IMG/VR virus record: IMGVR_UViG_3300025871_000007
Source of the DNA: an uncultured virus (IMG/VR IMGVR_UViG_3300025871_000007)
Taxonomy: Duplodnaviria > Heunggongvirae > Uroviricota > Caudoviricetes
Strand: one strand, 5' to 3'
Length of the DNA stretch: 20,000 nucleotides
Each line of letters begins with the position of its first letter. Within the stretch, counting starts at the first letter, position 1. The translations under genes and the position numbers were made by a program. The notes under the pieces are model-generated. The model did no database searches, was not told where the DNA came from, and worked only from the letters and a program-made list of their open reading frames with translations. Below, in pieces: positions 1 to 20,000 of this stretch.

Positions 1-378
1 TTACTTTTTCATCCTCAACTTGTAGAAGGATATAATTATAAAGAATCCAAATGTTATTTGGTATCGATAGACGTACCACAATCTGGAAATTATAGCTTGA
101 TATCAAAGAAAATATTTGATATTATAAAGCATCGCGTAGGTAATGCTATATCAATATTGGGTATGTTTACAGATCCACTTTTAAAAGATTCTGTTAAAGT
201 AACAATTATAAATTCTGGATTACAATTACCTAAAATACTCCAATCTAGAATAAAGAATCTAAGAAGAGATGAAAATGCTTTTCAACATAAACAAGAAAAG
301 GAGGATCAAACTATTCAAGTTATTTCAGAATTAACATTTGATGAAGATCTCTCACTAGATAAAGACTTTCAACTATAA
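1..378 (+). CDS. Hypothetical protein, probably 5'-truncated by the window edge
   Basis: The frame of the 58..378 ORF is open back to position 1; no recognisable motif. Confidence 0.6.
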   Translation, partial: LLFHPQLVEGYNYKESKCYLVSIDVPQSGNYSLISKKIFDIIKHRVGNAISILGMFTDPLLKDSVKVTIINSGLQLPKILQSRIKNLRRDENAFQHKQEKEDQTIQVISELTFDEDLSLDKDFQL

Positions 379-406
379 TAGCTATCAAATTATACGGAGG
401 CTTTAC

Positions 407-1021
407 ATGAATTCTAATGTAGAAACATTATATGTAGAATATACGCAAGAAAAAAATACTTTTAAGAAAGAAAGAATTCTAGGTAAAATATTTAAATGTT
501 ATGAACCTTTATCTAATAAACTTTCTTATAAATATTCCAGGATTTTCCCATCATATGAAGCAGAGGATTGGAAAATCTTGGTAAATCTAGGAATATGGGA
601 AGGAGTTAATAAAACTCCTACTAAAGAATTAGTTAGAAAATATATCTACTTTAGAATAAAGCATCAAATTGCAAAAGAAATACAACTTATAACAGCTAGA
701 AAGCAAACTTATTTTCATGAGGTAGAATTAGATTCTGTTATTATTTGTCCAGAAAATTCTGAAGAAACTCGTAAGATTACTAAATTAGATATAGAAGCTG
801 CTATAAATAAATTACCAGATAAAACAAAACAGATTATTAAATTATGGATGGATGATGTTCCAGTATGTCCTGATTCAGCCAAATCATCTTTAATGCAAGC
901 ATCAATATGTGATGAAGTTAATCTTTCTTTTCCAGCAGTTTACTTTAGATTAGAAAGAGCATTTGAATTGTTGTATTGTTATCTATCAGATTATAAGGAA
1001 AGTATTTATGAGGAATGGTAG
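407..1021 (+). CDS. Divergent sigma70/ECF-like factor
   Basis: RBS GGAGG upstream; region-2-like helix (EAEDWKILVNLGIWEG..YIYFRIK) and region-4-like C-terminus (IEAAINKLPDKTKQIIKLW...ICDEVNLSFPAVYFRLERA). Confidence 0.65.
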   Translation: MNSNVETLYVEYTQEKNTFKKERILGKIFKCYEPLSNKLSYKYSRIFPSYEAEDWKILVNLGIWEGVNKTPTKELVRKYIYFRIKHQIAKEIQLITARKQTYFHEVELDSVIICPENSEETRKITKLDIEAAINKLPDKTKQIIKLWMDDVPVCPDSAKSSLMQASICDEVNLSFPAVYFRLERAFELLYCYLSDYKESIYEEW

Positions 1022-1220
1022 AAATATTTGTATCTATATGTCTGATTATAACCTTTATTGTTCTTTAGATAAAGAGGTTAGAGAACTATATTATAAAAAA
1101 TATGGTCAAGCTCTTTCCAAAAGCGAAGTGATTAATAAAGGATTAGCAGTTTTAAAAGATACATTAACTAAATCAGAAAATCTTTCTGAGCTACCCAAAT
1201 ATAGCAGGATATTCAAGTGA
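1008..1220 (+). CDS. Small putative ribbon-helix-helix-type DNA-binding protein
   Basis: ATG at 1008 follows AAGGA (995-999), a better start than 963; beta-strand (RNICIYM) then helices ending SKSEVINKGL; GTGA overlap with the helicase start. Confidence 0.5.
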   Translation: MRNGRNICIYMSDYNLYCSLDKEVRELYYKKYGQALSKSEVINKGLAVLKDTLTKSENLSELPKYSRIFK

Positions 1221-3670
1221 TAATTTCAGATAAAATATATATTCCATTATGTAAGTTAGGTGCTAAAGCAAATGATTTAGCTAAGATTTTTACCTATCAA
1301 AATCCAGAATATTTTGAAAAATCTAAAATGGGTTTTAGCACCACAAAATGCAGTCCTTTTCTTGCACATTATGCTTTTCAAGAATCCGAAACAAAGGAAA
1401 AATGCATAGTAGTACCTAGAGGTGCTATTAAGAAAGTTAAAACTTTTCTAGAAAAGAATAATATATCCTTACGCCACTTAGATAACAGAAATGAAGGTAA
1501 AGATATAGATATCGAGTTAACAGACACAAGATTAGAACCCCAGCAGTTAGAAATCATAGAGCTTTTAAAAGCTAATGAGGGTGGATTGATAGAAATGCTA
1601 CCGGGCGGTGGGAAGACAATTGCTGCTTTGGGTTTTATCTCAAAAGTAAAAAAATCTACTCTTATTCTAGTACATGAACATAGACTTAGAACACAATGGG
1701 AAGAAGAAATTAAAAGAAGACTTCAAGGAGATTTTACTCTAGGAAGATTAGATGGTGACGAGAAACGGGAAGGTGATATAACAATCGGAATTATTAATTC
1801 CGTTTATCTGATGTATAAAGAAAATAAAGATATCTTTTCAAAATATGGTGTAGTTATAGTCGATGAATGCTTTCCTTGGTATTCTAAAGTATTAACTAAT
1901 TCTGGATATAAAAATATTAAAGATGTACAAAAAGGAGATATTGTTCTAACTACGAATGAGACTACTAAAGAATTAGAATGGAAATCTGTAGTTAACAATA
2001 TACAAAAAAAATCAAGAAAAAATCTTATAAGTATAAAACTTAATAATGGTAAAAGTATTGTTTGTACAGAAGATCATAACATATATACTACTAAAGGATG
2101 GATATCAGCTAAAAATCTTGTATTAAATGATGAACTTATTACTGTGGATACTATTATTTATGGAAGAACTATCGAGAAGAAAAAAGAAAAACAAAGTGAT
2201 TGCAATTATTCCCTGTTACATTTGTGGAAAAGATGTGGAAATATTATCTGGAACTCAAACAAAGGAAACTTACAGACTGACAGGAAGAGCATATTGTTCA
2301 AGGGAATGTTCAAAAGCTTATGTCAGAAAAACGAGCAGCGAGACAATGACAAGAACAAATTTGAAATATCGAGATATTATTGTCAAAAGAATGTTGGAAA
2401 ACAATCCTTCAAAGGATCCAGAGATAGCAAAAAAAGCTGTACAAAAAAATCGAGAAAATGGTACTTACGATTTAAATTGTTTCGAACATTGCGGAAATGG
2501 GCGGGCATGTTCAAAAGAACATCAATCTTTATTAGATTCTCTGAATTTCATACAAGATATTTGGATAAAAGAATGTCCAGTTCCTACCAAAATGGGAAGA
2601 ACTTCAGGATATCCAACTTGTTACAAATTGGATATTGGTTGCAAAGAATTAAAAATTGGAATAGAAGTAGATGGGGATACTCATTTAAACAAACAACAGA
2701 TACAATTAGACAAAAAGAAGGATATATTCTTACAAGGATTGGGGTGGAAAGTATTACGCTTTACTCACTCGCAGATTCACGAAAACTTGACATCTTGCGT
2801 GGCGAAGATTATGTCTATGATCTTACAATAGAAGATAATCATAACTATTTTGTGGAAAATATATTAGTACATAATTGCCATCATACACCAGCAAAAATGT
2901 TTGAATTAGTAGTAAATAATATACCTGCTAAATATAGAATAGGTTTAACAGGTACTGTTAAAAGAAAAGATCAAAAAGAAATATTAATGTTCGATATTTT
3001 AGGCCCTGTTCTTATTTCTATAGGAGCAGAGGACTTGAAACATCGTGTTACTTCTTTTACCTATGAAATAGTAGAGACTAATTGTAAAATAGATGCACCT
3101 ACAAGAAAACTATGGGCTGATGGTGCAAGAGTAACAAAAGTAGATTATGTTTCTCTTTTAAGCCTACTGGTTAAAAATCAGCAAAGAAATACTATAATTT
3201 TAGAAAAAATTATAGAATCCATAAAAGAAGGATATAAGCCTTTAATATTATCAGATAGAGTAGATCATTGTAAATATCTTTATCAATATTTATTAGATTT
3301 AGGATATAATGTTGTATTATTAATAGGAGCTACACGCAAGCAATCTAATTGGGAAGAAATCAGACAAGATAATAGCATACAAGCTATTGTAGCACAGCGA
3401 AGCATCGCTGAAGAAGGTCTAGATTACCCTTCTCTATCCGCACTGCATTTAACCTGTCCATCTACTAATTTACCAAAACTAAAACAAAGAATAGGACGTA
3501 TTAGACGTGTAGCAGAAGATAAGATATTACTACCTAAAGTATACGATTATGCAGATAATGCAGTACAATTAAAAGATCAATTTGGAAAGCTTCAGTTTCC
3601 ATTAAAGAGATCGGCAAGATCTCGTGAAAGTTTTTATAAAAAGTTACAAGAGGAATATGAAAGTGCTTAA
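1217..3670 (+). CDS. Superfamily 2 (DExH, UvsW/XPB-like) helicase precursor containing an intein
   Basis: Walker A PGGGKT; Walker B VIVDE|CH split by the intein; motif III GLTGT; motif V EEGLDYP; motif VI QRIGRIRR. Spliced product 481 aa. Confidence 0.92.
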   Translation: MIISDKIYIPLCKLGAKANDLAKIFTYQNPEYFEKSKMGFSTTKCSPFLAHYAFQESETKEKCIVVPRGAIKKVKTFLEKNNISLRHLDNRNEGKDIDIELTDTRLEPQQLEIIELLKANEGGLIEMLPGGGKTIAALGFISKVKKSTLILVHEHRLRTQWEEEIKRRLQGDFTLGRLDGDEKREGDITIGIINSVYLMYKENKDIFSKYGVVIVDECFPWYSKVLTNSGYKNIKDVQKGDIVLTTNETTKELEWKSVVNNIQKKSRKNLISIKLNNGKSIVCTEDHNIYTTKGWISAKNLVLNDELITVDTIIYGRTIEKKKEKQSDCNYSLLHLWKRCGNIIWNSNKGNLQTDRKSILFKGMFKSLCQKNEQRDNDKNKFEISRYYCQKNVGKQSFKGSRDSKKSCTKKSRKWYLRFKLFRTLRKWAGMFKRTSIFIRFSEFHTRYLDKRMSSSYQNGKNFRISNLLQIGYWLQRIKNWNRSRWGYSFKQTTDTIRQKEGYILTRIGVESITLYSLADSRKLDILRGEDYVYDLTIEDNHNYFVENILVHNCHHTPAKMFELVVNNIPAKYRIGLTGTVKRKDQKEILMFDILGPVLISIGAEDLKHRVTSFTYEIVETNCKIDAPTRKLWADGARVTKVDYVSLLSLLVKNQQRNTIILEKIIESIKEGYKPLILSDRVDHCKYLYQYLLDLGYNVVLLIGATRKQSNWEEIRQDNSIQAIVAQRSIAEEGLDYPSLSALHLTCPSTNLPKLKQRIGRIRRVAEDKILLPKVYDYADNAVQLKDQFGKLQFPLKRSARSRESFYKKLQEEYESA
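1868..2875 (+). mobile_element. Intein (336 aa) inserted in the helicase DECH motif
   Basis: Starts CFPWYSKVLT (block A); block B CTEDHNIYT; block F YVYDLTIEDNHNYF; ends LVHN followed by Cys+1. Removal restores VIVDE-CHH. Confidence 0.93.
2127..2831 (+). CDS. Zn-finger + DUF559/Vsr-like PD-(D/E)xK endonuclease nested in the +1 frame inside the intein (start may be ATG 2160)
   Basis: CYICGK...YCSREC Zn motif; NUMOD-like NPSKDPEIAKK; catalytic-type YKLDIG..KIGIEVDGDTH..QLDKKKDIFLQGLGWKVLRF. Confidence 0.85.
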   Translation: MMNLLLWILLFMEELSRRKKKNKVIAIIPCYICGKDVEILSGTQTKETYRLTGRAYCSRECSKAYVRKTSSETMTRTNLKYRDIIVKRMLENNPSKDPEIAKKAVQKNRENGTYDLNCFEHCGNGRACSKEHQSLLDSLNFIQDIWIKECPVPTKMGRTSGYPTCYKLDIGCKELKIGIEVDGDTHLNKQQIQLDKKKDIFLQGLGWKVLRFTHSQIHENLTSCVAKIMSMILQ

Positions 3671-3712
3671 TATATACATGAGCACATATTTGGAGAAGAG
3701 ATCTATAATTAA

Positions 3713-4483
3713 ATGGATACGCAAGAACAACAAATTTCTCTCAATGAGAAATCATTAGATAAAAATGCAAAAGTAAGTAGAAATTTTGAAAATAGAACAG
3801 AATTGGAAACACAAGAGTTATATGATACAATAAAAGAAGCAGTATTGTGTGCTCAAGATCCTCAAAACGATGATTCTGATAAAGCACTGGCCTTTATTGT
3901 ATTTGTATTTGATCCTCTTATCAGAAAGATAGCAGGAAAGATCTACTTTTATATCAAAGATTGTGAAGAATATGAGGATATTCTTCAAGAAACTTACGCT
4001 ACCTTTATACGATTAGTATATGGGTATAATCCTTCCATTTCCGCCTTCCCTTATTACATTAGAAATATGTTACCAAGACAAGTTAAAGCATGGAGTCAAA
4101 GAACAAAAAGAAAATCTTACATTCCAGTAGATACTGTTATAGTTGATAATGCAATAGCAGATCCTTTTATGAATAGTAAGGATAGTGTTTATGAGAGATA
4201 TAATAGCTATGTAATGCAAGAAGAATATAAAGAATTTATTATGCAAAGAGCAGAAAGAAAAACAAAGAGTAATACAGTAAAAGAAGTTTGCTATAATTAC
4301 TTTTTGGGATCTTCCTCGTGTACTCAACTTGCAAAAAAATTAGGAATTTCATACCACGCAGTCTACGAAATTATACAAAGAATTAAACTGGAACTTCAAG
4401 TATTTTTAGAAGAAAATACTCTTACAGAACTTGAAGCTAGCAGTATGTTTCAGGATGAGACAAAAATAGATATAGAAAAATGA
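3713..4483 (+). CDS. Sigma70-family (phage) sigma factor
   Basis: Region 2: FDPLIRKIA..YEDILQETYATFIRLVYGYNPS..FPYYIRNML; region 4 HTH: TQLAKKLGISYHAVYEII. Confidence 0.8.
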   Translation: MDTQEQQISLNEKSLDKNAKVSRNFENRTELETQELYDTIKEAVLCAQDPQNDDSDKALAFIVFVFDPLIRKIAGKIYFYIKDCEEYEDILQETYATFIRLVYGYNPSISAFPYYIRNMLPRQVKAWSQRTKRKSYIPVDTVIVDNAIADPFMNSKDSVYERYNSYVMQEEYKEFIMQRAERKTKSNTVKEVCYNYFLGSSSCTQLAKKLGISYHAVYEIIQRIKLELQVFLEENTLTELEASSMFQDETKIDIEK

Positions 4484-4635
4484 TAAAAAGTATATTAGTA
4501 TTAATCTCCAGTGAAATTCATTGGAAAGTAAAACAAAAGTGTAAGCATAATAAATTGACTATTCAAGAAGTTACAGCTACACTCTTAGAAGAATTTTCTA
4601 AAGGAACTTTTGATAGTTTACTAAATATCAAATAA
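4480..4635 (+). CDS. 51-aa putative ribbon-helix-helix protein (not in ORF track)
   Basis: MIKSILVLISSEIHWKVKQKCKHNKLTIQEVTATLLEEFSKGTFDSLLNIK; ATGA overlap with the sigma gene stop; beta-alpha-alpha pattern. Confidence 0.6.
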   Translation: MIKSILVLISSEIHWKVKQKCKHNKLTIQEVTATLLEEFSKGTFDSLLNIK

Positions 4636-4674
4636 TACCTTAAAGATTATATTTGTATTATTATTTTTATAACA

Positions 4675-6663
4675 ATGTCAGATTTATTAACTAGCAGATT
4701 ATTAGATCCCTCGTATTCTCCTTCAACTACTACTCTACCCACGTTTTTAACTCCTAGTAAAAAAGAATGCCCAGTACGTTTTACTACAGATATTGTCGAA
4801 TTCTGTGAGCACGAAGAATTTTTGGGTACTAAGCTAAGACCACTACAAAAAAACTTTCTTGTCGATTTATATTCATTAGACGATTCCGGATATCCAAAAT
4901 ACGATACAGGTGTTTTTATAGCAGGTATGCGTGGTGGTAAATCTGCTTTAGCAGCATTTATAGCTGCATTTCAAGTGCACAGATTACTATCTATGAAGGA
5001 ACCAGCATTAGAGCTGCATCAGATTAAAGGGCAACGTCTTACTATACAATTTATTGCTAACTCCGAAGCACAAGCGAAAGAAACGGCGTATGCTACCTTT
5101 GAAACACTTATTACAGATTCATTTTGGTATCAAAAGTATATAGGATGGTTAAAAGAGAGAGAAAGAGAAGAACATCTTCCTGTAAATTCATTATTTGAAC
5201 ATAAAGCACAAAGTATAGAATTTTATGAAAAGAATGTTGCTATTTTATCGCTAAATTCTAACTCCGCAACTGCAGTAGGTAAAACTTCAGCATGCTGTAT
5301 ATTTGATGAGCTTTCTCGTTTTGATGTAGCGGAGAATGATATACAAGCTAAATCACAAAAGCGTGTTGCACAAGCTATTTATGACGGTGTAGCTAAAGCA
5401 GCAACATCTCTAATGCCTTTTTCTAAGGTTGTTACTATTACATCTCCTATGTATGAAGATGATTATGGCATGAGATTATTATATCAATCTGGTACATTTA
5501 AAGGCGGAGAACAAAGTGGTATTATTCATACTCTAAGAAGGCAATACCCTGATAAAGCAGAAAGAATGCTAGGATATCATTATACTACTTTTGAAATGAA
5601 TCCTCTAAAGGATGCAAATGGCAATATTATACCAGGTGGATTTAGCCCAGAACAAAGCTTTTTCAAGAGTAAAAGAAATGAGAGTCCAGAAGGTTTTAGA
5701 AGAGACTTTCTTGCTATACCACCCTCAGCAGTAAGTCCTTTCTTTGAATATCCTGAAAGAATAGAATCCTGTATTGTCAAGAATTCACAAGCAGTAATTT
5801 TCTTTGATAGGGAATTTCAAGAATCTGTAGACAGAGATGGATTACCACTAAGTGTTAGACATTATATAGGTAAATCTTTGGAAATAGTTAAGCCCAATAA
5901 AATGAAAGATTACTATATATCATGTGACCAGGGTGAAAAGAAAGATGCGTTTGTTGTAGCAATGGCACACGGAGAAACTATAGCTTATAGAACAGTAAAT
6001 ACAGAAGGAAAAGAAATAGAATATACTAGATATAAAGTTATAATAGATTTTATTGAATGTTGGGTTCCAGATCGAGAAAAACGTGTAACAGTATACTTTC
6101 CTAATGTAGAAGAAATCATATTTAAACTCCACCAAAATTTTAATATTAAGAAAGTAGTATTTGACCAGTGGAATAGTACAGAATCTATTCAAAGATTATT
6201 TAGTAAAGGAATAATGACAGAAAAAACTAATCCTTCTGAAAATCTAAAGAAATATGAGATTCTTAAGACATTATTTTATAATGGTCTTATAGAAATGCCT
6301 CAAAACGATAGGCTACTTAAAGAATTACGACAACTTAATTTGATACGTGGTCAGAAAGTTGATCACAGTTCTTCGGGAAGTTCGGATGCCTCCGATGCTC
6401 TAGCTAGAGTCGTATTCGAAGTATATATAAATGTATTGCAACAAGCGGTGCAAGGTAATGTTATTACTAATCCTATGCAGGTAGGCTTGCCCACATTAAG
6501 GGGCATTGCAGGGATGCAAGAATATATGAAGTCTCCTATGATAGCACCTACTGCTGGTTTACCTATTAATAGAACGCCAGGTAGTATAGGAGTAAGCAGT
6601 GTTTTTAGTAAAGGAACTAAAGCCCCAGAACAAAATGTCTTCCCAAATTTTCTACTTAAATAA
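4675..6663 (+). CDS. terL: Terminase large subunit
   Basis: Adenine-binding LRPLQ, Walker A GMRGGKS, Walker B CIFDE, coupling motif ITSP, RNase H-like nuclease acidic residues (YISCDQG, VVFDQWNS, DHSSSGSSDASDALA). Confidence 0.9.
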   Translation: MSDLLTSRLLDPSYSPSTTTLPTFLTPSKKECPVRFTTDIVEFCEHEEFLGTKLRPLQKNFLVDLYSLDDSGYPKYDTGVFIAGMRGGKSALAAFIAAFQVHRLLSMKEPALELHQIKGQRLTIQFIANSEAQAKETAYATFETLITDSFWYQKYIGWLKEREREEHLPVNSLFEHKAQSIEFYEKNVAILSLNSNSATAVGKTSACCIFDELSRFDVAENDIQAKSQKRVAQAIYDGVAKAATSLMPFSKVVTITSPMYEDDYGMRLLYQSGTFKGGEQSGIIHTLRRQYPDKAERMLGYHYTTFEMNPLKDANGNIIPGGFSPEQSFFKSKRNESPEGFRRDFLAIPPSAVSPFFEYPERIESCIVKNSQAVIFFDREFQESVDRDGLPLSVRHYIGKSLEIVKPNKMKDYYISCDQGEKKDAFVVAMAHGETIAYRTVNTEGKEIEYTRYKVIIDFIECWVPDREKRVTVYFPNVEEIIFKLHQNFNIKKVVFDQWNSTESIQRLFSKGIMTEKTNPSENLKKYEILKTLFYNGLIEMPQNDRLLKELRQLNLIRGQKVDHSSSGSSDASDALARVVFEVYINVLQQAVQGNVITNPMQVGLPTLRGIAGMQEYMKSPMIAPTAGLPINRTPGSIGVSSVFSKGTKAPEQNVFPNFLLK

Positions 6664-6677
6664 AGGAGATTAAGAAA

Positions 6678-7649
6678 ATGAGCGTTTCCAAACAACGATT
6701 ACAGGAAATAATGGAATTTTGCTTAGAACAAGGAGAAGAAAAAACTAGAGAATCTTTTAATATTACAGTATCTACATTGGAAAAGTATAAAAGATTATAT
6801 AAAGAACAGGTAAGTGATGATATAAATAAAAAGATTTATCTTGGACAGATTTTTGAAAGATTTAGCGAAGCAGAACTTAAATCTATAGCAGAAGGATCAA
6901 GGATTATACCAGGTGAACATTCATCTCCAAAATTAAATTTTGATGGTGAGAAAGTAACATTTGGTGCGATGGGTGATACACATATTGGAAGTGTCTATTT
7001 CAAAGAAGAATTACTAGAACAAGCAATAGAGGAATGTGATAAGCAAAATTGTCAGTTTATTTGTCATACAGGCGATCTAACAGACGGAATGTCTAGAAGA
7101 CCAGGTCATGTATACGAACTCAAGGATATAGGATATCAAAGGCAGAAAGAAAGAGCTGTACGATGCTTTTCACAATGGAGAAAACACTGGTACTTCATAG
7201 ATGGCAATCATGACCGTTGGTATGTCGAAAATAATAATTCTGGTGCAATTATAGCAAAAGATATTTGTAATGAATTAAATCACTTTGAACAAGGAGCCAC
7301 TTTTCTAGGGCATGATGAAGGAATTATTACACTAGGTGATATTAAGATTATGTTATGGCATGGAATAGATTCTTCTAGCTATGCTACTTCTTATCGACTG
7401 CAAAAACTAGTTGAAGCTTTTTCTGGCGGTGAGAAACCTAATGTTTTATTGGCAGGGCATGTACATAAACAAGGATACTTTTTTGAAAGAAATATTCATT
7501 GTATTAGTACTGGAGCAATATGTTTACAAAGCAGATGGATGCGAGGAAAGAGGCTGGCAAATCACAGCGGATTTTGGATCATTACGATGTGGATGAATGA
7601 AAAAGGAGTAAGTAAATTTCAACCAACTTGGTATCCATTTTACATGTAA
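6678..7649 (+). CDS. Calcineurin-like metallophosphoesterase with N-terminal helical/HTH-like extension
   Basis: All five motifs: GDTHIG, GDLTDG, GNHD, WHG, GHVH; RBS AAGGAG. Confidence 0.9.
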   Translation: MSVSKQRLQEIMEFCLEQGEEKTRESFNITVSTLEKYKRLYKEQVSDDINKKIYLGQIFERFSEAELKSIAEGSRIIPGEHSSPKLNFDGEKVTFGAMGDTHIGSVYFKEELLEQAIEECDKQNCQFICHTGDLTDGMSRRPGHVYELKDIGYQRQKERAVRCFSQWRKHWYFIDGNHDRWYVENNNSGAIIAKDICNELNHFEQGATFLGHDEGIITLGDIKIMLWHGIDSSSYATSYRLQKLVEAFSGGEKPNVLLAGHVHKQGYFFERNIHCISTGAICLQSRWMRGKRLANHSGFWIITMWMNEKGVSKFQPTWYPFYM

Positions 7650-7659
7650 GTAATCTATA

Positions 7660-7695
7660 AAACAAAATGCAGTAGTTAACTACTGCATTTTGTTT
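7660..7695. terminator. Bidirectional intrinsic terminator (36-bp perfect palindrome)
   Basis: AAACAAAATGCAGTAGTT|AACTACTGCATTTTGTTT between convergent gene blocks, A/T-rich ends on both sides. Confidence 0.85.
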
Positions 7696-7699
7696 GTTT

Positions 7700-7784
7700 A
7701 GCATATCTTATCACAACTTGACGGATCTTATCTCAACCCAACCCAACGTAATAAATTGAAACTCATTATACTATACCTTATCTG
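7700..7784 (-). repeat. Pentamer array A (17 units), candidate guide RNA
   Basis: + strand: AGCAT ATCTT ATCAC AACTT GACGG ATCTT ATCTC AACCC AACCC AACGT AATAA ATTGA AACTC ATTAT ACTAT ACCTT ATCTG; strict 5-nt phase, ANY-NN. Confidence 0.8.
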
Positions 7785-8079
7785 ATATACAATTTTTTTC
7801 TAATAGAAAACTATTCTCGTTTATTTCTGACTCTTCTTGAAAAACAGGAATAGTAATAATCTTTTTCTTTCTTAAAGAAAGAAGATCCGAATCACTAATT
7901 TCAATAGTTTTAGAAACTATTTTTGTAGAAAAGAAAAATCCTGGATATTTCATTCCATTTTCTGTTTCAAATACTTGAAGATAAACATTATCGTGATCTC
8001 TCCAGTAATATTCATCTTTATTGAGATTTAAATCTTTATAATCTTTTTTAACACTAAAACTAGCAGGAACTTTTTTCAT
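7771..8079 (-). CDS. Hypothetical protein
   Basis: 102-aa ORF with AAGGAG RBS; last codons overlap array A. Confidence 0.65.
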   Translation of the reverse strand: MKKVPASFSVKKDYKDLNLNKDEYYWRDHDNVYLQVFETENGMKYPGFFFSTKIVSKTIEISDSDLLSLRKKKIITIPVFQEESEINENSFLLEKNCISDKV

Positions 8080-8092
8080 TATTTTAACAATC

Positions 8093-8172
8093 TCCTTAAC
8101 TTAATATAACTTAATATAACTGAACGTAACCCAACGTAACTCAACTCAACTGAATTAAACATAACCTAACTT
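8093..8172 (-). repeat. Pentamer array B (16 units), candidate guide RNA
   Basis: + strand: TCCTT AACTT AATAT AACTT AATAT AACTG AACGT AACCC AACGT AACTC AACTC AACTG AATTA AACAT AACCT AACTT; begins at the stop codon of the RAMP-like gene. Confidence 0.9.
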
Positions 8173-8746
8173 ACTCTTCTATATACTCAATAGATTTAAC
8201 ATTAAATCTACCGTAGTATCCATTTTGACTTGGTCTGAATCTTAATAATCCTATAAATTTACCTGCTACATCTAAATGCCTTTCAAATACCTTTCCACCT
8301 TGGGTGGTAGCAATAGATTCATCAACTATAAAAAACTTTGCTTTTCCAGACCAAGATTCTATCTTTGGAAAAATTCTAGGTACACGTGTTGTACCACCTC
8401 TTGTTCCATCTGCAGGAACAAGCAATCTTTCACCTTGAACATCCTCTTTCTTAATAGAAAGAACAATGGGATCTACCACCATAAGACCTGCTTCAAATTT
8501 CTTGGTCCAAGTCTTCTTACCTTCGCCTTCAATTCTTTCAGACAAATACTTTGCTGCATTTGTCAGACAGTTTTTTAGAGCCATTGGAGGAATAATTACA
8601 TAACCTTCGTCATTGTAATGCATTCTTTCCTTCCAAGTTCTCTCTTCATAATCTGCATTCTTCTCTCCTTCTTTCTTTGGAACTTCATAATACTTTGAAA
8701 AACTTAAAGGACTTGCTCCTTCAATTTCAACTATTGCTGCTTTCAT
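8171..8746 (-). CDS. Solo RAMP/Cas7-like RNA-binding protein (candidate effector of the pentamer arrays)
   Basis: N-terminal strand IVEIEGASPL; GYVIIPPMALKNCLTNAA (cf. RAMP PYIPGSSLKG); thumb-like hairpin; C-terminal G-rich loop GKFIGLLRFRPSQNGYYGRFNV. RBS GAGGT. Confidence 0.75.
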   Translation of the reverse strand: MKAAIVEIEGASPLSFSKYYEVPKKEGEKNADYEERTWKERMHYNDEGYVIIPPMALKNCLTNAAKYLSERIEGEGKKTWTKKFEAGLMVVDPIVLSIKKEDVQGERLLVPADGTRGGTTRVPRIFPKIESWSGKAKFFIVDESIATTQGGKVFERHLDVAGKFIGLLRFRPSQNGYYGRFNVKSIEYIEE

Positions 8747-8778
8747 TTACTTTTACCTCATTTATTTTAAAATATTTT

Positions 8779-8863
8779 ACCTTACTATACCGAAATCCAA
8801 CTCAACGAAACGCAACCCAACACAACTTAACTCAACGAAACGCAACGCAACCAAACTTAATTA
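8779..8863 (-). repeat. Pentamer array C (17 units), candidate guide RNA
   Basis: + strand: ACCTT ACTAT ACCGA AATCC AACTC AACGA AACGC AACCC AACAC AACTT AACTC AACGA AACGC AACGC AACCA AACTT AATTA. Confidence 0.9.
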
Positions 8864-8874
8864 GTTTATAAGTT

Positions 8875-9075
8875 CTAGTGCAAATACTTTACAGATTCTT
8901 TTTCTATTTTTGCTCTAACAATTTGACATTCTTCTATTTCTAAAGAATAATCATATTTAGAAAATAGAGAAGTAACATTAACATATATCCACCAAAAGAA
9001 ATTTTGTATTCTTGTAGGATAGTATCCTTTATCTAACATATCTTTATAATATTGTAGTTTCTTTTTTATATTCAT
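8875..9075 (-). CDS. Hypothetical protein
   Basis: 66-aa ORF exactly filling the space between arrays C and D; AAGGT upstream. Confidence 0.6.
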   Translation of the reverse strand: MNIKKKLQYYKDMLDKGYYPTRIQNFFWWIYVNVTSLFSKYDYSLEIEECQIVRAKIEKESVKYLH

Positions 9076-9084
9076 ATAATTCTT

Positions 9085-9174
9085 ACCTTAACTGAACTCA
9101 ACTCAACAAAACTCAACAAAACTTAACATAACACAACCCAACACAACTTAACAGAACCGACTACAACATATCAC
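9085..9174 (-). repeat. Pentamer array D (18 units), candidate guide RNA
   Basis: + strand: ACCTT AACTG AACTC AACTC AACAA AACTC AACAA AACTT AACAT AACAC AACCC AACAC AACTT AACAG AACCG ACTAC AACAT ATCAC. Confidence 0.9.
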
Positions 9175-9175
9175 T

Positions 9176-10195
9176 TTATTTCTTTCTAAATAAAGAACTA
9201 GAAGAAATTTCTGGAAATTTAATCTCTTTCTTCTTTTCTTCTTTTCGTTTTTCTACTGCAATCGAAGGAAGAGAAAGATTTTGAATACTATCTTCTTTTT
9301 TAATTTCTTGTCTAATTTTTTCTATTGTAACTTTTGGTATCTCCTTAAATTTTTTGGATAACTTTTCTACTTCTTTTTTATTTTGTTCCACTTCTATTTT
9401 TCTTAATTCAGTTTCTCTTTCTAAAGAAATATCTTCCCAATGTTGCATATCTTCAAATAATTCTTGGGGACGAATATATTCTATAAATTCGTGTTTAATA
9501 GTTTTTTGATCGATATCTACTTGAATTAATGTAGCACCAATATCCACAGGGTTATCAGATCCCATAAATGCTGTTTCCCACTGCCAACAGGGTGTATGAA
9601 TAATTTTCACTCCATCATGCGCCTCATATATTCTATGAAGATGAGAAGCAACAATCATTCCTATTTTTGCAGTGTTAGTTTTATAATATCTTTTAAAAGC
9701 AGCAGTAATTTCAGAAGATGGTGTTTTCCCTTGATGTCTGAAGTTAATACTTGGCATATTATATTTACTTAAGGATAAATTAAATTCCTTTTTATAATGA
9801 TTTCCTTTTACATTATGTAATGTAATTAAATTTTGTGTAATTTGTCTATCTGCATCGAACCCCGTTCCTTTACCTGTATGATATCCTGAACCGCTGCATC
9901 CATAGATTATAGTATTTTTACCTACTAAAGGAGATAATAATTCTACAGCAGAGTTTACTTGATCCTCCATATCAGGAATACAGAGTGTAGTAGCATCTTT
10001 TCCACCAGGACCATCCACTATATCACCATTAAGAATTAGATAATCAGGATATTTATATTTTTGAATAAATTCTTCCCATTTGTTTATTGCCCATAATTGA
10101 TAAGAATTTGTATGTTCATTAAAATACTTTCTAGGCGTTAGACCATAAATAGAACCCACATGAACATCTGCTAAAACTAGTAATTTAATAATCAT
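9176..10195 (-). CDS. Second calcineurin-like metallophosphoesterase with charged coiled-coil tail
   Basis: ADVHVG, NGDIVDG, variant GSGYH in place of GNH, RHQG, SHLH; Lys/Glu-rich C-terminal ~90 aa. Confidence 0.8.
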   Translation of the reverse strand: MIIKLLVLADVHVGSIYGLTPRKYFNEHTNSYQLWAINKWEEFIQKYKYPDYLILNGDIVDGPGGKDATTLCIPDMEDQVNSAVELLSPLVGKNTIIYGCSGSGYHTGKGTGFDADRQITQNLITLHNVKGNHYKKEFNLSLSKYNMPSINFRHQGKTPSSEITAAFKRYYKTNTAKIGMIVASHLHRIYEAHDGVKIIHTPCWQWETAFMGSDNPVDIGATLIQVDIDQKTIKHEFIEYIRPQELFEDMQHWEDISLERETELRKIEVEQNKKEVEKLSKKFKEIPKVTIEKIRQEIKKEDSIQNLSLPSIAVEKRKEEKKKEIKFPEISSSSLFRKK

Positions 10196-10225
10196 ATATA
10201 CTTAAACCTCTTTTTAATATAATTT

Positions 10226-10310
10226 ACCTTAACATAATAAAACGCAGTATAACCCAACAAAACTCAACAAATCTGAACGTAACCCAACGAAACGAAATAT
10301 ACCTTAATAA
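10226..10310 (-). repeat. Pentamer array E (17 units), candidate guide RNA
   Basis: + strand: ACCTT AACAT AATAA AACGC AGTAT AACCC AACAA AACTC AACAA ATCTG AACGT AACCC AACGA AACGA AATAT ACCTT AATAA. Confidence 0.88.
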
Positions 10311-10319
10311 ATATTCTTT

Positions 10320-10538
10320 TCATAATAATCTTCTCCTACATCTATTTAAAACTTTTATAATATTTTGTAAAGATAATTGTTTTAATAATTGATATAAAGC
10401 TTTAGATACATAAATTCTATTTTTATAATACAAACCGTCTATATTTATAGCATATTCTATATTGTTAAAAGAAGAATTTATTAATATAAAAGTGTTTTCT
10501 TTATCTAGATGCATTATTTTATCATGTATTATAATCAC
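10320..10538 (-). CDS. Hypothetical protein, tandem paralogue family member 4
   Basis: Shared motif YVSKALYQLLKQLSLQNIIKVLNRC. Confidence 0.65.
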   Translation of the reverse strand: MIIIHDKIMHLDKENTFILINSSFNNIEYAINIDGLYYKNRIYVSKALYQLLKQLSLQNIIKVLNRCRRRLL

Positions 10539-10861
10539 ATATTGCCTCTTTTCTTCATCAGTTTTGAAGCTTCGTCTTTCATATGTTCTAATATCATTTT
10601 AATTATAGAATCACATTGTGATTGTTTGACTCTATGAATACAAATAGAAGTATCAAAAGATTTTAATCTTCTTTGTTCAAATTCAAATCCAGATATTTCT
10701 TTACATCTTTTTAGAACCTTTAAAATACTTTCGTTTGATAAATTATTACAGATATCATATAGTTCAACGGAAAGATATACACAAGGATATATACTACTCT
10801 GATTTTCATAGTATTCAGAATGTTGTAATAGTAGGCTACTAGTAATACTAAAAGGTTTCAT
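10535..10861 (-). CDS. Hypothetical protein, tandem paralogue family member 3
   Basis: Shared motif YLSVELYDICNNLSNESILKVLKRC. Confidence 0.7.
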   Translation of the reverse strand: MKPFSITSSLLLQHSEYYENQSSIYPCVYLSVELYDICNNLSNESILKVLKRCKEISGFEFEQRRLKSFDTSICIHRVKQSQCDSIIKMILEHMKDEASKLMKKRGNM

Positions 10862-10884
10862 TAGTCATCTTTGTTGTAATACAA

Positions 10885-11418
10885 TTATTTGCTTTTCCAT
10901 CTTTCAAATGTTCTTGTCCAAACTTCATCCGCAATTTTTTGTAATCTACTTTTTTCTTTTCTTTTCTCTGCTTCTTTTTGTAAATCTTTTAAAATTTCTT
11001 CGTCTTCATGCTTTATCATTTCTCTTGTTACTATATCAAATTGTCTTTCAGCAATATCTTTCATAGATATATTAGGCATAGAATTAACAGTAAATGTAGG
11101 AGGATATACTCTTTGTGCACATATACCTGTTGCACCTGTAGAACTCATAGTCCCAATAGGAGTACCTAGCTTTCTTCGGTCATAATCAATTTTATGTATT
11201 TCTGTACATTTCTTTAAAAGATTTGTAATACCTTCTTTATTTAATTTTTTACATATTTTACTTAATTCAGGTGATGTAAGTATAATTGTATGATCATATC
11301 TATCACTATCTATATAATACTCTGAATTCTTTAATAATGTATCAGATATAACAGAAAAGTTATTTCTATCTGTAAGTGTAATATTAGTTAGATGAACACT
11401 AGGTAAATGATATGCCAT
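10885..11418 (-). CDS. Hypothetical protein, tandem paralogue family member 2
   Basis: Shared motif LTSPELSKICKKLNKEGITNLLKKC. Confidence 0.7.
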   Translation of the reverse strand: MAYHLPSVHLTNITLTDRNNFSVISDTLLKNSEYYIDSDRYDHTIILTSPELSKICKKLNKEGITNLLKKCTEIHKIDYDRRKLGTPIGTMSSTGATGICAQRVYPPTFTVNSMPNISMKDIAERQFDIVTREMIKHEDEEILKDLQKEAEKRKEKSRLQKIADEVWTRTFERWKSK

Positions 11419-11423
11419 TTTAA

Positions 11424-11894
11424 TTATACCTTTAACTTCTTAATTTTCTTTTTTGAAACTTTGTTTGATTTAAAAGTATCCCAGAATCCTTTAGAATTAT
11501 TAACACTAGCTGATAACTGTGTATAAAAACCTGTTTGACCTGTTTGATTAGTAGAAACAGTATTTTGTGGAGTATACGAATTTGTAGAAACCCATACAGG
11601 TCCTATCATAGTTGTACCAGAAGCAGATACATTTGCAGGCTTGGTACCTGGAAGAGAAGTCCAGGTACGATTATCAAATATTCTAGATCCAAGAATACTG
11701 GGACTTACCCTGATACACTTTCTTAGCAAGGTCTGCATTCCTTCTTTTGATAAGTGACTACATATATCATATAATTCTTTTGAAAGAAAGATAACACCAT
11801 TATCAAAAATTGATGTAGCATCTATATTAATACAATATTCTTGTTGATATAAATGTTCTGAAATTTCAAGTTTTATTTTAAATGTTATTTCCAT
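11424..11894 (-). CDS. Hypothetical protein, tandem paralogue family member 1
   Basis: Shared motif FLSKELYDICSHLSKEGMQTLLRKC. Confidence 0.7.
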   Translation of the reverse strand: MEITFKIKLEISEHLYQQEYCINIDATSIFDNGVIFLSKELYDICSHLSKEGMQTLLRKCIRVSPSILGSRIFDNRTWTSLPGTKPANVSASGTTMIGPVWVSTNSYTPQNTVSTNQTGQTGFYTQLSASVNNSKGFWDTFKSNKVSKKKIKKLKV

Positions 11895-12451
11895 AATAGT
11901 TCAAGAATATAATAAATTAAATCTACCTGATCATCCGTGAATTTCCATCTTTTATTTATTCTGCTATCAGCCCATTCAAAAGGATTATTTCGTTTCTCCT
12001 CTGACATAGCACACCAATCACAACACATTTCTGCTATATCTAATTCAGTCATATTAGTAGAATCTACTATTTTAGAAGGATTCTTATCACGATCTTCTAT
12101 ATTTATAGTAGAAGAAGAATCAAAGTATTCCGGATGATGACTATTGGTATGAACGTGGTGTTCAGTAGCATCATTCATTTCCTTTCTTTGTGCTTTTGAA
12201 ACTGCACATTCCTTTCCTTCATCTTTATCTTTATATTCCCAAGATATAAGAAGATACGGATCTAGCTCAGGTTCTTTATATTTACTTAAATCGTGATCTT
12301 CACCTCTTTTTGTCATTTCTTTAAAAGTAATAGGATCTATTTCAAATAACTTATTACAGTATTTTTGAACTAATTCTCTATGCAGATCTGTCCTTTTCTG
12401 AAAATATTTTAATAATTCTGATTTATCATTTGGAAACATTATTTTCCTCAT
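11885..12451 (-). CDS. HD-superfamily protein (DUF5662-like)
   Basis: TDLHRELV..HDLSKY..EHHVHTNSHHPEY..EMCCDWCAM. Confidence 0.75.
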   Translation of the reverse strand: MRKIMFPNDKSELLKYFQKRTDLHRELVQKYCNKLFEIDPITFKEMTKRGEDHDLSKYKEPELDPYLLISWEYKDKDEGKECAVSKAQRKEMNDATEHHVHTNSHHPEYFDSSSTINIEDRDKNPSKIVDSTNMTELDIAEMCCDWCAMSEEKRNNPFEWADSRINKRWKFTDDQVDLIYYILELLWK

Positions 12452-12716
12452 TTAAAGAATTTAAAAATGCTGTTAATTTTAATCTTTCTTCTTTTCTTAA
12501 TAATATTTGATCAGACCAGGGTGTTCCTTTTGTTATAATATGCCAGATATGGCGTAATTTAGATCTTAATGGTCTTTTAAAATCATTAACACCTAGATTA
12601 TAAAAAGAGATATAAAGAAATCTATTATCAATCTCTTCATTTACTTCTTCTTCATTTTCAAATTCTAACTGTAGTAATTCTGTATGACAATCACATTCAA
12701 TATATTCTGTTTTCAT
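12426..12716 (-). CDS. Hypothetical phage protein
   Basis: 96-aa ORF, GGAGG RBS, CDCH near the N-terminus, coupled to neighbours. Confidence 0.7.
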   Translation of the reverse strand: MKTEYIECDCHTELLQLEFENEEEVNEEIDNRFLYISFYNLGVNDFKRPLRSKLRHIWHIITKGTPWSDQILLRKEERLKLTAFLNSLNEENNVSK

Positions 12717-13048
12717 TATGTTTTATCCTCCATTCTTCTATATAATTGTTTTGGTCCTTTATACAATCTCCAGAATAAAATAGCCTCAGATTTTACTGCC
12801 TGTTTTTCTGTTAATTTCTCATCTACTATTTTATCGTTATTACGATTAAAAAGCGTAGCCCATTTTTTATAATCTTTTTGATATAATAAATTTCTCGCAG
12901 CCCATGTAAAATCGAACCTATTACAATACTTATCTATAACTGTCCTTGTTAATAATACTTGTTCACCGAAAGCTTTTTTAAATCTATTTAATTCTACTTG
13001 ACAAGCATTTAGATGATTAAGCTGATCATAAGTGATATATTTTTTCAT
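12716..13048 (-). CDS. Hypothetical phage protein
   Basis: 110-aa ORF with GAGGA RBS. Confidence 0.7.
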   Translation of the reverse strand: MKKYITYDQLNHLNACQVELNRFKKAFGEQVLLTRTVIDKYCNRFDFTWAARNLLYQKDYKKWATLFNRNNDKIVDEKLTEKQAVKSEAILFWRLYKGPKQLYRRMEDKT

Positions 13049-13082
13049 ATATTATCCTCTACAAAAATATTTTATATTTTTA

Positions 13083-13286
13083 CTACATACCTTCTCCTGC
13101 ATAAGGTCTTTCACCACAGTTTCTGCATTTTCCATAAATAAATTTATAGCTATGATATCCATGTTTGCAATCTTTTATATCACAATCTGTATAAATATAA
13201 AGTTCTTTTCCAGTATTCGGATCATAACCAGATTGAATTTTTTGTTTCTCCTTTCCACATATTGAACAATATCTAGAATAGATCAT
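13083..13286 (-). CDS. Small Cys/His-rich Zn-binding protein
   Basis: CSICG..CDIKDCKHGYH..CRNCG; RBS AAGGAGG. Confidence 0.7.
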   Translation of the reverse strand: MIYSRYCSICGKEKQKIQSGYDPNTGKELYIYTDCDIKDCKHGYHSYKFIYGKCRNCGERPYAGEGM

Positions 13287-13297
13287 TTCTATCCTCC

Positions 13298-13996
13298 TTA
13301 AAGATAATTAGAACAAAAATATTTTATTAATTTTTTGGTATGTCTATCAAATGCCAAAGGAATTATTTTATATGTATCATAATATTTTAGATAATGCAAT
13401 CCCCAAGTCATATATATTAGATCATAATTGCTTAACCTTACCAAGTTAAGATCTATATGATCTATAAAAACAGCATGCAAATTGTTTTTATCACAATAGC
13501 ATCTAAGTTTTTTAATATAGCTTTTGGAAAAGCTATTACCTATTTGTATATAAATTCTATATATGTTACTTAAATCTTTAAATTGTTTTAATTGTCTTAA
13601 AATAGCTTTTTTTGGATCTAAACCTCCACCATATAAATATACTTTTATAGGTTTAAAAGAAGATTTTGTATAACATCTAATTCCTAATCTTTCTTTCCAA
13701 TGCGGTATATATACTCTAATTTCTCTATTAAATAGTCTAGCACCTAAACCAAAATCATCTATAAATATCAGATGATGTGTTTTTCTATATAACTTATAAG
13801 CTAGAAGGAATGAACATTTCTTTACATCTATATATACTACGTCACCTTGTTTAATCTTAATAGAAGAAATATTATTTTTTGCTATTGCTTTAAAAGAAGG
13901 GTATTTGGCAATGTGATCTAACGCTCTTTTATAATGTCCTGTACCATACCTTTTGCATACAGGAGCATATATATAATATGCATTAAATATTTTCAT
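13298..13996 (-). CDS. Truncated/divergent GT-B fold protein, PseG/SpsG-like
   Basis: GTGHYKRAL, VYID, IFIDD, YGGGLDP, IQIG motifs in the order seen in PseG/SpsG; shorter than typical. Confidence 0.55.
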   Translation of the reverse strand: MKIFNAYYIYAPVCKRYGTGHYKRALDHIAKYPSFKAIAKNNISSIKIKQGDVVYIDVKKCSFLLAYKLYRKTHHLIFIDDFGLGARLFNREIRVYIPHWKERLGIRCYTKSSFKPIKVYLYGGGLDPKKAILRQLKQFKDLSNIYRIYIQIGNSFSKSYIKKLRCYCDKNNLHAVFIDHIDLNLVRLSNYDLIYMTWGLHYLKYYDTYKIIPLAFDRHTKKLIKYFCSNYL

Positions 13997-14625
13997 GCTG
14001 CTATATCCTTTCCTTCTAATTTATAAGTTTTAACTAAATACTTTCTTAAATGTTCAAGTATTCTAACTCTATTTTTTTCTATATAACTAATAGAGATACC
14101 AAGCTTTTGAGAAACTTGAGGATAAGATAATCCTTCTACATGATACGAAAGAATTAATTGTTTATCCTTTTCTGATAGAGTATTTAAAGCAGAATCCAGC
14201 ATTCTCATATCTTCTTCTTTCATGAAATTTTCTTCTAAATCATTTTTAGAATGCTTATCTACATATTCTAGAAAACCAACTATATTACTTTCTATACTTT
14301 CTGTAGAATAAATATGTTCTCCTTCTTCGTTCTTAGATCGAGAAAGAGTACCTTCTTTTCTTAATCCATCTATTATCGCACCAGATAGCCTTTTAGAAGC
14401 ATAAGTGCTAAAAGTATACCCTAATGTAGGATTATATTGTTCTACAGCATGAATTAATCCTATATAAGAATGCGATAGAATAACACTGGGATCTGCAGTA
14501 AAGAACTTTCTTGACATAATCTCTGCAGTCTTTTTTGCTAATTGAATATTATCTACTATCAATTCATTACGAAGATCTATATCTTTTGATTTATAATAAG
14601 CAAACCACTTATCATTTATTGTCAT
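13993..14625 (-). CDS. FliA/WhiG (sigma-28)-like sigma factor
   Basis: LRNELIVDNIQLAKK, IGLIHAVEQYNPTLGYTFSTYASKRLSGAIIDGLR, region 4 LSEKDKQLI..EGLSYPQVSQKLGIS; start at 14625 fits GAGGA RBS better than 14682. Confidence 0.88.
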   Translation of the reverse strand: MTINDKWFAYYKSKDIDLRNELIVDNIQLAKKTAEIMSRKFFTADPSVILSHSYIGLIHAVEQYNPTLGYTFSTYASKRLSGAIIDGLRKEGTLSRSKNEEGEHIYSTESIESNIVGFLEYVDKHSKNDLEENFMKEEDMRMLDSALNTLSEKDKQLILSYHVEGLSYPQVSQKLGISISYIEKNRVRILEHLRKYLVKTYKLEGKDIAA

Positions 14626-14761
14626 CATAATCCTCAAAAAGATTATATTGGATATTAAATTCAACATCATTTTTGGACCCACAAGACGGACAAGTGGAAT
14701 CTTTTATTTTTGAATTCCAACATCTTTCACATTTATTACATCTATAAATATATTCTTCCAT
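14612..14761 (-). CDS. 49-aa zinc-ribbon protein (not in ORF track)
   Basis: MEEYIYRCNKCERCWNSKIKDSTCPSCGSKNDVEFNIQYNLFEDYDDNK; two CxxC pairs. Confidence 0.7.
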   Translation of the reverse strand: MEEYIYRCNKCERCWNSKIKDSTCPSCGSKNDVEFNIQYNLFEDYDDNK

Positions 14762-14764
14762 ATA

Positions 14765-15151
14765 TCATACCTTCTTTTTTGGAAATTGAACTACGCTTGG
14801 TTCTTCTCTGCTTATAATACAATTTTCAAATTTAGCTTGTTCTCTTTTAAACTTTTTAACAAGAGATGCTTTGTCACTTTCTTTTTGATTTTCAAGATAT
14901 TTTGGAACAGCAATTTTCATTTTATTTATAGTGCTATCTCTTTTGGCAAGAGCTCTTTCAAAAGCAATAGATTCACCCAATTTTTCATCATATGTATCAC
15001 CATCAATAATATTAAGCTTGGCGGTACCTACATAAATTCTATCTAGATCATAATCAAGAATCCAGCATTTAGTTCTTGGTCTAGCTGTAAGATAATGTCT
15101 AAAATTAACAAAATAAAGTCTACCATTTACTGTGTATTTAAAGTAATTCAT
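14765..15151 (-). CDS. Hypothetical phage protein
   Basis: GTAKLN..DTYDEKLGESIAFERA resembles a common small phage family; function unknown. Confidence 0.65.
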   Translation of the reverse strand: MNYFKYTVNGRLYFVNFRHYLTARPRTKCWILDYDLDRIYVGTAKLNIIDGDTYDEKLGESIAFERALAKRDSTINKMKIAVPKYLENQKESDKASLVKKFKREQAKFENCIISREEPSVVQFPKKKV

Positions 15152-15402
15152 TTTTCTACCTCTTCCTCTTGTTTTTCTTCTTTTCTTTTAATTATAGGTT
15201 TTCCCCAAATATTAGAATTAATTATTTTCACTAAAAGCTCAAAAATTAATATTGCAGGGCTAATAAGTGCTATAAGAACAAGAATAGCTAATTCACCTAA
15301 AGAGATAAATTCTTTATCTACTAACTCTTTTTTAATCGTATTATATAAATAGACACAGGCACAGATAAACCAAATCAATAAAAATATTTTAAACATATTC
15401 AA
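15148..15402 (-). CDS. Small two-TM membrane protein
   Basis: Two hydrophobic segments, charged C-tail, AAGGAG RBS. Confidence 0.65.
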   Translation of the reverse strand: MNMFKIFLLIWFICACVYLYNTIKKELVDKEFISLGELAILVLIALISPAILIFELLVKIINSNIWGKPIIKRKEEKQEEEVEK

Positions 15403-15429
15403 GCTCCTTAGATTTTAAATTCAAATAAA

Positions 15430-15522
15430 AAAAGTGATCCGATACTTTTAGGGGTGCAGGAGGTCTTTGAGATGAACTAAAAATTGGAGGGTTTTTGTCA
15501 TTTCAAGTATCGGACCACTTTT
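15430..15522. ncRNA. Structured intergenic element (18-bp inverted repeat enclosing SD/anti-SD-like motifs)
   Basis: AAAAGTGATCCGATACTT (15430-15447) pairs with AAGTATCGGACCACTTTT (15505-15522); the single mismatch is a G-U pair on the - strand. Confidence 0.5.
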
Positions 15523-15552
15523 AAATTTATTATATAAATAATAAACTATTTC

Positions 15553-15807
15553 TTATTTACAGCACGCATTACTTCCATCACAATTTGAGGGACCTGTCAT
15601 ACAAGTTTTACCTAAACTTGCACAATCAACTACTGGTTGACAATTGGAAGGCTCTAAACAAACTATAACTTTATCATTGCTATCACAACCCAAAGAAACA
15701 GAACCAGTTACATTAGTAACTAAGAAAAGAGGTATTTCTTTTTCTGCATCACAAGCAGCAAATATAACAAGACAAATTATTACTAAACTCATATAAATTT
15801 TTTTCAT
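15553..15807 (-). CDS. Cys-rich putative lipoprotein
   Basis: MKK + hydrophobic core + FAAC lipobox; eight further Cys. Confidence 0.7.
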   Translation of the reverse strand: MKKIYMSLVIICLVIFAACDAEKEIPLFLVTNVTGSVSLGCDSNDKVIVCLEPSNCQPVVDCASLGKTCMTGPSNCDGSNACCK

Positions 15808-15808
15808 T

Positions 15809-16237
15809 TTATTTAAATCTCCTCGATTGATTTGCTAGTAATTTATGCCAAAATTTTGTTGGAAGAAATATATTTTCTATTGTAGCTGCTTCTTGAAACA
15901 ATGGAGATATATCCTTATGTGAGTGCCCTGCTAATCCACAACCTATTTCTGTTACTAAGAAAATATTTTCTGGATGTTGCTTTGCATATTGTATAAATCT
16001 ATCAACATATACTTTAATCTTCTCAATAGTCAGTTTATTAGAGATAGAAGCATTTACTGTAGGAATACCATATGTTCTACCTTGAATACCCTCACCTTGA
16101 CCATATTTAGCACCCCAAGACATAGCAGTTTTAGCAGCACCCTTTCCATGTCTACCAGAAATGTTAGAACCAAATACAAATATTTGATTAGGTTCTAGAG
16201 AAATTATATTATTGGGTGTTGTTCTATCCATATACAT
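15809..16237 (-). CDS. Macro-domain-like phage protein (A1S_2505-like family)
   Basis: IFVFGSNISGRHGKGAA..GRTYGIPT..FLVTEIGCGLAG. Confidence 0.8.
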   Translation of the reverse strand: MYMDRTTPNNIISLEPNQIFVFGSNISGRHGKGAAKTAMSWGAKYGQGEGIQGRTYGIPTVNASISNKLTIEKIKVYVDRFIQYAKQHPENIFLVTEIGCGLAGHSHKDISPLFQEAATIENIFLPTKFWHKLLANQSRRFK

Positions 16238-16482
16238 TACATATCAAGTATATCATTCATAAATCTATCAATAACTTCTTGGTTTACTTGAAACTCTTCA
16301 CCCTCTTCCTTTAACTTAGTAAATCTTGATATGATACTCTTAGCTTCTTTCTGTGTGAGAATACCAGATTCTTCTGCTTTTTCAACCTCTCGACGAAATT
16401 TATACATGGGGTAATTAGCTGCTTTAATTAGCCGATCCGCTTCTTCATCTGTTAAGCGCTGCCCTTTAAAATAGTACATCAT
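16237..16482 (-). CDS. Hypothetical protein
   Basis: 81-aa ORF, stop/start coupled to the next gene. Confidence 0.6.
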   Translation of the reverse strand: MMYYFKGQRLTDEEADRLIKAANYPMYKFRREVEKAEESGILTQKEAKSIISRFTKLKEEGEEFQVNQEVIDRFMNDILDM

Positions 16483-16560
16483 CTACCTACTATACTACTT
16501 ATTTCACAAAACTTGGTTTCATTATATTTCCATAATTTTTAATTTTCTTTTTTTCCACCC

Positions 16561-16701
16561 CTAAATCTTTTCTTTAGGAATTGAAACTTTTGGAACTTTT
16601 ATACCTACATCTTGTTTATATTCTTTTGTGTTGCACTTTCCTAAACCTCTTCCAGTACCTGGCCCTTTACCTTCCGGTCCTGTTCCATCTTGTCTTGGCA
16701 T
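16561..16701 (-). CDS. 46-aa DUF5320-like Gly-rich protein (not in ORF track)
   Basis: MPRQDGTGPEGKGPGTGRGLGKC matches the DUF5320 N-terminal pattern; AAGGAG RBS. Confidence 0.75.
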   Translation of the reverse strand: MPRQDGTGPEGKGPGTGRGLGKCNTKEYKQDVGIKVPKVSIPKEKI

Positions 16702-16705
16702 AATA

Positions 16706-16852
16706 TTACTCCTTATTATAATTATTCAATTTATCTTCTAACCAACAAATATATTCTTCAGTATAAGGAACATTAGGATCATTCCAATTTCTTGAAGGTT
16801 TATTTGTTTCATTTTCATATTGTTTTTCATATTTACAATTTATATTACTCAT
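16706..16852 (-). CDS. 48-aa hypothetical protein (not in ORF track)
   Basis: MSNINCKYEKQYENETNKPSRNWNDPNVPYTEEYICWLEDKLNNYNKE; ATGA coupling with the upstream micro-ORF. Confidence 0.6.
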   Translation of the reverse strand: MSNINCKYEKQYENETNKPSRNWNDPNVPYTEEYICWLEDKLNNYNKE

Positions 16853-16917
16853 TTCACAAAACTAGGTTTTCCTTCACTTATTTCTTTTGATTTATACGTT
16901 GGTGGAAGAATTAACAT
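16849..16917 (-). CDS. 22-aa micro-ORF
   Basis: MLILPPTYKSKEISEGKPSFVK; tiles exactly between its neighbours. Confidence 0.4.
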   Translation of the reverse strand: MLILPPTYKSKEISEGKPSFVK

Positions 16918-16918
16918 T

Positions 16919-17077
16919 TTATAATTTACCCACAAGTTTCATTGTGCTATCTATAAATTTCATTATACTGTCTGTAATGTTTCTTATTCTTTTAACTTCT
17001 TCTTCAAGATCTTTTTTCTCTTGTTCAAGAATTATTATTCTTTCTTTAAGATCTTGTACTGTAAGTTCTATATCCAT
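16919..17077 (-). CDS. 52-aa coiled-coil protein (not in ORF track)
   Basis: MDIELTVQDLKERIIILEQEKKDLEEEVKRIRNITDSIMKFIDSTMKLVGKL; AAGGA upstream. Confidence 0.65.
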   Translation of the reverse strand: MDIELTVQDLKERIIILEQEKKDLEEEVKRIRNITDSIMKFIDSTMKLVGKL

Positions 17078-17194
17078 TTATTTTTCATCCTTCTTTTTTG
17101 TTATAGTATAATCACTTTCTATACCAGAAATAGCTTTCTTCCACTCAGGCCAAGAATTAACTTCTTCAGCTGCTTTGTAAATAGATTCAATCAT
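17078..17194 (-). CDS. 38-aa hypothetical protein (not in ORF track)
   Basis: MIESIYKAAEEVNSWPEWKKAISGIESDYTITKKKDEK; stop abuts the next start. Confidence 0.5.
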   Translation of the reverse strand: MIESIYKAAEEVNSWPEWKKAISGIESDYTITKKKDEK

Positions 17195-17206
17195 AGCATT
17201 GTTTAA

Positions 17207-17746
17207 TTAGAACTCCCACCACCAAATTCTTCCAGAAAATTGTCCATAATAATCACCAGAATTTAGAATAACTTTTTTAAATCCCATATTTTGCATTTCA
17301 GTTATTAAAGATCCTTTCGAAAACTCATGAACCCATACTTCTGTAAATAATACATAATACAAAGTTATAGTTGTATTTCTATATCCAGAAACAACTACAA
17401 AAATATTAAGATGCTTATCTAGATAAGATTCTCTAAGTCGTTCTCCATATTCTTTTCTGTTGATTATCATTTCTAATTCTTTTTGTTCTTTTTCTTTTTC
17501 TTTTAAAACTTTTATTTCTGGGGTTTCATCAATTATATTTTCAGCTTCTCTAAAAATAACTCTATTTTCCAAATACCAACTAGGTTGATTATTTATATAA
17601 TTTGATACATTTGAAATAATACACAATAGACCAACTATACCAAAGAAAACAGTAAAAATTATTTTTGGGCCTTTGTTTGTACCGGAATAAAATTTACTTA
17701 TTTTTTGTTGAATAAGTCTTAATAAAGATACTAAAAAATTTTTCAT
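17207..17746 (-). CDS. Single-TM membrane protein
   Basis: Start at 17746 (AAGGAG RBS, avoids overlap); TM segment IIFTVFFGIVGLLCII. Confidence 0.7.
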   Translation of the reverse strand: MKNFLVSLLRLIQQKISKFYSGTNKGPKIIFTVFFGIVGLLCIISNVSNYINNQPSWYLENRVIFREAENIIDETPEIKVLKEKEKEQKELEMIINRKEYGERLRESYLDKHLNIFVVVSGYRNTTITLYYVLFTEVWVHEFSKGSLITEMQNMGFKKVILNSGDYYGQFSGRIWWWEF

Positions 17747-17747
17747 A

Positions 17748-18008
17748 TTATTTACACTCCTTACAATAAGCAATACCTTTACCACCATTAACAAGTTCTT
17801 CTACAGGAACAGATCTACCACATTTAGAACAATTACTAAATCCTTCAACTAAAATAGGTCTTAATTCACCTTGTCTCCAATTTTTACAATTTAAACCTTC
17901 TTCTTCAGAAAAAGATTTCTTCATACCGTAATCACCATTAGGATGAAAACAATGATAGATACTAATAAAGACGCAGTTATTACAATGTTTTATTTCTTTA
18001 GAATCCAT
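17748..18008 (-). CDS. Cys-rich Zn-binding protein
   Basis: CNNC..C..C..CSKC..CKEC. Confidence 0.7.
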   Translation of the reverse strand: MDSKEIKHCNNCVFISIYHCFHPNGDYGMKKSFSEEEGLNCKNWRQGELRPILVEGFSNCSKCGRSVPVEELVNGGKGIAYCKECK

Positions 18009-18148
18009 TTTAAAATTTCTATCTCTCTATCTATTTTAATGTATTCATCAAAGTTAAAAAAAGGACTACCTATATTTTTATAAGATCCATCTTTTAATTT
18101 TTCTTGTAATTTCTTTATTCTATCTTTAATTTGTTTTTCAGTTTTCAT
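17990..18148 (-). CDS. 52-aa hypothetical protein (not in ORF track)
   Basis: MKTEKQIKDRIKKLQEKL...EIEILKWILKK. Confidence 0.6.
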   Translation of the reverse strand: MKTEKQIKDRIKKLQEKLKDGSYKNIGSPFFNFDEYIKIDREIEILKWILKK

Positions 18149-18162
18149 ATTTTATCTTTATG

Positions 18163-18235
18163 CTCTGGTGACTGGGTTCGAACCAGTGACCATTCGGTTA
18201 ACAGCCGAAGGCTCTTCCAACTGAGCTACACCAGA
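18163..18235 (-). tRNA. tRNA-Asn(GTT)
   Basis: Cloverleaf: TCTGGTG/CACCAGA acceptor, G73, D arm GCTC/GAGC, anticodon arm TTCGG-CTGTTAA-CCGAA, T arm with TTCGAAC; CCA not encoded. Confidence 0.95.
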
Positions 18236-18240
18236 ATATA

Positions 18241-18576
18241 TTATACACCTATTTCTTTTACTTCAGCTTCCAGTTCAATTTCTTTCTTTTTGAAATACCA
18301 ATCTATACCTTTTTTACTAAAATATACTGCTAATCCAGAGATACTTGTTATAATAGCATCTATAATGATATTTCCTGTATGAATTTGTATTCCATTAGAT
18401 GTAACTTCTATAGATGAAGAAGTTTCTTTTTTTGCATCTTTCATCATATATATTTCATGTGTTATTTCTGGCTTTGATTTAAAGAAATAGGAGTGATTTA
18501 TCACTCCTATTCCTAATCCACCAAAAATAATTATTAAAAACGAAGAAAAGTATATTACTCTCTTCTTGATTTTCAT
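18241..18576 (-). CDS. Two-TM membrane protein
   Basis: Hydrophobic segments near both ends; AAGGAG RBS. Confidence 0.65.
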   Translation of the reverse strand: MKIKKRVIYFSSFLIIIFGGLGIGVINHSYFFKSKPEITHEIYMMKDAKKETSSSIEVTSNGIQIHTGNIIIDAIITSISGLAVYFSKKGIDWYFKKKEIELEAEVKEIGV

Positions 18577-19310
18577 ACCGCTCCTTCTTCAAATAGAGTA
18601 TTTTGCTCTACTTTCTTTTCAGATTTCTTATTTTGAATTTTAATAGGCTTATATTTAATAGTTACAAGTTTAGATTCCCTAATTATCTCACGATATTGTG
18701 AAAGTTTGGCTTCTAACTGGGGCATATGCCTCTGAATGATAAGCATATTTTTGTCCCAAAGATCTGCAGTATATTCATTTTCCACTAACTCAATAGAATG
18801 ACCGAATTTGTTAAACCTCTCCCAAACTTTTTCAAAAGAACCTTCATTTAAAAGAGATAACTGATAAATACAAAGTGTTTTTCCTGTCGCAGTTTTGTGC
18901 AAAAGCTCCCCTGACAGTTGAATACCTAAAGATGGAAGAAGAAACTTTCTTTGTTCTTCATTATCACCTACAATAGTATCTTCAAACAATCTTCTACCTT
19001 CTAAAATGCTTTGAAAGATAGTAGAGCAATATAAAGCTGTTCCAATACCTTGTCTTCTATATTCTGGAACAGTTCCAACACTACCAAATTTCAAAATATG
19101 ACTTTGAGGACGTCCAGCAGCCATCATTGCACCAAGAATATTACCAGAAGTATCTTCACAATGCCAGCAGCTGATAGTATTTCCTTTTATTTTATCTTTA
19201 ATTCCCTCAAGAAAAGTAAATCCACCGAGAGCACAACTAATTTTGGGATGATTAAATATTAACTGTACTTTTTCAGCTTGCGATGATTCACTAATACAAA
19301 TCTTATACAT
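18573..19310 (-). CDS. GNAT-family N-acetyltransferase
   Basis: Acetyl-CoA motif A VGTVPEYRRQGIGTALY; AAGGAG RBS. Confidence 0.85.
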   Translation of the reverse strand: MYKICISESSQAEKVQLIFNHPKISCALGGFTFLEGIKDKIKGNTISCWHCEDTSGNILGAMMAAGRPQSHILKFGSVGTVPEYRRQGIGTALYCSTIFQSILEGRRLFEDTIVGDNEEQRKFLLPSLGIQLSGELLHKTATGKTLCIYQLSLLNEGSFEKVWERFNKFGHSIELVENEYTADLWDKNMLIIQRHMPQLEAKLSQYREIIRESKLVTIKYKPIKIQNKKSEKKVEQNTLFEEGAV

Positions 19311-19333
19311 GATATCTCCTTTAAAAAAGAATG

Positions 19334-19408
19334 TGGAGACGTGAGGTCTCGAACCTCAGTCCATGCTAGACTGTAGTCTAGCCGCTCTCCCTGTTGAGCT
19401 ACGCCCCC
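19334..19408 (-). tRNA. Atypical tRNA/tRNA-like gene: Ala-type acceptor stem, 8-nt anticodon loop, anticodon undetermined
   Basis: GGGGGCG/CGTCTCC-A acceptor, D arm GCTC/GAGC, GCTAG-ACTACAGT-CTAGC, T arm TGAGG-TTCGAGA-CCTCA. Confidence 0.75.
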
Positions 19409-19446
19409 GATATGCTTAATTATATGAATTGGATAGAATTACTCTA

Positions 19447-19770
19447 TTATTTTTTTTCATCGACAGATTTATTATCTATCAATGCTAATCCTAATAAAGC
19501 ACTCTCTAAAACGGTGATTTTATTATGTGGAAGTTTTAATTCATATATATAATTGATAAATTCAACTACTTCATGAATAAAAGTAGAATATCTCATAGCA
19601 GGAGGAGCAGATTTGTTTATTAGAATTTCTAATGTAGCAAATCTAGCTTCTCCCATATCATTATCTATCTTTTTACCATTAACTAATTTAACTGTAATAA
19701 CATGAGGTCCAATAATAATTCTTTTTGGTACCTTATTTCTCTTTACACTATTTTTAGTTATTCTTATCAT
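19447..19770 (-). CDS. Zincin/ImmA-IrrE-like small phage protein with HExxE variant motif
   Basis: GEARF..ILIN..STFIHEVVEFI; second His of HExxH replaced by Glu. Confidence 0.6.
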   Translation of the reverse strand: MIRITKNSVKRNKVPKRIIIGPHVITVKLVNGKKIDNDMGEARFATLEILINKSAPPAMRYSTFIHEVVEFINYIYELKLPHNKITVLESALLGLALIDNKSVDEKK

Positions 19771-20000
19771 ATTTTAATTTTTGTTCTTTCTGTTATTGCA
19801 GCAGTTTCACAATTTTTTAATATTTCTGGACAATCTTCTTGTTTTAATATATATTCTCGAATTGCTCTAATTGATTCTAAATCTATCTTTTTTAATTCTT
19901 CTTTTGCTTCTTTATCTGCTATATCTGCTAAAACATCCGGAGTAAAAATTTCATCTTTAGTTTTTTCTACAATTTTTTCTCCATCCCATTTTAATTTATA
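19767..20000 (-). CDS. Hypothetical protein, 3' part only
   Basis: Open from the window end: YKLKWDGEKIVEK...ELKKIDLESIRAIREY...KIKI*; ATGA overlap with the next gene. Confidence 0.6.
   Translation of the reverse strand, partial: YKLKWDGEKIVEKTKDEIFTPDVLADIADKEAKEELKKIDLESIRAIREYILKQEDCPEILKNCETAAITERTKIKI

Follow-up and report, generated by a model that had tools for sequence, protein, structure and literature searches.

The window analysed here is a stretch of 20,000 nucleotides from an AT-rich phage of roughly 236 kb. Positions 1217-3670 form one open frame whose translation matches ResIII (E 7e-21), DEAD, Helicase_C (E 8e-9) and the phrog_16 DNA helicase profile (E 2e-44), and judging from these matches it is the gene of a phage DExH (SF2) helicase. 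Flanked by the ResIII/DEAD and Helicase_C matches, residues 225-553 of the ORF match Pfam Intein_splicing (PF14890; E 4e-19, 69.4 bits with a cut-off of 35.8) over model positions 2-155 of 155. The intein lies within helicase motif II and divides the DE|CHH box as VIVDE|CHH. The parts of the gene are as follows.

1217..3670, plus strand: helicase precursor ORF, 817 aa (N-extein, intein and C-extein in one open frame, no internal stop)
1217..1867, plus strand: N-extein; its last residues, VIVDE, form the first half of helicase motif II (DExH)
1868..2875, plus strand: predicted class-1 intein, 336 aa, with C1, block B T67-E-D-H70 and C-terminal H335-N336, followed by Cys+1
1868..2164, plus strand: intein N-terminal splicing domain, aa 1 to about 99, beta-rich HINT fold (by AlphaFold2 and intN HMM)
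2168..2719, plus strand: intein-frame linker, aa 101-284, stop-free, basic and predicted to be disordered (by AlphaFold2 and composition)
2720..2875, plus strand: intein C-terminal splicing domain, aa 285-336, blocks F and G (by AlphaFold2 and intC HMM)
2876..3670, plus strand: C-extein, beginning with CHH (second half of motif II) and bearing Helicase_C

From its residues, the profile match and the HINT model, we take the insert at 1868-2875 to be a contiguous class-1 intein, and predict that it splices. In the AlphaFold2 model of the whole intein, two confident HINT halves are separated by an unstructured segment of 180 residues. The N-terminal splicing domain is modelled with strands E7-E96 and a pLDDT of 94-98 for aa 1-90, and the C-terminal one with strands E285-299 and E315-335 at pLDDT 81-98. 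Our own family-built intN and intC HMMs match the window at 1868-2167 (E 6e-38) and 2741-2875 (E 9e-22), respectively. The 184-residue linker contains 46 K+R and 13 D+E (net charge +33), and it is modelled by AlphaFold2 without secondary structure at pLDDT 42-56, even with a 60-sequence alignment; a profile search found no Pfam domain in aa 100-284. The initial annotation had described this middle part as reading like off-frame text, which is in agreement with these results.

A second ORF lies in the +1 frame of the intein, with the following features.

2124..2126, plus strand: TAA in the +1 frame, directly 5' of the first ATG of the nuclease ORF
2127..2831, plus strand: +1-frame nuclease ORF, 234 aa with the longest possible N-terminus, predicted to comprise a zinc ribbon, a helical region and a Vsr-like/EDxHD nuclease (by DUF559 match, AF2 and Foldseek)
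2127..2198, plus strand: candidate nuclease starts ATG 2127, ATG 2130, ATG 2160 and GTG 2196 (from the sequence)
2214..2309, plus strand: putative zinc-ribbon ligands C30, C33 ... C57, C61 (by conservation among relatives)
2559..2828, plus strand: putative nuclease catalytic domain, aa ~145-234, with E180, D182, H186, D195 and K198 (by DUF559, conservation and Foldseek)
2829-2831, plus strand: nuclease stop codon TAG, inside intein block F (YVYDLTIED)

The ORF matches DUF559 (PF04480) at aa 166-231 (E 1.2e-10, 41.6 bits with a cut-off of 20.6), so that profile searches return the splicing domain from frame 0 and a coherent nuclease ending inside block F from +1, as initially proposed. Among 61 relatives, C30, C33 and C57 are present in all and C61 in 59, and the five catalytic-domain residues are conserved in 58-61 (E180 in 61/61; D182, H186 and D195 in 60/61), all being present in the window's copy. 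E180, D182, H186 and D195 probably correspond to the published EDxHD motif, an assignment made from the motif description and not by residue-by-residue superposition. The AF2 model is confident throughout (pLDDT 93.2). Foldseek ranked 3r3p_B (I-Bth0305I) first (prob 1.00, TMt 0.62, E 5e-3) and 1vsr third, and aligned 3hrl with a TMt of 0.78; all E values stayed above 0.001, as the alignments cover the C-terminal third of the model alone. A family profile matched 3hrl (E 1e-11) and 3r3p (E 0.002) in the PDB, whereas phmmer with the single nuclease sequence retrieved 3hrl alone. In the N-terminal part, the zinc-ribbon region gave a weak profile match to the MYM-type zinc finger 2das (E 0.004), and Pfam offered nothing beyond a weak zf-FLZ match (E 0.12); helices are modelled at aa 59-110. 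As to the initially proposed NUMOD-like part, residues 62-140 matched neither Pfam nor NUMOD. L003-L005 match at 44% over nuclease residues 87-132 only, and at the DNA level they do not resemble the window. Profile, conserved residues and predicted fold together identify the +1 ORF as a putative Vsr-like/EDxHD (DUF559) homing-type nuclease. Two other descriptions of the insert were rejected: a canonical intein with an in-frame endonuclease domain, since frame 0 has no domain at aa 100-284 and the nuclease is in +1; and a fractured gene with a naturally split intein (Dassa 2009), since there are 0 stops in the 336 intein codons, and likewise in 80/89 relatives.

The intein frame is open end to end over 1868-2875, as had been noted initially, with no stop, compared with 34 in the third frame and seven in the +1 frame upstream of 2127; the third frame has 18 stops across the span of the nuclease ORF, in DNA of 30% GC. 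We ran two shuffle tests of 20000 rounds each, either permuting the +1 ORF's own synonymous codons or drawing codons from the phage's usage. The expected number of intein-frame stops was 14.2 +/- 2.4 and 24.8 +/- 3.4, respectively, and a stop-free intein frame occurred in 0/20000 shuffles in both tests, which excludes chance as the source of the open frame. The means of avoidance is visible in the nuclease codons that precede a codon starting with AA, AG or GA: their third base is T at 0/75 junctions vs 64/158 elsewhere, and C at 15/75 vs 11/158, bearing out the earlier remark that C-ending codons are favoured at stop-prone junctions. Since any frame-0 stop would kill the helicase, T-ending codons at these junctions are removed by selection. 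The same holds among 69 unique overprinted copies of the family, in all of which the intein frame is stop-free (2.5-18.4 stops expected per copy, median 11.3), with T at 0/4608 risky junctions vs 3060/11847 elsewhere.

The sequence itself is reproducible. Two other assemblies (L001 and L002) are 99.97% and 100% identical to the window over 5828 nt, and 4 runs, drawn from 4 studies, yielded contigs with one substitution and no indels, one of them spanning the whole stretch. The overprinted layout, with the nuclease in +1 within a contiguous intein, was found in 80/89 related loci (79 by HMM and L046 by eye), a proportion that describes the query's own clade and not the whole 2562-protein nuclease family (relatives at E<=1e-3), because the IMG/VR loci used were the best 80 of 341 confirmed relatives and the intN/intC HMMs were built from family members. 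Five further loci end at contig edges and keep the same +1 relation. Loci sharing this relation have 33-50% protein identity, and the layout spans phages of Vibrio, Pseudomonas and Corynebacterium, with GC contents from 30 to 66%. Eight GenBank phage loci were examined, of which six belong to Vibrio phages and the others to Corynebacterium phage phi673 and Pseudomonas phage MR14. Each has a single annotated CDS over the region, labelled helicase or hypothetical, and carries the nuclease in +1. We also considered whether the nuclease is really an in-frame intein domain displaced by two compensating indels in assembly or sequencing. The agreement among assemblies and runs, the recurrence of the +1 relation at such protein divergence, and the stop avoidance in the intein frame, which would be absent were frame 0 never translated, leave this reading a negligible probability, and for practical purposes it is refuted. 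The initial claim that a single frameshift cannot explain the layout thus stands, both frames being intact, and the homologues carry their nuclease in +1 where compensating indels would have predicted an in-frame domain.

The splicing residues are conserved in the family as well. Insertion after xDE is seen in 68/69 members, C1 and (H/S)N in 69/69, Cys+1 in 68/69, and CHH at the start of the C-extein in 51/69, and C1, H70 and N336 are invariant in the 60-sequence intein alignment. Intein length ranges from 270 to 409 aa, owing to a variable linker, and the nuclease ORF of relatives overlaps the C-terminal splicing domain by 34-127 nt. Two relatives carry IntN and nuclease in a single frame: P0055 (496 aa), with ResIII, IntN and DUF559, and L069, whose frame is broken in several places and which seems degraded or mis-assembled.

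None of the four candidate starts of the window's nuclease has a Shine-Dalgarno (SD) core at -17..-4. Across the family, a start codon with an SD core lies upstream of the first CxxC in 38/69 loci vs about 13 expected by chance, and the free-standing relatives L038 and L042 start a few residues ahead of the same CxxC. Our best guess for the start in the window is ATG 2160. The nuclease might instead be reached from the intein frame by programmed +1 ribosomal frameshifting or transcriptional slippage, yielding an N-extein-IntN-nuclease fusion beside the full-length precursor. The missing SD core, an A-rich run at the junction (2177-2194) and the single-frame arrangement of P0055 and L069 are consistent with such a fusion; however, the TAA at 2124 in +1 leaves only about 85 nt for the shift, the SD and start signals of the relatives and the matching start of the free-standing copies point to internal initiation, and L069 is of doubtful integrity. 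A slip at A_AAA_AAG (2180-2186) would leave the nuclease frame and not enter it; likewise, a programmed -1 slip at this heptamer was rejected, as its phase is that of the nuclease frame and it cannot bring ribosomes from the intein into the nuclease. We consider a frameshifted origin of the nuclease quite unlikely, and favour its separate initiation. As a side observation, RNA-library contigs cover 1992-2212 and 2729-2879, at the two ends of the overlap; they might derive from DNA, and neither transcription nor a start site can be read from them.

To see which frame is under amino-acid selection, we computed pN/pS from 10 family pairs, which are not fully independent (L009 was used twice). Selection was measured across the family and not on the window's lineage, because all copies of this phage's element are near-identical. 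Over the whole overlap, the nuclease frame had a pN/pS of 0.34 and the intein frame one of 1.30; the linker gave 0.32 vs 1.47, and the flanks read in the intein frame 0.33 and 0.26. Entropy by nuclease-frame codon position was 1.20/1.10/1.60 bits. Across the family, amino-acid selection in the intein's middle therefore acts on the nuclease frame only. Nuclease-frame pS in the overlap (0.35) is below the 0.50-0.56 of the flanks, which may reflect recent transfer or extra constraint. The two frames are constrained together in one segment at the 3' end.

2739..2831, plus strand: doubly constrained overlap, where the C-terminal end of the nuclease (GLGWKVLRF..., +1) shares its DNA with C-domain strands of the intein (GVESITLY...YVYDLT, frame 0) (from alignment and divergence)

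Compared with the linker, this segment has a lower per-site divergence (0.081 vs 0.187), a lower nuclease-frame pS (0.135 vs 0.399) and a lower intein-frame pN/pS (0.64 vs 1.47). The initial annotation had claimed about 700 nt of dual coding. That both frames are open over this length is borne out, but amino-acid constraint on both is limited to about 90 nt at the 3' end plus a short stretch on the 5' side where the ORF runs over the last part of the N-terminal splicing domain, and over about 570 nt the intein frame is a stop-free spacer only. Its central proposal, a hidden homing-type nuclease in the +1 frame of a contiguous intein with both frames kept open by selection, is upheld by the shared layout, the stop-free copies and the nuclease-frame pN/pS.

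Two further readings bear on these values. According to the first, the frame-0 linker is a functional basic domain, for example for nucleic-acid binding, so that the whole 700 nt would encode two functional proteins. Its high net charge and the near-invariant positions L143, L252, Q253 and R266 in the intein-frame alignment could be read in this way; we nevertheless find it very improbable, given the linker's pN/pS, its predicted lack of structure and its variable length, and the invariant positions appear to coincide with the most conserved nuclease motifs of the other frame. According to the second, the +1 ORF in this phage is an inactive relic in a vertically inherited intein, with selection only on a stop-free frame 0. 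The window's nuclease matches 34/38 positions that are >=85% conserved, including the four zinc ligands, E180, D182, H186, D195 and K198, and it has H at 214 (N in 60/61 relatives) along with three more changed conserved positions; from these substitutions, the activity of this particular copy is not assured. The substitutions, the missing SD core and the near-identity of the known copies, which makes purifying selection in this lineage not measurable, would fit a relic. Against this stand 234 intact codons in 30% GC DNA where the third frame has many stops, the retention of all zinc ligands and of the E, D, H, D and K residues, the confident nuclease model and the purifying selection across the family, and we judge a relic unlikely.

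Mobility of the element has indirect support from related 60-kb Vibrio phages, which carry three forms of the site: in K391 the element is complete, K459 holds a mini-intein of 149 aa there that lacks a nuclease ORF, and 1.023.O reads DEAHH with no insert. K391 and 1.194.O differ by 1.5% in the overlap and by 17.7% in the C-extein, and in L038 and L042 free-standing nuclease copies lie directly upstream of DEAH helicase genes.

Taken together, it is highly probable that the locus is a contiguous helicase intein with its splicing domains in frame 0 and a complete homing-endonuclease gene overprinted in +1, working as follows. Ribosomes on the helicase frame would read through the nuclease gene in frame 0, producing a precursor with a basic disordered spacer, from which the intein would excise itself to restore DECHH, as its intact splicing residues and essential-looking host gene suggest. 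Translation of the nuclease would begin on its own, at an internal start codon in +1. Judging by I-Bth0305I as an analogue and by the sporadic distribution in Vibrio phages, the nuclease may cut helicase alleles that lack the intein, at the DEAHH-coding site or close to it, and repair of the cut allele would copy in the intein together with the nuclease gene, i.e. homing. The predicted C-terminal helices of the nuclease overlap the C-terminal strands of the intein, the last ~90 nt alone being truly double-coding. The arrangement likely originated when a free-standing helicase-targeting endonuclease gene invaded a mini-intein, and the family supports the view of intein evolution in which the splicing domain comes first and the endonuclease invades later. 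Cultured Vibrio phages with full, mini and empty alleles offer an experimental system for homing. The family also contrasts true double coding with a mere stop-free spacer, and shows selection holding a frame open across >200 codons of another gene, even at 30% GC. As automatic annotation overlooks the second gene, such inteins can be taken for mini-inteins or for inteins in decay.

Out-of-frame intein endonucleases of other families were known before from two 2025-2026 preprints, and the present element is another case of the layout they describe. Gosselin, Arsenault & Gogarten (bioRxiv 10.1101/2025.01.02.630785) describe actinobacteriophage inteins with an endonuclease in another frame or strand; like ours, these are contiguous open inteins with an overlapping separate endonuclease ORF and an in-frame middle without recognisable fold. 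The authors propose invasion by a free-standing endonuclease gene, and say that annotation pipelines miss such elements. Their forms are antisense LAGLIDADG, antisense VSR-like and sense frame-3 endonuclease VII-like, in DNA polymerase, minor capsid, terminase and thymidylate synthase hosts, whereas here a sense +1 Vsr-like form occurs in a DExH helicase, and about 90 nt of its ORF run over the C-terminal splicing domain. Phillips, DeSimone & Gogarten (bioRxiv 10.64898/2026.09.14.751524) report a cyanobacterial dnaX intein with an out-of-frame LAGLIDADG endonuclease. It resembles our element in having splicing and endonuclease functions in separate overlapping frames, a disordered intein-frame spacer and frame-dependent selection, which is purifying for the endonuclease while dN/dS is raised in the extein frame, but differs in its LAGLIDADG family and +2 ORF, its bacterial chromosomal host gene and its cyanobacterial distribution. 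Its authors call the arrangement a rarity; in the query's clade it is the rule. A hidden out-of-frame HNH endonuclease also occurs in the ShiLan insertion in a phage methylase (PMC11855218), which is not identified as an intein. We found the general architecture in the literature, and no report of the sense +1 Vsr-like helicase-intein form, the preprints' supplementary tables aside.

With respect to the nuclease, I-Bth0305I (2011, PMC3239194; PDB 3R3P) likewise has its Vsr-like catalytic domain at the C-terminus, where E, D, H and D are conserved, and is of bipartite build, with DNA binding in its N-terminal part. Its gene lies in a recA group I intron and it bears two NUMOD-2 motifs, whereas the nuclease predicted here has a CxxC...CxxxC zinc ribbon, sits in an intein and shows ~15% identity in the aligned fold. 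With respect to the gene arrangement, the fractured genes of Dassa et al. (2009, PMC2677866) consist of split inteins whose halves flank a free-standing endonuclease gene, Vsr-like or GIY-YIG. They share with our element the Vsr-like family, phage DNA-metabolism enzymes as hosts, the same strand, and an endonuclease 3' end overlapping the C-intein coding region, by 6-69 bp there. They differ in having an N-intein stop, a 27-51-nt non-coding gap, an own C-intein start and trans splicing, whereas our intein is contiguous, with frame 0 free of stops, and would splice in cis. Tentatively, and with the odds against it, one may view the overprinted helicase intein as the contiguous counterpart of these split inteins: a free-standing, helicase-targeting Vsr-like gene would have inserted into a mini-intein in such a way that its 3' end became fused across the strands of the C-terminal splicing domain, the ~90-130-nt double-coded segment would have tied both together since, and one spacer stop gained or lost would interconvert the cis and trans forms. 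If this were true, the full, mini and empty alleles of Vibrio phages in culture would make the origin of the intein-endonuclease partnership directly testable. The overprinted layout adds a third arrangement of Vsr-like endonucleases with inteins, after the split ('fractured') and the antisense ones.

The initial annotation had read 1868-2875 as an intein whose frame is open from end to end and whose middle is overprinted, in the +1 frame, by a nuclease that ends inside intein block F. Both frames are indeed intact, and the intein interrupts a helicase gene:

1217-3670 (+): SF2 helicase ORF, 817 aa, with ResIII, DEAD, Helicase_C and phrog_16 matches
1868-2875 (+): intein, 336 aa, between VIVDE and CHH, within the DExH box
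2127 to TAG 2829-2831 (+): nuclease ORF, open in the +1 frame, with TAA directly before 2127 and its stop inside block F

The intein begins with C1 at 1868 and ends with H335-N336 at 2875, followed by Cys+1, and its block B is T67-E-D-H70. HMM search of both frames returned Pfam Intein_splicing for the intein frame (frame 0; 69.4 bits) and DUF559 for the +1 frame (E-value 1.2e-10). There are no stops in the 336 intein codons of frame 0, and 34 in the third frame over 1868-2875. An AlphaFold2 model of the intein in frame 0, based on 60 sequences, has confident HINT halves (pLDDT 94-98 for residues 1-90 and 81-98 for residues 285-336). The AlphaFold2 model of the nuclease (61 sequences, pLDDT 93.2) consists of a small beta zinc ribbon, helices and a C-terminal alpha/beta domain. 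Its top PDB match by Foldseek is the I-Bth0305I catalytic domain (3r3p, probability 1.00, TMt 0.62), and further best matches are Vsr (1vsr, 1cw0) and the DUF559 protein 3hrl (TMt 0.78); since no more than the C-terminal third of the model aligns, the E-values of these structural matches are only ~5e-3. The nuclease family profile, compared with PDB, matched 3hrl (1e-11) and 3r3p (0.002). The window nuclease retains 34 of the 38 positions with at least 85% conservation, including C30, C33, C57, C61, E180, D182, H186, D195 and K198. A heptamer, A_AAA_AAG, lies at 2180-2186 in phase with the nuclease frame, where a -1 slip would shift ribosomes from the nuclease frame to the intein frame.

The open intein frame is not a chance outcome. 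When the nuclease ORF's own synonymous codons were permuted, or codons were redrawn from phage usage (20000 shuffles each), the expected intein-frame stops averaged 14.2 and 24.8, respectively, and 0 of the 20000 shuffles in either test was stop-free. The suggested avoidance of stops through the third base is borne out as well: T ends 0 of 75 nuclease codons that precede a codon starting with AA, AG or GA, versus 64 of 158 elsewhere. An artefact, such as the sequencing frameshift that the initial annotation had argued against, is contradicted by two further metagenome assemblies, in which the region is 99.97% and 100% identical over 5828 nt, and by contigs from four runs of four studies, which align to 1800-2900 with no insertion or deletion and a single substitution (C>T at 2428, one run). 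Every sampled word of 1800-2900 also occurs in seven metagenome runs, belonging to five studies and sampled between 2016 and 2022, whose habitats are anaerobic digester, activated sludge, biofilm and wastewater; several of them are flagged as a possible source sample of the window DNA.

Within a viral record of 39.8 kb, the window occupies positions 19775-39774. Since a 236,368-bp sister record, which has direct terminal repeats and is 100% complete according to CheckV, contains the same region at 100% identity, the element resides in a large phage of ~30% GC. Annotation of the neighboring ORFs placed phage-type genes around it:

3713-4483 (+): sigma-factor-like ORF, phage RNA-polymerase sigma-factor family match (phrog_1740 / phrog_351)
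4675-6663: large terminase subunit
6678-7649: exonuclease
13993-14682 (-): sigma-factor-like ORF, phage RNA-polymerase sigma-factor family match (phrog_1740 / phrog_351)

The ORF at 407-1021 (+) has no PHROG match, and has a sigma-like look as an impression from its translation only. GC skew and gene orientation switch sign near 7.7-8.1 kb of the window. ARAGORN placed a tRNA-Asn (GTT) and a tRNA-like gene at 18162-18235 (-) and 19333-19408 (-), the second being given a two-base 'anticodon' and no identity. The noted regions of the sister record, 170355-170477 (+) and 130803-131153 (-), include a second short DUF559-like fragment (41 profile positions, E-value 3e-6), which lies within a 68-aa open frame.

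We searched 50,697 GenBank phage records with the +1 protein (tblastn, E-value ≤ 1e-3) and obtained 40 records, from 37 Vibrio, two Corynebacterium and one Pseudomonas phages. Each match sits under one annotated CDS, helicase or hypothetical, and in all eight loci inspected no stop interrupts this CDS and the nuclease lies in the +1 frame. An exhaustive HMMER search gave 2562 nuclease relatives (E-value ≤ 1e-3), and among the best 150 of these nearly every protein stands alone, with a length of 150-310 aa. In IMG/VR, 341 relatives were confirmed by a profile scan; the best 80 of them, including two from the window's own phage, were combined with the window and the eight GenBank loci into a census of 89 loci, which covers the query's own clade and not the nuclease family as a whole. 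By running our own HMMs of the intein N-part, intein C-part and nuclease on stop-to-stop ORFs, we found that both open frames are conserved in related inteins, with a contiguous intein and the nuclease in +1 in 80 of the 89 loci (79 by HMM, and locus L046 by eye). Five others are truncated by a contig end and have the same +1 relation, three hold a free-standing nuclease without intein flanks, and one (L069) has several frame breaks. Two of the three free-standing copies immediately precede a DEAH helicase gene, whose start they overlap by ~30 nt (L038:3450-5587 and L042:3355-5623). In L038 the helicase frame is itself interrupted precisely at the DE|HH box, with IIIDE... in one frame and ...HHAAAP in the next. 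In two relatives, P0055 (496 aa) and L069 (2853-5113), the helicase N-extein, N-intein and nuclease share one frame and the C-intein lies in another ORF. L069 moreover has the first CxxC of the nuclease in a third frame, and so looks degraded or mis-assembled. The 79 HMM-classified overprinted loci represent 69 unique DNAs with a GC content of 0.30 to 0.66, in which the intein follows xDE (68/69), starts with Cys (69/69), ends with (H/S)N (69/69) and is followed by Cys+1 (68/69).

Synonymous permutation of these 69 copies predicted 2.5-18.4 intein-frame stops per copy, with a median of 11.3, versus 0 observed; because loci were classed by contiguity, what is informative here is how many stops were expected and how few census loci are exceptions. 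T occupies 0 of 4608 risky third positions in the 69 copies, versus 3060 of 11847 elsewhere. Column entropy tracks the nuclease frame, with 1.20 bits at its first codon position, 1.10 at the second and 1.60 at the third, and substitution patterns were compared by frame and segment.

Table. Substitution patterns by frame and segment (pN/pS from Nei-Gojobori counts, 10 pairs, the Vibrio phage K391 locus L009 used twice).
Overlap: pN/pS 0.34 in the nuclease frame, 1.30 in the intein frame
Flanks, intein frame: pN/pS 0.33 upstream, 0.26 downstream
Linker: pN/pS 0.32 in the nuclease frame, 1.47 in the intein frame; per-site divergence 0.187; nuclease-frame pS 0.399
Segment under intein C-domain: pN/pS 0.49 in the nuclease frame, 0.64 in the intein frame; per-site divergence 0.081; nuclease-frame pS 0.135

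The split between linker and C-domain values indicates that over ~570 nt a single protein is encoded alongside a stop-free spacer, and that only ~90 nt (2739-2831) are doubly constrained. Within the latter, GLGWKVLRF (+1) is written over GVESI (frame 0), a pairing kept in the aligned relatives. That the frame-0 linker is a functional domain is contradicted by its intein-frame pN/pS and by the frame-0 model, where the ~180 residues joining the HINT halves are without secondary structure (pLDDT 42-56); the window spacer carries a net charge of +33. The finding is real and under selection, and the initial interpretation is correct apart from the extent of double coding: of the ~700 nt claimed to be dual-coding with both frames selected, the selected nuclease frame and the stop-free frame 0 stand, but amino-acid constraint in both frames is limited to the ~90 nt. 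From the nuclease stop to the intein end there are 8 nt in 20 of the 69 loci, 44 in 17, 23 in 12, 50 in 10 and 11 in five; with the stop so near the intein end, the double-coded part reaches up to 127 nt in some lineages, almost all of the C-terminal splicing domain.

Building on the architecture, its conservation across relatives, the frame-specific selection and the predicted folds, all of which our data demonstrate, we propose that the helicase precursor would be translated straight through the nuclease gene and then rescued by cis-splicing. The nuclease would be translated separately from an internal start, which is supported by an SD core and start codon ahead of the first CxxC in 38 of the 69 relatives, versus ~13 expected by chance. 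A frameshift-dependent IntN-nuclease fusion in place of a separate start appears highly improbable: P0055 and L069 do encode such a fusion directly, but a +1 stop lies directly before the first ATG, relatives carry SD signals and there are free-standing homologues. In the window, no start codon ahead of the first CxxC of the nuclease has an SD core, and the protein has H at position 214, where 60 of 61 relatives have N; both would suit a relic in the window's phage, which we nevertheless find very doubtful since the ORF is intact and conserved. The separately translated nuclease would then cut intein-free alleles, leading to homing, a step indirectly supported by a 60-kb Vibrio phage group in which full, mini and empty alleles occur. 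The full element is present in K391 and in 1.194.O. K459 (L095, 301-2382) bears, at the same DE|CHH site, a mini-intein of 149 aa and, because both other frames are full of stops, no nuclease ORF. The intein-free 1.023.O (L096, 301-1935) reads DEAHH, its Ala standing in the place of the Cys+1 of intein-bearing alleles. Between K391 and 1.194.O (L009 and L010), divergence is 1.5% in the overlap but 5.1% ahead of it and 17.7% in the C-extein, a mosaic that would be consistent with recent exchange of either the intein region or the downstream half.

The general design, in which the intein frame stays open through a differently framed endonuclease gene, is already in print. Such endonucleases in actinobacteriophage inteins are antisense LAGLIDADG, antisense VSR-like or sense frame-3 EndoVII-like (bioRxiv 10.1101/2025.01.02.630785), and a cyanobacterial dnaX intein is open through a +2 LAGLIDADG gene (bioRxiv 10.64898/2026.09.14.751524), both preprints citing Gorbalenya 1998; in 'fractured genes', Vsr-like endonucleases are free-standing genes between split-intein halves (PMC2677866). 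In the literature covered, a Vsr-like nuclease with an intein was previously known only in the fractured genes and the antisense form. A literature search, limited to main text for the preprints, did not find the contiguous sense +1 Vsr-like form in a DExH helicase. The actinobacteriophage VSR-like form is antisense whereas that in the window helicase intein is sense +1, and the fractured genes place the Vsr-like gene between split halves whereas the window intein is contiguous.
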